Assembly: GCA_018649885.1 (NCBI GenBank)
Contig: JABIHA010000084.1
Location: 62,001-126,000, forward strand
DNA length: 64,000 nt
Direction of reading: 5' to 3'
Source of the DNA: Bacteriovoracaceae bacterium
GTDB lineage: Bacteria > Bdellovibrionota > Bacteriovoracia > Bacteriovoracales > Bacteriovoracaceae
Positions 1 through 64,000 of the stretch are shown here, piece by piece. The notes beneath the pieces were generated by a model, which saw nothing but the letters and a program-made list of their open reading frames with translations, ran no database searches and was not told where the DNA came from. The translations under genes were made by a program, and so were the position numbers. Each line of letters opens with the position of its first letter. Within the stretch, counting starts at the first letter, position 1.

Positions 1-141
1 ACAATTGCATATCTCACAGAAGTTTCTATCTTCTTGGTGTGATTCACTTTGCTTTTTTTGTTTTGTGGCCTTTACCGTTCTTTCATTTTGCGCTTTGGTA
101 CTATTGTATCCAGCTTTTTTTAGTGCATCTTTCATAGACAT
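1..141 (-). CDS. 5' part of a hypothetical protein that runs off the left edge
   Basis: Read by hand: AGGAGA SD, ATG at 141, open frame to base 1 (MSMKDALKKAGYNSTKAQNER...RNFCEICNC). Not in the ORF track. Confidence 0.65.
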   Translation of the reverse strand, partial: MSMKDALKKAGYNSTKAQNERTVKATKQKKQSESHQEDRNFCEICNC

Positions 142-363
142 ACTACTTCTCCTGCTATGCCGATAGATCTGTAATTACACTACTTTATACTAATAAAGCC
201 CTGGTTTTTCAATATTATGATTGATTCAAGGTTTCAAAGCTCATTCGCCCCGATGCAAAAAAACTACGAATTATCCACATTATGGACGCTAAGTATGTAG
301 ATTTTTTAGACTCTTAGGCCGTTTGATCATTAATTTGTTAATTAAGTTTTGAGGATAGAGATT

Positions 364-620
364 ATGAAATATTTTACTAAATTACTTTTTTGTAGTGGCC
401 TACTCATTTGCTGGGTTGCCCAGGGCACAGAACTCGATAGTCTTACATTAGGGATGCCCAGCTGATGGACTCTCTTGAAGTTATTGACGAGGAAGTTAAC
501 CGGAGGATGGAGCTAGCACTGAGTGAAATGAAAGATGGAGGTGATTGTAAAGCAGGCCATATTTTACACGCCGTTGGCTCAAAACTCGCGGCCCCTTGGC
601 TTTTAAATCCAAATTTTTAA
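364..620 (+). pseudogene. Frameshifted, truncated remnant of a secreted protein paralogous to 28051..28968
   Basis: GAGGA SD, ATG 364, signal-like MKYFTKLLFCSGLLICWVAQGTELD. After a 1-nt shift near 450 it reads DAQLMDSLEVIDEEVNRRMELAL...DC...KLAAPWL, which aligns by eye to ETDGY...LNFEVNRRIKHAI...EC...QLRRPFL. Confidence 0.55.
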
Positions 621-628
621 ATAGTTTT

Positions 629-1315
629 TTATTCAACAGTAAGCTTAGCTTCTTGGAGAAGAGTGGAGTATTTATAGTTGTAGCCAAAGTCTTTATCAAT
701 GACGACTTTTCCTGAAACAACGATTGTATCACCAACTTTTACCGTATCATTTGTAGTCACAGTTAAGTCGTGGCTTCCATTTTTTCCACTTCCATCTTGC
801 ACATGAACCCAATTGAGCTTCATGATTTTTGGAGAAAATTTAACAACTTTCCCTCTCACCTGAACTGTTTTATTTACTAGTTTTTTTCTTTTTGTGTGTA
901 TTTCAGAAACTAAGTATTGAGCCTTTTTAATACTGCCCATTTTGACTTTAGAGCTTACTCCGCCAGCTTTTTTTTGCAGTTGGATAAAACTGGTGAAATA
1001 GATTTTCTTAAAAGTTCTACCGAGTGTCTTACTGGTGAAATTCACCATCGGGTTTCCTTTAATAAACTCTACCTGATCACCTTTTTGTAGTGAAACCTTT
1101 GTGGCAGCTGTCCACAGTTTTTCCTTTTTATTATCAATAAGCACATAGGTGTAACCACCAGAGTTCATCGTTTCAACTACAACACCTTTGTGTAATAGTT
1201 TTGGATCTATCTTGCCTGCTTTTTTTGCAACTTTATCACGTGGAAACGCGTATAGAGTTGAAGAGAAAACAATTACTAGAAGTAAAAAAACTGATTTAAG
1301 AGAAGACATATTCAT
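629..1315 (-). CDS. Exported protein with two predicted OB-fold domains
   Basis: Signal peptide; GVVVETMNSGGYTY and VQVRGKVVKF...WVHVQDGSG...VVSGKV motifs. Confidence 0.65.
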   Translation of the reverse strand: MNMSSLKSVFLLLVIVFSSTLYAFPRDKVAKKAGKIDPKLLHKGVVVETMNSGGYTYVLIDNKKEKLWTAATKVSLQKGDQVEFIKGNPMVNFTSKTLGRTFKKIYFTSFIQLQKKAGGVSSKVKMGSIKKAQYLVSEIHTKRKKLVNKTVQVRGKVVKFSPKIMKLNWVHVQDGSGKNGSHDLTVTTNDTVKVGDTIVVSGKVVIDKDFGYNYKYSTLLQEAKLTVE

Positions 1316-1475
1316 ACCACTACCTTGAAAAGTTAATAGTTATTGTTTGATCACGCAATATAGCAAATTCTTGTGACTTTGAGATAGGGTTTTCTTAACT
1401 TTTAATTTTTGCAACGCGATGAATTTGGGCAAAAACCTGCCTTAGACCATGCTTTTTGGGCCTCTATCAATACTT

Positions 1476-2129
1476 CTATAGATTTAGCGAGAGCGACCAA
1501 GCAAAGACAAGTTGTGCTCCGTAATATAAAGGAAGCCCGATCAGTCGATTTACAAACTCTTCTTTTACAAAGCGATTTCTCGCTACTGCAATATCAGAGA
1601 AATAAAATAGAAGGGCAGCCATAAGAATTACCTTTGGTGCTCCAGCCCCTACGACAGAAAATGCTGAGATCACCATCAAGGAGATCACGCTTATGTAGGC
1701 AATAACAGGAATCTTAAAATCACTTGAGATACTTTTTGAAAGTTGGGTCCAAATTAATTTTCCTAGTACGGTGATGAAGGCAAGGCCCACAAGCATCCAG
1801 GTAGCACTAAATACTTTTTGACCGAGGATAAAGGCTACCATGTAAAAGAGATGACCAATTAAGAAAGAAGCAATCCCCATTTTAAATATTTTTTCTTTGG
1901 GAGAGAGAAGAAATAGATCTCCAAAGAGACAAAAGACCATAGAGATAGCAATTCCTTTTCCATAAAAGCCTTTATCCCAGGCTCCCAGTGATAGTGCCAA
2001 AAAAAGAAATGCAAATGATGCAATTGTTTTACAGGTGGCTTTGCCCCAGAAAACTTTGTTCCGTTCAAAACAAAGAAGTCCTATGACAGAGAGGATATTT
2101 ACTATTGTTAAAATAACGGAAATCTTCAT
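1476..2129 (-). CDS. YhhN/TMEM86 lysoplasmalogenase-family membrane protein
   Basis: Multi-TM; GDLFLL, FLIGHLFY, FYFSD and YYGAQ motifs. Confidence 0.85.
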   Translation of the reverse strand: MKISVILTIVNILSVIGLLCFERNKVFWGKATCKTIASFAFLFLALSLGAWDKGFYGKGIAISMVFCLFGDLFLLSPKEKIFKMGIASFLIGHLFYMVAFILGQKVFSATWMLVGLAFITVLGKLIWTQLSKSISSDFKIPVIAYISVISLMVISAFSVVGAGAPKVILMAALLFYFSDIAVARNRFVKEEFVNRLIGLPLYYGAQLVFAWSLSLNL

Positions 2130-2187
2130 AGCTAAACTATCCTTTTACTGACCTTGACAACAATTAAATTAGTACCATATTAAGGAC

Positions 2188-2838
2188 ATGAGGACGAGCC
2201 AACAATTAAGAAATGAAATGGTCAAGAGACAAATTGAAAATCGGGGAGTTCGCGATGGGAGGGTACTCCAAACTTTTCGCAATATGCCTCGAGATGAATT
2301 TGTTCCAGAGGATGCCAAGGCTTGGGCCTATGATGATTGCCCCATTCCTATTGGTTACAATCAAACTATTTCACAACCCTACATAGTTGCTTTTATGGCC
2401 GAGGCACTGGAGTTGAGTTCGGACGAGAGAATTCTTGAGATAGGTACAGGATCTGGATACAACGCTGCAGTTCTATCAAAGTTGTGCAGAGAAGTTTACA
2501 CCATTGAAATTATACCTGAACTTGCAAAGAGAGCTGAAGAAGCCATAGAAAAACAAGATATCAAAAACGCATTTGTAAGGCAGGGAGATGGCTCTCTTGG
2601 ATGGCCTGAAGAGGCTCCTTTTGATGCCATTATTCTCACAGCTGCTCCACCGAAAGAAATACCCATTCCTCTTGTGATTCAATTAAAGCAAGGTGGGAGA
2701 CTCATCGCTCCTGTGGGCGAGGAGACTCAAGAACTGGCTTTGTATATTAAGCAGGGAATAAGTTTAGTTCCCTATCATTTAATGCCAGTGCGCTTTGTTC
2801 CTATGATTGGAAAAATAGCCAAGCAAGCTACCTTGTGA
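2188..2838 (+). CDS. pcm: Protein-L-isoaspartate O-methyltransferase
   Basis: QTISQP, LEIGTGSGY, GDGSLGWPEEAPFDAI and VRFVP motifs. Confidence 0.95.
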   Translation: MRTSQQLRNEMVKRQIENRGVRDGRVLQTFRNMPRDEFVPEDAKAWAYDDCPIPIGYNQTISQPYIVAFMAEALELSSDERILEIGTGSGYNAAVLSKLCREVYTIEIIPELAKRAEEAIEKQDIKNAFVRQGDGSLGWPEEAPFDAIILTAAPPKEIPIPLVIQLKQGGRLIAPVGEETQELALYIKQGISLVPYHLMPVRFVPMIGKIAKQATL

Positions 2839-2848
2839 CAAAAGTTTT

Positions 2849-4205
2849 TCATTGGTGTCTTTGTCTGCGGGGTATGTATCGTCTCTTAATCGGGTCGGTA
2901 AATAGAAGCGGGGCAGATGCTGCATTATAATGAGCCTGAACAGATACAGTGACGAGTGGAGATGAATAGAGAGCAACTTCATCTATGCGACCAGAAAATT
3001 CTATAGGAACAGCATTTCCTCCAATTCGAAGATTCGGAGAAATCCATGTAGGCGTAGGTTCTGTTCCAGATGCGCTACCTGCGGGAGAGCCTCCATTGAC
3101 GAAAATATCCGTTACTCCACTTCCATGGTGAGTTCCTACAAGGTGGTACCAAGTATTAAGGCTTATGGGAGAACTTGCAGTAGCAGTTAAACTATTTGAG
3201 ACGTCATTCATATAAAAGATAGGGTAACCACCAGTATCAACTTTGAGCCGATAAGTATGACTATTACTACTATCCATTGAAACAATATAGTTATTACTAG
3301 CAAAGCTCGTAATATATACCCAGGCTTCTATTGAGAAAGCTGCACCTGTGAATTGTATTGAGCCACTGGGTGAAGACACCTCTAAAAAATTATTGGTAGT
3401 TCCATCAAAAATACCATAACCAGATAGGTCCCCAGAGACCCCTGCCGAGCCTGAGAAAGAGACTGTACTTCCATTGGACAAACCATTTGCACCTTGCTCA
3501 TCACTTAAGTCATCTAGTCGCCAGTAGGACACAGGGTTGTCATTTGTTATGACCGTATTGTAGGGATCACCTGGGGTTGTTAAATTAAAAATGGAACCAG
3601 TGCAATTTGATAGTGAGTCACCTAAATTGAAGGTGCCATTTAATGTAACTGAATTATTGACTCCTGCCAGGATAGAATCATAGGTACTCCCAAGATAATA
3701 AGCATTTGATAGATCTACATTGCCATTAACTGCAGATGAGGCAGGACAAGCTATATCTGAACTCCAGCCAATGAGGTGAAATTCAATATTTTCACCTGCA
3801 TCAACAGTAAATTCATTATTAGAATTAGCAGAGAATGTGCCGGCCACATCGTCAGCCTCCAGCTTGAAACTACTACCAGAGTCGTAACAAATATTTCCGG
3901 AGCTCTCTATTGGGTAGTCCATGGCCACCATAAAGCAATTTAAATCTCCGGATATGGTTGGTTCAGTAATACCATTTTCCATAAGTCTTGAGCTTTGCCG
4001 ATCAATTTTAAAAGTTACTAGTGCTTTCTCTTTGGTAGATTCATTTTTTAATGAACAAGAAAAAATCAATTTCAGTAATACCATTTTCCATAAGTCTTGA
4101 GCTTTGCCGATCAATTTTAAAAGTTACTAGTGCTTTCTCTTTGGTAGATTCATTTTTTAATGAACAAGAAAAAATCAATAGTGCTGTGATAATAAATTTC
4201 AACAT
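2849..4205 (-). CDS. LamG/concanavalin-like domain lipoprotein, frameshifted near the N-terminus by a 109-bp tandem duplication
   Basis: C-terminal LamG motifs (PVSYWRLD, FSIEAWV, WYHLVGT, FSGRIDEVALY). ATG 4205 gives MLKFIITALLIFSC (lipobox) but that frame stops after the duplication junction. Confidence 0.7.
3962..4179. repeat. Perfect 109-bp tandem duplication (3962-4070 and 4071-4179)
   Basis: Two identical copies, TTCAGTAATACCATTTTCC...GAACAAGAAAAAATCAAT. Confidence 0.95.
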
Positions 4206-4307
4206 AATAATCAATACTATTGATATTCACGTACAAGATCAAAATATATTTTAGATATTAGTGGACGCATTTACTAGGTTTAATGGTGTTTTCATACTGC
4301 GTCTAAT

Positions 4308-5090
4308 CTAAATCACTTTGTTTAAATCATTTACTGAAATGAGGTGAACTTTTATTTCTTTTTTTCCAGATCCGATTATATCAATGCTCTTACTATCTTT
4401 AAAAATCTCAACTTCAAATTCTGATAATTTTAGTGATTCTTTTTTGTATTTTCTATTTGTGTATTGAATATCGCAGAATATATTCTCTTTTGTATTAAAC
4501 ACAATTGATTTAAGCATTGAGGAAACTTGTGAATGATTAAGGTTTTTTACCGCCTCAGTTAGGGCAATGGTACGGCTAGACGGGTATGAAGGCCTGTGGA
4601 CCCAAATATTGTAGCTATTGGTGTAAATTGTTTCAAAGACTAGGTAAATATTTACAGGACCTGCAGAAAAATCACTTCCTCTTGCGATATCTCTAAGTGA
4701 TTCACATAGGCACCATTCTAGGTAGCCACCTGAAAGAAAAATCCTTTGTAATTTTGGTGTTTTTAAATCGTGTGCTCCGCCTACAGTTTTAACAACAGTA
4801 GCAATATCTTTTTGGGTAATAAAATATGAGTCATGGTTTGTGCCGTCTTTTTTAAAGGAGTGAACAGCTTGAATCATGGGGAGATCAATACTTTTCGCCC
4901 ACTGTTTGAGTTTTCTAGACGCAAGTTTAGTTGTTAGTTTTCGGTCCCAAAGGGAGCTATTGTGGCTGAAAAAAACATAGGCTTCCTCATTTAAAAGATG
5001 ATCACTGCTTTCATCTATGACGCTTGCCCTTGCATGACCATATCCACCAAGGAAAAAGGCAGTAATAGCGCAAATCAACATGGCCTTCAT
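4308..5090 (-). CDS. Secreted hypothetical protein, possibly cysteine-hydrolase-like
   Basis: GGA-rich SD and signal peptide. IFLSGGYLEWCL weakly resembles the isochorismatase-family catalytic Cys region. Confidence 0.55.
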   Translation of the reverse strand: MKAMLICAITAFFLGGYGHARASVIDESSDHLLNEEAYVFFSHNSSLWDRKLTTKLASRKLKQWAKSIDLPMIQAVHSFKKDGTNHDSYFITQKDIATVVKTVGGAHDLKTPKLQRIFLSGGYLEWCLCESLRDIARGSDFSAGPVNIYLVFETIYTNSYNIWVHRPSYPSSRTIALTEAVKNLNHSQVSSMLKSIVFNTKENIFCDIQYTNRKYKKESLKLSEFEVEIFKDSKSIDIIGSGKKEIKVHLISVNDLNKVI

Positions 5091-5262
5091 TTTCCATCCT
5101 CTATTCGATTTGTTTGAAAAATTATGACATGATTATTGCTAAAAGGCTAAATTCAGATCCAGTTATTGCAGTTGGTTTGAAAACAAGGTGATGGCATAAT
5201 TAAGCTCCAAGTGTTTGTCTCTTGGAGCTTCTCAGTTGTTCATAGTCAATCAGGATGAGCAT

Positions 5263-6087
5263 TTAACTCATTATGGCGTTACGCAGTTTTTTTCGATTGT
5301 TGCGCGAAACGTTTAGCTCATTTCCGTATTTTGTTTTAACAACCCAATTACTTCCACTCTCGATAGAGTTAATGAGTTCAAGCTGTACAATACAGTTGCG
5401 ATGAATCTGAATGAATTTTTTGGGATCTAGGCTTGTGCTAAGTTTCTTTAGCGAGAACTCCACAATATATTCTCCCTCAGAAGTATAGGCCATGGTGTAG
5501 TGGTCACTACTCATAAAGTAGGTGATGGTCTCTAAATCGAGAACTTTAGTTTGGTTACCAATTTTAGCGGGAATTTTCTCTAAGTAATCACTCTTTTTAC
5601 TATTAACGAGTTCTTCATTAATTTCAGCCAGATCCTTAATCTCTCTTTCAGAGCTTTTAGTTTTGTCGTAGAAAATAAAAATGAGACTAATGAAAGTTCC
5701 AATCAATATGACAAATGGAGTACTGCTATAACTAACGGCTTCTCGTCCTAAGAAAAGGGCCTTTATGTGCTCGGCCAAAATTGCACCCAGGCTCAGACCA
5801 ATCATGCTAATTACAAACTGTCCCCAAAAGCTAACACTGATGGCCTTGCCAGTTTTTTCTTCACGCAACTCTATCAATCCATAGATAGTTAATGCGGCTA
5901 GCCAGACCATGGAGAAAATTGAGATTCCATAGCTGAGAGAGATTTTTAAAATTGTTGTTGATTGGGAAAATGATCCCTGCTTTAGAACTGCGACCACACA
6001 GAAGCCCAGTACGATGAGCAGCATCCAGCCCAGGCCACTTAAAAACTCTTTGAATGTATCGTTTTCATAAACTGATTCACTTTTCAT
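5263..6087 (-). CDS. Membrane-anchored LytTR-domain regulator
   Basis: About 4 TM helices, then LytTR motifs (DHYT, FIQIHRNCIV, LNVSR); AGGAGA SD. Confidence 0.85.
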   Translation of the reverse strand: MKSESVYENDTFKEFLSGLGWMLLIVLGFCVVAVLKQGSFSQSTTILKISLSYGISIFSMVWLAALTIYGLIELREEKTGKAISVSFWGQFVISMIGLSLGAILAEHIKALFLGREAVSYSSTPFVILIGTFISLIFIFYDKTKSSEREIKDLAEINEELVNSKKSDYLEKIPAKIGNQTKVLDLETITYFMSSDHYTMAYTSEGEYIVEFSLKKLSTSLDPKKFIQIHRNCIVQLELINSIESGSNWVVKTKYGNELNVSRNNRKKLRNAIMS

Positions 6088-6164
6088 TACTTTCTCCTAT
6101 AAAAATGAAGTTTTACTGTAAAGCTATAATTGGCCGGTAGTGACCTATTTTCAAACGTTTAGTT

Positions 6165-6195
6165 CCGGGTGGTATGAAAATTTAACTGAATGGTA
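6165..6195 (-). promoter_or_regulatory. Candidate LytTR operator (imperfect direct repeat, 21-bp period)
   Basis: Minus strand reads TACCATTCAG-N11-TACCACCCGG just upstream of the LytTR gene. Confidence 0.45.
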
Positions 6196-6341
6196 GCTTT
6201 TCCATTGGTGATTTATGGATGGGCGGGTGGATTTGTAGCTGGATCAAAACATGTCAGTGTTTCGCCATTGGGGGGGGCTTTGAGCGAACACTCTATCAAT
6301 TCACTTTCAGAGAATTAGTTCAAACCTGTTGAAAATTTTCA

Positions 6342-6551
6342 TCAGAAATAATACTCCGTATTAAAAAATAATGGTGGGTGCCACAGAAGTTGAGTACCGC
6401 TCCCTATAAAACAAGAGTAAGCCACATTGATAATTACTAGAAAAGTTCCAACAAAATGGAGTGAGCGGCATATTGAGTTTGTATGCTGACTTAAATAGTA
6501 TGGGTAAAATTCTGAAAGTGTATTGTATTTTTTTGTTTCATGGACTCTCAC
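6342..6551 (-). pseudogene. Truncated DUF962/Mpo1-like membrane protein
   Basis: EFYPYYLSQHTNSICRSLHFVGT matches the family N-terminus; the expected GHFFFEKNRPA-type C-terminal half is missing. Confidence 0.65.
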
Positions 6552-6554
6552 TAT

Positions 6555-7112
6555 TTAAACTAATAGATCCCTAATTTCTAAACAACTTTGATGAATACTC
6601 TTACCTTCTGTGTAAATGATGTGTTTAGCAAGTCGATAATTTGATGGATGCTCAATGAAATTTTTATTGGCAGTGATATTGGTTTCGTCTAATTTTTCTT
6701 TTCTTCGCTTTTCAAGTCTTTCATTGAAAATTTCTAATGACCTCTTCTTATCTTCACAGGGAAGAATGAGAAAGACATTGGGAATCTCACGCAGTAATTC
6801 ACTTACATAATTAAATTGATCGGGATCGGTAAAATAAGAATGTCCAGCGCCAAAATCGATAATAGACTCAGGGAATTCACCAATGATTCCTTCAACGGCA
6901 TCAACTTCAAAAGGCTTCCAATACTCTAGCATTTCGGAAAATGAATCTAGGATTTGCTCTTTTTCCAAGCTAAAGCCTTTTTTATAGTAGTAATACCAAC
7001 GCAAGCGATCCATGGGAACTCTTGGTATATTTGTCACTTTGGCCAATTCACTTGCTATAGTGCTTTTTCCTGTAGCCATAGGACCGATTAGAATGATTGG
7101 TTTCTTGTTCAT
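6555..7112 (-). CDS. Shikimate-kinase-like P-loop kinase
   Basis: GPMATGKST Walker A; IIDFGAGH. Confidence 0.8.
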   Translation of the reverse strand: MNKKPIILIGPMATGKSTIASELAKVTNIPRVPMDRLRWYYYYKKGFSLEKEQILDSFSEMLEYWKPFEVDAVEGIIGEFPESIIDFGAGHSYFTDPDQFNYVSELLREIPNVFLILPCEDKKRSLEIFNERLEKRRKEKLDETNITANKNFIEHPSNYRLAKHIIYTEGKSIHQSCLEIRDLLV

Positions 7113-7630
7113 AGGTATTCTTTGGGCCAGTACTGTCTGGGGTCTTCCTCACCCTTCCAGTAATCAGCTTCTTTATTTTTTTGGTATACAGAATAATTGT
7201 GACCGCCTTCAGGTTTAGCAATTGAGGTTAATATCTTCTTGCTATCAGGATACTCACAAATATCGAGGTCTTCATTGTTTGAAATGGCAATGAAATGAAA
7301 GTCTTCATCAGTGTGATTGTAAAATTGATGAGCAAACTCTAGGCCTGTTTTAAAATGAATGATGTCGCCTTTTTTCACTTCTTTGTACTTATCACCTTGA
7401 CGAAGCATTGCTTTTCCATCGAGAACAATAAAAAGTTCTTCTTCGGCAAAGTGGCAATGAAGAGGACATGAGAAAAACTTTGGTGATAATTTTTCAGCAT
7501 GAAACCCAAGATTCTTTGTTCCCATTTTTGAGGATATATCAGCAGATTCACTTTTGTAGCTCATGCCTTCAGACCAAGGCTTGTACTCAAGCTGATCTAG
7601 ATTCATCACATTTTTCCAATCTTCTTTCAT
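7109..7630 (-). CDS. Cupin domain protein
   Basis: PLHCHFAEEELFIVLDG, AHQFYN and CEYPDS motifs; 4-nt overlap with the next gene. Confidence 0.85.
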   Translation of the reverse strand: MKEDWKNVMNLDQLEYKPWSEGMSYKSESADISSKMGTKNLGFHAEKLSPKFFSCPLHCHFAEEELFIVLDGKAMLRQGDKYKEVKKGDIIHFKTGLEFAHQFYNHTDEDFHFIAISNNEDLDICEYPDSKKILTSIAKPEGGHNYSVYQKNKEADYWKGEEDPRQYWPKEYL

Positions 7631-7831
7631 TTTAAATCCTATGGAGGTTAAGTATGATTGAATCTAGCAAAATTGAGTTATACACGGCAATAATTATATT
7701 GTTTTAGCAAGCATAGAGGCAAAAGACAGGGCGTGATGGCCAGAGCCTTTAATGGTAAATGTTTGTGATTTTCCTGGAAGAATCAGTTTAGACGAATATA
7801 CTTATAGAAGTAGTCAGTAAAGGAGATTCTT

Positions 7832-8884
7832 TTGAAGATAGCAGCATATATATTTTTATTTTTCACTATCTCTTTTAGTGCTCTTTCAATGGGCCCAATA
7901 AAAAAGGCCACTTTTGCGGGGGGCTGTTTTTGGTGTATGGAGCCGCCTTTTGAAAAATTAGCGGGAGTCCAGTCTGTGATTTCTGGGTTTAGTGGTGGCG
8001 TAAAAAAAAATCCAAGCTATCAGGACGTGGCCTATGGAAAAACCAAACACATTGAATCAGTTCAAGTTACCTACGACTCTAGCGTCATTTCTTACCAGAA
8101 ACTACTAGAGACCTTTTGGACAAATGTTGATCCCACAGATAGTGGAGGGCAATTTGTCGACCGAGGTCATCAATATACCACTGCTATTTTTTATCATAGT
8201 GATGAGCAAAGAAAAGCAGCTGAGGTATCAATTGGTAAATTAAAAACCTTGAAAATCTTTAATAAGCCTATAGTAACTAAAATTAGAAGTTTTAATGAAT
8301 TTTTTCCAGCCGAGGAAAGCCACCAAGATTATTACAAAAAATCTACGTTTACAGCATTAAAGTACAAGTATTATCGTTCAAGATCTGGACGGGATGAATT
8401 CATTGAAAAGTATTGGAGTGATAACCGCATTTTTTTAAATAGTGTGAAACAAAAATATGCAAGGCCAAGTGAAAAAATAATTAAAGAAAGACTTACTAAA
8501 CTCCAATTTAATGTCACTCAAAATGATGCAACAGAGAGACCATTTAAAAATAGCTATTGGGATAATAAAAAAGAGGGGATCTATGTGGATATTGTTTCTG
8601 GTGAACCACTTTTTAGCTCCAAAGACAAATTTAAGTCGGGCACCGGATGGCCTTCGTTTACAAAACCACTTGAACCTCAGCATGTAGTTGAAAAAGCAGA
8701 TCACTTATTTGGTATGAAAAGAGTGGAGGTTCGTTCACGTTATGGGAACTCACATTTAGGTCACATATTTAATGACGGACCAAAACCTACCAATCTTAGA
8801 TATTGCATTAACTCATCGGCATTGCGCTTTATAGCCAAAAAGGATCTTAAAAAGCAGGGTTATGCAGAATATGCAGGCCGCTAA
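7832..8884 (+). CDS. msrAB: Exported bifunctional methionine sulfoxide reductase MsrA-MsrB
   Basis: Signal peptide; GGCFWC and AEESHQDYY (MsrA); [14 protein letters not shown] and RYCINS (MsrB). Confidence 0.95.
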
Positions 8885-9042
8885 TTTTTTAAAAGCCTAG
8901 CTATCTTTTAGTTTTTTTGTCATTGTCTCAGTTTACTGAGATCTCACCTTTTTCAAAGTAACATTGCATTGATTAGCCGCGTCGCAGTTGAACCATCCTC
9001 TATTTAATGGTTTATTTCTAGGGATTTTCTATGGAGGTTTAG

Positions 9043-12000
9043 ATGAACATAAGAGCAGAGTTAATACTAATTGTTTTACTGAGCACCCTTGTCTCATGTG
9101 GGCAGAAGATTGATCAGACTAATGCAGATCAAACTGTGGAAAAATCCAAAAATAGTACTCAAAGTCTATTCATTGATGCCTCAAATTTTAATAATGGTTC
9201 TAAAACTATTGAAGCTCTTGCACGAAAGTACCATATTTCACTTACGGGAGAAAAATACCTTGTTGCTACAGGAGCGCCATCACAACTTAGAGAGTTTCAA
9301 GATCTTTTGCCGAGTCAATTAGACACTTTTGAAGATGAGGACATTGTACAATCAAACCAAAAAGATAGAGGGGCCATTCCTCAATTGCATAGGGAAGTTC
9401 TTTATTTGGCCAAAAAAGATTTTGGATTAATTGATTACTGGAAAACTAAACCTAACCATGATGGTCGAAACGTTATTGTTGGGCTTATTGATGATGGTAT
9501 CTCACCAACTCATAGTGGCCTTCAAACAACATCTGAGGGAAAAAGAAAGTTTTTGGGTAGAAGCTCTAGGTCTAGCTACGCAGTTCTTAAACTTCAAGCA
9601 ATTGGGCCAAAGACAATTAAAATGGCCTTTCTTAAATCAGTACTACTAGCTCATAAGGCCACAACATTTTTTCAAGCAGAAATTAGTGAAAGAAGACCTT
9701 ACTTAACAGATCTAGAAAACCGCGGATATGATCTTAATAGTGATGGATCCTTAGATACCATTGAGATAGCCGTCGTAAAAACAAAGTCGAAGGTGATGGC
9801 ATGCTTTGATACCAATGTGAACCACCTCCTTGATACAAACGAGTGTGTAGAGGATTTTACAAAGTCTGGAAAATATCTATTTTGGGATAAAAAGAAAACG
9901 CTTGCTCTAATGGTGAATATTGATCTTAAAAAAAATGAGATCCGCTACTCTTTAGGTGAAGGTCCATCTGATGGTCACGGTGAGGGAGTTGCCAGTGTCA
10001 TGGCGGGACATAAAATTGCCGGACGCTTCAATGGTGTCGCCCCTGGTGCCCAAGTTTATGATTACGATTTAAGCGAAAAAACAAACAATGATATTGAAAG
10101 TTTTTACATGGCATCCACTTTTCTCAAAGGCCTTAGCTGGTTGGGGAAAAAGAAAGTTGAAGTCGTCAATATTAGCTACTCACTATTTTTTCACTCGGCC
10201 AAAACTCAATTATTTTTCAAAAAGGCCCTTGAGGAGCTTGTTAAGAAATACAATTTTGTGATTTGCTTTTCAGCTGGCAATAATGGACCAGGCCTTGGAA
10301 GCTTGAATAGAAGAAATATTTATCCAAGATCTGCTCTTGTAACAGGCGCCTTTGTCGGGCAAGAGTTAGATGAATATGTCCACGGTGTAACAGGTCTCCC
10401 CAAAGAAGGAAGGATTGTTTATTACTCGAGTCGAGGACCTGGACCAAATGGAGGCCAAGGACCAAGTATCATTTCCCCCTTGGCATCCCTGGCCCATGCT
10501 CCTCCATCAAGAGGTATGAGGGCATTTTCAGGAACTAGTTCAGCAAGTCCGGCACTTGCAGGTTTTACAGCTGCCTTTATCTCTGCCCTAAAGGACCACA
10601 AATTGAAAATCGATGCCACCACTGTCGCTAATGCAGTCAGGCTCAGTGGGAAAGCACTTCCAGATATTCCTTATGTTTTTCAAGGAAGAGGACTTCCCCA
10701 GATTTCTAAGGCCATTAGTATTTACCGTGATCTGATGATAGCAAAGCGTCCTCTCTATGTTGAATCAGAAATTTATGGAAGCACAGGTCCTGATGATACT
10801 AAAGTAGAAGGGCTTGTTTTTTATGAAGATGAACTAACTGAGTCTTCCACGGTACGAGTAAAGCTCACAGCTAAAATATCAAAATTGGCCACTGCCAAAC
10901 AAAGAGATGATTTTCTCAGAACTACAATCATTAGATACCCTAGCGCCGATTACAGTGGAACTTCAAAAAACTGGATTTCACTTTCAACATCTCAAATCTT
11001 CTTTGATATTGATCTTAATCAAATTTTTAAATCAGACTCACTGGAACATTTTCACGAGATTCAAATTGTAGATTCAAAAACAAATCAAGTTCTAGAGATT
11101 CTTCCTGTTACTTTCATAAAAGGCAGCAGGGTCATCAGGACTCAAAGCTTTGAAATGGAGCTTGGTAGTGAACAGGGAAAGAGAATTCACCTTGGTATTG
11201 ATAGTGAGACACAAGGACTTGATATAAAAATTGTCCCCATTTCTGGGCCTATTCATTTAATTGCCTTTGAGCTCTTTGATCAGCACTTTGTCGGATCTCA
11301 AAGAAAATTCAATCTTTCAAAAAATGGCCATTTTATTGTAAATACTTATGGTAGTGGTCACTATCAGCTTGGGCTGTCTTACTATAAAGGCACTGCTAAA
11401 AAAGTTAAATTTAAAATCGTTGTCACTCCTATTAAGGTTCGTCTCCAGCAAAATTACGCTTCAAAGGCCACGCCGACTTTAAATATTAAGTCAAACTCCA
11501 CCCTTGAAGGGCTTGAATATCAAATCGTTCCTGTCTCAAAAGAAGTGAAAAAAATTCTACTCAAATATACTCAGCTCGGTAAAGGAACTCACTTTGCTAT
11601 AGATCGTCCTGGTGTTTACAATATTGATCTATTTCCCCTTGTAAAAAGTGATCTTTCATATTTTATTTTTGATTGCTCCTTGAAAGTAACCAAGAAAGTG
11701 AATGAAAATGTGGAAAACGTCCTAAATTATTTTTCTGGTTACGAATTTCCTATTTCAAGCTTTGATCTAAAGGATCAGGTAAGCCATCCTGTCAGTGTAC
11801 ATGCTAAATGCTTTCCATTTGATCTTGTTAAATCTCCAACAAATGCACTGTCAATGTGGGGACTCAGGCTTTCTATAAAAGAAAAAATGCCTCCAGCCTT
11901 TCATGCTATAAATATAAATGGAGGAAGAAATTCCATAAAACTTTCCCCATCACAACTAAAAACAATGAAAATTGGTCAAAGCTACAAATTGTATATTTTT

Positions 12001-12075
12001 GACCGCACAAGCTCTCAGAAATCTCGCAAACCAAGCTCTGGGATTAAAGTTGGTACTTTTGAATTAATTAATTAA
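9043..12075 (+). CDS. S8 subtilisin-family peptidase lipoprotein, TPP-II-like layout
   Basis: Lipobox LVSC; triad IDDG / DGHG / GTSSASP; oxyanion SAGNNGPG; long insert between the Asp and His motifs. Confidence 0.85.
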   Translation: MNIRAELILIVLLSTLVSCGQKIDQTNADQTVEKSKNSTQSLFIDASNFNNGSKTIEALARKYHISLTGEKYLVATGAPSQLREFQDLLPSQLDTFEDEDIVQSNQKDRGAIPQLHREVLYLAKKDFGLIDYWKTKPNHDGRNVIVGLIDDGISPTHSGLQTTSEGKRKFLGRSSRSSYAVLKLQAIGPKTIKMAFLKSVLLAHKATTFFQAEISERRPYLTDLENRGYDLNSDGSLDTIEIAVVKTKSKVMACFDTNVNHLLDTNECVEDFTKSGKYLFWDKKKTLALMVNIDLKKNEIRYSLGEGPSDGHGEGVASVMAGHKIAGRFNGVAPGAQVYDYDLSEKTNNDIESFYMASTFLKGLSWLGKKKVEVVNISYSLFFHSAKTQLFFKKALEELVKKYNFVICFSAGNNGPGLGSLNRRNIYPRSALVTGAFVGQELDEYVHGVTGLPKEGRIVYYSSRGPGPNGGQGPSIISPLASLAHAPPSRGMRAFSGTSSASPALAGFTAAFISALKDHKLKIDATTVANAVRLSGKALPDIPYVFQGRGLPQISKAISIYRDLMIAKRPLYVESEIYGSTGPDDTKVEGLVFYEDELTESSTVRVKLTAKISKLATAKQRDDFLRTTIIRYPSADYSGTSKNWISLSTSQIFFDIDLNQIFKSDSLEHFHEIQIVDSKTNQVLEILPVTFIKGSRVIRTQSFEMELGSEQGKRIHLGIDSETQGLDIKIVPISGPIHLIAFELFDQHFVGSQRKFNLSKNGHFIVNTYGSGHYQLGLSYYKGTAKKVKFKIVVTPIKVRLQQNYASKATPTLNIKSNSTLEGLEYQIVPVSKEVKKILLKYTQLGKGTHFAIDRPGVYNIDLFPLVKSDLSYFIFDCSLKVTKKVNENVENVLNYFSGYEFPISSFDLKDQVSHPVSVHAKCFPFDLVKSPTNALSMWGLRLSIKEKMPPAFHAININGGRNSIKLSPSQLKTMKIGQSYKLYIFDRTSSQKSRKPSSGIKVGTFELIN

Positions 12076-12242
12076 TTAATTAATGGCCCAAGGTCAAAAA
12101 GTGGGTGGTTAAAAAAAATTGTGTTAAACATCAATTAAATTAACGCTCAAGATAGAACAGTTTCTCCCCAAATTATCAACATTTCACAACTTTAGTGTTA
12201 TTTTTTAGTACACGAATTATGACTATGGAAGGATGCGAAAAA

Positions 12243-14453
12243 ATGAGCAACGTCAAAAAGTTCTTACTCCCAATTTTAGTTCTATTTTTAATAACCTTAA
12301 ATTCATTTCTCTTTGCTGCAAACCTTGAGTCGGTTGGCCTTTTCAATAAAACTAGCTGTTTTCTCACCGAGGATAAAGGTGTTCGAAGTTTCACATGCCA
12401 CGGCAAACAAAGTGGGCTTAAATCACCTCTAGCATTAGAAAAAGATATTCAAATTAGCGCTAGTATTGATCACATATGTGCGGCAAATAAGGTCCAATTG
12501 AAATGCTCTGGAGTTGGCCTCACACTTACTGAAAATATCGCTGGGATTGTGAAACTGGATTCTTCAAAAAATACAGTGTGCTATTCTACCGCCAGTGAGT
12601 TTAAGTGTCTTGGTACTGGTATTCTTGCAAGGGCAAAACTTCCAATAACCACCAAGGTTGTGGATTTCGCCCTTGGTGAAAATCACGGTTGTTTAATTGA
12701 TCGTGAGAGTAAAGACAAAAAGACGATTCACTGTTTTGGAAACAATAAATATTCCAAAGCTGATCCTCCTTACAATATGGCAGCTCCTGCACAGATTATA
12801 GTTGGGAAAAATTATAGTTGTGCTCTTAATAAAAAGAGTGATTATCAAAATGAAGTTATTTGTTGGGGGAAAAAATCTTTTAACCCACCAATGCTCAAGC
12901 AGCCACTTTTAATTAAAGGCGCCAAGCACTTTATTTGTGCCATTGATCAAGTCAATTTTACTGATAATAAACTCATATGTTTTGGAGACAACCTTCCAGC
13001 AGATATTCCCGATTTAAATTCGGCCAATACCCTTGAGTTAGGACCCTATACAGGCTGTTCATATGATCAAAAGGGAAAAGAGCTCATTTGCTTTGGCCAC
13101 AACTACCAAAGAGAAATTGATATTTCTTTTGAGATTCTCACTGCAACTCCAGTTAAGAGTTTAAAAGTAGAAGACGATCTACCCAATATGGATAAAGAGA
13201 TTAGTAGAAGTAGTGGTGGCCACCATCGATGTGCACTATTTCAATCTGGTCGTGTTAAATGCTGGGGAAAAAATTATAATGGGCAACTTGGATATGGCGA
13301 TTATAATAATAGGGGAGACTCTTCTGGAGAGATGGGGTCTTCGCTTAAATTTTTGAATCTAGGACCTGAAAAAGTTATCTCTCTTGCTCTTGGAGGAGAT
13401 CATAGTTGCGCACTATTTGAATCAGGACGCGTAAAGTGTTGGGGACAAAATAGTTATGGGCAGCTTGGATATGGGGATACTTCACAAAGAGGTAGAGCAG
13501 CTGGATCAATGGGAGCATCTTTAAAATTTATTGATTTGGGTGGTGAAAAAGCTATTTCTATTTTTGGAGGGTATGAATTTAATTGCGCCCTACTTAGCTC
13601 TGGCCGCTCTAAATGTTGGGGTAAGAATTCTTACGGTCAACTTGGGTATGGGGACACAAATAATAGAGGAGATAGAAAATCAGAGATGGGTGCTAATCTT
13701 AAATATTTAGATTTGGGTCCAGAAAAAATTAAATCTATGAGTCTAGGTGCTTACTATAGCTGTGCTACTTTTCGATCAATGCGAGTTAAGTGTTGGGGGA
13801 AAAATGGCTATGGCCAACTTGGGTATGGGGACAGAATGAATAGGGGAGGTCGGCCAGGTGAGATGGGAGTAAAGCTTTTATATATAGATCTTGGCCCAGA
13901 AAAAGTTATATCCTTAAAAACTGGCTGGTACCACGCATGTGCAATTTTCGAATCCCTTAGGGTTAAATGCTGGGGAGCTAATCAAAAAGGTGAACTCGGG
14001 CTTGGAGATACAAGTCACAGAGGAGGCTCGCCAGGGCAAATGGGGAAGAGTCTTAAATTTTCAGACTTGGGAGTTCAGAAAATTAGATCCCTTGCTATTG
14101 GCGGTAATCAAAGCTGTGCACTATTTGTTACTGGAAGAGTTAAGTGTTGGGGGAGTAATCAAAATGGACAACTCGGGCTTGGAGATATTTCTAATAGGGG
14201 AAACACAGCAGGGCATATGGGAAAAAATCTTGCGTTTCTAGAGCTTGGTCCTGAGAAGGCGACATCACTTAGTCTTGGATATTACTTTAGCTGTGCTACA
14301 TTTGAGTCGGGAAGAGTAAAGTGCTGGGGAACTGGATCTTACGGTAAGCTTGGCTATGGTAACACTGTGACAAAGGGAGACCAGGCTGGCGAGATGGGGA
14401 AAACCCTCAAATTTATTGACCTTGGACCAGATAAGTTAATTTCAGCATTTTAG
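12243..14453 (+). CDS. Secreted RCC1/BLIP-II repeat protein
   Basis: Signal peptide; seven repeats CAxFxxxRVKCWGxNxxGQLGYGD...EMG; shorter degenerate Cys-rich repeats in the N-terminal half. Confidence 0.9.
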   Translation: MSNVKKFLLPILVLFLITLNSFLFAANLESVGLFNKTSCFLTEDKGVRSFTCHGKQSGLKSPLALEKDIQISASIDHICAANKVQLKCSGVGLTLTENIAGIVKLDSSKNTVCYSTASEFKCLGTGILARAKLPITTKVVDFALGENHGCLIDRESKDKKTIHCFGNNKYSKADPPYNMAAPAQIIVGKNYSCALNKKSDYQNEVICWGKKSFNPPMLKQPLLIKGAKHFICAIDQVNFTDNKLICFGDNLPADIPDLNSANTLELGPYTGCSYDQKGKELICFGHNYQREIDISFEILTATPVKSLKVEDDLPNMDKEISRSSGGHHRCALFQSGRVKCWGKNYNGQLGYGDYNNRGDSSGEMGSSLKFLNLGPEKVISLALGGDHSCALFESGRVKCWGQNSYGQLGYGDTSQRGRAAGSMGASLKFIDLGGEKAISIFGGYEFNCALLSSGRSKCWGKNSYGQLGYGDTNNRGDRKSEMGANLKYLDLGPEKIKSMSLGAYYSCATFRSMRVKCWGKNGYGQLGYGDRMNRGGRPGEMGVKLLYIDLGPEKVISLKTGWYHACAIFESLRVKCWGANQKGELGLGDTSHRGGSPGQMGKSLKFSDLGVQKIRSLAIGGNQSCALFVTGRVKCWGSNQNGQLGLGDISNRGNTAGHMGKNLAFLELGPEKATSLSLGYYFSCATFESGRVKCWGTGSYGKLGYGNTVTKGDQAGEMGKTLKFIDLGPDKLISAF

Positions 14454-14483
14454 ATTACTTCAAATAGCTAAAGGTGCTATTTT

Positions 14484-14831
14484 TTAATCATCAGTGACGA
14501 TAGCACCTAAGATAAAGCCCTTCCAAAAGCTTCCGCTACTTTTACTTTCTTTACATTCATTTTGGGCCCAAGAGCTCTTGAAACTGCCGCTGGCGAGGTT
14601 TCCCAAAAGGCTTACTTCATCTCCATCAAGCCATATACCACTGCATTTTGGACATTTATCAATCATTACATTTTTCACGATAAGTTTTTTCATGAGAGTC
14701 TGATCTACAGGGCAGGTTCTGGCTTCTTCACTACCAAAATTAGATTTGCAGGCCTCACACACAGGCATATTGTCATCAATTGTTGTTGCATAAGCATAGT
14801 TACATCTAAGGCACAGTCCTTCATCACTCAT
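14484..14831 (-). CDS. Zinc-ribbon protein (zf-TFIIB-like)
   Basis: CLRC, CEAC, CPVD and IDKCPKCSGIWLDGDE; AGGAGA SD. Confidence 0.75.
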   Translation of the reverse strand: MSDEGLCLRCNYAYATTIDDNMPVCEACKSNFGSEEARTCPVDQTLMKKLIVKNVMIDKCPKCSGIWLDGDEVSLLGNLASGSFKSSWAQNECKESKSSGSFWKGFILGAIVTDD

Positions 14832-14846
14832 TACACTTCTCCTGAG

Positions 14847-16373
14847 TTAGTTAATTAGATAGTTTAGGTTAAAATTGTCTCCGGAGAGGTTATTAAATAG
14901 CTGCTCAAAGTTATATCGCCCCGATGGTTTTACCACATTTTCAAGTAGGTATGATCCAAACTCCAAAGGATTGTCAGTGATTTTTTTACTTGAGCTTTGT
15001 TTGAGATAGGATTTTTTTAACATCTCACATGTTACATCACCCATGAAGTAATTCTGTAGATAAATGGGATGAGTGGTGTGGTGGATCAGAAATCCCCAGT
15101 TGGGTTCTCCATCAAAACGCTCGACTCCATCAAGATCTTTCATCATTTTCCATTTTAGATTATTGATGTCATCAAGGCTTTGGAGATTTTCTAGATATAA
15201 GCTCTGGTCGAATAAAATTGGTTGTACACTATTGAGCGCATTGATTTTGCTCCACTCTTTTGCATTTTCAAATTGAGTTTTTGCCTCGCCGAGTTCATTT
15301 GGAAAGAATTTACTGTAGAAGATTTCTTCGTTGCCCAAATACCCAAAAAGATTGGCAATACCTTCAGAAATAATCCCACTGATTCCCATATTCATTATGA
15401 CATCGTCCGGATCAGTGTGGCTAAAGTGAGCTGCATGACCAGTCTCATGCAGTAATACCCAGAAATGAGAGTATTGATCATCAATATTGGCCAGTATTCT
15501 GGCATCTTTTCCAGGGGAAATGGTGAAGTGATAACCCCATTCAGATTTATTTTTCCTGGGAAAAACATCGTAGGTTATATTTTTACTTCCAATATCAAAT
15601 CCAAATTTTAAAAATAACTCTTTCATAGGTTCATAGTAATTTATCATACCTACTTTTTTCTGCTTGAGAGGAGCTATCTTGGTACCAAGGTGAGCTTCAT
15701 CCCATGGCATGAGCTGTTCAATCCCTAGATATTTTTGTCCAAATCCAGTTCTCTTTTTTGTCCTTTCAGCTAGGTTCGATGTGGTAGTTTCTCTCCAGCC
15801 CTCAAAAATCTTGGGAGAAAGCTCATTTTTCTTTAGCTCCAATTCAACAAAATTTTTGGCCCCATAAATTTTTGCATATTCTTTTCTCAAATTTAAAAGC
15901 TCAATAAACCCACCATCAACTAAGGGTTTATTAATTTGAGACATGGCCTTATATGCTTTTTTTCTGTGTTCTCTATCTTCGGATGTTCGTAAAATTTTTG
16001 AGATCTCTGTGGATTGAACTTCCTTTCCATCGATTGTATTTCTAAAATTATTAAGCAGGTTTGATAGCTTTGTTTTTACTTCAAATATACGGTCCCCGAC
16101 TTCATTTAATTCTTTTGAAAGGTGATAGGGCTCAAACTCTTTATGTAAAATTTCGACTCTTCTGGCATCTTCAGCACTTAAATCTTTTTCACGGTGTGAG
16201 CGGATTAAATCGAAATTTTTTGGATCTTCTAACACTGCTTTCATTTCTTTGTGGGCATCATCTAAACCAAAATCAAAACCCACAGTGTAGGAGGTCCAGT
16301 TTAGCTTGCTGTAGTTCGAGTATTTTTCTTGAAGCTTATTTGAAAGATCGATTAATGGCTGAATTTCTGACAT
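14847..16373 (-). CDS. M3/M2-like zincin metallopeptidase
   Basis: LHETGH motif, downstream SEGIAN glutamate, HHTTHPIYLQNY. Confidence 0.8.
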   Translation of the reverse strand: MSEIQPLIDLSNKLQEKYSNYSKLNWTSYTVGFDFGLDDAHKEMKAVLEDPKNFDLIRSHREKDLSAEDARRVEILHKEFEPYHLSKELNEVGDRIFEVKTKLSNLLNNFRNTIDGKEVQSTEISKILRTSEDREHRKKAYKAMSQINKPLVDGGFIELLNLRKEYAKIYGAKNFVELELKKNELSPKIFEGWRETTTSNLAERTKKRTGFGQKYLGIEQLMPWDEAHLGTKIAPLKQKKVGMINYYEPMKELFLKFGFDIGSKNITYDVFPRKNKSEWGYHFTISPGKDARILANIDDQYSHFWVLLHETGHAAHFSHTDPDDVIMNMGISGIISEGIANLFGYLGNEEIFYSKFFPNELGEAKTQFENAKEWSKINALNSVQPILFDQSLYLENLQSLDDINNLKWKMMKDLDGVERFDGEPNWGFLIHHTTHPIYLQNYFMGDVTCEMLKKSYLKQSSSKKITDNPLEFGSYLLENVVKPSGRYNFEQLFNNLSGDNFNLNYLIN

Positions 16374-16513
16374 ATGCTCGTCCCTTGTACAAAATTTGTG
16401 AAAACTTGGATCATCTTAGTACAAATATAGGACAATGACTTCTGCTAACTTCTCTATCTTGACTGTTTTACTCTAGAAATCAACTAATGGCCTGAATTTA
16501 CCGAACAAGTAGG

Positions 16514-17983
16514 GTGAAGTGCTACACATTTTTGATTATTCTTGTTGGGTTAATTCCCTCTCTTTTAAGAGCTGGGTATACAGATAATTTTGACCCTGAA
16601 AAGTGTGCGTCTGATATTGAATACGTCTGCTTTAGCGATGACCCTAGATTTGATCGTTCCGTCACATTCACTCGGGAAGATAATGAGATGGTTGAGGCCC
16701 TACGAATAGCTCCCTCGTATTTTATTGACCAAAAGAAACTCGGCTTTGAAATCCCAACCTCACTTGATTATTCAAAAGTTGTTATATCTAATAATACTCA
16801 TCAAATCTCTGTAGATATTGATGTTGAAAAGGGTGAGATAACACAAATTAATATTCCTGATTGTAGCAGAATAAAGGTCTTTACTTCAGATGAGGTTTGT
16901 AAAAGTTATTATGAAGCCTTGGCCCTTAGAAGGGTAAAGAAATTCTATATAATGAAAGCGATACTTCTCCAGGATAGCTTTCAAGACTTACCATTTGGCA
17001 GGGTTTTGGTACGAAATTCTATTACTAAACCTGAGCTAAGAGTATTTGAAGGCAAATTATTTGTTGATTTCCCAGATTGTAGAAAAAGCAATGTGAATAA
17101 AGGGAAAACTATTGAGGCCTGCGTAAAGAAAAATTTAAGACGGGCCTCTGTACTTTATAAAAAATCTTCTGAAACATATCGAACATGCCTGGAGACTATG
17201 GATCTTCCCAAATCCAAGGTATGTAAAGATGTAGTTAGGGTGTGGAATGAGTTCTGGGTATTTGAAAAGCCTGAGCCGACAGGTGAATCTGAACCTAGCT
17301 GGATTTATTCGCTATGGCAGGAAAATCCAAAGTGTAGCTATTTTTATGCTCATATCTTAGATTCAGTACCCACTCCCCCACCAAAAGCAGAGGAAGCTGA
17401 AACTGTGAAAAGCGATAGTGTCGTGACAAGGGAAGATGTTAAACCATTATGTGGAGTGCTCACTAAAGACAAAGGGAGTTTTGATTTATTACTAAAAGAT
17501 AGAGATCAATTGTGCTCGAGCTCACAGCGTGACAGCGAAGAGTATTGCTATTGGAGTCCTGATGATATTGATGAAATTAAAAAAGGACTTACCGGAAGTG
17601 GAGAAAAAAATCCTGATTTGGCCCGTTTATGCCAAGACTTTGCGGTAGCGGGCTTTAGGGAATATGACGATAATATGGATGAGGTACAACAAAATGCTCG
17701 CGATTTATTTGGTGATGATATTGAATTTGATTCTGATAAATGTCAAATTTCATTGGGGGGAGTTAGCTGGACACCTCCAATAGAAGGTGCAGCTCTTATG
17801 ATGAGCTATGGTATTGACTTCAATGACTACCAGTATGATCACACGCCAACCAGGTCTGACTATTTTCCAAAAGAGTGGTTTAGTGGGCACAAAGAGGATT
17901 GGGATAGAGAGCATTGGGATACGTTGGGTAGACTTTCAATGAATTGCCAATCTAAAAAAATCCTTCTTGGCGAACATCTATAA
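16514..17983 (+). CDS. Secreted Cys-rich hypothetical protein
   Basis: 489-aa ORF with signal peptide and many cysteines. Confidence 0.7.
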   Translation: MKCYTFLIILVGLIPSLLRAGYTDNFDPEKCASDIEYVCFSDDPRFDRSVTFTREDNEMVEALRIAPSYFIDQKKLGFEIPTSLDYSKVVISNNTHQISVDIDVEKGEITQINIPDCSRIKVFTSDEVCKSYYEALALRRVKKFYIMKAILLQDSFQDLPFGRVLVRNSITKPELRVFEGKLFVDFPDCRKSNVNKGKTIEACVKKNLRRASVLYKKSSETYRTCLETMDLPKSKVCKDVVRVWNEFWVFEKPEPTGESEPSWIYSLWQENPKCSYFYAHILDSVPTPPPKAEEAETVKSDSVVTREDVKPLCGVLTKDKGSFDLLLKDRDQLCSSSQRDSEEYCYWSPDDIDEIKKGLTGSGEKNPDLARLCQDFAVAGFREYDDNMDEVQQNARDLFGDDIEFDSDKCQISLGGVSWTPPIEGAALMMSYGIDFNDYQYDHTPTRSDYFPKEWFSGHKEDWDREHWDTLGRLSMNCQSKKILLGEHL

Positions 17984-18094
17984 TTCTAAAATAGCTACTA
18001 AATGAAAAGTATTTGTAGGATGTCTCTTTTTTCATACAGTCGACTATAGAATATACTTTTTTTCTCACCCAACCTAAGGCAACTCTGCTGACTT

Positions 18095-18110
18095 TGGCAC
18101 TTATATTGCA
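18095..18110 (+). promoter_or_regulatory. Sigma54 (-24/-12) promoter
   Basis: TGGCAC-TTATA-TTGCA, a consensus match, 40 bp upstream of ATG 18151. Confidence 0.8.
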
Positions 18111-18150
18111 TTTTATAGCTAGATATTAAATATATTTAGGAGGAGAGAAT

Positions 18151-19218
18151 ATGAGAGTATTCGCAACGTTTTTGGTACTATCTTTACTGTCATCTAACTT
18201 AATGGCTTCCGACTTACCAGATACGCTACAACCTGAAGCAACAATTCTTGGTATAAACGAATTTTTAAAGGACTCTTGTAAAGCAAGTGTTGCTATGGTC
18301 ACACAAGATCCAAAGACAATACATTACAAAGAAACTATTGGACATGTGGCCAGCGAATTGGCCCCTTACTCCAAGGCACTTATGGACTCAAGAATCGAGG
18401 GCATGATGGCCAAAATCCCCGCTCTTAAAGCCGATAAGTTAAGGCTTGATAAGTTGATGGAAGAAATTATTGTTGGCAATGATGCTAAGTTGGCCATTGA
18501 TGCCGAATTAGAGCTCTTATACGATAAGAATTCAGATATTGAATGGGATGCTTGGTCAGAGGCTGACAATGCCACAAAAGAGGCTCTTCGCACAAAATCG
18601 AGTGAATTACTTGAAGCTAATGAGAAACTTAATGAGCAGGTCTATGAGATCAAAAGAGGCATGGATTTTAGCTCAGAAGCTTACGGTGATAAAAGTGGTG
18701 GTTTTTTTGACGAAGACGGAGACTTAGGGCGAGATGAATTTCATATAAATATCGATAATGGAAGTGTTGGAAATAGCCGTATGAGACAAATGGAAATCCC
18801 CAACGCTGTTGATAAGGCTGAATTCACTGCCTGTTATACTCTAATTCAACTACCTCAATATAAAATCTGTGAGTCAGTTGACCTTCTAGATCCTAAATTA
18901 AAGAGGCAGACATACTTAATGGATAAAGGCCTAGTGATTGAACCACCAACCGGAAATGGCGATGTCTTTTTTGGCGGCACAGTTGGAGTCTACGGAGCCA
19001 TACTCTATCCTCTAGATGAAGCCCAGTTCAATAGAGTATATTTCACTCACCTCATAAAAAGTGGTGTCCATTCATATACAGATGCCCAGTGCCTAAGCTT
19101 ATTAGAAAAGCCTGATTATGCCGATCTAAGAGCTGGATTAATTGATGATAGTGAGGCTTCTATAGAGGCATTTGATCACTCAGTTGAAGGTGAAGTAGTG
19201 GTTGCTAAAGAAGAATAA
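18151..19218 (+). CDS. Secreted acidic hypothetical protein with coiled coil
   Basis: AGGAGG SD, signal peptide, long ORF. Confidence 0.8.
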   Translation: MRVFATFLVLSLLSSNLMASDLPDTLQPEATILGINEFLKDSCKASVAMVTQDPKTIHYKETIGHVASELAPYSKALMDSRIEGMMAKIPALKADKLRLDKLMEEIIVGNDAKLAIDAELELLYDKNSDIEWDAWSEADNATKEALRTKSSELLEANEKLNEQVYEIKRGMDFSSEAYGDKSGGFFDEDGDLGRDEFHINIDNGSVGNSRMRQMEIPNAVDKAEFTACYTLIQLPQYKICESVDLLDPKLKRQTYLMDKGLVIEPPTGNGDVFFGGTVGVYGAILYPLDEAQFNRVYFTHLIKSGVHSYTDAQCLSLLEKPDYADLRAGLIDDSEASIEAFDHSVEGEVVVAKEE

Positions 19219-19242
19219 TTTATCTAATTTTGGGGGAATGAG

Positions 19243-19863
19243 GTGTCAAAATACTTGTCAATACTATTTCTGCTGATTTCAGTTAGCGCTAGTGCTGAAG
19301 ATGCTAGCGAATTTGATTATAGTTTAATTGGAAAGAAAATCGAAGCTGATTTAATTTATAGAATTAAAGAGAGTAATCTTGAGCTTTATCAACAAATTGA
19401 AGAGGGCAACCGTAACTTTCCAGCGGTAAACGTAGTCAATATTACTTATAGCGGAGCTTTCGGTAATTATGCCGCCAGCTTTGTTTATGGCTTACCCAGA
19501 GAAGTGATTCAAGGGTTTCACTGGATGGTTCAAAATGCTTTAACATGGGGAACTTATCATAATCCAGTTCTTTACAAAATTGAGTTTTCCCTTGGGCGAT
19601 TTCAATACTCCTGTAATTTGTATCATCACATCTATGGTGAGGGCGAAATATCAGGCTTGCGCAGCTGTGTAACTAAATCTTTGATAGAAGGCGATACACA
19701 AGACAATACCTACCCAAAGAAATTCGATTTATTTGGAGATCTTTTACTTCCATCTAGAACAGGTATTTTTTACGGTAAGCATCGTGTAACTGATGCTAGA
19801 GTCTCTGACGAGGTTATGGTAGGTGTCTTAGAAAATATTAAAGATGCTTCAATAGAAGACTGA
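19243..19863 (+). CDS. Secreted hypothetical protein
   Basis: Signal peptide ending ASA; 24 nt downstream of the previous gene. Confidence 0.75.
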   Translation: MSKYLSILFLLISVSASAEDASEFDYSLIGKKIEADLIYRIKESNLELYQQIEEGNRNFPAVNVVNITYSGAFGNYAASFVYGLPREVIQGFHWMVQNALTWGTYHNPVLYKIEFSLGRFQYSCNLYHHIYGEGEISGLRSCVTKSLIEGDTQDNTYPKKFDLFGDLLLPSRTGIFYGKHRVTDARVSDEVMVGVLENIKDASIED

Positions 19864-20016
19864 AGCAAATTGAGCTTACTAGTGACTTTGTTGGCAATCT
19901 CTTTACCCATACTAAATGAAAATTATTTTGATTTAACGAATATGTAAAACTTTTATTCTATGTACAATTATTGTACATTTTCTCGCCTCCATCCCCTTGA
20001 TTTTGGATTCGAGAAA

Positions 20017-20032
20017 TGGAATAGGCCTTGCA
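20017..20032 (+). promoter_or_regulatory. Probable sigma54 promoter
   Basis: TGGAATAGGCCTTGCA (GG-N10-GC) upstream of ATG 20084. Confidence 0.55.
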
Positions 20033-20083
20033 TTCTTAAGGGTACCCTCATTGAAGAGGCGTGCATGAGACCAGGAAGGTAAA

Positions 20084-22498
20084 ATGATCGCAAAACTCAC
20101 ACTATCATTTATAATTGTAAGTTTGTTACTAAGTTGTAACTCAGAAAATCAGGCCACTGGTTCGGCGAGCGGTGTACAGAGTGCTGAGGTAAGCATTGAG
20201 GTTCCAGAAGAAAATGAAATTGTCCCAGAAATCAATACTGTCTATATTTTTGATGATGAAATAGAATCGGTGAATTATAGTGAGTTTGTGCCTTTAAGTT
20301 TTGAAAATTCAACTCTAGTAAGACATTTCGCACCTACAAAAGAATACACTCCTCAAGTTAATTTAGATCAAAAGTTTAGTTTTAGCTTCAATCGAGCAGT
20401 TTGGGTAAGAAAGTATGAAGTTAAGGTAAAGGGTTTCGCTATAGAGTATCCAGTAGGAGTAACTACTCAAGATGATATATCTGAACCTCTTTTAAGCTAT
20501 TTCGCATTTTCTCCAAGCCCTAATTATTCACCAGATTCTGAATATGAAATTACCCTGTATATAGAGTCAAATGGAGTTAAGGAAAAACTTTCGCATACAT
20601 TTAATACAGTTCAATCAGGCCTTGATGAAGTTGCACCTGAAATTTCTCAGACATATCCTCAAGAGGGCAGACAAAGCGAAAATTTTTATGTTTCTGGTTT
20701 TCTTACCGTAAATTTTTCTGAATATGTAAATCCAGATCTATTCCCTGAAAATATTGTTGTGTTGGAAAAAATAGTAGAAGATGGTTTTGAAGGAGTTGAA
20801 GGAAAGATCTCTTTTAATTACTCAGCTAAAGCGATTACTTTTCAACCTCATTCATTGCTGGATTTAGATTCTGATTATCGGATGGTCGTAAAATCCGGTT
20901 ACAGTGACTTCTCTGGTAATATTGGAGAAGGGTTAACACTTAATTTTTCCACTCTATCTCAAAATACTGAACCTCTAAAAGTTTTATATTCTGAATTTAG
21001 TCATGGTGAAAAATATATGAGTAAATACAGCAAGGTTTCATTAACTTTTTCAAGAGATTTAGATCAAAGTAGTATTGCAGGTGCTCTTGCAATGATCGAC
21101 AAGGATGGAAACACCATTACTTTTGAGTATGAATATGTTTATAGTCGTAGAAGAATTGATATCACCTTTCTTCCCGATTTTCCTTATCAGAAAGACTTAT
21201 CTATTAAAATAGATGGACTCAGAAATATTTTTGGAATAGAGCTAAGTGGTTACCAGAAAGATTTTCGTTTTGATGGCATTATTTCTCAAATTTACCCAAG
21301 CTACGAAACAAAGAGCTTCCCCGTTGATCAAAGTGTATGGGTTCAATTAAACTACCCCATTAATGAAGAAAATTTGGCAGCAGGTTTTAAATTAACTAAT
21401 GCTGATGGCGATCTTGTTTCAACTACCATTACATACGATCCTCTCGTTAACAAGGTATTTCTTGATCCTACTTACAATTTATCATATGAAACAAATTATA
21501 AAGTTGTAATTGATCATAAACTAGCTAACGGCTTTCCCTTCAAAGGAGAAGTCAGATTTAATACAGGAAACCTTTTAAAAAATCATCATCTATTAAGTAA
21601 TCTTGAGCTTCCTAGGGAAATAAATCTTCGTGGAAGAGTTGATTTGAAATTTCATTCAAATACTGACCTTGCTACTGTTACTAAAAGTAATTTCAGTCTT
21701 ATTTACTATCCATCTTGGGCACCAGAGCATGGAATCTCACAAAAATTTGAGCTCGAATTCTCTAGAACAAATCCAAATATTTCTTACATAAATTATTCGG
21801 ACTTAATCTCTAATGGTCGACATATTCTAAAAATTCGTAATATTAAAGATCAATCTGGGATTGAGCTAAATAAAGATATCGAGTTTATAACAAAAGGACT
21901 CATAGATAGAGTCATGCCTGCTAATGGTGAACAGAGCTTCGCTTCACAACGCACTATGAAGATCTTCCTTAATACTGGGATATCCTTAAATAACGATCCA
22001 ATGATTAAATTAATTGATTTAGTATCGGGCGAGGAGCTTGTAATTGACTATAGATTAAGACCAGGCTATCTCGAAATCACTTCAAGGCTAGGCCTCGAGT
22101 TTGAACGAGAGTATGAACTAACAGTAGGAAGTCTTTATGACAGAGCTGGCCAAGTTCATTCGATTACATCTCATTTTAAAACAGCAGGGTTTTTTAAAAG
22201 TAGTACGCCAATGCCAAACTCAAAGATTACTGTAAATCAAGCGAGTGCTTTTATGATATATTTAAATACCTGGATTTATCCTCAAAGCCAACAATCAGCA
22301 AATGCCATTCAGTTAATCGACCAAAATGGTAACTCCATTGATCTTAGTATATATGTTTCAAACTCAAGTTCTTATAATTACATCCGAGCTTACGGACGCG
22401 AACAGTTGCTACCAGGAGCCTACAAAATGATTTTCACCAACCTGAAAATTGAACATGGAAAAGTTCTAAACTTTGAAATCCCCTTCGAAGTTTACTAG
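20084..22498 (+). CDS. Lipoprotein with multiple bacterial Ig-like (Big_5-type) domains
   Basis: Lipobox LLSC; repeated ~100-aa beta-rich units (APEISQTYP...VNFSE...DFSGN...FST). Confidence 0.8.
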   Translation: MIAKLTLSFIIVSLLLSCNSENQATGSASGVQSAEVSIEVPEENEIVPEINTVYIFDDEIESVNYSEFVPLSFENSTLVRHFAPTKEYTPQVNLDQKFSFSFNRAVWVRKYEVKVKGFAIEYPVGVTTQDDISEPLLSYFAFSPSPNYSPDSEYEITLYIESNGVKEKLSHTFNTVQSGLDEVAPEISQTYPQEGRQSENFYVSGFLTVNFSEYVNPDLFPENIVVLEKIVEDGFEGVEGKISFNYSAKAITFQPHSLLDLDSDYRMVVKSGYSDFSGNIGEGLTLNFSTLSQNTEPLKVLYSEFSHGEKYMSKYSKVSLTFSRDLDQSSIAGALAMIDKDGNTITFEYEYVYSRRRIDITFLPDFPYQKDLSIKIDGLRNIFGIELSGYQKDFRFDGIISQIYPSYETKSFPVDQSVWVQLNYPINEENLAAGFKLTNADGDLVSTTITYDPLVNKVFLDPTYNLSYETNYKVVIDHKLANGFPFKGEVRFNTGNLLKNHHLLSNLELPREINLRGRVDLKFHSNTDLATVTKSNFSLIYYPSWAPEHGISQKFELEFSRTNPNISYINYSDLISNGRHILKIRNIKDQSGIELNKDIEFITKGLIDRVMPANGEQSFASQRTMKIFLNTGISLNNDPMIKLIDLVSGEELVIDYRLRPGYLEITSRLGLEFEREYELTVGSLYDRAGQVHSITSHFKTAGFFKSSTPMPNSKITVNQASAFMIYLNTWIYPQSQQSANAIQLIDQNGNSIDLSIYVSNSSSYNYIRAYGREQLLPGAYKMIFTNLKIEHGKVLNFEIPFEVY

Positions 22499-22537
22499 AT
22501 AAGAGTGTAAAATCTATAGCCCAAGGTAGTGGAGAGT

Positions 22538-22553
22538 TGGCCTTAAACTTGCT
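22538..22553 (+). promoter_or_regulatory. Probable sigma54 promoter
   Basis: TGGCCTTAAACTTGCT (GG-N10-GC) upstream of the small ORF at 22600. Confidence 0.55.
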
Positions 22554-22599
22554 CTATAGACTAGTGACAGTTCGTGCAGAGTCTATGGAGGACCTAACT

Positions 22600-22749
22600 A
22601 TGAAAATCTTAACTCTAACAATTCTTTCTCTTTCAATATTTGCCATGACAGGAATACAACTGGCACTTGCAATTAAGGCCGAAAATAGTGTCATTTTGGC
22701 ACACCAGGGCCGGGTAGCACTGGTAAATATTTGCACAAATCTCAAATAA
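22600..22749 (+). CDS. Small 49-aa protein with hydrophobic N-terminus
   Basis: GGAGGA SD, then ATG 22600: MKILTLTILSLSIFAMTGIQLALA... Confidence 0.6.
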   Translation: MKILTLTILSLSIFAMTGIQLALAIKAENSVILAHQGRVALVNICTNLK

Positions 22750-22752
22750 AAT

Positions 22753-23697
22753 CTAAAGATGGTTTTGAAGGTACTTAATAAACTGCTTATTATCTTGACT
22801 TGGATTTTCTAGATTTTTTGAATCATTCCATAATTGTACAATATATTGGCAGAATAAGTGTGTTAGGTTTTCTGTGAATGAGGCTTTTTGTTCTGCGTTT
22901 TTTAAATCTTTAAGATATGTACTTCCAAGAAATGAACGTGTCGGCGTGAAATATGAGTGGGCCTTCACTTGGTATGGTTCATTTCCCCAATTATCACTAT
23001 CAACTTTCCTCGAAAAACTTCGGGCACGGGCCTTACTTATAGATAATGCATCTATTACAGGTGCAGTGAAAACTTTTTCTATTATATCTAAATCATCACT
23101 ATAAAGAGCTGCTATGACATCTGCATGCAATTCCGCAAAGGGAAGTAGGAGCTTAATTATCTTGTATCGTCTAAAACGAAAATCATAAAATTGTTTATTA
23201 GCTTTCTCATAGAGAAGCTCTGGATTTGTAAAATCGCTATCTGCTGCTTCTTGCTCTACAAGCATATGAACAGTATCGATTGCACTTCTAAGTGATGTTG
23301 AAGTATCTTTTAGTTTTAAAAAATCAGGATGATATTTGGCCAGTTGATCAAAAAATGCCCAGTGAGCTAGCTCATGGGCCCACAGGCCTCGACTGATTTG
23401 TAGGGATTGTTCATGGCCACCAACGATAAATCTTTTTTGTAGGAAAATTCCTCCTCCCTCATCAAAGCGAGTTTGGATAAAAGAAGAATCTTCGACATAG
23501 GCACTAATTTTTCTTTCAAAAGGAATTAGCGAATCAACAAAATGAGCAACACTAGTGAGTTCATCAAAAATCTCACATCCCTCACTCTCATTTTGACTAT
23601 GCTGGTAATAAAAAAATGGATTTTGAGAACTATCGCAAATTAATGCATAAGCTTTAGATTGATAAAATAGTACTAAAATTAAAAAGATCCATCTCAT
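22753..23697 (-). CDS. Secreted putative zinc metalloprotease
   Basis: Signal peptide ending AYA; WAHELAH (HExxH); downstream ELHAD. Confidence 0.65.
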   Translation of the reverse strand: MRWIFLILVLFYQSKAYALICDSSQNPFFYYQHSQNESEGCEIFDELTSVAHFVDSLIPFERKISAYVEDSSFIQTRFDEGGGIFLQKRFIVGGHEQSLQISRGLWAHELAHWAFFDQLAKYHPDFLKLKDTSTSLRSAIDTVHMLVEQEAADSDFTNPELLYEKANKQFYDFRFRRYKIIKLLLPFAELHADVIAALYSDDLDIIEKVFTAPVIDALSISKARARSFSRKVDSDNWGNEPYQVKAHSYFTPTRSFLGSTYLKDLKNAEQKASFTENLTHLFCQYIVQLWNDSKNLENPSQDNKQFIKYLQNHL

Positions 23698-23888
23698 AGT
23701 CCCAGAGCGTATTACAGTGCATGTGCTTTGTTACAGTATCCTGAATATTTTTCAGGTTTTTTCTTGGGGGTACTATGAAATAACGCTGGGCGCATGCTGC
23801 GAATTGCTCATTAAATCCCTACTTTTAAGAAAAAAATACTGACTTTATTTATACAGCATTTGTCCTATATTATTGATTAAGGAATTGG

Positions 23889-24989
23889 TTGCGAGGACAA
23901 TACTTGAGCAAAACTGTCGTTTTCATTTTATCTCTTTTTTTATTCAGCCGTGTTTCACTGTCTGAGACCATGCAATCATATATGGACCAATTTCTTATTG
24001 AAGACATAGGCTATGCTATATCAAAAGTAGAATCAGATCTTGGTATTGGACAATGTACTGCTGATGGAGAAGTAACAAGGGAAAGTATTCCAAACCCATT
24101 TGGTTATGTTCATGATTCAAAAAGACAAGACTATAGACCCTTTGATTGCAATCCTTTAACTGAGGAAAATTTTTGTGCACAAGTTAAGGAGCGCTGCCTT
24201 TCTCTCTATGAAGTCCCTACTAGCTTAGATGAAGGGGCCCAGCATTGCGTTGTAGAAAGTGAAGATAAAATTGAGGAGCTAGCATCTGATGATAGACATA
24301 TGTGGCAAGCACTCACTAATGCAGAAGCTTTTTTAGAATCTTTGAAAAGTGATGAAGTTTTGAAAAAAAGGTGTTGCTGTAAAGCAGGTTCTTCAGGGAA
24401 TGAAGAATGTAATAGTAGTTGTATTAGTGATCTTGGAGAAGTAAGCCTTAATGTCGCAGTGGATGCGACTCAAGGTTTTGCTGCCTATTATAGAATTCTA
24501 GATAATGATATCAATTTATCTATGAATGCTATTTTAAAGTATCAAAATAAAGAGGGGCTTGAGTCAATTATCAGGCATGAGTTTGGACATGCTTGTCAAT
24601 TCAATGGTCTTCATCATGATTCCACTTTTAGGACTGAAATAATATCAACAAATCTTCATGAGTGCTCCAATATTGCTCATGGTGAATTTAGTTATGACCG
24701 TTTTGCAAACCCAGCTCTAAGTACTTGTCTAATTAAAGAAGTGACAAATAGTGATCTCAGCTTTTGGAATGATTACGGTAAATATGAGTATTGGATACCA
24801 GGTTGTAAATCACAAAGATTGAGAGAGGCATTTGCCGATACTATTTTTATCGAAAGCTGGAATACACCATTTCATTTCACCCATAGTTGTGCAAATCCTG
24901 ATGGTGATGGTCTTCATCACCCCTTTACAGAGGTACTTCAATGTTTATTCGAATCAGGCCAGTTTCCTGGTCAATTTTGCTCTTCTTAG
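23889..24989 (+). CDS. Secreted Cys-rich putative zinc metalloprotease
   Basis: IRHEFGH (HExxH), REAFAD and HHP motifs. Confidence 0.65.
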   Translation: MRGQYLSKTVVFILSLFLFSRVSLSETMQSYMDQFLIEDIGYAISKVESDLGIGQCTADGEVTRESIPNPFGYVHDSKRQDYRPFDCNPLTEENFCAQVKERCLSLYEVPTSLDEGAQHCVVESEDKIEELASDDRHMWQALTNAEAFLESLKSDEVLKKRCCCKAGSSGNEECNSSCISDLGEVSLNVAVDATQGFAAYYRILDNDINLSMNAILKYQNKEGLESIIRHEFGHACQFNGLHHDSTFRTEIISTNLHECSNIAHGEFSYDRFANPALSTCLIKEVTNSDLSFWNDYGKYEYWIPGCKSQRLREAFADTIFIESWNTPFHFTHSCANPDGDGLHHPFTEVLQCLFESGQFPGQFCSS

Positions 24990-25375
24990 CTTCATTTTCG
25001 TTTAATTTACGAGCTGAAACTTTAGAGTTAAGAAGTTATACAGATAAAGGGATTAAGTGGAATCACCAATATTCTATTTCATCATCAATATGCAAAGCAA
25101 AGAGCAAGAAACCAAAAGTCTTTGGTAACTCAGTATGCAAGCAGATTAATAAATATGTAAAAACACTTTCAATTGGTGGACTTGCTTCTCCTGAACAAAG
25201 GGAGAGAGATCTGATTTATTATCAATTTGTGTGGAAGAAAAAAAGCTACTTCGCGCCACTAGAACCTGAGAAAATATGTTCAATTGATGTAAAATTGAAA
25301 AAGCTAAATTGCAAAGATCAAAAACTTTCAGATATATCTAAATTAGTTAGAATTCTTCTTCTAGAACAGGTGTAG
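24941..25375 (+). CDS. Basic secreted hypothetical protein
   Basis: Signal-like N-terminus; overlaps the end of the protease gene. Confidence 0.55.
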   Translation: MFIRIRPVSWSILLFLASFSFNLRAETLELRSYTDKGIKWNHQYSISSSICKAKSKKPKVFGNSVCKQINKYVKTLSIGGLASPEQRERDLIYYQFVWKKKSYFAPLEPEKICSIDVKLKKLNCKDQKLSDISKLVRILLLEQV

Positions 25376-25394
25376 GGCCACTAGTTGGCATTAC

Positions 25395-25922
25395 TCAAGA
25401 GCTAATTTTATGTTTATATAAATTAATTGGATCGCTGACCCCCTTACCACCAATCTGGTTAACAGATTTTTCGAAGTTAAATCCTAATTTGTCTACTATG
25501 CGAATGGAAATAGTATTTTTTGGATGAATCATTGCTGTCAGTGCTGATAGGTTATGACTGCTTGCTTTATTAACAATGCCACTGGATATTTCAAAGGCAA
25601 ATCCTTTGTTCCAGTGATTTTTATCTATTAAATAACCTAAATCAAATTCATCATTTCCTTCAATATCTACTTTTGAAATTCCAGACACACCTACGACTTC
25701 GCCTTCATCTTTTGATATCACCATTCCTGGACCAAATCCCAGCTCGGCCCAATTCTTTAGAGCGCGATCGATGGTTTCTTTGATTGATTTCTCGGGTCTT
25801 GGTCCACCAACGTGTGTGGTGACTTCAGGGTCAGTTAACCACCGAAGAAAGTACTGATCATCTTGCTCAGTAATTTTTCTAATATATAGTCTATTGGTTT
25901 CAAGATAAATTTCTTGCTTCAT
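25395..25922 (-). CDS. GNAT acetyltransferase (RimJ/RimL-like)
   Basis: LETNRLYIR, LGY...WNKGFAFE and NTISIRIVDKLGF motifs. Confidence 0.85.
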   Translation of the reverse strand: MKQEIYLETNRLYIRKITEQDDQYFLRWLTDPEVTTHVGGPRPEKSIKETIDRALKNWAELGFGPGMVISKDEGEVVGVSGISKVDIEGNDEFDLGYLIDKNHWNKGFAFEISSGIVNKASSHNLSALTAMIHPKNTISIRIVDKLGFNFEKSVNQIGGKGVSDPINLYKHKISS

Positions 25923-25950
25923 AAATCTATTCTAACTTATTTTAGAATAA

Positions 25951-26841
25951 TCACAATGTCTTAGGATTTTCCTGGAGAGGAATCCAAATCTCCATTTGGG
26001 ACTCATCACTTTCAGGCTTAAACTCTGCAGGATAAACCTCTAGGTCTGAAGCCGGTGCCAGTTTATGGCCACTTTGAGGTAGCCAAGATCCCCATATATA
26101 TTGATTGGTAAGATTCAAATCATTCACACCACCATGGTGAGTAAACACGGCATATTTTTGCTTAGGAATATAAATTAATTCCATACCTTGAGGTGGTGTA
26201 GTCTCTTTTTCAACTTCTACGCCAGCATAGTAATTAAAGTGATCTTGGATATGATTTTCTTTCCAGATTTCTTTGCATATTCCGTAGGTAATAAATGAAT
26301 CACCAATCTTCCCAAGTTTATTGGGAATTTCATCGAAACGATTTAAAAATTCAGGCCATAGAAGGTTTCCGATTTCATCTGTATTAGCTCTTTCAAATAC
26401 TTTACCTGGTCCAATTACATAAAAATCTTCTCTTGTTTGGTACTTTGGTTTCATGTCAATAACTCCTCGCCTAAGATGGCCAATTAGATCAGTTGTAATC
26501 GCTTCAAGTTTTCTAAGCCCAAAGTCAGAGCTACTCTTACGATACTTGTTTGGAGTGGCTCCAAACATTTTTTTGAACGCACGAGTAAATGCTTCTTGGG
26601 ATTCAAAACCAGAACCTAGCGCAACTTCTATTATTCTTTCAGAGGAGTGCTTTAGTTTATTTGCAGCCGTGGTAAGTCTACGCCTTCGAATGTAACTTCC
26701 AAGACTAAGGCCTGTAACGGCCGCAAACATTTTTTGAAAATGATGAGTGGAATAACCTGAGTACTCAGAAACGTCCCTAACAGACAGGTCGCTACTGAGG
26801 TGGTCTTCAATGTGGGTTACAATATCAATCATCACTTTCAT
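25951..26841 (-). CDS. AraC-family regulator with C-terminal GyrI-like domain
   Basis: YIRRRRL...GFESQEAFTRAFKK...P; YAVFTH...IWGSWLPQSG; GAGGTG SD before ATG 26841. Confidence 0.9.
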   Translation of the reverse strand: MKVMIDIVTHIEDHLSSDLSVRDVSEYSGYSTHHFQKMFAAVTGLSLGSYIRRRRLTTAANKLKHSSERIIEVALGSGFESQEAFTRAFKKMFGATPNKYRKSSSDFGLRKLEAITTDLIGHLRRGVIDMKPKYQTREDFYVIGPGKVFERANTDEIGNLLWPEFLNRFDEIPNKLGKIGDSFITYGICKEIWKENHIQDHFNYYAGVEVEKETTPPQGMELIYIPKQKYAVFTHHGGVNDLNLTNQYIWGSWLPQSGHKLAPASDLEVYPAEFKPESDESQMEIWIPLQENPKTL

Positions 26842-27035
26842 AGACACCTCTTTGAATAACAATTTAGAGCATGTGGGAACCTCTTTTTTGATCATTTGTG
26901 TGATTAAATTGATTTTTTTTGCTGAATTTAGGGTTTAAGTCTTCTTTTATGCATGACGCGATATTTTTAAACTAATTATCCATCACTTTCTTTAACTGCC
27001 TCGCCAAGGTTTTCTCCAACATTGGCCCCATAAAT

Positions 27036-27818
27036 CTACAGTTGAACCTCTGGCGGAAGGGTGAGTTCTTCAATTTCAGTACAAAATGATTGAAGCAAAT
27101 TTTTGACAACTTTTGATTTATCGACAGGGACGCTTACTTCAAAGGCTTCCACATTTATGGGAGAGCTAATATAAAAGCATTTCAAAATTTGAGATTCACT
27201 AACTAGGCAGGCATTTTTTAAAATATTTTCAGATGTAGCGAGCTTTAAATCTTCTTTAGCTGAGGAGGTTAAGCGAACTCCCACTTTCATAAAATCTTCC
27301 TTGTCTGGGACCTGATAAACCTCCATGAAATCGGCACCAGAAATAAAGGGCTTTGATTCAAAAAAGTATTTTCGATTTTCAAAAGTACGCTCTTCAATAA
27401 AATTAAGACCTTCTTTAATATCAGCAATAAAAAATCCCAGGTTGGGGCTGACTTCTTTGCATCTCGGAGCCTGGTAATTGGCAACAAAGTGTTCGTATTG
27501 ACCAAGACAAAATGCATTTCCATCTTTTGCACATTTTAAATAAATTGAAATAATTTGAAGCACACCTTCCAGGCTTCCCTTATTTTTTAATTCCATAATT
27601 AATTTATGATCAACGATACTATTTTCTACATTAATATTAGTTGAGTCTTCGGGCGTCGGTATGGAATTTAGTTTTTTATCTTTAACTTTTATATTCTTTG
27701 TTTTCACAATCTTTTTTGCCATTTCTCCCAATGGGGTTATTGTCGGATTTTTAGAAGAGTCTTGATTGCTCTGATCTTTAACTTCATCATCTTCAAATAA
27801 AATGAAGGCCGCTAACAA
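27036..27818 (-). CDS. Hypothetical protein; start uncertain, N-terminal anchor probably extends upstream
   Basis: 260-aa ORF; the upstream sequence looks hydrophobic. Confidence 0.55.
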   Translation of the reverse strand: MLAAFILFEDDEVKDQSNQDSSKNPTITPLGEMAKKIVKTKNIKVKDKKLNSIPTPEDSTNINVENSIVDHKLIMELKNKGSLEGVLQIISIYLKCAKDGNAFCLGQYEHFVANYQAPRCKEVSPNLGFFIADIKEGLNFIEERTFENRKYFFESKPFISGADFMEVYQVPDKEDFMKVGVRLTSSAKEDLKLATSENILKNACLVSESQILKCFYISSPINVEAFEVSVPVDKSKVVKNLLQSFCTEIEELTLPPEVQL

Positions 27819-28050
27819 GAGCGCTGCAAATAAAACTGTAATTTTAGGTTTTAAATTTTTATTTATTGGTGCTTTAATAAGTAATTCCTTTAAATGTACA
27901 ATGCGCTTAAATGGTATGACAACCTCATTGCTAATGAAAGTGATATTACCAAGGGCAACTTAGAGCGCACGAAAAATCGTGATGCTGCCATTAAGCTCAA
28001 AGCTTTCTAAAATTTATTGTTTGCTGTCAAAGTATGCTAATATTATTTAA

Positions 28051-28968
28051 GTGAAGATCATTTTCAGTATCACAATCATTCTATTTTCATCACAATTGCT
28101 ATTTGCTGCAGAGACGGATGGTTATTCATCTAGGTATCAGCCTATAGAAAGTGCCCTTCCTGATCTTAACTTTGAGGTCAACAGGCGTATTAAGCACGCC
28201 ATTGATAGCCTCAATGGTGAGCGTGGTATTTCACTAGAATGTGACTGGGATAATTTGGCTTCGCTTCTAGGAGATCAGCTCAGACGTCCCTTCCTAGGAA
28301 AAATCGAGTCTTTTATTACTAGCTCGAAGGATTTACCCAAATCAAAGATTGATTTCGATCACTCTATTTATGAAAATGTCCCACTACTTCACAGTTTTCC
28401 TATCCAAGTGGGCTTATGGCTGGGAATCGGATTTACAGTACCAATTCATCACAAGGGACTTCTGATTGGAGCAGATAAATTTGGCCATTTTTTCGATGAA
28501 GGCCATTATTACTACTTGCTGGTTCACTACTGGGACTTTACTTTTTCTAAAGCGCTAGATTTGGGAGAGCTATTAGAGTACTCCTTCGAAGGAAAGCTTC
28601 TTGGAGGGGTTTACTCATACGCTGATCTTGCGGCCAACTATGATGGCTACAGGTTTTGGCTTGACCTGCTAGGCTCACCCAAAAAGAAAATAAGCTCAAA
28701 GTATATTTCTTGCGCAAAAGGAAATTGGAAACTTAGCAAAAGTATTGATCTAGACACTTATGTTTCCGCCTCATGGGATGAAGGAATGAATTGCAATGAA
28801 TACCGCTCGTCAGGTATGAAGGAGGGCATTGATAAGTCAGTCCGAATTCTCGAAAAAAGAGATAAGAGGCGCTATCGTTGTCCTGTTTATCCAGAGCGTG
28901 TTCCAGGCATGATTAGTGCTTACGGCGAATATTCTAGTCATGTCATCAACCCAACTCTTTTGCCTTAA
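28051..28968 (+). CDS. Secreted hypothetical protein
   Basis: Signal peptide; motif-like IGADKFGHFFDEG and GVYSYADLAANYDG segments. Confidence 0.75.
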   Translation: MKIIFSITIILFSSQLLFAAETDGYSSRYQPIESALPDLNFEVNRRIKHAIDSLNGERGISLECDWDNLASLLGDQLRRPFLGKIESFITSSKDLPKSKIDFDHSIYENVPLLHSFPIQVGLWLGIGFTVPIHHKGLLIGADKFGHFFDEGHYYYLLVHYWDFTFSKALDLGELLEYSFEGKLLGGVYSYADLAANYDGYRFWLDLLGSPKKKISSKYISCAKGNWKLSKSIDLDTYVSASWDEGMNCNEYRSSGMKEGIDKSVRILEKRDKRRYRCPVYPERVPGMISAYGEYSSHVINPTLLP

Positions 28969-29035
28969 TATGCCAGCCCCCCCCTGTTGGACTGAATACA
29001 ACAAAGCTTTCTCTATTTCTGCAACTATGAATTTA

Positions 29036-30352
29036 TTAACATACTGCCTTGGGCAATTTAATTATAAAGCACGTACTTTGAGAAGAATTATCAATTTCAA
29101 GAGAGCCATGGTGCATCTCCAATATTGATTTTGAAATAGATAAACCCAATCCAGTACCTTTCCCAACTCCTTTTGAAGTGTAAAAGGGCTCAAACAGGCT
29201 ATTTTGAATCTTTTCAGGAATACCAGTACCGCTGTCAGTAATCTTAATGATATCAAATCCTTGAGATTCAAGACTTCTAACCTCTACCCACCTTTCGTCT
29301 AAATTTTCAATTGCATCATAGGAATTATTCAACAGATTGATCAAGACTTGAGAAATTTGTACCCTATCGCACAGAATTTTTTTATCAAAGCTCTTATCTT
29401 CCAGATCAAGCCTATAGGAAACTTCATTAATTCTAAATTTTTCAGATGAAAGACTTATAATATCTTGCAAAATATCTTTAAGATTTACTTCTGTCTTTTC
29501 AAATTTACCAGTGTCTCTCGAGATAGTTTTTAACCCATCAATGATCTTTGAAATTCTTATAATAGTTTTCTCTATGTTTGAAACACCCTCTAGAATATTT
29601 TCTTTACTTAATTTATTTTCATTGGCCAACTTTGAGATATTTTTCACTGATATATTGATTATAGCTAGCGGATTATTTATTTCGTGTGCAATTCCCCCAA
29701 CCATCTCTCCCATAGAAGCCAACTTAGAAGTATAGCTTAGCTGAACATGAATTAATTCAAGCTCTTTAATGAAGCTTAAAATTTTTTTACCCAAAAAAAC
29801 CGCCACAAATATTCCAAAGATAATAAATATCACAATAAGATACTCACTTACTCTAACCTGCTCAAAAATTAGTGAATGATTTAAATTGAGGTTGTTTTGA
29901 TGCTCGTCAATTAAGGTTCCTATAATACTTATTATTTTTTTCTCTATTACTTCAAACTCCTCTTTTTTTTCAAGTACCACTTCCCCTGAAAAACCTTTTC
30001 TTTTTAAATCAACAATTTCCCAGCAGGTATTTATTAACTCACCTATTATTGTCGTTAGGTTTTCGGCAAGAATTTTATTTTTTGGTATTATGGTAAACCC
30101 AGTTGCATCAAGTTTTTCCAACCCTCTCCTGATTACCTCAATGCCGGTTTTTATCAAAGCTACTTCATTTTCCTCAGCTGAAATAAAACCGAACTCGCTT
30201 GTAGAGGCAACTAGCCTAATCACTCCGAAACGAATATCTTGAAAGGTTCGAATAACTGGAATACTTTCTTCAACAACTCTTCTATAGTAATTGCTACTTT
30301 TATTAAGAGCATGGAATCCAACGATACCCACAGAAACTATGACTACGATCAT
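29036..30352 (-). CDS. Membrane sensor histidine kinase; no cognate regulator nearby
   Basis: H-box GIAHEINNPL, N-box NLLNNSYDA, DSGTGI, FEPFYTSK, GTGLGL. Confidence 0.9.
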   Translation of the reverse strand: MIVVIVSVGIVGFHALNKSSNYYRRVVEESIPVIRTFQDIRFGVIRLVASTSEFGFISAEENEVALIKTGIEVIRRGLEKLDATGFTIIPKNKILAENLTTIIGELINTCWEIVDLKRKGFSGEVVLEKKEEFEVIEKKIISIIGTLIDEHQNNLNLNHSLIFEQVRVSEYLIVIFIIFGIFVAVFLGKKILSFIKELELIHVQLSYTSKLASMGEMVGGIAHEINNPLAIINISVKNISKLANENKLSKENILEGVSNIEKTIIRISKIIDGLKTISRDTGKFEKTEVNLKDILQDIISLSSEKFRINEVSYRLDLEDKSFDKKILCDRVQISQVLINLLNNSYDAIENLDERWVEVRSLESQGFDIIKITDSGTGIPEKIQNSLFEPFYTSKGVGKGTGLGLSISKSILEMHHGSLEIDNSSQSTCFIIKLPKAVC

Positions 30353-30559
30353 TGAAATGTTAATCAGATATATCAGACTATGTTTGTTTTTTTTTACTCG
30401 TAAGCCTCTACTCTTATTAAATGTCTAAAATTAAAATAACTCAAGGTGAAACTTTTTCGAAATTTAGAATGGACTAAATGTTTTTCAAACCAAAATGTTT
30501 CGCAACTGTAAATACCCAACCTTTTTAAATTTTCTTTAACATGATATAAAATTCTAACT

Positions 30560-31446
30560 ATGAAAGATCATCAAGCAAGCGCTACAGCGGAATCAATGGC
30601 TTTAATACGAGCATTTGAGACTCAATTTTCAAATGATATTGATGCCTTCAATGATCCCTATGCAAAAACCTTTCTATCAAAAAAATCAAAGATGTTTCTC
30701 TCTATTTGTAATCTAAGATCCATCAACTTCTTATTTTTTTTAAAAAAAATACGGAGATGTTTGCGCCTGGATTGGGTGGATATATTATCGGCAGGCATCG
30801 GCAAATGGATGAATGGTTAGTAGAGTCTCTAAAAAAAAGAGATATAGAACAAGTGGTCATGTTGGGAGCGGGCCATGATTCAAGAGTACTGAGATTTAGT
30901 GAATGCTTTGAGGGTGTGAAGGTTTTTGAATTAGATCATCCCGCTACACAAAAACGCAAAAAAGAATTATTAATTAGTAATTTTAAAAAAATTCCAGAAA
31001 ATGTAAATTATGTATCCATTGATTTATCATACCAAAAGCCACTTGATGAGCTTGTTAAAGCAGGTTTCGATTCAAATAAAAAAAATATCTTCATTCTTGA
31101 AGGTCTTATTTATTATCTTCCCGAAGAAGAAGTTAGAAAAATCTTCGAGTTTGTAAAACAAAATAGCTGTGTTGATAGCGAAATCATTTTCGATTATTTT
31201 TCAAAAGATCTTGTAGATGGAACTGGTGATATTAATGGCTCTTTTGCAATTAGATCTTCGGTTGAAAAAAGCGGGGAACCTTTCTTGTTTGGAATTGAAG
31301 AATCTAAACTTGAATGTTTCATAGAATCATTCAATATGACACTTTCAAAACGAAGTGATCACCAGGTTTTGAAAAATAAGTATTTCCAAGATAGAAAATC
31401 CAAAGTATTTTCCTTTGCCGAAATTTGCTTGGCAAAATGTAAGTGA
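30560..31446 (+). pseudogene. LCM-family SAM-dependent methyltransferase split at a T8A8 tract
   Basis: ORF1 has TAESMALIRA...DPYA; ORF2 has QVVMLGAGHDSR, FELDHP and EGLIYY. Adding 1 nt in 30734-30749 joins them. Confidence 0.8.
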
Positions 31447-31488
31447 AAATGGTGCCTGGGGAAATGGCACCATTTTTGTATTGGATTA

Positions 31489-33336
31489 CTAAATGTCATA
31501 CTCTAAGATAATGGCGCCTCCACCTTCACCAACAAAGAACAATGTTGCCACATTTGAAATCGCTAGTGATGACCCCTCTCCCTTTGCTTGGGGGATACCA
31601 TATGCTTTTACAAATTTCGCTGAACTGCCTAAGAAATTTAGACTAGTTTTAAAATTATAGGCAACTGGTGTAACTAAAAAGTCAAAATTTTCAAAGTAAT
31701 TATTCATTTCCTTTCCCGAGTTAACAAAAATGTAGCTCCCCCCTCTAGACATGGTGATGTTGTGGATAAATTCTTGATTAAAATTTTCGCCAATGCCTAT
31801 TGAGGTAAGACCAATCCCCATAGACGAATAATCTGTCACAAGTCTTAAAAGAGACCTGGGGTCTGTGACTCCTGTGTTGAGTCCGGCATCAGAAATCAAG
31901 ATGACTCTGTTTTCATATCCTGGCTCAATTCTCGATTCAACAAGCTCAAAGCCTTTTCTAAGACCCGACTCTAGGTTTGTTGAGCCTCGAGGATATATAG
32001 TATCAATCAATTTTAATATTGAGTCCTTGTTTTCAACGAGTACTGTGTCTAATAGTACACTATGTGTTGAATCAAACAAAATAATTGAGAAATAATCAGA
32101 TGGGTTGAGTTTTGCTAGTGTTTCTCGTAGAGCATCTTTCGCCCACTCGATTCGGCTTTTGGCCGTACCGTCATTTGCTCCCATAGAGCCACTTACATCT
32201 AGTACAACTGAAAGGTTCAGATTTTTCCTTTTGAAGTTTTTCTCAGTTACGCTTGAGTTCATTCCAACTTGAACGAAGAGCTTTCCTTTCTTTTGGTCAA
32301 TCAATATGGCCGGCTGAACACAAATTAATTTATCACAGCCCATATTATTTAAAGGGAGATCAAACTCACTGAGAAAGCCTTCCATTGAAAAAGTTACCGC
32401 TCTAGGTACAAGTCCCTCTAAAACAGATTTTTTTAGAGCGCCTATGTCTTGAGCTCCTCCCGCTGTTACACTTAAACCACCTGAAGGTGCAGCCGGTCTA
32501 CTGGAGCCTCCTGATCTAGATGGACTTGATGGACGGCTAGGTCTTGCTGAACGACTAGGTCTCGCTGAACGATTTGATGGACGGCTAGGTCTTGTTGAAC
32601 CCCTTGATGGTCGGTTAGGTCTCGATGGACGGCGTGTTGATCCAGATGAGGGGCGATTTGGCCTTGTTGGACGTTTTATTCTACACCGTGATTTAATTCC
32701 ACGGCCAGGAGGGTGAGTTCTCTCCCACTCAGGTCTAATAGGTCGCCTAGGCGGATTATTTTTTTTGACCTTAACACAATTAGGTTTGGGCTTAGGTCTT
32801 TGAGGTCTCCTTCTAGTAGGTGTTGGAGCTTTGGCCTTTTTCATATTCACGGCTAACTTTCTTCCAATATCTACAGTTTCAAAAAGTTTTTCCAGGTTTC
32901 CTGCAACTAATCTTTTTTCTTTTAGCTTTAATTCGATTGAATTTAAATCTCCTATCAACTTTTCTGCCACTCCAAGCCTTAACTTGTGGCAATCAACTTT
33001 TTTTGGTGGATGAACAATATCTCTAGGAAAACGTCCAGATCCCTTATTTGGCATTAAATTGCGATTCTTACATCCTTCATAATCTTGTAGTGATTTTTCT
33101 AAAACTCTGCCGAGAGATAGGGCTAGAATTGTTTTATGGATAGCAAGGTCTGAAATATAGGGACTTGACCCTTCTAAATCTTTAATCCCTGGAAGCTCAA
33201 CTAAAGTAGAGTGCCTCTCTAAGCTAATTTCATTACCAGTTTGATATTGCCAGTTAATCTCTATCTTTGATGGAGTGGCAAAGGCCAGGTTTGTAATCGT
33301 TAGAAAAAATTTGATAAGTAACAGCAGATAATTCAT
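31489..33336 (-). CDS. Secreted vWA-domain protein (YfbK-like) with Arg/Pro/Ser-rich linker
   Basis: MIDAS DVSGS, GSTNLESGL, ILISDAG; low-complexity RPSRP segment. Confidence 0.85.
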   Translation of the reverse strand: MNYLLLLIKFFLTITNLAFATPSKIEINWQYQTGNEISLERHSTLVELPGIKDLEGSSPYISDLAIHKTILALSLGRVLEKSLQDYEGCKNRNLMPNKGSGRFPRDIVHPPKKVDCHKLRLGVAEKLIGDLNSIELKLKEKRLVAGNLEKLFETVDIGRKLAVNMKKAKAPTPTRRRPQRPKPKPNCVKVKKNNPPRRPIRPEWERTHPPGRGIKSRCRIKRPTRPNRPSSGSTRRPSRPNRPSRGSTRPSRPSNRSARPSRSARPSRPSSPSRSGGSSRPAAPSGGLSVTAGGAQDIGALKKSVLEGLVPRAVTFSMEGFLSEFDLPLNNMGCDKLICVQPAILIDQKKGKLFVQVGMNSSVTEKNFKRKNLNLSVVLDVSGSMGANDGTAKSRIEWAKDALRETLAKLNPSDYFSIILFDSTHSVLLDTVLVENKDSILKLIDTIYPRGSTNLESGLRKGFELVESRIEPGYENRVILISDAGLNTGVTDPRSLLRLVTDYSSMGIGLTSIGIGENFNQEFIHNITMSRGGSYIFVNSGKEMNNYFENFDFLVTPVAYNFKTSLNFLGSSAKFVKAYGIPQAKGEGSSLAISNVATLFFVGEGGGAIILEYDI

Positions 33337-33781
33337 ATGCAGATCCTTTTTGATAGTTTTTATGTTTGAACTAAGAAGAGCTTAAATTGTTAAAAATAAA
33401 AAATAAATTTCATTATGACCCCCATCAATAATTAAAATTGAAATTCTAAAACCGACCCTAGTTTTGTTATTGAATGCAAACTATTTTAGACAATGATCTG
33501 TGTAAAGCGGGATATGTGAAAAATGGTCTGTAGGGGCCCAATGTAAGCATTTTATTCAAGCATGGTATCAAGCTGACTATAAATTCATGTTTTCCTAATG
33601 AACTTTTGAATTGGATAATCGATTGCAAGGCTCAATGAAAATAGTAAGATTAGAAAATAATTAAGTGAACAAAATGGTGTAGCAATAATTACATTAGCAT
33701 TGATCCATTTTTCTTAATGAAATATGCAAGAGGGGCACAAGAAGCAATCTATATGATTGTAGGGTTAACAACGGAGTTCAC

Positions 33782-34459
33782 ATGAAGCATATTTTTTGCC
33801 TATTATTTTTTATTTGCTCAATCTCTCATGCAGCACATACAGATAATTGTATTTATCAAGCAAGTGTTGTTGATATCGGAATCCTAGGCAGCCTTGATAA
33901 AACTTTGTCTACGAATGAAATGCTCCAAACTTTAATTTTTAAAATCGAAAATGTACATGAGGATAAAGGCGGTAGCGTCGGATGTGATCATTCCGTTGGC
34001 AGGTACCAAGCACTAACAAGTGATAAAGTTTTAGAGCTTGAGGTGGGCGATAGTGCTTTCCTTTACAATTACTACACAGTTGGTTTCAGTGGCACTAGTC
34101 TATCGCCATCCAATCTTTGGGAAATTGTCGATATATCTGAAACAAATAATGAATGTTACAGTATTAGAGATTCAGGAGGTAATCCAGTAGATGCGGTAAT
34201 TAACTCTGATGATTATAGTGTAGATGAGATCTGCGTAACTAATAAATGGAAAAAAGAAGAATCAGCAGAAGTAGAAATAGAGTTTAAACTATCAAGTAAA
34301 GTTGTGGTTAAATTAAATGCAGTTACTCAAAAGCATTCCGGTAATAAAATAAGGTTTTACCTCGTGGAGAGAGATGTATTCGAACCTGGTTCAATTAATG
34401 CCACAATTCAAAATGACAAGCTAGTTGAAATACGTTTGCCAAATGACCACGGTCTGTAA
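33782..34459 (+). CDS. Secreted hypothetical protein
   Basis: GGAG SD; signal peptide ending SHA. Confidence 0.7.
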   Translation: MKHIFCLLFFICSISHAAHTDNCIYQASVVDIGILGSLDKTLSTNEMLQTLIFKIENVHEDKGGSVGCDHSVGRYQALTSDKVLELEVGDSAFLYNYYTVGFSGTSLSPSNLWEIVDISETNNECYSIRDSGGNPVDAVINSDDYSVDEICVTNKWKKEESAEVEIEFKLSSKVVVKLNAVTQKHSGNKIRFYLVERDVFEPGSINATIQNDKLVEIRLPNDHGL

Positions 34460-34555
34460 CTGAGCTTGATAATCACTATGGCACCTGGATTTTCAGTATT
34501 GATGATAGTCGTTGTGATGAATTCCAACTCCAGATGTATGGTGTCCTTTCTGTAA

Positions 34556-35314
34556 TTATAATTTTTGTAGAATATTTGAAAATCTTCTGGCACTAACAGG
34601 TCGATCAACTAGAATCTTGCCATCTAGTAAAATGCAAAACATGCCGTACGCTGTACCTAGTGATCTTGAATTATTAGATTGGTTCAAAGTGACAATCTTG
34701 GGCTTGAATCCTAACTCCCTTGATACTTCAGCTATTTCTTTTGTCCATTTTGGGACCATCGGGCATTGGTCTGAAGAAAAAATGACTAGCCCCTTGTTAT
34801 ATTTTTTTAAGAATTTTTCATTTGGCTTTGTAAACTTTGGACTTTGAGAAGAAGCTTTAAATTTTTTAACCAAAAGATCATAACAATCCTTTGTATCTAC
34901 TAATTTAAAACCATTTGCTAGAAATAAGTTACCGTTTGCCATAAAACTTCCAGAGCTTGTAGCTACAGCAACCCCTTTAAATCCATTTTTTTTAGCATCC
35001 TTGATACAATCTTTTAATAGCAGTTTTCCGTGGCCCCTTCCCTTGTGCTTGCCAGAGGTCATAATACAGTGGATAACCATATAATCCTTGGCCTCTATGG
35101 GTCTCCATGTATTGTCCCCCGGAACGTATTCAATCATTCCAATGTCACCAAATTCTTTGGAATGTAAGATTTTAAATTTTAGTCCCTCAGAAAAACGTTT
35201 TTTAAGCCACTTTGATTTTCTGTTATGGCCTTCATTTTTGCTATCCTTGTATCCGCAAAATTGATATTCTGAAATATTTTTAGAATCAGTTGCAATTATT
35301 TCCAAGTCTTTCAT
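34556..35314 (-). CDS. GNAT acetyltransferase with YoaP-like C-terminus
   Basis: GMIEYVPG, HCI...KGRGHG and SDQCP; ATGA overlap with the upstream AraC gene. Confidence 0.85.
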   Translation of the reverse strand: MKDLEIIATDSKNISEYQFCGYKDSKNEGHNRKSKWLKKRFSEGLKFKILHSKEFGDIGMIEYVPGDNTWRPIEAKDYMVIHCIMTSGKHKGRGHGKLLLKDCIKDAKKNGFKGVAVATSSGSFMANGNLFLANGFKLVDTKDCYDLLVKKFKASSQSPKFTKPNEKFLKKYNKGLVIFSSDQCPMVPKWTKEIAEVSRELGFKPKIVTLNQSNNSRSLGTAYGMFCILLDGKILVDRPVSARRFSNILQKL

Positions 35315-36162
35315 TTTTGTGCCAGTGGCAAACAAATTTTAGTCTCGAGATCCTTTTCCTCAACTTGACTGGGGTTGTTTAAATAAATTTCAAGGCAAGG
35401 ACTATCGTCTAATCGTTCACTACTACCTGTAAGCCATATTCCAAATAGGTACTTATATGTTTCGCCGACAGTAGTATAAGCACCCTTATGGATTGCTGTT
35501 GCATATCTTTTTCCTGCAATTTCTTTGATTCCAAGTTTGGTGCCTTCTGCTGTGAAATCTTTTGGAACGCTTACACAGGCATCGTATCTAATTTTGTCTG
35601 AAGCTGTTACTTCTGGATCATCATAACAAATTCCCACTGAAACTGTTGCTTGTGTCATTGTTTGCAAAACCTTCTTAGTAGAGAATATTTCACCCCATAC
35701 TTTCCCACATTCAGTATATGGACCAGTATGTCTTAAGTAAGCCACATTCATAAGCTCTAAATTTTCAACTTTTACTTCCATTTCTTGCCTCACAAAATCG
35801 TCATGGTTTTTTTTGAATTCCATATGCAGTTCAGTTCTATTTTTTTGAAAATCACTTGGACTTTGGTCAAATTGTTTTTTGAAGGCCCGACTAAAAGCTT
35901 CATGGGACTCAAAAGCTGTGGCAAGAGCTATATCAATAATAGATGATTTAGAATGAATAAGACTTAGCGCTGCTTTATCCATCCTTGTCCTCCTGATATA
36001 TGCCTTCACAGTTTCACCTGTTACTGCCGCAAAAATTCGATGAAAGTGGTATGGTGAAAATGATGCAATCTTGCCCAACTCCTCTAGCGAGTGCTCATGT
36101 GCTAAATTATCAATAATAAAATTTTGCACCTCTTGAATTTTTTGTGTGTAATAATTTTTCAT
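35311..36162 (-). CDS. AraC-family regulator with C-terminal GyrI-like domain
   Basis: FSPYHFHRIF, FESHEAFSRAFKK, RHTGPY, YDDP...RYDAC, EIYLNNP. Confidence 0.9.
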   Translation of the reverse strand: MKNYYTQKIQEVQNFIIDNLAHEHSLEELGKIASFSPYHFHRIFAAVTGETVKAYIRRTRMDKAALSLIHSKSSIIDIALATAFESHEAFSRAFKKQFDQSPSDFQKNRTELHMEFKKNHDDFVRQEMEVKVENLELMNVAYLRHTGPYTECGKVWGEIFSTKKVLQTMTQATVSVGICYDDPEVTASDKIRYDACVSVPKDFTAEGTKLGIKEIAGKRYATAIHKGAYTTVGETYKYLFGIWLTGSSERLDDSPCLEIYLNNPSQVEEKDLETKICLPLAQK

Positions 36163-36295
36163 TGCGATAAATCTATCAAAGCGGATACGAGCAAGCTTGA
36201 TATTTTTTGCTAAATCGAGATTGCATTCCCAGTTTTGAGACACTTGGCATTAATTATTGTTCATCTGGCGATGATGGACGTTGTGTATGGTGCTA

Positions 36296-36856
36296 TTATA
36301 ATTTTAATCTCATGCAAGTAATTTTAGAGTTTTTGTCATTTTCATCACCAAATCTCTCAAATCCTAGCTTTGTAAATTGACTTAGACTACCTCTGTAGCT
36401 TCTTGCTTCATCCCACGGATCGGTTGGATATGATTCGACATATTTTGCACCGTCAAGTTTTGCTAGATTGATAACTGCTTGAATGATTTTATTCGACTTG
36501 GATTTTCCTCTAGAGCTTTCTTTAACTGCGATACATCCCATACTCCAAATATCTGAGGAGAATTCTGTTAACCTACTTCCCAGTTTTGTTTCTAAAATAG
36601 GAAATTCTGTCTTTGGTCCTGAGCCAGTCCAGCCTATTAAATCTGAGTCTTCATAAACAAGAAAACCCGTGTGAAGTCCACCATCAACATTTTTTCTTGT
36701 AATTTCTAAGTTTGGTTTGGCCTCACTGCTACATCTAGCAGACCAGGTATCATCAAGGCTTCTCCAAACAGCGCAGAAGCATCCGCCAAATTCACTACCT
36801 GAAAGAAGAGCTGAGAATTCTTCAAATTTTTTTGTGTTTAAGGGATTTAAGATCAC
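36296..36856 (-). CDS. GNAT acetyltransferase
   Basis: GGCFCAVWR, IGWTGSGP, RGKS, VESYP, LGF; GTG start overlaps the TGA of the upstream GFA gene. Confidence 0.8.
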   Translation of the reverse strand: MILNPLNTKKFEEFSALLSGSEFGGCFCAVWRSLDDTWSARCSSEAKPNLEITRKNVDGGLHTGFLVYEDSDLIGWTGSGPKTEFPILETKLGSRLTEFSSDIWSMGCIAVKESSRGKSKSNKIIQAVINLAKLDGAKYVESYPTDPWDEARSYRGSLSQFTKLGFERFGDENDKNSKITCMRLKL

Positions 36857-37296
36857 TTGGTTTCCAAGTTTTCCTGAAAGGCCTTGAAGTAAGGTTCCCA
36901 AAAGCTATCGGGTGCATCTTCTGCAAATGAAGCTAGATCATCTGTGATTGAATACCAGCAGGCCTTAGAGTCAGTATGTATATTTACTGAGGGGATAAGA
37001 TTGGGATCACCCTCGATAAGACCTGCGGGAACAATTACATGTTCTTCTTCTAAGTTGATAGAGGGAACTCTTGATCCACAAGTTTTGCAAAAGGGTCTTG
37101 GGTCTCCTTTAGCTGGTGTGAAGTTATTTATTTCTTCTTCCCCTTGGGTCCACTTAAAAAGGTTTGGTGTTGTGTGGAGGAAGGTTCCGAAGGAGGACCC
37201 GGTTGCTTTTCGGCATCTGGAGCAGTGGCAGTTGTTGATTGCTGGGAGATTGATTTAGAATTTTATTTTTTGGCAGAGGCAGGTTCCTGTGATCAT
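36853..37296 (-). pseudogene. GFA/CENP-V family protein with an in-frame TAA at codon 14
   Basis: Hand translation: MITGTCLCQKIKF*INLPAINNCHCSRCRKATGSSF...RPFCKTCGSRVP...; otherwise open for 148 codons. TAA at 37255-37257. Confidence 0.85.
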
Positions 37297-37338
37297 TTTT
37301 TAATTTCCTAGCTTTGATGGATATTTAGTATTTTGGAT

Positions 37339-37369
37339 AAAAAAAAACCACCGCGGGTTAGACGGTGGT
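37339..37369 (-). terminator. Rho-independent terminator, probably the original tRNA-His terminator
   Basis: Minus strand ACCACCG-N9-CGGTGGT followed by a long T run, just outside the distal att repeat. Confidence 0.75.
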
Positions 37370-37402
37370 CTTAATATGCTTCACTCCGAAGAGATTGACA
37401 CT

Positions 37403-37415
37403 AAAATGGGGTGGC
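37403..37415. repeat. Distal att direct repeat (duplicated tRNA-His 3' end)
   Basis: Identical to 52391-52403; 66 bp from the integrase stop codon. Confidence 0.85.
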
Positions 37416-37481
37416 CGTCGAAACGGCCGTAAATCCCCAATTTTTAAAATATTTTATTCATATCGTAGTTTTTCGTAAACA

Positions 37482-38612
37482 CTAGCCCCTATAAATGCTT
37501 ACAACTTTTTGACTCGCCTCGCCAGTTGATAATATTTGTAGTGAATCTGTCGCTCCTGACTCATCAATACCAGCTAATCTGATATATCTGGCCATAGTGT
37601 CCAGCTCCTTCCATCCACAAATTTTCATCACTGTTGCCGGTGCTACCTTGTTTTGTAATAACTGAGTAGCAAAGCAGGCCCTTAAGTCATGAAAGCGTAT
37701 AGGAGTGATTCCTATGCCCTGACAAAAGGTTTTTAGTGACCTCGCTTGGTAGCCCTGACACCAATCTCTAATTCGCGGTAAAACATGCTCTTTAGTTGAA
37801 TTATTTTTTAACTCTAAGAGCAATTCCTTTAAATCAGAATTGATCGGGATATTTCTCCAATAACCAGCTTTTGTACTTTTAGTCACACGCAATCTTTTAT
37901 TGTACGACTTTGATACTCTGATGCTGTTATTTGTGAAATCCACATCTTCCCAAGTGAGTGCAAAGAGTTCACCATTTCGACAACCCGTTAAAAGGGCCGT
38001 GGCCCAAATGGGATACCAAGGTGACTCTAACTCTCTGGCGGCATCAATCAATTTTGAAATCTCTTGGCGATTTAAAATTGTTGGCACTCGCTCAGTCTTA
38101 CGATTGACTTTGATTCCAAGTGTAGGGCTTTGGTAAACATCTCTAATAAGACCTTCTTCCATTGCCCAAGTGAAAACGCGATTAATCGTTCCTTTCATTT
38201 TTGCTTGAAAGCTTTTTGATTTGTTCGCTTCTTCAATTGACTTAAGCACATTTTTAACATCTGCTCGGCTAAAGTGTTTCGCTGGTTTGTCCCATTGATC
38301 TTTTGTCCACGTCTTAAGTGCCGCTAGATAATCGGTCAATGTTTCAATTCCTACTGGTTCAAACTTATCGACGAGTTTGTAGGCATGCCATTTCTCAACA
38401 ATTTGTCCCCAGTAAAAACCTTCACCATCAAGCTTGGCAACTTCAAGTGCACATTCTTGCAAGAGAAGTTTTTCATGTTTGAGTGCTTGTGCTTTGGATT
38501 CAAAGCCATTTTTTCTTTTTTGCTTGCGAATTTTTGAATTAACTTTGGAACGAACGCACACGAATATTTCATAATACGTTTTTCCATTTTTTTCATAACT
38601 TACAATCGACAT
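37482..38612 (-). CDS. int: Tyrosine recombinase/integrase
   Basis: TGCRNGEL (R), TKAG (K), FHDLR (HxxR), CGW and RY (Tyr); arm-binding-like N-terminus. Confidence 0.95.
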   Translation of the reverse strand: MSIVSYEKNGKTYYEIFVCVRSKVNSKIRKQKRKNGFESKAQALKHEKLLLQECALEVAKLDGEGFYWGQIVEKWHAYKLVDKFEPVGIETLTDYLAALKTWTKDQWDKPAKHFSRADVKNVLKSIEEANKSKSFQAKMKGTINRVFTWAMEEGLIRDVYQSPTLGIKVNRKTERVPTILNRQEISKLIDAARELESPWYPIWATALLTGCRNGELFALTWEDVDFTNNSIRVSKSYNKRLRVTKSTKAGYWRNIPINSDLKELLLELKNNSTKEHVLPRIRDWCQGYQARSLKTFCQGIGITPIRFHDLRACFATQLLQNKVAPATVMKICGWKELDTMARYIRLAGIDESGATDSLQILSTGEASQKVVSIYRG

Positions 38613-38893
38613 TAGATACCTCCATAGTTAATGGATGATTCTAAAAGCCGATCAAGTTCATCTCGCTTAAAGTATAATCTTCGACGCCATTTATAACACT
38701 TTATCTGCCCACGATGGACAGCTATCCGTATTGCATTCGTCGTCTTACGAAGATACTTTGCAGCTTCTTCTGTTCCTAACCATATTAAATTGTCAAAGAG
38801 CGTGTGGGGCTTAACCCCACACAGTTTTGTATCAGATTCTGTGGACTTTTCCACATTTTTCTCATCACTAACGTGATTATTCTTTTTGGCCAT
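38612..38893 (-). CDS. Excisionase-like HTH protein
   Basis: WLGTEEAAKYL...RRLYFKRDELD; AGGAG SD; TAATG overlap with int. Confidence 0.8.
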   Translation of the reverse strand: MAKKNNHVSDEKNVEKSTESDTKLCGVKPHTLFDNLIWLGTEEAAKYLRKTTNAIRIAVHRGQIKCYKWRRRLYFKRDELDRLLESSINYGGI

Positions 38894-38903
38894 GCATAAA
38901 CTC

Positions 38904-40277
38904 CTAAAAATCAATGTCGAATCCCTTGCTTCGACTCTTTTTTATATCAAGGGAATTGGATTTTGAAAGAGATTGATCAACCGTTTTCTCTATTACCTTT
39001 TTAGGTTTCATCTTTATTTTGAGTCGGTTTTTGCTCTTTTCTTTCTGTTCTTTAATTTCAAAAAGACCGCTTAAAAGGTCAAACTCTGCATCAAACAGAT
39101 GATCGATCCAGCTACTATTCCCGCTATTGTTGCGTTGGATATGATATTCACTTTGTTGTTGCTGATTTGGTGGATATAGCTGTTCTGATCGAGACTTTCC
39201 TTTAACTGTTTGCAAACTTCTTTGAGCTTTTGAACTTCGAGGTTTTCTCTTTTTAATTTGTTTATCGTGTTGTCGATGTTTACATCGAAACTCTGAGTTG
39301 CCGATTTCATTCGATCCCTCGTTCGGGCCAGTTTCATCAATTCCGAATCGATTGATTTGCTGGCCTGCTCTACTAAGGGCATTAAGTCGTTTTTGATCCT
39401 CTGAAATTGGGCCACGAAACCGTTGTCTATAAATTTTTGCAATTGAGTTGGAGTTATATCCACTCTTATTTCTTGATTTGTCTCTTTCATGTGATTGTAA
39501 ATCATCGCCTGCGCGGTTTTGGATTGTATTTCTTCCATAATTTAATTTCCTTTTAGTTAAGTTTTTCCATGAATAACTGCGCCCAAGATCACTACCTTTC
39601 ATTTTTTCCCCATTGATCTCAAAGCTAATTCCTGAAATGTGTCCAGTTTTGGATTGATTAGGAATTATTTTGACTCCATTTTCGTGCAATCTTTTTGCAA
39701 AAATATCGGCATTGGGACGATCTTCGGTTGCGCCGTCAATAATTTGTTGTAACTGCATTTTGATACTTGGTTTTCTTTCTCGTAGAACTTTGTGAAGTTC
39801 ACCTTTTGTCAGCGCTTTTTTCTCGACCTCATGACTAGATAAAGTGGGAGTGAGACCAAAATGTTTTTCTAGTCCTCGAACTACCTTTTCACTTCTTTTA
39901 TAATCTTGAGAATCGCTTACGACACTGCCATCAAGTCTAACTCTTGAGGCCACAATGTGAACGTGTTCATGCTTGGTATCGTTATGTTTAACGACAACGT
40001 ATTGTGAACCTTCAAACCCCATTTTTTGAACGTACTTATCCGCCGCCTCTTTCCATTTAGAGGTGGGTAAGTGTTCATCATGGGGCAAAGATAAACTTGC
40101 ATGATAAACAGCTCGTGTAAGCTTTGGTCTTAAAGCACGTGACACTGAGAATTCATTAGATAATTCCTTAGGATTCTCACCAAGCATATTGCCACCGATG
40201 ATGGCTGCTTCGTCTTTTCCTAGTAGATAATCTAATGTTCCTCGAAAACCAGTACCCTTAACTTGATTCGCTATCAA
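38904..40277 (-). CDS. MOB-P (VirD2/MobA-type) relaxase
   Basis: GFRGTLDY (catalytic Tyr), VYHASLSLP, HNDTKHEHVHIVASR (3H motif). Confidence 0.92.
   Translation of the reverse strand: MIANQVKGTGFRGTLDYLLGKDEAAIIGGNMLGENPKELSNEFSVSRALRPKLTRAVYHASLSLPHDEHLPTSKWKEAADKYVQKMGFEGSQYVVVKHNDTKHEHVHIVASRVRLDGSVVSDSQDYKRSEKVVRGLEKHFGLTPTLSSHEVEKKALTKGELHKVLRERKPSIKMQLQQIIDGATEDRPNADIFAKRLHENGVKIIPNQSKTGHISGISFEINGEKMKGSDLGRSYSWKNLTKRKLNYGRNTIQNRAGDDLQSHERDKSRNKSGYNSNSIAKIYRQRFRGPISEDQKRLNALSRAGQQINRFGIDETGPNEGSNEIGNSEFRCKHRQHDKQIKKRKPRSSKAQRSLQTVKGKSRSEQLYPPNQQQQSEYHIQRNNSGNSSWIDHLFDAEFDLLSGLFEIKEQKEKSKNRLKIKMKPKKVIEKTVDQSLSKSNSLDIKKSRSKGFDIDF
39071..39538 (-). CDS. Overprinted ORF in an alternative frame of the relaxase (coiled coil plus C-terminal TM; MobB/MbeB-like arrangement)
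   Basis: AAGGA SD, ATG 39538, 155 aa, hydrophobic tail ATIAGIVAGSIICLM. Confidence 0.6.
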   Translation of the reverse strand: MEEIQSKTAQAMIYNHMKETNQEIRVDITPTQLQKFIDNGFVAQFQRIKNDLMPLVEQASKSIDSELMKLARTRDRMKSATQSFDVNIDNTINKLKRENLEVQKLKEVCKQLKESLDQNSYIHQISNNKVNIISNATIAGIVAGSIICLMQSLTF

Positions 40278-40645
40278 GTAGTTCCCATAACTTCTAAAGA
40301 AACACTCTTAATCTGTTTCTTTAGGTTATGAAAAAAGTCTTCATCGACTCCACGAAAAATCCCAAGATAAAGTTCACGCACCAATTGATTAAGATTATTA
40401 CCAATGGCCGCAAGTTCCCTATAGGTTTTTATGTTAACCTCGGGAATGGCAGCAGGTAATTTCCTTCTGAGAGAGAAGCGACGTATAAGTTCACTTAGAC
40501 TTAAGTGATGTTTGCTTGCAATCTCTAAAAGTTTCTCTCGTTCATCTGGTGTAAGCCTTACAGGGACTACACAGGATCGAATGACTTTGGGCTTTCTTTT
40601 TTTGAATGTCTGTGTTAGATTGTTTTTAACTTCTCGAATAGGCAT
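40274..40645 (-). CDS. mobC: MobC relaxosome accessory protein (ribbon-helix-helix)
   Basis: VRLTPDE...SLSELIR and LAAIGNNLNQLVR; AGGAG SD; overlaps the relaxase start. Confidence 0.9.
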   Translation of the reverse strand: MPIREVKNNLTQTFKKRKPKVIRSCVVPVRLTPDEREKLLEIASKHHLSLSELIRRFSLRRKLPAAIPEVNIKTYRELAAIGNNLNQLVRELYLGIFRGVDEDFFHNLKKQIKSVSLEVMGTT

Positions 40646-40817
40646 CTCCTAGTTGATGGTTATATGTGCAGAGCAGGCGCCAACCGACAAAGCACAGAAA
40701 GTTTCTCAGTAAATCAAAATAAATTTAATAAGTAAAAAATAAAAGTCTAACTTTCTCTGTCATCTTTTTAATTATTTGATATTATTTAAATGTTTAAAAA
40801 ATGAAGGAGAAGTTTTT

Positions 40818-41138
40818 ATGAAGTTTGGTGTTGTTATATCCACTACTGACCCCGAAACAGTTTTCAATGCTATTAGGCTGGCCAATTTTTCCGCTAAAAA
40901 AGGGGATGAAACCAAGATATTCCTACTCGGGAAAGGTGTAGAAATAGAGCAGATTGAAAGTGAAAAGTTTGATGTTAAACCACAAATTGATTCATTCTTA
41001 GAAAACTCTGGTGAAATTATGGCCTGTGGGACTTGTCTCAAATTAAGAAATCAAAAAGAGACAGATGTTTGTCCTATATCAACCATGAATGACTTATATG
41101 AGCTAATAAATGATTCCGATAAGGTTGTTACATTTTAG
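40818..41138 (+). CDS. DsrE-family protein
   Basis: IFLLGKGVE, MACGTCLKLR and SDKVVTF; AAGGAG SD. Confidence 0.85.
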   Translation: MKFGVVISTTDPETVFNAIRLANFSAKKGDETKIFLLGKGVEIEQIESEKFDVKPQIDSFLENSGEIMACGTCLKLRNQKETDVCPISTMNDLYELINDSDKVVTF

Positions 41139-41161
41139 ATGTAGAAAATTGAAAACTATTT

Positions 41162-42223
41162 TTACCTTATGAGATAAGTTGTACCTCTTCCTTTACCCTG
41201 TTGCTTGATAAGACCTTTATCTACAAGCCTTTTCATAAGGTCTTTCAGGCCATCGCGTGACATCTCTACATTTTCTAAGATGAAAGATATTTTACATTCT
41301 TCTTCTGCCTCAATAATACTGTAAACTTTTTTCTCATTTTCATTCATTACTGAGTTTGGTGCTTTATGAATAAGCGTGCTGTTAAGAAAATCAGTTTGTA
41401 CCGTAAGAACTTTTAAAAAGTAATTTATCCAATCATCGTATTTAACTTTTTCATGAAAGCTTGATTGGGTACTTCTTAAAGAAATGTAATAACCTTCTTT
41501 ATTATCTTCGATAACTTTTTCATGAGAAGTGTACTGTGCCCATTTGTAATCGTTCTTTAATAATAAAAGAGTTGTTAATAATCGGCTTAATCTTCCATTG
41601 CCATCTCTAAAAGGGTGAATCGCTAAAAAGTGAACAACAAAACCAGCAATAAGAATTAATTGTTGGCATTCTTTTTTAGCTTTCATGTCGATATAGTCAG
41701 AAATTAAATTCGCCATTGCTGATTCTGTTTCTGGCCCAGGGGGAGCTGTTTTAAACCAAACTTTTATTACCTTTCCTGTCGCTCTGTCTTGTTCAACTAC
41801 ATCATTTGTTACATTCTTGTATGCACCCCTTTGAGTTGAGGGAAGTTGTCCGTCGGTAAGTTCACTTGTCAAAAGTTGGTGAAGCTCTCGTATCGTTTTC
41901 TCTGAGACATCTAGCTTTTCATAATTATCATAAATGTAATTAAGGGCCTTAACATATCCAACAACCTCTCTTTCAGAGCGAGACGACATATCGTTTATTT
42001 CGCAGCCTTTTTCAATAAGCTCTTTGACTTGTTCGTCAGCTAAAATTGCACCTTCTATTCTAGTGGAAGCACCAGAAGAGGTAATGATGGTTGTCTTTTT
42101 TAGACTCTCAACAAGTGCCGGCCTTTGAAACTTAGTTGTCTCAAAAGCCCCTTGGAAACGTTCAATTTTTGTTATCTGCTCAGCTTGCTGGCCTGTAAGT
42201 ACATGACTTTTAATAGTTTTCAT
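41162..42223 (-). CDS. Fic-domain protein with C-terminal winged HTH
   Basis: HPFRDGNGRLSR; N-terminal STRIEG inhibitory-type motif; C-terminal LVDKGLIKQQGKGRGTTY. Confidence 0.9.
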   Translation of the reverse strand: MKTIKSHVLTGQQAEQITKIERFQGAFETTKFQRPALVESLKKTTIITSSGASTRIEGAILADEQVKELIEKGCEINDMSSRSEREVVGYVKALNYIYDNYEKLDVSEKTIRELHQLLTSELTDGQLPSTQRGAYKNVTNDVVEQDRATGKVIKVWFKTAPPGPETESAMANLISDYIDMKAKKECQQLILIAGFVVHFLAIHPFRDGNGRLSRLLTTLLLLKNDYKWAQYTSHEKVIEDNKEGYYISLRSTQSSFHEKVKYDDWINYFLKVLTVQTDFLNSTLIHKAPNSVMNENEKKVYSIIEAEEECKISFILENVEMSRDGLKDLMKRLVDKGLIKQQGKGRGTTYLIR

Positions 42224-42226
42224 AAA

Positions 42227-42299
42227 AACACCCAATTAACACCTGTAAAACACCCATAATAATAACTTAGAAACACCCAAAAAACACCTATAAAACACC
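42227..42299. repeat. Six phased AACACC direct repeats upstream of the Fic gene
   Basis: Starts at 42227, 42238, 42249, 42272, 42283 and 42294. Confidence 0.85.
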
Positions 42300-42354
42300 C
42301 GTAAATTTTATTTTAACGTAATTTCAATATGTTGATGGTTAATAAATTAGGTAC

Positions 42355-42386
42355 TTTACTCCGTACCATTGTACGGGGTTTATTAT
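42355..42386 (+). promoter_or_regulatory. MerR-type promoter/operator
   Basis: -35 TTTACT, 20-bp spacer containing the dyad CCGTAC-CATT-GTACGG, -10 TATTAT. Confidence 0.85.
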
Positions 42387-42393
42387 AGGTATT

Positions 42394-42810
42394 ATGAAAA
42401 ATGAAAATGAGACATTCACAATTGGAAAACTGGCAGAAAGAGCAGGGGTCAATGTTGAAACGGTCAGATTCTATGAGCGCAAAGGCCTGATCCAAAAACC
42501 ACAAAACTCCATTGGCTATAGAAAATATCCGAATTCTGATGCCGCAAAAATTAAATTTATCAAAAAGACACAAGAGCTTGGCTTTACCCTCAAAGAAGCA
42601 AAAGAATTACTCGAATTAAGAGTGAATAAAGCGGCCAAATGTTCATCAGTAAAAAATAAAACTGATTTGAAAATAAAAGAAGTTGCAGAAAAAATAAATG
42701 ATCTTCAAAAAATCAAAAATACACTTATAAAGCTATCAGAAAGTTGCAGCAATAAGGACGTTTCAGTCACAGAATGTCCCATTATTGAAAGCTTTGAGGA
42801 GATTAAATGA
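42394..42810 (+). CDS. merR: MerR-family metal-responsive regulator (Hg(II) MerR-like)
   Basis: TIGKLA...VETVRFYERKGL...GYR; three Cys at MerR-like positions, ending CPII. Confidence 0.85.
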   Translation: MKNENETFTIGKLAERAGVNVETVRFYERKGLIQKPQNSIGYRKYPNSDAAKIKFIKKTQELGFTLKEAKELLELRVNKAAKCSSVKNKTDLKIKEVAEKINDLQKIKNTLIKLSESCSNKDVSVTECPIIESFEEIK

Positions 42811-43232
42811 ATACTTCTGAAGAAGGAAAAACTGCTGGAAAAATTGGGGCCGCTTCCCTCGGCCCAGGAATTGGTGCTGCTATTTTAGCAAAAGCATCTT
42901 GTCCCTTATGCTATCCCGCCATTGGGGGATTTCTAACCAGCATAGGATTAGGTTTTCTCTTTGAAGGAGTTTACTTTTACATCATTATGTCTGTCTTCTT
43001 CTCCCTCTCACTTTTTGGTCTGGCCTTCAGAGCAAAAAATCGCCGAGGCTATCTACCATTTTGGATAGGATTCGTTGGCTCAGTGGTCGCAATTCTCGGT
43101 CGGTATTTCGCAAATGAGATTATTTTTTATGCAGGAATAACAATATTAATTGGAGCATCTATTTGGAACCTAATTCCCAAAAAAGAATCATGCTCTGCTT
43201 GTGTCGATGAGACAGGAGGAACAAATGAGTAA
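42807..43232 (+). CDS. merC: MerC-like mercury transport membrane protein
   Basis: SCPLCYPAIGGFLTSIGLGFL; 4 TM helices; C-terminal CSAC. Confidence 0.75.
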   Translation: MNTSEEGKTAGKIGAASLGPGIGAAILAKASCPLCYPAIGGFLTSIGLGFLFEGVYFYIIMSVFFSLSLFGLAFRAKNRRGYLPFWIGFVGSVVAILGRYFANEIIFYAGITILIGASIWNLIPKKESCSACVDETGGTNE

Positions 43233-43500
43233 AAGAAAAGTCGAAGTTTTCACAGAAGGTTGCCCCAAATGCGAACCAACAGTTGATCTGGTCAAGTCAC
43301 TTGTCTGCGATAATTGTGAATTAATTATTTACGATGTTAAAAAGGGCTGTGACACCAATGTCTGCCGTGAACTTGCAACAAAATATGGTGTAACAAGATA
43401 CCCCTCTGTTGCCATAAACGGTCAGCTTCTTGATTGCTGTGTAAATGGTGATGGCCCATCAGAAAAAACACTACGAGCGGCCGGAATTGGTTCAAATTAA
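43225..43500 (+). CDS. Thioredoxin/glutaredoxin-like Cys-rich protein
   Basis: GCPKC, YGVTRYPSVAING and DCC; AGGAGG SD. Confidence 0.75.
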   Translation: MSKRKVEVFTEGCPKCEPTVDLVKSLVCDNCELIIYDVKKGCDTNVCRELATKYGVTRYPSVAINGQLLDCCVNGDGPSEKTLRAAGIGSN

Positions 43501-43760
43501 TGATGAAGTGTTGTGAAAATGATGACCAGAAAGATTCAAAGTTAGAGAGTCAAAATCTCGAAGGGCTTATTTGCTATTGTTTTCAGCACTCCAAGAAAGA
43601 GCTATATGAAGCAATTCAAAAAGGTGAAGAACAAGAAATAATAAACGACATTAAATCAAAAATTAAAGACCCTGGTTGTTTTTGTGAAACTGCCAATCCC
43701 AGTGGCAAGTGTTGTCTTTCCGATATAAAAAAATTCATCAGTTTTCATAAAGAAAACTAA
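43500..43760 (+). CDS. BFD-like [2Fe-2S]/CopZ-associated Cys-rich protein
   Basis: ICYCF...CFCETANPSGKCC. Confidence 0.75.
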   Translation: MMKCCENDDQKDSKLESQNLEGLICYCFQHSKKELYEAIQKGEEQEIINDIKSKIKDPGCFCETANPSGKCCLSDIKKFISFHKEN

Positions 43761-43813
43761 CTTTTTTTCATAGTCACCTCCCCATTCCCTCCGGCCGGGT
43801 GAGGGAGGTGCTT

Positions 43814-43903
43814 ATGAAGAAAAAGTTCAAGATTATTTTTAAAATACTCAGAATAACTGCCTTAATTTATCGGATTTCTAAGGCCGCACTGGCCTTCTTC
43901 TAA
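43814..43903 (+). CDS. 29-aa cationic hydrophobic peptide, type I toxin-like (below the ORF-track cutoff)
   Basis: GGGAGGTG SD; MKKKFKIIFKILRITALIYRISKAALAFF; SD and ATG pair with upstream 43759-43782. Confidence 0.55.
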   Translation: MKKKFKIIFKILRITALIYRISKAALAFF

Positions 43904-44158
43904 ATGCGAACGAAGTGAGAATTTAGCTCTTAGAGCGTAAACCCGACGTAGTCGGTTTACATGGCTCGCTACCAACCACCAAACTCAAATTCATACAAAA
44001 TTATAAATACCACCAAAATAAACAAAAAGATGAGACCAGCTACAACGACTTAACCTAAGCTTAACTATTAAAGCCCACCGAAATCAAGGTATTCAAATCA
44101 AAACTGTCCATTTTTCAGGCCTAAAAAACGGACAAATAAATAGGGTAATGAAACAGAG

Positions 44159-44193
44159 AAAGGGGGTAATACAGACCACATATTACCCCCTTT
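44159..44193. repeat. Perfect 13-bp inverted repeat
   Basis: AAAGGGGGTAATA-N9-TATTACCCCCTTT. Confidence 0.85.
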
Positions 44194-44341
44194 AAAAAAT
44201 ATTATTAAAGCCCCCTGATTGAATTAGACTGATATTGCTTTAAAGCAATTATTTAAATCAATATTTTCCCAATTAAATTAATTGGTTATCCAGCTTATAA
44301 TTAAAGATATAGATGTTTTCCATGGAAGGAAGAAGGTAAAA

Positions 44342-47300
44342 ATGAGCAGGAAGCTACCAACTACTATAAGTAGATTGAAAGAATTGTTTGAGCGTAATTT
44401 AGACTCATATTCTTCAAGCAAATATAATGAGACACAAGTTCGTCGTGAATTTATCGATCCATTTTTTGAAGCACTAGGATGGGATGTTGGAAATAAAGAA
44501 GGAATTGCAGAGCAGTATAAAGAAGTAATTCATGAAGACAGTATTATTGTGGGTAACTCCAAAAAAGCTCCTGACTATTGTTTTAGAGTTGGTAGTGAGA
44601 GGAAATTTTTTGTTGAAGCTAAGAAACCTGCTGTAAATATTTCTAAAGATGTGGATAGTGCATTTCAACTCCGGCGTTATGGGTGGTCAGCAAAGCTCGG
44701 TCTTTCAATTTTAACGAATTTTAAAGAGATTTCTGTTTATGACTGTAGAGTAAAGCCTAAACAAAATGATAAAGCTAGCACTGCAAGAATTATGCATTTT
44801 TCTTTTGAGGAATTAGATGAAAAATGGAGTGAATTAGAAGATATTTTTTCTAAAGATGCAGTATGGAAGGGAAGCTTTGATAAGTTTTCCTCTATTTCGG
44901 GCAAAAAAAGAGGCACAACAACTGTAGATGATGATTTTCTTAAACAGCTAGAAGGTTGGCGAGCATCTTTGGCAAAGAACCTTGTTAAATTAAATAAAAA
45001 TATAAATCAAAGAGACTTAAATTATTCAGTTCAAAGGACTATTGATCGAATTCTATTTTTGAGAATTAGCGAAGATAGAGGATTGGAAAACGATGCTCAG
45101 CTTCAGAGCTTACTTTCTAAAAAGAATATTTATAAGGGATTATGTGAGTTGTTTCTTATTGCCGATGAGAAATATAATTCGGGGCTTTTCCATTTTCATA
45201 AAGAGAATGATCGTCCAGAACCACCAGATGAATTAAGTTTGAAGCTTAATATTGATGATAAGACTTTAAAAGAAATATTTGAAAATTTATATTATCCAAA
45301 TTGTCCGTATGAATTCTCTGTTATGCCGGCAGAAATACTTGGGCAAGTCTATGAACAGTTTCTTGGAAAGTATATCAAGGTAACAAGTTCAAAACGCGTG
45401 ACTATTGAAGAAAAGCCAATTGTGAAAAAAGCGGGAGGTGTCTTTTATACCCCTGCCTATATTGTGAATGAAATCGTAATTGAAACAATTGCACCATTGC
45501 TGAAAAACTCAACACCCTTAAAAGTATCTCGATTAAAATTTGTTGATCCGGCTTGTGGTTCGGGATCATTTTTAATAGGAGTTTATGATTATATTCTAAA
45601 CTGGCATTTGGACTATTATATGAGTAACAATCCAAAAAAACATACAGATAAAGTTCACCTAAACAAGAATAGAAAATGGGTATTAACTTCTTCTGAGAAA
45701 AAACAAATTCTATTGAATAATATATATGGAGTAGATATTGATGCTCAGGCCGTCGAGACAACAAAATTGAGCCTGCTTTTAAAGGTATTGGAAAATGAAA
45801 CTCACGAGGCGATAAATAAGCAGCTATCCCTTTTTAAAGAGAGGGCTTTGCCCGATTTAGGGGATAATGTTAAGTGTGGGAACTCGCTTGTTGATAGCAA
45901 ATTTTTTAACAAGTACGATCATAATCAATTTGGCGATGATGAAATGTTTAAAATAAATCCATTTGATTGGAAAAAAGAGTTTCCGGCCGTATTTAAGGGA
46001 AATAAGAAAGGATTTGATGCCGTTGTTGGAAACCCTCCATATGTTAGAGTTCAACTCCTAAATGAAATAATTCCTAAGCAGGCTGAATTTTTTACTTCAC
46101 AGTATAAGTCTGCTCAAAAAGGAAACTATGATATTTATGTGACCTTCGTAGAACGAGGATTAGATATTTTAGATGCAAATGGAGTCTTGGGATATATTCT
46201 TCCACATAAATTTTTTAATGCTGAATACGGAGAGCCATTACGGGAAGTGCTATCTTCTGGAAAGCATGTGAGAAAAATTGTTCATTTTGGAGATCAGCAA
46301 GTCTTCAAACAGGCCACAACATACACTTGTCTTCTATACCTCACAAAAATGGCTAAGAAAAAGCTCGAATTTGAAAAAGTCGTGAACTTAAATGAGTGGA
46401 GATTAAAGAGACAAGCTGAAAAAGGAATTATGAGTACAAAGTTCTTAAACTCAGACTCTTGGTATCTATTATCAGACTCTGAGCGAAGTCTAATGAACAA
46501 ATTGGATAAAATGGATAATACTTTGGAATCTATGACATCAAGAATTTTCCAAGGACTAAAAACCAGTGCTGATAAAGTTTACATAGTGGATAAAGTTAAA
46601 TCCAAGAAAAAGAATTATGTAATTTTCTGTAGAGAAGATGAAAAGGAATACGAAGTAGAAAAAGATCTATTTCACACTCTCATTAAGGGAGGAGATAGTC
46701 GGGATTTTATACAGAAAAGCTCTAAAAGATTGATTCTGTTCCCTTACGGTGTTCGTGAAGGTAATGCTTCTATTCTTTCAGAGGCGGAATTAAAAAAGAA
46801 ATACCCTTTAACATATAAATATTTGAAATCTCATAAAGTATTTTTGTCAGGTCGAGAGCGTGGAAATATAGTACAGGGAGGTAATCCTTGGTATGTCTAT
46901 GGAAGAACACAGGCATTAGATCAAATTTCTAAAAAGAAAATTTTCACACCTGATATTGCGCCTAAACCAGAATTTTCCGTAGATCAAAAAGGTAGTACTT
47001 ATTTTACAGGTGGAGTCTCGGGTGGATATGGAATTTTACCTAATGATGATAAATACTTTTATTACCTTTTAGGCTTCCTTAACTCATCTTTTTCAAATTG
47101 GTTTATCCGTAAGACTTCTACTCAAATGAGAGGTGGCTTTTATAGTTTTGAATCTAAATATATAAAACACATCCCTGTTCCTATCCCCACAGAGAGTCAG
47201 CTTAAAGAGATTAACGAACTCGTAAAGGGAATAATTTCAACTTCAAAAAGCATTGAGGCAAATAGCTCCGGTGCAGACAATACTCTTTTAGCTAGAAAGC

Positions 47301-47413
47301 GCGACCGGTTAAAAAATGCGATAGATGAAATTGTATATGGGGCTTTATCCCTTAATAAATCAGAGCAGAGTATTGTAAAAACAGCAGGGGAATTATTATC
47401 TCAAGTTTCTTAG
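44342..47413 (+). CDS. Type IIG (Eco57I-like) restriction-modification fusion
   Basis: N-terminal PDY...VEAKK nuclease; GVFYTP, DPACGSG, GVDID and GNPPY (adenine MTase); TaqI-C-like target-recognition region. Confidence 0.92.
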   Translation: MSRKLPTTISRLKELFERNLDSYSSSKYNETQVRREFIDPFFEALGWDVGNKEGIAEQYKEVIHEDSIIVGNSKKAPDYCFRVGSERKFFVEAKKPAVNISKDVDSAFQLRRYGWSAKLGLSILTNFKEISVYDCRVKPKQNDKASTARIMHFSFEELDEKWSELEDIFSKDAVWKGSFDKFSSISGKKRGTTTVDDDFLKQLEGWRASLAKNLVKLNKNINQRDLNYSVQRTIDRILFLRISEDRGLENDAQLQSLLSKKNIYKGLCELFLIADEKYNSGLFHFHKENDRPEPPDELSLKLNIDDKTLKEIFENLYYPNCPYEFSVMPAEILGQVYEQFLGKYIKVTSSKRVTIEEKPIVKKAGGVFYTPAYIVNEIVIETIAPLLKNSTPLKVSRLKFVDPACGSGSFLIGVYDYILNWHLDYYMSNNPKKHTDKVHLNKNRKWVLTSSEKKQILLNNIYGVDIDAQAVETTKLSLLLKVLENETHEAINKQLSLFKERALPDLGDNVKCGNSLVDSKFFNKYDHNQFGDDEMFKINPFDWKKEFPAVFKGNKKGFDAVVGNPPYVRVQLLNEIIPKQAEFFTSQYKSAQKGNYDIYVTFVERGLDILDANGVLGYILPHKFFNAEYGEPLREVLSSGKHVRKIVHFGDQQVFKQATTYTCLLYLTKMAKKKLEFEKVVNLNEWRLKRQAEKGIMSTKFLNSDSWYLLSDSERSLMNKLDKMDNTLESMTSRIFQGLKTSADKVYIVDKVKSKKKNYVIFCREDEKEYEVEKDLFHTLIKGGDSRDFIQKSSKRLILFPYGVREGNASILSEAELKKKYPLTYKYLKSHKVFLSGRERGNIVQGGNPWYVYGRTQALDQISKKKIFTPDIAPKPEFSVDQKGSTYFTGGVSGGYGILPNDDKYFYYLLGFLNSSFSNWFIRKTSTQMRGGFYSFESKYIKHIPVPIPTESQLKEINELVKGIISTSKSIEANSSGADNTLLARKRDRLKNAIDEIVYGALSLNKSEQSIVKTAGELLSQVS

Positions 47414-47433
47414 TTAATTGGAGTTCCTAAAAA

Positions 47434-48456
47434 ATGGCAAATTTATATAATAAGACATTAAAAGAAACATTTTTGCCCTTTGAGTTTGATAAAGAAGCTG
47501 ATTTTGAAAAAATTATCGTAGAATTATCAGAGCAAATTTTTGGAGAAGAATCGATATATCTGGATATAAAGAAAAAAGTTCGTGGAGGAGATATAACGAC
47601 GATCCCAGATGGGTATGTTTTAGATTTAGCCGATCCGATGAACCCATCACTGTATGTTATTGAAAATGAGATCGTTTCACATGACCCATTTAAGCATATT
47701 GGAATTCAACTTTTAAAGTTTGCTACAAGTTTTGATGATGGAAAACAAACAATTAGAAAGTTCTTAATGGAAGAAATTTCTAAAAATGATGACTTTCTAA
47801 AGAAATTAGAAAAAGCATGTTCCAATTCGCAACATAGAAATATAGATAATTTTTTAGATATAGCTGTATTTAAAAAATTTAAAGCTATTGTTGTTATTGA
47901 TGAAGCAAGACCAGAGCTACATAATGTTTTAGAAAAAATTAATGCTGATATCTCTGTGATTGAGTTGAAAACATTTATTAATAGTAAAAAAGAGTTTATG
48001 TACTTATTCGATACTATTTATGATGAAAATGAGGATGAAGCCCCGAAGAGCAAAGAGAGCAAGGCTTACTCAGCAGAGGATAGCGCAAAAAGAAGAGCAC
48101 GAAGGGCCAAGTGCGATACTATAGTTGTTCCAGCCCGAGAAGAGGGCTTTAAGGATGTCTTCTTAGGACAAAATAAGTGGTACGCAATAAGAATCGGAGC
48201 AGCGATGAAAGATAAAATTAAATACATTGCTGCTTATCAAAGATCGCCTATAAGCTCGATTACTTATTTAGCAAAAGTTAAAGATATTCGTCCTTTCCAA
48301 AATACGAATAAATATGAGGTTCTTTTTGATGGAGCGGCTCAAAAAATTGGACCAATAAAACTAAAAGACTCAAAAATGTCACCTCAATGTCCTGTATATG
48401 TAGAGCATTCAAAGCTACAATCAGCATCGTCAGTTGATGAGTTACTTGAGTACTAG
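47434..48456 (+). CDS. Putative PD-(D/E)xK-type nuclease with C-terminal accessory domain
   Basis: EADFE...IPDG...VIENE...HIGIQL; C-terminal DTIVVPAREEGF...WYAIRI...YIAAYQ domain; 20 nt after the R-M gene. Confidence 0.6.
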   Translation: MANLYNKTLKETFLPFEFDKEADFEKIIVELSEQIFGEESIYLDIKKKVRGGDITTIPDGYVLDLADPMNPSLYVIENEIVSHDPFKHIGIQLLKFATSFDDGKQTIRKFLMEEISKNDDFLKKLEKACSNSQHRNIDNFLDIAVFKKFKAIVVIDEARPELHNVLEKINADISVIELKTFINSKKEFMYLFDTIYDENEDEAPKSKESKAYSAEDSAKRRARRAKCDTIVVPAREEGFKDVFLGQNKWYAIRIGAAMKDKIKYIAAYQRSPISSITYLAKVKDIRPFQNTNKYEVLFDGAAQKIGPIKLKDSKMSPQCPVYVEHSKLQSASSVDELLEY

Positions 48457-48458
48457 CA

Positions 48459-49535
48459 CTAGTTTATTGTTGCAAGCCTGAACTTATTTATGGCAGCATC
48501 ATCAATTTTCTTCGCTACGTCAGTCAAATACTCCATTTTTTCTAACATTGAATCGATTGATAGCTGGTGTTCAGTGTTTATAGTAAAGTCGGGGTAATAA
48601 ACAAGAAATTTCTCGTCAGTTATTCCATTTTTATGAGAGTATAAATGTCTAATTTGTAGAATTTTTTCAATGGCTATTTGTTCTGTTTCTTCGATTACAT
48701 TAAGAGATGAAATTTGTTTATTGTCAGCAATAAACCCTTTTACGCTTCCTCTTTGTAGTTTGCTAATTTTTTTCTTGGCCCAAAAGGAGATAAATTCATC
48801 AATATCATTACAGCTTAGAATTTCTTTAACTGAGACTTGCTCTTCTGACCTTAATGTTTCAGGTTTCGCGAGATATATTTCATATAAGAGGTCTGATAAA
48901 TAAGTTTCAAAATTATCTGCACAAGAGGAGAAAAGGATTCTGGTTAGAATTTTACCTTCTTGGTTTGTTGTCGGTGTTGTTGGGTTAATCGGATACAGAA
49001 TTCTTTTAAGATCATCTACTATATTCAAAATACTTTGAAAATGCTCGATATACCTTGTCAGCGCACCTGACGATACACTAGCTTTTAATTCAAGTCTCTC
49101 GAAAAAATCCTTAATTCTCAGGTAACTGGTTTCATGAAATGGTTTTTGCTCTGGCTTTTTAACAGTTGTTTGATCACCATGTCGTTCAAAAACCTTATCT
49201 CCGATTACAATCGGTGTTGACGATTTCTCAACTTTAATAACATATAATTTTTTTCCTTGATACTCTATATATTGGTGATCTACCTTAGGTGAAGGAGTTA
49301 GGAGTTGAATAGCTTTACTAGTGATTGAGTTGGCATGAAAGTCTTCACTTAATCCCTTCACTTCTATTGAGCCATTAGTTTCAACTATTCCAAGAATAAT
49401 ATAGCCACCCTCCGCATTGGCAAATGCAGACAGCAGTAAACCAAGTCTTCTTGATGGAGGTAGTACCGCCTTGTACTCTAAAGTGAGACTTTCAGGCTGG
49501 CCTATTAATTTTTCTATTTCGTCTATTTCAATCAT
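48459..49535 (-). CDS. Schlafen/AlbA_2 domain fused to a HEPN-like RNase domain
   Basis: ESLTLEYK and SAFANAEGGYIILGI (AlbA_2); FETYLSD helix and RHLYSH (RxxxxH) in the C-terminal half. Confidence 0.8.
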   Translation of the reverse strand: MIEIDEIEKLIGQPESLTLEYKAVLPPSRRLGLLLSAFANAEGGYIILGIVETNGSIEVKGLSEDFHANSITSKAIQLLTPSPKVDHQYIEYQGKKLYVIKVEKSSTPIVIGDKVFERHGDQTTVKKPEQKPFHETSYLRIKDFFERLELKASVSSGALTRYIEHFQSILNIVDDLKRILYPINPTTPTTNQEGKILTRILFSSCADNFETYLSDLLYEIYLAKPETLRSEEQVSVKEILSCNDIDEFISFWAKKKISKLQRGSVKGFIADNKQISSLNVIEETEQIAIEKILQIRHLYSHKNGITDEKFLVYYPDFTINTEHQLSIDSMLEKMEYLTDVAKKIDDAAINKFRLATIN

Positions 49536-49544
49536 AGTGTGTGC

Positions 49545-52073
49545 CTATATTGGAAATTTTCTTATTTCAGCTTTTTTTAATATATGTCCTAAGGTAATCC
49601 TTTTTTGTTCCGTTCCTCTGTCGATCCAAAGTTCTGCTTGTTCATAGTCCAATATATCTCTCTCAGCACCGTAGTAAATAATAACCTCACCTGAATATGC
49701 CGGCCTTACAACAATGTTAATTTCATTGTTGTCTTTTTTGATTCCACTTAAAACTGTCGGCGCAATTTCTTCTGAGTTTGTAATGTCGTAATTGGAAAGA
49801 GTGCTTAAGTGTTGAATTACATTTTGTTTAGCCCTGCCAATTAAGCTTTGAGCATAAACGAACATATCTGTTGTTGGTGTAGACTCATGAGAAAATAGTT
49901 CTGCCAAGTTCTTGTCTTGAATAGCTTTTTCCCATTCTTCTATGGATGTTATTCCCATGTTTGCGATAATTTCTTCTGTGATAGGTAATAATGACCCAGA
50001 GCTTACTTCTCTTGATTTGATTAATCTTCTCAGCTCTTCAAGGTTATTTGCACCACAATCGATAATAAGTTCATCTAATTGTTCAGCTTTGTTCATGTTT
50101 TCCATGATTTCATCTTCGTTATATAGAATATGTTTTCGACTATACAAGTCTGGAAAATGCTTTCTTGCTAGTTCTGGTGCATCCTTAAACCAACCAAGCA
50201 GCTTCTTGAAAGCCTCATTATCATTTTGAGTCTTTTCTACCATTAAATATTTCTGCATGACATTACTTGAAATCTCTTTTATTAGACAGGGGAGATCAAT
50301 GATTCTGTCTTCAGGAATTTCAATATTCACACCTGTAACTACTAAACGACTTTTAACATCATTGCCAAAATAGGTAAGTATTTCTACTAATTCATTAACT
50401 AGGTCTCCATTATCTTTATGAAGAACATCTTTCTGACAAAAAATACCATGCTGATTAGGGAAAATCGCTCTTTTGTTGATGATGGAATCAAACTCTTTTT
50501 CGTCAGTAGCTAGCATAGAGTAAAAATTATTTAACCAGTCTATAGAAGTAGCTTTATTAATAGACACAGAAAGTTGATGAAGAGTTTTTTGATTTTCAAC
50601 AAATTCGGAAAAGCGATCCGGTGTCAATCTTCCATGATTGATCCATGTAAGCTTATGCCATGTTTCGATGTCCTCTTTTCTAGGCATAGCATGAGGGAAC
50701 CATTCATTTGCTAATTCCCATATTTTCAATCTAAGCTCTTTTTTATAACCGTATGGAAATTGTATAAATTCAGTTCCGTCGCCGTTTAAGATTGCAGCAG
50801 GACTATCGCCAGCTGATGTATTTACAATTCTAGTATAGAGTAATTGGTTTTTTATTGAGGTGAGAATATTTTCATTGTACCAATCTCTTGTTATCCAATT
50901 GAGGCCATCCTTAATGTAGCCGATGTTTGCTAAAAGATGCAGATTTTTCCAACTACTTGCTGTAGCTGTTTGCAGTAAATTGCAAAATAGTTCGATAGCT
51001 TCTAAAAGAATTGTTCGATTTTCATTCACGAGTATATTTTCTCTTTGCCCCGAGTTTAAAAATATACCATCTCTTGGATCAGTTGGATTAAAATGTGGGT
51101 TATTTACTATTACTGGAAAGGGGAAAGCTTCGGTACCAACAAGAGGAAAATCACAAAACAATTTAGGCACTTCATCTGGGATTGGTTGAATTGTAACATT
51201 ATTTTCCTCTATTCTTATTGGTAGAGCAATTGTTGTGAAACCTTTTGTTAAGGTTACAATGTTAAAGTAATTGGAACCGATTGAGTCCCCTTGAACCTGG
51301 ACATTATTGTAAATAACTTGATTTTCTTCGTGTGTATTAAGAGGGGCTGACGGCACATTGAAATAAACATTCTCTGGAAAAATAGATAGCTTTCTTATTT
51401 CTGGCACAAATATAAGCGAATAAGGAAGGCATTTTTTTAAATCGTCGATTCCTTTTTTCGCAATATTGAGAGCAACACAATCGTTAAGAGGGTAGGTAAA
51501 AAAAGTATTAAATGCACCTTCTTGGTAGCCATTGTATGACTGAAGCTCGTCTAAATTTTCAACGGATTTTTTTGCCAATTGAACGGCATTAATAATTTTT
51601 TGTAATTCACCTCCGCTTCTATCAAGAATTAGTTCAAAGAGCTTGTATTCTAATTCTGGTTCTTTAGCTACGGAATTGATTTTAACAGTTTCAGAAAGTA
51701 AATGAGTGGATAAAAAGCCAGTGCCAAACTTACCAGTTGTTTTCCTTTCACCATTATGATCTTTACTACGATCTTTCGTTGATATTTGCTCAATTAAAAA
51801 TCTTATATTGTCAGCGGAAAATGGTTTACCTGTGTGGCTAAAAATAATCTCACTTTTTGAAGGTGAAGTGCTGAATTGAATTTGTATATCGACACTTCCA
51901 TTTGTATGAATATCTTTCGCATTCTGAATTAGCTCCCAAATCCACCGCCTTGGTGCTGTTGATGAAACCTCGGCTTGGGACCTGAGGTCTCTCATTTCTC
52001 GATCAATCTTTGTCGCAATGTTTTGGTAGTGAGCTTTGTCTTGCGAAGCTGCAAATTTTTCCCGATATCCCAT
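49545..52073 (-). CDS. Sacsin-like GHKL (HATPase) protein
   Basis: RWIWELIQNAKD, FSHTGKPF, GKFGTGF, LFCDFPLVGTE, FNPTDPRDG. Confidence 0.85.
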   Translation of the reverse strand: MGYREKFAASQDKAHYQNIATKIDREMRDLRSQAEVSSTAPRRWIWELIQNAKDIHTNGSVDIQIQFSTSPSKSEIIFSHTGKPFSADNIRFLIEQISTKDRSKDHNGERKTTGKFGTGFLSTHLLSETVKINSVAKEPELEYKLFELILDRSGGELQKIINAVQLAKKSVENLDELQSYNGYQEGAFNTFFTYPLNDCVALNIAKKGIDDLKKCLPYSLIFVPEIRKLSIFPENVYFNVPSAPLNTHEENQVIYNNVQVQGDSIGSNYFNIVTLTKGFTTIALPIRIEENNVTIQPIPDEVPKLFCDFPLVGTEAFPFPVIVNNPHFNPTDPRDGIFLNSGQRENILVNENRTILLEAIELFCNLLQTATASSWKNLHLLANIGYIKDGLNWITRDWYNENILTSIKNQLLYTRIVNTSAGDSPAAILNGDGTEFIQFPYGYKKELRLKIWELANEWFPHAMPRKEDIETWHKLTWINHGRLTPDRFSEFVENQKTLHQLSVSINKATSIDWLNNFYSMLATDEKEFDSIINKRAIFPNQHGIFCQKDVLHKDNGDLVNELVEILTYFGNDVKSRLVVTGVNIEIPEDRIIDLPCLIKEISSNVMQKYLMVEKTQNDNEAFKKLLGWFKDAPELARKHFPDLYSRKHILYNEDEIMENMNKAEQLDELIIDCGANNLEELRRLIKSREVSSGSLLPITEEIIANMGITSIEEWEKAIQDKNLAELFSHESTPTTDMFVYAQSLIGRAKQNVIQHLSTLSNYDITNSEEIAPTVLSGIKKDNNEINIVVRPAYSGEVIIYYGAERDILDYEQAELWIDRGTEQKRITLGHILKKAEIRKFPI

Positions 52074-52360
52074 GATGCATCTATAACACAGGCAAATAGA
52101 TATATAAAATTCATTGCGGGTACTGCAATCGTGAGGTCAGCATATAGTTACTTAATATATGTAGGTTCGATCTTTTACGGCCCCCGAACTTTCGGAATTC
52201 AAAAACTGCGTAGACAACGTGTAGTCAGAATGCAGACAAACTCGGGAAATTTGCAGAAATTTTGAGAAATATGGAAGGAACAGAAAAAGTTTTGATGAAC
52301 TCAATCGTCAGTAGAATCAACCGTTTAGAATCATTTAGAAAAATTTGAAATTTGGGAATA

Positions 52361-52390
52361 AAAAAGGCCGATGTAAAAATCGGCTTTTTA
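52361..52390. terminator. Element-borne bidirectional-type terminator directly downstream of tRNA-His
   Basis: A-run, GCCGAT-GTAAAA-ATCGGC, T-run. Confidence 0.8.
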
Positions 52391-52394
52391 AAAA

Positions 52395-52471
52395 TGGGGT
52401 GGCTGATGGGACTCGAACCCACGACAAACAGAATCACAATCTGTCGCTCTACCAACTGAACTACAACCACC
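52395..52471 (-). tRNA. tRNA-His (GTG)
   Basis: G-1, acceptor GTGGTTG/CAGCCAC, C discriminator, encoded CCA; anticodon arm ACAGA-TTGTGAT-TCTGT; GTTCGAG T-loop. Confidence 0.97.
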
Positions 52472-52564
52472 ACTGAAATTCAGCTCTTATTAATATTAAA
52501 CGGCCCGTGGATAGTCAATAAATATGTGTTTTCTAAAGGCAATTGTGTCAGTAATATTGGCGAC

Positions 52565-53281
52565 ATGTGTGGAAGATATTCTTTATATGCACCCAAGGTC
52601 GCCTTTGAGGCCTACTATGATTTGGAAATTCCAGGTGAATGCTGGGGTGAGGCAAAATATAATGTGACTCCTGGGGCTCAGTGTCCGGTAATTATCTATG
52701 ATTTTAATAACGCAAAGAGGCTAGCTGCAAGTATGCAGTGGGGTTTTGTTCCACACTGGTCAAATAGTGGGAAGGCCCAGATTAATGCACGGGTTGAAAC
52801 CATTCATGAGAAGCCCAGCTTTAGAGAGTCCTTTGCCAGCAAAAGGTGTCTGGTACTGGCGAATTCGTTTTTTGAGTGGTTTTACGACGGCTCAGATCCG
52901 GCTCCTCAAAGAGTGATGCTGGGTCAGGCTTCGGTGGTGACCATGGCCGGGATTTGGGATCAGCATATAACTAAAGATGGGAAAATACAGAGAACTTTCG
53001 CTATTGTGACCACTAAGGCGTGCTCGAAAGTTTCTCATATTCACCCTCGCATGCCTCTGATTTTGACCAAAAATATGCAATCTCACTGGTTGGCGGATAA
53101 AAATCTTTCAGTAGATGCCCTTCACCTTTATGCAAAAGAGCTGGATGACAATCTAGATCGATATATCGAATATCACCCAGTTACTCGCAAAGTGGGCAAA
53201 AATAGTTTTAATGAATCCGCAGCCCTGGCTCCGTGTTACCACGAGAAAAAACCCCAAAAAATTCAAACCTCTCTTTTTTGA
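52565..53281 (+). CDS. SRAP (YedK/HMCES-like) protein
   Basis: N-terminal MCGRY, YNVTP, INARVET, FFEW and IHPRMP. Confidence 0.92.
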   Translation: MCGRYSLYAPKVAFEAYYDLEIPGECWGEAKYNVTPGAQCPVIIYDFNNAKRLAASMQWGFVPHWSNSGKAQINARVETIHEKPSFRESFASKRCLVLANSFFEWFYDGSDPAPQRVMLGQASVVTMAGIWDQHITKDGKIQRTFAIVTTKACSKVSHIHPRMPLILTKNMQSHWLADKNLSVDALHLYAKELDDNLDRYIEYHPVTRKVGKNSFNESAALAPCYHEKKPQKIQTSLF

Positions 53282-53341
53282 CAACCAACGCCATTGTTCC
53301 TTACAATTTTAGTTAGGTTAATTATTTTCAAAGGTACTTCA

Positions 53342-53956
53342 ATGAGAGCTGTTAAAAATCTTTTAGGCTTATTCCTACTCACGCAGGCCTTGCAGGCTTT
53401 TGGATACGGCACTGGTATGTCGACCTATCCCACTGGACTTTCAAATCACACTATTTCAGCTGAGATGCTGGGGGTTGTGAATAACGGAAAGGGTCTAGGG
53501 ATTCAGGGACGTTATATGTTTAAGGCAAGTTCAGCCATGAGCGTTGAAGTGGGCGCCGGACTTAGTGGGGGGGAGAGATCAAATCGCTTCTTTGCTGGGG
53601 CTGATTATATGTTTTTGCCTGATTATGAAAAGCAGCCCCGTTTTTCTGTTAAGGGTCTGATTGAAAATGCTGAAGAAAATGGAAAGAGAATAAATATATT
53701 GAGTATGGTCCCTACCGTGTCCAAGGGCTTTAACTTTTGGGGAACAGAGGCGTATCCCTTTGTCGCTGTACCTATAAGTCTTGGACTCGAGGGGGATTCT
53801 AAAACATATGAGTCTATGATTCAGCTCTCACTTGGCGGCTCTGGAAAGATTCCAGTAGAGGGCTATGACAAGTTTATAGCTCATATTGAAGGAAATATTA
53901 ATATTAAAGATGCCTACCACTCGGTTGCGATGGGTATCTCGTATCCAATAGATTAA
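53342..53956 (+). CDS. Probable outer-membrane beta-barrel protein
   Basis: Signal peptide, amphipathic strands, C-terminal GISYPID. Confidence 0.65.
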   Translation: MRAVKNLLGLFLLTQALQAFGYGTGMSTYPTGLSNHTISAEMLGVVNNGKGLGIQGRYMFKASSAMSVEVGAGLSGGERSNRFFAGADYMFLPDYEKQPRFSVKGLIENAEENGKRINILSMVPTVSKGFNFWGTEAYPFVAVPISLGLEGDSKTYESMIQLSLGGSGKIPVEGYDKFIAHIEGNINIKDAYHSVAMGISYPID

Positions 53957-53959
53957 GCG

Positions 53960-54706
53960 TTGAAACAAAAAATAGTTTTTTCGGATTTTGATGGGACCCT
54001 GACAGTCAATGGATTGTTAGACCCAGCATTATTCGAGATTATAGGTCTTCTCAAGGATGAGAGGACCACCCTTATTATTGTCTCAGGGAGATCCCTGTCC
54101 TGGGGACACTTTCTTCTGACCCATTTACCGCTCGATATTATCATCATGGAAGGTGGGGGAGTGGTTCTTCGTAAACTTGCTCCAGAAAATATTGATGAGC
54201 ACTTGATGGTGGATAAGGATACTGTGGATAAGCTCGAATTTTATACCAAAGAGCTGGTTTCCAAATTTCCTAAAATTGTGCTGACGGCTGACTCTTTTGG
54301 TAGAAAGACCGATAGGGCCATCGATAAGGCCTTGATGGACTCTCTTGGCATTGATGTGAAAAAAGATGTGGAGTGGTTTTTTAAAGAGCGCGGGATTTCT
54401 CACTCCTACTCCAATGTTCATCTCAATTTTTGGATGGGAAATATTTCAAAAGCTGCTGCCTCTGAACATGTCTTAAAAAGTTACTATCCAGACCACGATC
54501 CTATGAATGATTGTCTATTCTTTGGAGATGCCCCCAACGATAGCTCAATGTTTCGCTTCTTTCCCAATTCAGTGGGAGTGAGTAACCTCTCTGAGTTTAT
54601 AACTCAGCTCGATTTCACTCCTAGGATTCTGCTCAAAGGGAAAGAAAATAGTGGCGCTTTTGGTGTTTTAAACTACCTCAAAGAGCATTTCTCAAAAAAG
54701 TCATAA
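53960..54706 (+). CDS. HAD-superfamily IIB hydrolase
   Basis: DFDGTLT, SGR, SKA and FFGDAPND. Confidence 0.9.
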   Translation: MKQKIVFSDFDGTLTVNGLLDPALFEIIGLLKDERTTLIIVSGRSLSWGHFLLTHLPLDIIIMEGGGVVLRKLAPENIDEHLMVDKDTVDKLEFYTKELVSKFPKIVLTADSFGRKTDRAIDKALMDSLGIDVKKDVEWFFKERGISHSYSNVHLNFWMGNISKAAASEHVLKSYYPDHDPMNDCLFFGDAPNDSSMFRFFPNSVGVSNLSEFITQLDFTPRILLKGKENSGAFGVLNYLKEHFSKKS

Positions 54707-54839
54707 ATTAAAAGTTTTCTTTTTTTGCTCTATAATTACGGTTAGATATCACTTGGATATTCCATTTTTTAGCTATTTGGCCCATAGGCTGAAAGCCCCT
54801 GCCCTTGCGGTGATCGCCTGTTATGCGTACTATTAAGCT

Positions 54840-55124
54840 ATGATGGGTTACGGTCAATTTTCCCCATTCCCCGATTCTTTTGAATACTTGGATGATATTA
54901 TTACCGAGTTTGAATTTCTTGAAGGAGATTTAGGAACTAAAAGAGATAGGCTTAGGGCCTTGAGGTTTCTGGTTAAACAGGCAGAGGGTATTAAAGACAC
55001 CAAAGTACGAAAGAGAATTCTTCAGCAAAAAATGAAGTTTTTGGATCCCAGGGTTTCTAAGGATGAAATCCTAGATACCTTTTTTAAGCTTTGGGAGTAC
55101 ATCGAAAAGACTAAGTTAAACTAA
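54840..55124 (+). CDS. Small hypothetical protein
   Basis: 94-aa ORF filling the gap; converges on the RluA-type gene. Confidence 0.5.
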   Translation: MMGYGQFSPFPDSFEYLDDIITEFEFLEGDLGTKRDRLRALRFLVKQAEGIKDTKVRKRILQQKMKFLDPRVSKDEILDTFFKLWEYIEKTKLN

Positions 55125-56205
55125 GGCTTTCGAATTCAGATCTCAAGAATTTCGTTATTTTCCGCTCAATTGAATCAAAGTCTAATTCAAGGTTTATAGC
55201 TATCCAGTCTTTTAAATCATCGGGGATTTTTGACTGAAAAGTTTTGCGGTAACCTTTGTAGGGCACGTTGAGGGCCAGTGCATGAAGTGCATGCCTGGGG
55301 ATTTGTATTAAATCGTACTCATCTTCATAGGCAATATCATCTTTAAGTCGACAGAACATATCCATCCCACCGTGGTAGACCTTGTCTCCCAATAGGGGAA
55401 TCCCGTGATAAGCGGCGTGAACTCTAATTTGGTGCTGTCTTCCTGTTTTGGGAAAGGCCAGCCCCAGGACGTACCCATCATCTTCCCAGAGAAGCTGATA
55501 TTTGGTTTCGGCCCATTTCCCATGACGGGAATTTTGGGGATAGGTGATCATCATTAATCTTTCGAGAGAATCAATGGGACCAGTCTCGTTTCTTCCAAGT
55601 TTTTCTGTGGCGGTAAAAGGGAAGTCATTATCGAGCTCTTTATTAGCTATAAAAAAGTAGCACTTTTTATTGAGGTTTTCTTCAAAGGCCTGTGAGAGAA
55701 GACTTGCAGCTTTAGGATTTTTACCGAGTACTAAAACTCCCGATGTTTCGCGGTCAAGTCTGTGACATGAGTAAACTTTGTGGCCCAGCATATGCTCTAG
55801 TACAACTGTAGCGCAAAAAAACAGATGTCTTCCTGTTGGGTGAGCTGCCATAAAGGGAGGCTTTGAAATGACGATGATGTCATCATCTTCATAAACAATT
55901 TCAGTGTCTTGAAGTTCTATTTTCTGACCACGAAAGTAATTATCATTGTGATCAGATTTGTGGATGGTCATTGTGATTCTCTCACCCAAATGGATTTTTG
56001 TTGAAGCTCTGTGGGGGTGAGGTCTTTGATGTTGGGGAGAGCTAATTACCACGGCCCCTTCAGCAATATTTTTTTTGATAAATTGCCTGGAGAAGCTGGG
56101 GAAAAACTCACCAATAAATTGATCTAGGCGAATTCCCTCATGGCGTTCCATTACTGGGTAAGTCGATACGTATTTATCAATTTGGAAGTCTTTTTCGATT
56201 ATCAC
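55111..56205 (-). CDS. RluA/RluD-family pseudouridine synthase
   Basis: S4-like RLDQF, ISKPP, HRLDRETSG, TGRQHQIRVH, GDKVY and ALHA. Confidence 0.92.
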   Translation of the reverse strand: MIIEKDFQIDKYVSTYPVMERHEGIRLDQFIGEFFPSFSRQFIKKNIAEGAVVISSPQHQRPHPHRASTKIHLGERITMTIHKSDHNDNYFRGQKIELQDTEIVYEDDDIIVISKPPFMAAHPTGRHLFFCATVVLEHMLGHKVYSCHRLDRETSGVLVLGKNPKAASLLSQAFEENLNKKCYFFIANKELDNDFPFTATEKLGRNETGPIDSLERLMMITYPQNSRHGKWAETKYQLLWEDDGYVLGLAFPKTGRQHQIRVHAAYHGIPLLGDKVYHGGMDMFCRLKDDIAYEDEYDLIQIPRHALHALALNVPYKGYRKTFQSKIPDDLKDWIAINLELDFDSIERKITKFLRSEFESLSLT

Positions 56206-56242
56206 TAAGGCTTTTTAGCACTGTGCCGAAGGCCTTGCAATA

Positions 56243-56572
56243 TTAAATTGGAGGGAGTTTATCTTTGATATTGGGGCATAAGTCTTTGAAAAAACTACCC
56301 TCTAACTTACTTTGTGTTAAAACGGTTTCCATTTTCCCGCCCTCTAGTGGGTCAAAGTAGCGGATTTCATAATGTGTTAGGTCATGACCTATGACTTCGA
56401 TCAAAATGCCTGGAGATCTAGAATGCCTCAGACAGGTTCCCACCGGGTATTTAAATTTGCCTTGCTTAAAGGTGATGTAAATCCCGGCCGCCAAAACTAC
56501 TACAGATGACACCCAGACAAAACTCATGATTCTATTGTAGAGCCAGTTAGTTTTGGCCCTTTTTTTACTCAA
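56243..56572 (-). CDS. Small single-TM hypothetical protein
   Basis: TM segment; 4-nt overlap with the PrkA-like gene. Confidence 0.6.
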   Translation of the reverse strand: MSKKRAKTNWLYNRIMSFVWVSSVVVLAAGIYITFKQGKFKYPVGTCLRHSRSPGILIEVIGHDLTHYEIRYFDPLEGGKMETVLTQSKLEGSFFKDLCPNIKDKLPPI

Positions 56573-58770
56573 TATTTTTCCTTAAGAAGAAGTCTCATCA
56601 GGGTTAGTGCTCCTTCTTTTGTGTAATTTTTTTCTTTTACAAGGGAGTCAGTTATGGCGTCGAGCTTTTGTTTCATCTCTTGGTTGAGCTCAGATTTTTT
56701 AACTTTTTTCCCCTCTTTATTTTGTTCAAAGTCTCTAATGTAAAAGACCAAGTGTTTGGAGATAGACTGGATCACCTTTTTTTGCTCTTCTCTAAATCCT
56801 TCCTTCAGTGATTTTACGAGACCTGGAAAAACCTCGGTGTATTTAATTGCAGCACCAGGGTTATCAAGAGAGTAAGCCCCAAGACTTGAAAGAATGTGAG
56901 AGCGAAAGATTTCAGGTTTTTCTTTAAGGCTAACATTAGACTCAAACTCATTAATAAAGAATTGGTCGGCAACTTCAAACACACCTGTAACGGGATTTTT
57001 GATCTTCTCATTTTTGATAATGGCAGTGATATTCATAATATATCTGGCTAGGTAGTCTTCGTAAGATCTGTCGTCAATAAGACCTAGGGAAGTTCTCAGC
57101 TCATGATCAAAAATATTGAGATTGTACTCTTTTAACATTTGCAGGTAGCGAGCTGGGTTATTGTAGTCACCTTGAGGAGAAAGATTTAAGAAATCGTGCT
57201 CATTTTTTCTTTCAATAAATTTTGCCAGGTATTCTAATACTTCTACAAAACTAATGGCATTATAATTTTCTGACAGCTCATAAATCAATTGTTTGACTTC
57301 TCTAGGAGAGATTCCAAATTTTCCCTCGTAAAGAGCGTCATGAATGAATTCTCTTTCCACTTGTCGTTGATTAATTCCTAGAACTTGTTTTTCTTCACTA
57401 TTAAAGCGATCAGGGATCACCCGGCTACTTAGATAAAGTGTTTTTTCAATAGGTGACAGGGAGGCTACAAGTTTTCCCAGGTTAGCATCTTGGTAATTTT
57501 TGGGAATTCCAGGTCTTATTCTAGTCATTACCGAAAATAGTGAGATAGTGTGCAGGGCCCAGGGCTCAAAGTGACACTTGTCTTTAATATTTTCAATTTG
57601 CTCTCCGTAAATACCCTCTTCATCAACAGCATTGAGAAGATAGGGAACACGAACAAAACTCATTCTTCCTTTGAAAGAATTAAAATCGGGGTGTTGTTTA
57701 AAAGCGGTGAGATGAATTTCATTGGAGCTTCCGATAAAGAAGATATCAAGCTCAGTTAAAATTCCCTGAAGATTGATATTTTTTGTCTCCATAGTCATTA
57801 GAAGATATTTATAGGTATCAAGTGGTCTTTTCAGAAGATCTGAAAATTCTAAGACCCCTCTATTGGCCATGACAACTTCACCACTTAGTTGAAACAAGTT
57901 GAGAGATTGAAGACTTGGAGGAAGTGAGGCTAGTCTTTTGTCCATGGTAATTTGCTGAATTTTTGCATCCACATGAAGTTGCGGCTCGATTGTTGTGGCC
58001 GATGTGGAGTATCTTTTGGAGATGCTAAATCTTTCAATTCGAATATGTTTAAGAAGTTCGTAGAAGTCCCCTTTGTAATTTTTTAAGAGGGCATCGTAAA
58101 TCAACCTATTTTTCTTAGAGATATCTCCCATATATAAATAGGATTTCCTAATGGTTTCGAGGAGTGCCTGATTATCTTTAAATTTTTCCTCAATGAGCTC
58201 TTGCCTGGTATCTTTGGGGAGAAGAAGCAGTGGATGATCTCTAAGTTCTGAGGCCAAAATCGCACTGATGTCCTTATCCTCAAGATGTGCAAAAGACTCT
58301 AGATCTGATGGAGTATGGGCCTGAGTTAGGCCCAGGGTTCCTTTGACGTGGCTGTCGATTGGAAAAATCCAGCTAAAGGTAAAGAGCTTTCCCTCATCTT
58401 TTTTTGAATAGTCCTCAGCAGCAGACATGATCTTTTTTATGAGAGAAGATTTGGCCGAACCATTGGGCCCAACCAGAAGAATAAATTTATTATTAAATCC
58501 CTCTTCCACAAAATTGTTGAGTTTATGATAAATCTCATTTTGGGTGTGATATTGACCAAAAACAGGAGTTGAATCTGGAAAGTCTTGGGTAAAAAGATTA
58601 AACCTTCCCCTCTTTGATTTGCCGTAATAATCAAATACATCCCTTAAATACAGGGCAGTAGTTCTAAGTTCCTTTTTAGGATTCTCTTCCAGATAATTCA
58701 TATACTCAGAAAAAGAGAGAATCTCTTCTGGGTTACTTTGGTCTTCATTTGCCTTATCTATCCACTTCAT
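56569..58770 (-). CDS. PrkA/YeaG-family AAA+ serine kinase-like protein
   Basis: LVGPNGSAKSS Walker A, ANRGVLEFSDLLKRP, VPYLL and GISPRE. Confidence 0.85.
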   Translation of the reverse strand: MKWIDKANEDQSNPEEILSFSEYMNYLEENPKKELRTTALYLRDVFDYYGKSKRGRFNLFTQDFPDSTPVFGQYHTQNEIYHKLNNFVEEGFNNKFILLVGPNGSAKSSLIKKIMSAAEDYSKKDEGKLFTFSWIFPIDSHVKGTLGLTQAHTPSDLESFAHLEDKDISAILASELRDHPLLLLPKDTRQELIEEKFKDNQALLETIRKSYLYMGDISKKNRLIYDALLKNYKGDFYELLKHIRIERFSISKRYSTSATTIEPQLHVDAKIQQITMDKRLASLPPSLQSLNLFQLSGEVVMANRGVLEFSDLLKRPLDTYKYLLMTMETKNINLQGILTELDIFFIGSSNEIHLTAFKQHPDFNSFKGRMSFVRVPYLLNAVDEEGIYGEQIENIKDKCHFEPWALHTISLFSVMTRIRPGIPKNYQDANLGKLVASLSPIEKTLYLSSRVIPDRFNSEEKQVLGINQRQVEREFIHDALYEGKFGISPREVKQLIYELSENYNAISFVEVLEYLAKFIERKNEHDFLNLSPQGDYNNPARYLQMLKEYNLNIFDHELRTSLGLIDDRSYEDYLARYIMNITAIIKNEKIKNPVTGVFEVADQFFINEFESNVSLKEKPEIFRSHILSSLGAYSLDNPGAAIKYTEVFPGLVKSLKEGFREEQKKVIQSISKHLVFYIRDFEQNKEGKKVKKSELNQEMKQKLDAITDSLVKEKNYTKEGALTLMRLLLKEKY

Positions 58771-59062
58771 CCCTGGTCCTTAATTTAGATGCTGCATATT
58801 TATACCAACTGCAAAAATTAATTATAGGATCTTGGATGCCACTTTCACCAATCTTACATCTTTGTTCAGTCGAAAAATCCTCGATGTGCCCTTGGGCACA
58901 CCTGCGGTTTTTCTTCCTCACAAAAATGTAATCTTGGCAAAACTGACATCCAATCTCCCATAATTAATTATTGCAATTGGTACTAGATAATTATATTTGT
59001 TTTGGGTGTTCACGTCACTTTTCAAAAAATGTATCCTTATATTCTTATTGGAGTAGAATTCT

Positions 59063-60325
59063 TTGGAATTGAAAAAAAAGTTGATCTATTTACTTGGTAT
59101 TATGGTCGCAATTATTCTGGCGCTCTTACCTACTTATTTTTGGTACGACATATGGACCAAAAAGAAGTTAACGGAACTTGCTAAAGGCACCCATGTTTTA
59201 AATTCTGCAGCAAATGCTATCCATAAGCGCTGGAGTCTCGGTGACTATGACGGGATTTTTAAAACCGGGGAAAAAAAGTGCGGAGGGATATTGGGAAAAA
59301 TTAAAAACCTAGATCCTTTCTTTTTCAGGTGTAACCCCAAGGTTTTGCAGTGTCTTTTCGAAAAAGATCCTGTTAAGGCCAAGTATGGAAGCAAAATATA
59401 CAATGTTAATATCAGTGCAAAATTTCCTCCGGCACGTTATCGACCAAAAACTAGAAGAATCTACCGGCCTCACCAAATTGCGGAAGATGTTTTTGATGGA
59501 GTGGAAATTGAGCTGAAGTTTCAAGGTGCTCATAAAAAGTACAGACTTCAAATCTGGCTCCAAAATATCTGCAGTGATAGCTATCTCCCCCAAAGATTTT
59601 ATGGTCATGGGGCCCGGGGGGAGAGTGATCAACTCAACTTTGATAATTTTGGTAGGACTATTTTCATTGACAAATTTTTGGTTAGAAATTCAGATATTAC
59701 TGAGTGGATTGATACCAAACCAACTGATCAAGGGATCCCTTATCCCAAGGTTGTCGATTTCCCAAAGCCTGCGACAAATCTTAGCTTGAATCAAATGAAG
59801 GCCTATTGTCAGCATAGTGGTAAACGGCTTCTGACACCCCACCTTTTTGACGCCGCTTCATTTCTGCCTAGAAACTTTGAAAACCCTAAACCCATAAAAG
59901 TCTATAAACCTCTTTATCCATGGGGCCACTTGAAGTCTCAGTTTTTCCTTCATGGTGCTCAAAAAAGAAATACAAAAATTAAAAAAGAAGATTGCCGGTA
60001 CGCTATTGTTGAAGAGTGTATGGGGCTTAAGACTATGGACGAGCAATTTGTAAACTCTACTTGGATTGAAATGTATCAAAGTTTGGGAGGAGTTTTCGAG
60101 GCCTTTAATTATTCATTTAGTCTAAAAAAGAATTTAAAACTGAGCTCGAAATACCTAAAAGCTGCTTCTCGTTGGCATCAAATAGGAAAGTATGTTGATT
60201 GGGACGGTGTAGGCTTTGGTCTAAACTCATTTGGTCTTGGTGATAGTAATGGCGTCAATATTCCCTTTTCTGAAGATGGAAAATTTGAGGTGGGCTTTAG
60301 ATGTTACAGGGAGCTTTCAAAATGA
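59063..60325 (+). CDS. Membrane-anchored protein with FGE-sulfatase-like domain
   Basis: N-terminal TM; FIDKFLV, PATNLS...AYC...GKRL, YPWG and GFRC. Confidence 0.65.
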   Translation: MELKKKLIYLLGIMVAIILALLPTYFWYDIWTKKKLTELAKGTHVLNSAANAIHKRWSLGDYDGIFKTGEKKCGGILGKIKNLDPFFFRCNPKVLQCLFEKDPVKAKYGSKIYNVNISAKFPPARYRPKTRRIYRPHQIAEDVFDGVEIELKFQGAHKKYRLQIWLQNICSDSYLPQRFYGHGARGESDQLNFDNFGRTIFIDKFLVRNSDITEWIDTKPTDQGIPYPKVVDFPKPATNLSLNQMKAYCQHSGKRLLTPHLFDAASFLPRNFENPKPIKVYKPLYPWGHLKSQFFLHGAQKRNTKIKKEDCRYAIVEECMGLKTMDEQFVNSTWIEMYQSLGGVFEAFNYSFSLKKNLKLSSKYLKAASRWHQIGKYVDWDGVGFGLNSFGLGDSNGVNIPFSEDGKFEVGFRCYRELSK

Positions 60326-61236
60326 AAATCCTTGTGGTGATTCTGTGTTTAAGTTTTCTAAGCTCCTGTAAAAAGCCTCATTTTTTAGAGGTAGAGTTTG
60401 AAACGGTTGATTTTGAAAATGCAATTTATCCAATTATGTTTGGATCTGTACAGGTGGTCTCAAAAGCAGAGTCACTCAAAAATCAAATTGGGGTGATCGA
60501 TAAACCCGAGCAGACTTGGCAAAATGTTCTAGAGTTTACTGCTCTAACTCCTCAGTTCTTTCACCAGGTTTACTGTTTAAACTATAAGATTCCGAGAAGA
60601 ATAAATTTAAAAGACCAAGATTCAAATCTAGGGATACTAGAGCTACACAAGCTTAAAGGTGAAAATTGTGAATCCACATTTTTTACTGAGCCACTTTATT
60701 CTCTTGAAAAAATTGAATGGTTTTCTTATGCCCTAGTTGCTCACAATTTTAAAATGGCGATTAAAAGGGCCGGAGAAAAAAACGAATCTCAATTTAAAAT
60801 GAAGTTTCGCTCCATTATTAGAGAAGCTGGACCAAGGGCCCGCTATAGTAGTTATGCCAGGAATGCTAAAAAATTAGGAATGCAGCTTGCCAGTATAGGA
60901 AAGAAGAAAAAATTGACGATTAAATTATTTGATCCGGCCAAAAAGGGTCAAATTTGCCAAAAGTTTGTAAAAGATTGTGCAATTTTGGAAGGAAGTTGGT
61001 GTGAGAGCTGTCCCTATTCTGTGGTTCCGATTATGAGGGCCGGTTGTACGGAAGTTTACGAATATATGTGTACTCCAAAAAACTGTGGAGAACCTTCAAT
61101 GCCAGCTTGCATGCGGGGACACTACGCTACTGGTGTTGAAAAACTCGATATGTGTAAAAATAGTGGAAAAGTAGGTTTTTGTAGAGATGGAAGTGCTCCA
61201 TTTTGCAATAGAGAGGGAGAGTTGTTTTGTCATTAG
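60322..61236 (+). CDS. Cys-rich lipoprotein
   Basis: Lipobox LSSC; Cys-rich C-terminus; ATGA overlap with the upstream gene. Confidence 0.7.
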   Translation: MKILVVILCLSFLSSCKKPHFLEVEFETVDFENAIYPIMFGSVQVVSKAESLKNQIGVIDKPEQTWQNVLEFTALTPQFFHQVYCLNYKIPRRINLKDQDSNLGILELHKLKGENCESTFFTEPLYSLEKIEWFSYALVAHNFKMAIKRAGEKNESQFKMKFRSIIREAGPRARYSSYARNAKKLGMQLASIGKKKKLTIKLFDPAKKGQICQKFVKDCAILEGSWCESCPYSVVPIMRAGCTEVYEYMCTPKNCGEPSMPACMRGHYATGVEKLDMCKNSGKVGFCRDGSAPFCNREGELFCH

Positions 61237-62231
61237 TTTGGATGATTGTCTTTTTACTATTTCCTACAGCAGCTCTATGTGAGGAGAGCTCAGCTACCTC
61301 TCAGGCCTTACAAGAATTTTTTAAAAGGCAGCAAAGCCGAGGGGAAAAACCCTTTGGGGAAAAGGGCAGTGAAAAAAGTAGCGATGTGAATTTAGGTCAG
61401 GGTGCTAAGAAAGTATCTGGAAAACTAAAATCTATGGAACAAGAGATTGGCCTAAAAAATGAAAAATCTATTTACGGCTATTCCTGGGATATTTTTGTCA
61501 GACCATTTGAGCTGTCAAAAATAAGTAAGCTTCAAAATATTACTATTGGCACTGATATTATGGACAAAGACCCCAAGATCAAAAAGTTTGGTTATGAAGG
61601 GCATTTCAAGGCCAACCGACAAAAAAGAGTAGATATTTATAGTAATAACAAAATCTCCTTCACCAATTTTGATGGTTCGGCCCAATTTTTTTACAACGAC
61701 ATTTTAGGTAAAGCTGACTATTTTGCTTTCATTGGAGGCGAAAGAGAAAAAGAAGGCGGTCTTAAATTAATCCATTACCGGATTTTGGCGGGGATAACTG
61801 GTTTAAAAATCGATTTTATAAAATCAAAAAATATTCAGGAATTTAGCTTTGGCTATATTCCTCTATTTGAACAAAGACATTTTGATAAAATAACCGATAA
61901 GTCTGATCCCAATAATATTGCCACCTCTAGGGTGGTTGATAATTTTATTCGTCACTCCTTTAGACTTAGTATTCGCATGCTTTTATGGGAGCGTGTAATT
62001 TTTCGCTCTCTTGCCATGTGGCAGCCCAAACACGACCTAAAGACAAAAGATTTTGACGCAGAAGACTCTGATTCCAAAGTCACTGCTGATTTTGTGATAA
62101 AGGTTATTAAAAACCTATCCTTTGCCTACACCACTGAATTTCTCTACAACGTGGCCAGGGAAAAACTTCATCAGCGCTCTAGCACTGATCTACACCAGGC
62201 TTTTTCGCTCGGTTATACTATTGATCTTTAA
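61227..62231 (+). CDS. Probable outer-membrane beta-barrel protein
   Basis: Signal peptide; C-terminal FSLGYTIDL. Confidence 0.6.
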   Translation: MSLVWMIVFLLFPTAALCEESSATSQALQEFFKRQQSRGEKPFGEKGSEKSSDVNLGQGAKKVSGKLKSMEQEIGLKNEKSIYGYSWDIFVRPFELSKISKLQNITIGTDIMDKDPKIKKFGYEGHFKANRQKRVDIYSNNKISFTNFDGSAQFFYNDILGKADYFAFIGGEREKEGGLKLIHYRILAGITGLKIDFIKSKNIQEFSFGYIPLFEQRHFDKITDKSDPNNIATSRVVDNFIRHSFRLSIRMLLWERVIFRSLAMWQPKHDLKTKDFDAEDSDSKVTADFVIKVIKNLSFAYTTEFLYNVAREKLHQRSSTDLHQAFSLGYTIDL

Positions 62232-62282
62232 CAAATTTCCATTATTATTTTCTTATAAGGTTATACCAAAGGAATTTGAAAG

Positions 62283-62843
62283 ATGAAAAATCTCATCGCA
62301 GTCTTTTTGACACTCTTTTTCATTAGCACGGCTTCAGCATGTCTTAAAAATTCCAATGGATCTGATATTTGTAGAGATGACTTCGTTTGGGATTTAAGCA
62401 AAAAAGGCTACGGTGTTGGTGAAGTGCTTAACGTGTTTGAAGATGTGGTCCTTGTTGACTTTGAAATAGCAAAGCAAGCTGTGGATCCAAAGCTACTCGC
62501 TGCAGAAGTTAGCTGCTTTAAAAAGATATGCCGAGGAGATTTGGTACTAGATGATTCAAAACTCAAAATGGGTATGGGCGAAGTAGGCTTTGTTTTTGAG
62601 CAAGGCTCTATGAAAGTCCAATTTGGGAAGAGTTATCTCACCAGAAATTATAAAAATCTAATCCCGCCACTGAGAATTTCATGCATGGGAGAAGTTTGTT
62701 TAGGAGACAGAGTTCTCGATAAATCAAAAATAAGAAGAGGCGTAGGTAAGGTATTTGCAATTTTTGAGGGAAATCTCTTTGCTGTGAAATATGGTAAAAG
62801 AGTCAGTATTCAAAAAAGGGTACAGTTTTCTAGAGAAAAATAA
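62283..62843 (+). CDS. Secreted protein with three ~50-aa repeats
   Basis: AAGGA SD; repeated C-x-G/D-D-x-V-x-D-x-SK...G-V/M-G-x-V-x-x-V/I-FE. Confidence 0.75.
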   Translation: MKNLIAVFLTLFFISTASACLKNSNGSDICRDDFVWDLSKKGYGVGEVLNVFEDVVLVDFEIAKQAVDPKLLAAEVSCFKKICRGDLVLDDSKLKMGMGEVGFVFEQGSMKVQFGKSYLTRNYKNLIPPLRISCMGEVCLGDRVLDKSKIRRGVGKVFAIFEGNLFAVKYGKRVSIQKRVQFSREK

Positions 62844-63749
62844 TCACGACTTCTTAATTACGGTTCTAATCTTAGCGGCAATTCTCTCAATCTCCCTATG
62901 GTAATCATTTTCCCTGAGGCGAAATTTTCTATTTTGGCCCTCTTTCAGATCATCAATATATTTTTCAAGAGCGTAAATAGGCCCGCTAATTCGATGGGCC
63001 AAAAATAACCCAAAGATAAAACAAAGAGAGCCAAGGGTCAGGACAATGGGAACCATTCCATATGCCAAAATACTGAGAACTTTTGTCTTAAAGACAGATC
63101 GTGGAATAACATCTGACATTAAACTATAAAAGAATAAGGTATTAAAAATAGTGGCAAGACTTACTACCATGACAAAAATAAAACCCAGACCATACTGAAA
63201 TCTGGGGTTGATAATTCTTAGAACTTTTCTTTGATTATTATAGAGCCACAAAACTTTTCTGTTACCGATAAAATAGCGAAGGGCCAAAAAGAGACCCACA
63301 AATATATAGACTCCACTAAAGTTAAAAGCGATTGTTTTCGAAGGTATGATCATTAGTTGAAAGTATTTAATAAAAAATCCATAAGAGAAGTAATCCCAAG
63401 TATTACTAGTGACACCCACAGCTGCTAAAGTGAGAAAGAATCGAAGCCAAAAATTTCCAGATCGCCTTAGGAAGAAAAAGCAAAATGAAGTATAGAGAAT
63501 AGAAAATATTCCAAATGAAAAACTGTGAAGAAATACTCTGGTAATTTGGTAATCTACTGAGACTAAATTGACGCCATAATCAGGTATCAGTTGCATTGCT
63601 AACACTCTATGGCCAAATATGGACAGAGGATATCCTGGGCGAACTTGGTAAATCCACATTTTAAATGAATGATCGAGAAACAAGAGCACTATAAAGAATA
63701 AAATAAGAATGAGATCTTCTCTTTGAATGGAAAATTTGAATTTTTCCAT
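62844..63749 (-). CDS. LspA-like membrane domain fused to a 2-TM/HAMP-like domain
   Basis: LDHSFK, GVTSNTWD and IAFNFSG resemble signal peptidase II motifs; C-terminal AHRISGPIYAL...LRENDY. Confidence 0.55.
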   Translation of the reverse strand: MEKFKFSIQREDLILILFFIVLLFLDHSFKMWIYQVRPGYPLSIFGHRVLAMQLIPDYGVNLVSVDYQITRVFLHSFSFGIFSILYTSFCFFFLRRSGNFWLRFFLTLAAVGVTSNTWDYFSYGFFIKYFQLMIIPSKTIAFNFSGVYIFVGLFLALRYFIGNRKVLWLYNNQRKVLRIINPRFQYGLGFIFVMVVSLATIFNTLFFYSLMSDVIPRSVFKTKVLSILAYGMVPIVLTLGSLCFIFGLFLAHRISGPIYALEKYIDDLKEGQNRKFRLRENDYHREIERIAAKIRTVIKKS

Positions 63750-63770
63750 AAATTAATTGTAGCACAAAAC

Positions 63771-64000
63771 TTAGGACTTTTTGATAGGACGGCCTTGCAT
63801 TAAAATATCGTCTCTAAAGGTCATCAGTTTTACCTTGTCGAGAAAGTAATATTCTTTAAGGGAAGAGAATGCCAAGCCGTGAATGGCCTCGATCCCTTCA
63901 CCGAAAAACTTGGGGGCTATAAAGGTACTGACTTTATCAGCTAGGCCTTCTCGAAAAAAAGAGCTAAGCACTTTTGCTCCTCCTTCAACAAAGATAGACG
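63771..64000 (-). CDS. ribD: 3' end of riboflavin biosynthesis protein RibD (reductase domain)
   Basis: SIFVEGGAKVLSSF...LADK...FIAPKFFG...DDIL; runs off the right edge. Confidence 0.8.
   Translation of the reverse strand, partial: SIFVEGGAKVLSSFFREGLADKVSTFIAPKFFGEGIEAIHGLAFSSLKEYYFLDKVKLMTFRDDILMQGRPIKKS

Follow-up and report, generated by a model that had tools for sequence, protein, structure and literature searches.

A conserved two-gene module of a Tiamat-like sacsin-type ATPase and a Schlafen-HEPN protein is a candidate split anti-phage system

Do the two neighbouring genes at 48459..52073 of the window (the whole 64-kb stretch of DNA that was analysed) work together as one defence system, and has such a system been described before? 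The initial annotation proposed an undescribed abortive infection module in which an ATPase gates an effector with two RNase sites. The explanation that we favour, at a probability of roughly 0.6, is that the pair is one split Tiamat-like anti-phage module composed of a sensor ATPase and a separately encoded RNase effector.

The locus and its island

Gene 1 (P0001; 49545..52073, minus strand) encodes an 842-aa Tiamat-like sacsin-type GHKL ATPase, and gene 2 (P0002; 48459..49535, minus strand) a 358-aa Schlafen-HEPN protein. Both are open reading frames in the same orientation, and only 9 nt (49536..49544, minus strand) separate the stop of gene 1 from the start of gene 2, as had been annotated. 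The convergent neighbour is likewise in place: a type IIG restriction-modification enzyme at 44282..47413 on the plus strand (PADLOC REase_MTase_IIG E 2.4e-275, Pfam Eco57I), which is context and lies outside the pair.

A tRNA-His gene identified by ARAGORN (52395..52470, minus strand) lies 321 nt from gene 1 on its upstream side and is a possible integration site of the island. The window also contains an integrase (37482..38612) and a relaxase (38904..40277), and the G+C of the island is lowered to 0.33-0.35, a combination that fits with a mobile island. A second copy of the tRNA-His 3' end, which would mark the far boundary, was not found in the 64-kb window and the label 'IME' is for that reason only plausible. 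The low-G+C island carries a SoFic-like gene as well.

Gene 1: a conserved ATPase head, a variable middle and a conserved C-terminal domain

The assignment of gene 1 to the sacsin-like GHKL proteins holds. The NCBIfam profile P_loop_sacsin (sacsin N-terminal ATP-binding-like domain) matches at 2.2e-20 (72.9 bits vs a cut-off of 50), and Pfam HATPase_c_3 gives a sub-threshold match (E 5.9e-05, 23.5 bits vs a cut-off of 25). The ATP-binding region (residues 41-150; 51624..51953, minus strand) carries the intact motifs WELIQNAKD and GKFGTGF, and W44, W46, E47, L48, Q50, N51, A52, K53, D54, G114, F116, G117, T118, G119 and F120 are invariant in 31 homologs. GHKL proteins have an Asp-x-Gly at a corresponding site, where the Asp contacts adenine. 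At the presumed equivalent position gene 1 reads H80-x-G82, so ATP hydrolysis by gene 1 is not assured.

The rest of the protein had been annotated as a long unassigned body, a description that has to be dropped: residues 3-650 match positions 4-638 of the 1063 positions of the PADLOC Tiamat profile TmtA (PDLC03967) with an E value of 1.7e-124. The match was limited to about positions 1-650 of the profile in all 11 gene 1 homologs tested (E 1e-126 to 1e-151). Gene 1 therefore shares with Tiamat the N-terminal sacsin/Hsp90-type GHKL ATPase and the core region that follows; it is unlike Tiamat in matching only about 4-640 of the profile, with the PD-(D/E)xK/NOV_C nuclease undetected.

The middle of gene 1 (residues 151-690; 50004..51623, minus strand) is a presumed sensor or solenoid, which the TmtA profile covers up to residue 650. 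No Pfam family matches residues 142-639 even at E<=10, and section 17 of the Tiamat preprint (10.64898/2026.09.30.754977) describes this region as TPR-like, or 'Fold B'. It is the least conserved part of the protein: over 31 loci the mean pairwise identity is 0.34-0.41 in the middle compared to 0.55 in both the ATP-binding region and the C-terminal domain, and 0.56 in gene 2. Conserved ends around a variable middle make a sensor-like pattern, and the middle probably recognises a phage cue.

The C-terminal domain (residues 691-842; 49548..50003, minus strand) consists of helix plus beta-sheet and may be a diverged NOV_C nuclease. If it is an active one, gene 1 is also an effector: it would be a complete Tiamat with a NOV_C-type DNA nuclease, gene 2 would add or tune RNA cleavage, and phage DNA and RNA would be attacked together. 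H729, K780, R790, P791, E804, E814 and W816 are invariant in the 31 homologs. Consistent with a nuclease, the domain is conserved like the ATPase head. An Atlas feature search with residues 690-842 returned as first match a cluster of NOV_C proteins, 99% of which have PF13020, at a score of 0.94 with 177 shared features, and 16 of the 30 matches belong to this set; Atlas scores are however uncalibrated for parts of proteins, and shuffled proteins reach at least 0.9 in 4-10 cases per 100. In the structural rows of the Atlas, sacsin-like ATPase clusters appear with their C-termini (TM 0.70), and so does Hjc resolvase (TM 0.52/0.56). Modelled by AF2, residues 640-842 have a pLDDT of 62, and the best structural match of the domain has a Z of 5.3. 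Divergence could hide a nuclease, as section 21 of the Tiamat preprint reports for the PD-(D/E)xK domains of 'Type I-A' proteins, missed by InterProScan. Against this, Pfam NOV_C matches neither gene 1 nor its 31 homologs nor any protein of the window's own genome, and aligning the 31 C-terminal domains with 13 true NOV_C domains by hhalign gave a probability of 0.09%. The residues invariant among these 13 NOV_C domains (G, D, E-V-K) have no evident counterpart among those of gene 1, and Pfam, hhalign and the TmtA profile detect no recognisable nuclease in the protein. We consider it unlikely that both proteins are effectors.

Gene 2: a Schlafen domain joined to a HEPN-like domain

Gene 2 begins with a Schlafen/AlbA_2 domain (residues 15-123; 49167..49493, minus strand; Pfam SLFN_AlbA_2 PF04326, E 3.6e-16). 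Foldseek matches it to SLFN13, SLFN11, SLFN14 and SLFN5, and VIA-align superposes it on 3lmm (Z 12.2, rmsd 3.0, 121 aligned) and on residues 187-325 of the SLFN11 chain 7fex (Z 10.5, rmsd 2.6, 107 aligned). The motif Ex4ExK, termed catalytic in section 6 of PMC13056530, is intact as ESLTLEYK (E15, E20 and K22; 49470-49493, minus strand).

The second domain (residues ~155-350; 48486..49073, minus strand) is all-helical in the model and carries the Rx4H motif RHLYSH (R296 to H301) at 48633-48650 on the minus strand. The four motifs annotated in the two genes are thus all present, this last one at the position given for it. The HEPN fold that had been proposed for the domain is backed in part: the best structural matches are HEPN toxins and domains (5yep_B, Z 8.8, rmsd 3.5, 131/133 aligned; 7ae2, Z 7.9; 2hsb, Z 7.5; the sacsin HEPN 3o10, Z 7.0, rmsd 3.7, 126 aligned), but they are interleaved with rhodopsins and other unrelated helical bundles, and the tool warns that a Z of 7-8.8 is in the weak range for helical domains. 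We found no Pfam or PDB sequence match for the domain. At these modest Z values we call it HEPN-like.

The motif itself is conserved. R296 and H301 are the sole invariant columns in an alignment of 66 distant relatives, with the consensus RNLxVHNRG. Across 80 loci, with 79 aligned at each site, E15 is kept in 74, E20 in 78, K22 in 77, and R296, H297 and H301 in 79 each, more than chance would explain. Of 5126 candidates, 1006 prove related to gene 2 at E<=0.001, and the best 120 of the 1006 are full-length with 54-62% identity.

Fusions of the MAE_18760 HEPN family with Schlafen have been on record since 2013 (Anantharaman et al., PMC3710099, Table 1), and the same paper records HEPN domains with Rx4-6H fused to Schlafen, as well as Abi-like architectures, for MAE_18760/MAE_28990. 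The RNxxxH consensus of the wider gene 2 family aligns with the RNxxxH of a PF18737 member. Gene 2 nevertheless differs from these families, since PF18737 matches neither gene 2 nor the window's genome and hhalign of the HEPN-like domain with one MAE_28990 member gave a probability of 12%. The operon partner given in 2013 is a ParA/Soj ATPase (PMC3710099), whereas here it is a GHKL ATPase.

The two genes form a conserved, tightly coupled module in many bacterial phyla. In 79 of the 80 loci, from about nine phyla, gene 2 is directly preceded on the same strand by a gene 1 homolog, the lone exception being cut by a contig end; since the loci were collected via gene 2, this is the frequency seen from gene 2's side. 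The records are from Bacteroidota, Cyanobacteria, Acidobacteriota, Planctomycetota, Bacillota, Campylobacterota, Bdellovibrionota, a Chlorobi-type lineage and alphaproteobacteria. The intergenic gap is mostly between -4 and +6 nt (77 loci listed). The expectation that homologs occur together as a pair is borne out.

How the pair may work, and how it compares with known systems

Gene 2 has two RNase-type sites (the Ex4ExK of a single-lobe Schlafen and the Rx4H of the HEPN-like domain) and no recognisable sensor; gene 1, with its sacsin/Hsp90-type GHKL head, fast-diverging middle and conserved C-terminal domain, would be the sensor and switch. In the uninfected cell gene 2 would be inactive. Binding of a phage cue to the variable middle of gene 1 would make gene 1 dimerise at its N-terminus in the ATP-dependent manner usual for GHKL proteins, a change that the C-terminal domain would relay to gene 2. 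The HEPN and/or Schlafen domains would then dimerise into active sites and cut tRNA or other RNAs, so that translation stops and the infection is aborted. Cleavage of tRNA by bacterial Schlafens in defence is reported in the abstract and section 6 of PMC13056530, a section in which seven systems are tested, pSlfn17 not among them.

Such a relay would involve contact between the two proteins. A complex prediction with residues 640-842 of gene 1 and gene 2 scored 0.50 compared to 0.04 for the best control, which the tool calls 'weak support'; the partner pLDDT is at least 80 and the runs agree in at least 84% of contacts. By the tool's calibration, whose counts are only rough for gene 1 and gene 2 given that we used our own alignments, 116 of the 157 solved complexes and 2 of the 215 mismatched pairs reach the mark. 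At scores up to 0.60 it is reached by only 18 of the 157 solved complexes and by both passing mismatches, and a pass in the weak band is, according to the tool, 'more often wrong than right unless the guess was likely beforehand'. We infer that the two proteins may touch through the C-terminus of gene 1.

The predicted contact would also fit a toxin-antitoxin-like pair, in which gene 2 is a constitutive RNase toxin and the Hsp90-like gene 1 an antitoxin or chaperone until phage or loss of the island lifts the restraint. In line with this idea, the two genes form a tight operon led by the larger one, HEPN domains act as toxins in MNT-HEPN systems (PMC3710099), and the island resembles a mobile element with its integrase and relaxase. 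Yet in 12 of the 74 assessable loci gene 1 is disrupted while gene 2 next to it stays an intact ORF, which argues against gene 2 as a free-running toxin, for an essential antitoxin should not go first. Insertions of 0.85-3 kb account for three of the disruptions, deletions that spare only the last ~60-70 codons for two, and frameshifts, which could be errors of assembly, for five. The C-terminal piece that is retained may still be enough to neutralise. For a simple neutraliser, moreover, an ATPase of 842 aa whose middle diverges fast is oversized, and we regard this explanation as improbable.

Could the genes instead be a Tiamat variant and a Schlafen of class pSlfn17, two independent single-gene systems that merely co-travel in defence islands? 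Tiamat is described as a standalone gene in the introduction of its preprint, and section 6 of PMC13056530 presents many of the bacterial Schlafens as single proteins that carry fused sensors. The same-strand adjacency with gaps of a few nucleotides speaks against this, while all other neighbours vary: no third gene recurs, any flanking family being present in at most 9 of the 80 loci. Nor would gene 1 bring a recognisable effector of its own, or gene 2 a sensor, and across 31 loci the two genes are correlated in their pairwise identities (Spearman 0.52, 465 non-independent pairs). Independence is accordingly highly improbable.

The setting elsewhere agrees with a split anti-phage module. The pair sits in defence islands: 19 of 23 loci have known defence genes beside it, and among the 130 flanking ORFs 35 match PADLOC at E<=1e-10, a count that stands without a matched random-gene control. 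The 23 loci are the 27 picked for spread from 57 with flanks of at least 3 kb, minus 4 over the size limit. The neighbouring systems vary by locus, with Gabija, pAgo, AbiE, Iet, type I R-M and Mza among them. The distribution is also sporadic: 1 of 121 related genomes has gene 2 at full length, and the TmtA model finds matches in 3 of the 401 genomes of the phylum, strong ones in 2 of these. The least probable explanation, an RNA quality-control or stress module outside defence in which a chaperone-like ATPase and RNases limit translation under stress, draws on the RNA-level stress role hypothesised for eukaryotic sacsin with its Hsp90-like ATPase repeats and HEPN (PMC3710099, section 14) and on the ~14% of Tiamat-like proteins in non-defence neighbourhoods (section 23 of the Tiamat preprint), and it is at odds with this sporadic distribution, with the variable defence systems next to the pair and with the low-G+C island of the window, where integrase, relaxase, SoFic-like gene and type IIG R-M accompany it.

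The claim that the system is undescribed is overstated: it falls for the parts and appears to stand for the pairing. Each family is catalogued, gene 1 by the Tiamat HMMs and gene 2 as pSlfn17 'pSlfn.HEPN.HEPN' (PMC13056530, Supplementary files 21 and 22), with which it shares architecture, length (354-362 aa), SLFN_AlbA_2 at about residues 15-124 and Ex4(E/D)xK. The gene 2 ortholog in one of our loci (L019) is a listed pSlfn17 member with identical contig coordinates. In PMC13056530, pSlfn17 is confined to supplementary tables, where it is lumped with 4 unrelated 'HEPN_Toprim_N.pSlfn' proteins, and that 10 of the 11 Schlafen-HEPN members have a Tiamat match nearby can be read only from a table entry; the main text has zero occurrences of Tiamat, HEPN, GHKL, Hsp90, sacsin and HATPase. 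That paper reads the domains fused to Schlafens as sensors, while in gene 2 the fused domain would be a second RNase and the sensor a separate gene.

Our literature search found Tiamat and Schlafen together only in the Tiamat preprint, where this neighbour goes undescribed, and the obligate pairing is apparently new. The preprint dropped proteins below 900 aa, a cut-off that excludes the 842 aa of gene 1. Tiamat and our pair have the defence-island setting in common; Tiamat stands alone and its neighbours named there are helicases, methyltransferases and nucleases, whereas gene 1 is obligately paired with a Schlafen-HEPN gene. Type V-A of the preprint has a fused Schlafen-like domain without catalytic residues plus a peptidase, in contrast to the separate gene 2 protein with its intact Ex4ExK and HEPN-like domain. 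The logic of effector swapping that the preprint sets out for Tiamat-like types would apply to gene 1 and gene 2 also.

Eukaryotic sacsin offers a further parallel, as it too links a sacsin-type ATP-binding domain functionally to a HEPN domain, one that is among the structural matches of gene 2. Sacsin consists of Hsp90-like ATPase repeats, a beta-sheet fold, and then J and HEPN domains, and the order ATPase, solenoid, beta-sheet domain, HEPN (preprint 10.64898/2026.09.30.755639) resembles that of the pair. The sacsin HEPN belongs to another HEPN family, HEPN-T (PMC3710099, Table 1). The bacterial version is spread over two genes, with one ATPase unit vs three, an extra Schlafen domain and no J domain.

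A conserved gene pair and its spread

The initial annotation had described two co-oriented open reading frames, and both are found exactly on the minus strand: gene 1 at 49545..52073 (842 aa) and gene 2 at 48459..49535 (358 aa), with the 9-nt spacer borne out. The motifs WELIQNAKD and GKFGTGF are located in gene 1 and ESLTLEYK and RHLYSH in gene 2, the last at 48633-48650 as first reported. We are fairly confident that the pair constitutes a two-gene defence module. With a probability of about 0.6 we read it more specifically as a split Tiamat-like defence system, composed of a sacsin-type GHKL sensor ATPase and a separately encoded Schlafen-HEPN dual-RNase effector.

Loci were fetched via gene 2 from contigs representing one genome per species (of 133 pattern matches, 122 were confirmed as relatives and 80 were retained). 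A gene 1 homolog lies directly upstream on the same strand in 79 of these 80 loci, the sole exception (L062) being a locus that begins inside gene 2. Co-localisation, which the initial annotation had left as a question, thus holds across about nine phyla, and the intergenic gap is mostly −4 to +6 nt. Clustering of 499 flanking ORFs revealed no further family in more than 9 of the 80 loci, and we therefore define the module as two genes. The pairwise identities of gene 1 and gene 2 correlate (Spearman 0.52, calculated on 465 non-independent pairs from 31 loci).

The gene 2 family is widespread, with at least 122 confirmed relatives at one genome per species and at least 1006 protein clusters. 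The module itself is rare and patchy: full-length gene 2 is present in 1 of 121 related genomes, PDLC03967, PADLOC's model of the Tiamat protein TmtA, matches 3 of the 401 genomes searched in the phylum, strongly in two cases, and a search with gene 2 drew a blank in both the plasmid and the phage collections.

One conceivable role for gene 1 is that of an indispensable antitoxin to gene 2. Gene 1 is disrupted next to an intact gene 2 ORF in 12 of the 74 assessable loci, a count in which frameshifts may be assembly errors and sampling via gene 2 favours intact gene 2. These cases comprise five frameshifts, two in-frame stops, three insertions (0.85-3 kb) and two deletions leaving only the last ~60-70 codons. 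The disruption of gene 1 beside an intact gene 2 argues against the antitoxin role and fits a gene 2 that is inert without its activator. The insertions are found at 4183-5436 in L043 (~1.25 kb), 1018-4072 in L058 (~3 kb) and 5341-6194 in L065 (~0.85 kb), all three fetched loci with an intact gene 2. A single 941-aa protein, P0272, consists of residues ~20-662 of gene 1 fused to the HEPN half of gene 2 (residues ~237-356, including the Rx4H motif) and has neither the gene 1 C-terminal domain nor the Schlafen domain; it is probably an in-frame deletion fusion and is not used as evidence.

Domain architecture of the two proteins

The proposal that gene 1 is a sacsin-like GHKL ATPase is confirmed by the NCBIfam model P_loop_sacsin (sacsin N-terminal ATP-binding-like), which scores 72.9 bits against a cut-off of 50 (E 2.2e-20), and by the invariance of ExxxNAxD and GxFGTGF across 31 homologs. 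Pfam HATPase_c_3 scores 23.5 bits, slightly below its cut-off of 25. The TmtA model matches gene 1 with an E-value of 1.7e-124 over residues 3-650 only, corresponding to profile positions 4-638 of 1063. The same holds at other loci, where all 11 homologs tested, including ~850-aa and ~1040-aa forms, match at E 1e-126 to 1e-151 with the last third of the profile unmatched. No match to all 1063 positions was found among the 401 genomes of the phylum. Gene 1 accordingly has both the ATPase head of Tiamat and the TmtA-homologous (DUF3684) core region, while Pfam gives no family at E<=10 for residues 142-639.

In the alignment of the 31 homologs, mean pairwise identity is 0.55 both for the part carrying the GHKL motifs and for the ~150-aa C-terminal block, and residues 151-690 are variable (0.34-0.41). 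Residue 80 (window ~51834-51836) is a nearly invariant His in an H-x-G context at what we take to be the position of the adenine-contacting Asp in the GHKL D-x-G-x-G motif. Three long NOV_C-bearing ORFs, considered as candidates for canonical Tiamat in a comparison of motif II, proved to be HmaA helicase-nucleases.

Strict-sense Tiamat ends in a PD-(D/E)xK nuclease domain, NOV_C (DUF3883). Pfam NOV_C has no match in gene 1, in the 31 homologs or in the whole genome of the window, and hhalign of the gene 1 C-terminal domain against 13 true NOV_C domains gives a probability of 0.09 %. The ESM Atlas, on the other hand, points the block to a NOV_C cluster (feature score 0.94, 177 shared features), with Hjc among its structural rows. 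We handle the block as a conserved domain of helix and sheet in which no D...ExK site can be recognised. The isolated AF2 model of the domain is poor (pLDDT 62), and a structure search with it was uninformative (best Z 5.3). The family DUF3322 has weak Pfam matches in 11 of 31 members (best E 2.9e-4), which we do not trust.

Residues 15-123 of gene 2 form a Schlafen/AlbA_2 domain (Pfam PF04326, SLFN_AlbA_2, E 3.6e-16). Foldseek with the AF2 model of gene 2 (pLDDT 81.5) returns SLFN13, SLFN11, SLFN14 and SLFN5 (SLFN13 5yd0, E 1.5e-04), and VIA-align of the domain gives Z 12.2 for 3lmm and Z 10.5 for SLFN11 region 187-325. The Ex4(E/D)xK motif, defined and named catalytic for Schlafens in section 6 of PMC13056530, corresponds here to E15, E20 and K22, kept in 74, 78 and 77 of the 79 aligned loci (of 80) respectively. 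The intact ExxxxExK motif read from the sequence is confirmed and conserved.

The remainder of gene 2 (residues ~139-356) is helical in the AF2 model. Its best structural match is 5yep_B (Z 8.8, rmsd 3.5, 131 of 133 residues aligned), followed by further HEPN structures at Z 6.6-7.9 (7ae2, 2hsb, 1ufb, 1jog, 4nqf, sacsin 3o10, 8oz7 and 5hy3; AbiA and LsoA are among them). Rhodopsins and other helical bundles reach similar values, and Z below ~13 is rated weak for helical domains. Since unrelated bundles score alike, the modelled fold on its own argues weakly for HEPN, and the sequence argument is the stronger one. The Rx4H motif is R296-H-L-Y-S-H301, with R296, H297 and H301 each kept in 79 of 79 aligned loci (of 80). 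R296 and H301 are the sole invariant columns of a 66-sequence alignment with distant relatives (mean column identity 19 %, consensus RNLxVHNRG), so the RxxxxH motif noted at the outset is invariant at both scales. Searched against 1.84 billion representatives, a profile of the domain matches 1422 proteins (E<=0.001), and many of these measure 220-310 aa and carry other N-termini.

Searches for a named family gave little. The domain has no Pfam match at E<=10, two profile searches of the PDB give 0 matches at E<=10, and an Atlas search with residues 135-358 gives unnamed clusters only. Pfam on 27 distant relatives finds nothing above threshold; two distant relatives have sub-threshold matches to HepT-like (0.021) and RiboL-PSP-HEPN (0.051). 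PF18737 (MAE_28990/MAE_18760) has no match in the genome of the window, and hhalign against one MAE_28990 member is weak (probability 12 %, E 0.0024 over 41 columns), although it brings the motifs into register. Judged by its sequence, the domain appears to represent a HEPN family for which Pfam has no model yet.

Complex prediction with gene 1 residues 640-842 and gene 2 gives a score of 0.50 (runs 0.53, 0.46 and 0.50) compared to 0.04 for the best control, with partner pLDDT of at least 80 and at least 84 % of contacts agreeing between runs. In the calibration of the tool, whose counts hold roughly given custom alignments, 116 of 157 solved complexes reach the mark, as do 2 of 215 mismatches; only 18 of the 157 solved complexes, but both passing mismatches, reach it with a score of 0.60 or less. 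The modelling check suggested for the complex therefore yields a predicted contact at the level of weak support, for this C-terminal part of gene 1 with gene 2. We read it as a hint that the gene 1 C-terminus may touch its partner.

Relation to Tiamat and to catalogued Schlafens

The Tiamat preprint (10.64898/2026.09.30.754977) describes a Tiamat core of TPR-like repeats, an unassigned fold and a pseudo-protease fold, together with 'Tiamat-like' types in which effectors are swapped. Type II-A consists of the ATPase plus DUF3684 alone, and Type V-A carries, besides a peptidase, a fused Schlafen-like domain that lacks catalytic residues. Strict-sense Tiamat is a standalone single gene, whereas here gene 2 directly follows gene 1 in the window, and the pair recurs in 79 of the 80 loci sampled via gene 2. 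Sequences below 900 residues were removed in the preprint, a filter that would leave out the ~840-870-aa majority of the gene 1 family. Section 19 of the preprint reports phage protection, ATPase activity and DNase activity for the B. cereus Tiamat only.

On the Schlafen side, PMC13056530 catalogues 5,930 bacterial Schlafens in 55 architectures. A class named pSlfn17, with 15 members and a defence score of 0.87, is found in supplementary files 21 and 22 of that paper. The 'pSlfn.HEPN.HEPN' proteins, 354-362 aa in length, make up eleven of its members, and in 10 of those 11 cases a DefenseFinder 'Tiamat__TmtA' match lies within 10 kb. Member NZ_JAPCHZ010000005.1_77 (81764-82834) is gene 2 (6992-8059) of the fetched locus L019, which covers 74773-89831 of its contig, and is 55 % identical to gene 2 of the window, with which it shares the SLFN_AlbA_2 domain, Ex4(E/D)xK and family membership. 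The main text of PMC13056530 mentions none of Tiamat, HEPN, GHKL, Hsp90, sacsin or HATPase, and pSlfn17 is not among the seven systems tested in its section 6. Schlafen fusions in the MAE_18760 HEPN family were recorded in 2013 by Anantharaman et al. (PMC3710099, Table 1).

When full texts are searched for Tiamat and Schlafen in combination, only the preprint comes up, whose supplements lie outside the search; Schlafen, HEPN and sacsin together yield the preprint and PMC3710099 only. The pair had been put forward as undescribed. Both component families turn out to be catalogued, but the obligate partnership and the split between sensor and effector are, as far as our searches show, not in print.

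Reasoning from anatomy and precedent, we propose that a phage cue would bind the variable middle of gene 1. ATP-driven dimerisation of gene 1 would come next, the RNase sites of gene 2 would then be activated, and translation would shut off as the outcome. With the sensor ATPase and the effector on separate proteins, the hand-off between them is directly testable. Such a module would supply a sensor to pSlfn17, a Schlafen class without a sensor of its own, and would join two recent literatures so far unconnected, those of Tiamat and of bacterial Schlafens.

A bolder extension strikes us as improbable. The operon would be the prokaryotic split counterpart of the sacsin layout (sacsin-type ATPase, solenoid, terminal beta-sheet domain and separate HEPN RNase), the control of HEPN RNases by sacsin-type ATPases would date back to ancient immunity, and animal sacsin would carry its HEPN domain as the relic of such an effector. 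In bacteria, it would be the first GHKL sensor gating two RNase sites, Schlafen and HEPN, on one partner. We know of no role for the HEPN domain of sacsin, a human disease protein. Should the likeness in ATPase and HEPN be due to common descent, the module would serve as a tractable model, in bacteria, of this disease protein.

Genomic surroundings

The type IIG R-M locus said to converge on the pair is present (PADLOC E 2.4e-275, 1043 aa). A 340-aa ORF at 47434-48456(+) starts 20 nt past the R-M gene and ends 2 nt from the stop codon of gene 2; both are convergent on gene 2. This ORF has no Pfam or NCBIfam family, and its only match, to PADLOC PDC-S18 over the N-terminal 120 aa, is weak (E 1.4e-05). 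It may serve the type IIG R-M enzyme as an accessory. Leftward beyond the R-M locus are a SoFic-like Fic protein, a MobA/VirD2-type relaxase and a tyrosine integrase. The Fic-domain protein, at 41162-42235(-), carries a C-terminal winged-helix domain and matches PADLOC SoFic (E 2.3e-41), and thereby adds a third gene of defence type to the island.

G+C falls to 0.33-0.35 across 44-52 kb of the window. Integrase, relaxase and low G+C make a mobile island plausible, in line with the original label of an IME; a search of the window for a further copy of the 3' end of tRNA-His, which would mark its boundary, turned up none. The tRNA-His gene (52395..52470, minus strand) lies 321 nt upstream of gene 1 and is directly followed by a G+C-rich hairpin and T-run on the minus strand (52366-52392), probably its terminator. 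If so, gene 1 would need its own promoter within the following ~290 nt. The 321 nt preceding gene 1 contain no exact copy of the promoter motif TAnnTTTG.

For the surroundings at other loci, a taxonomically broad set of 27 was drawn from the 57 whose flanks reach at least 3 kb, and 23 were examined after 4 were dropped for size. PADLOC matches at E<=1e-10 account for 35 of 130 flanking ORFs, with at least one match in 19 of the 23 loci, an uncontrolled raw count. The neighbouring systems vary and include Gabija, pAgo, AbiE, Iet, Mza, type I and IIG R-M, Lamassu, Dpd and several candidate systems. The preprint lists mostly helicases, methyltransferases and nucleases as Tiamat neighbours.

Two layouts recur. 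Directly upstream of gene 1 on the same strand, L013, L018, L019, L039, L041 and L077 have a pair of ORFs (~800-895 aa and ~346 aa), which recurs in 6-8 loci, mostly Flavobacterium-type records. Its single PADLOC match is 'Effector endonuclease', over the first ~98 aa in L019 (E 8.9e-16), and it may be an unnamed module or shared synteny among relatives. In L022, L034 and L038, a type I restriction R subunit followed by a ~230-aa ORF directly precedes the pair, all on the same strand, a layout resembling the preprint's 'Type I-J', in which the Tiamat gene lies inside a type I R-M system. L071, too, holds an ORF of the same family (1010 aa).
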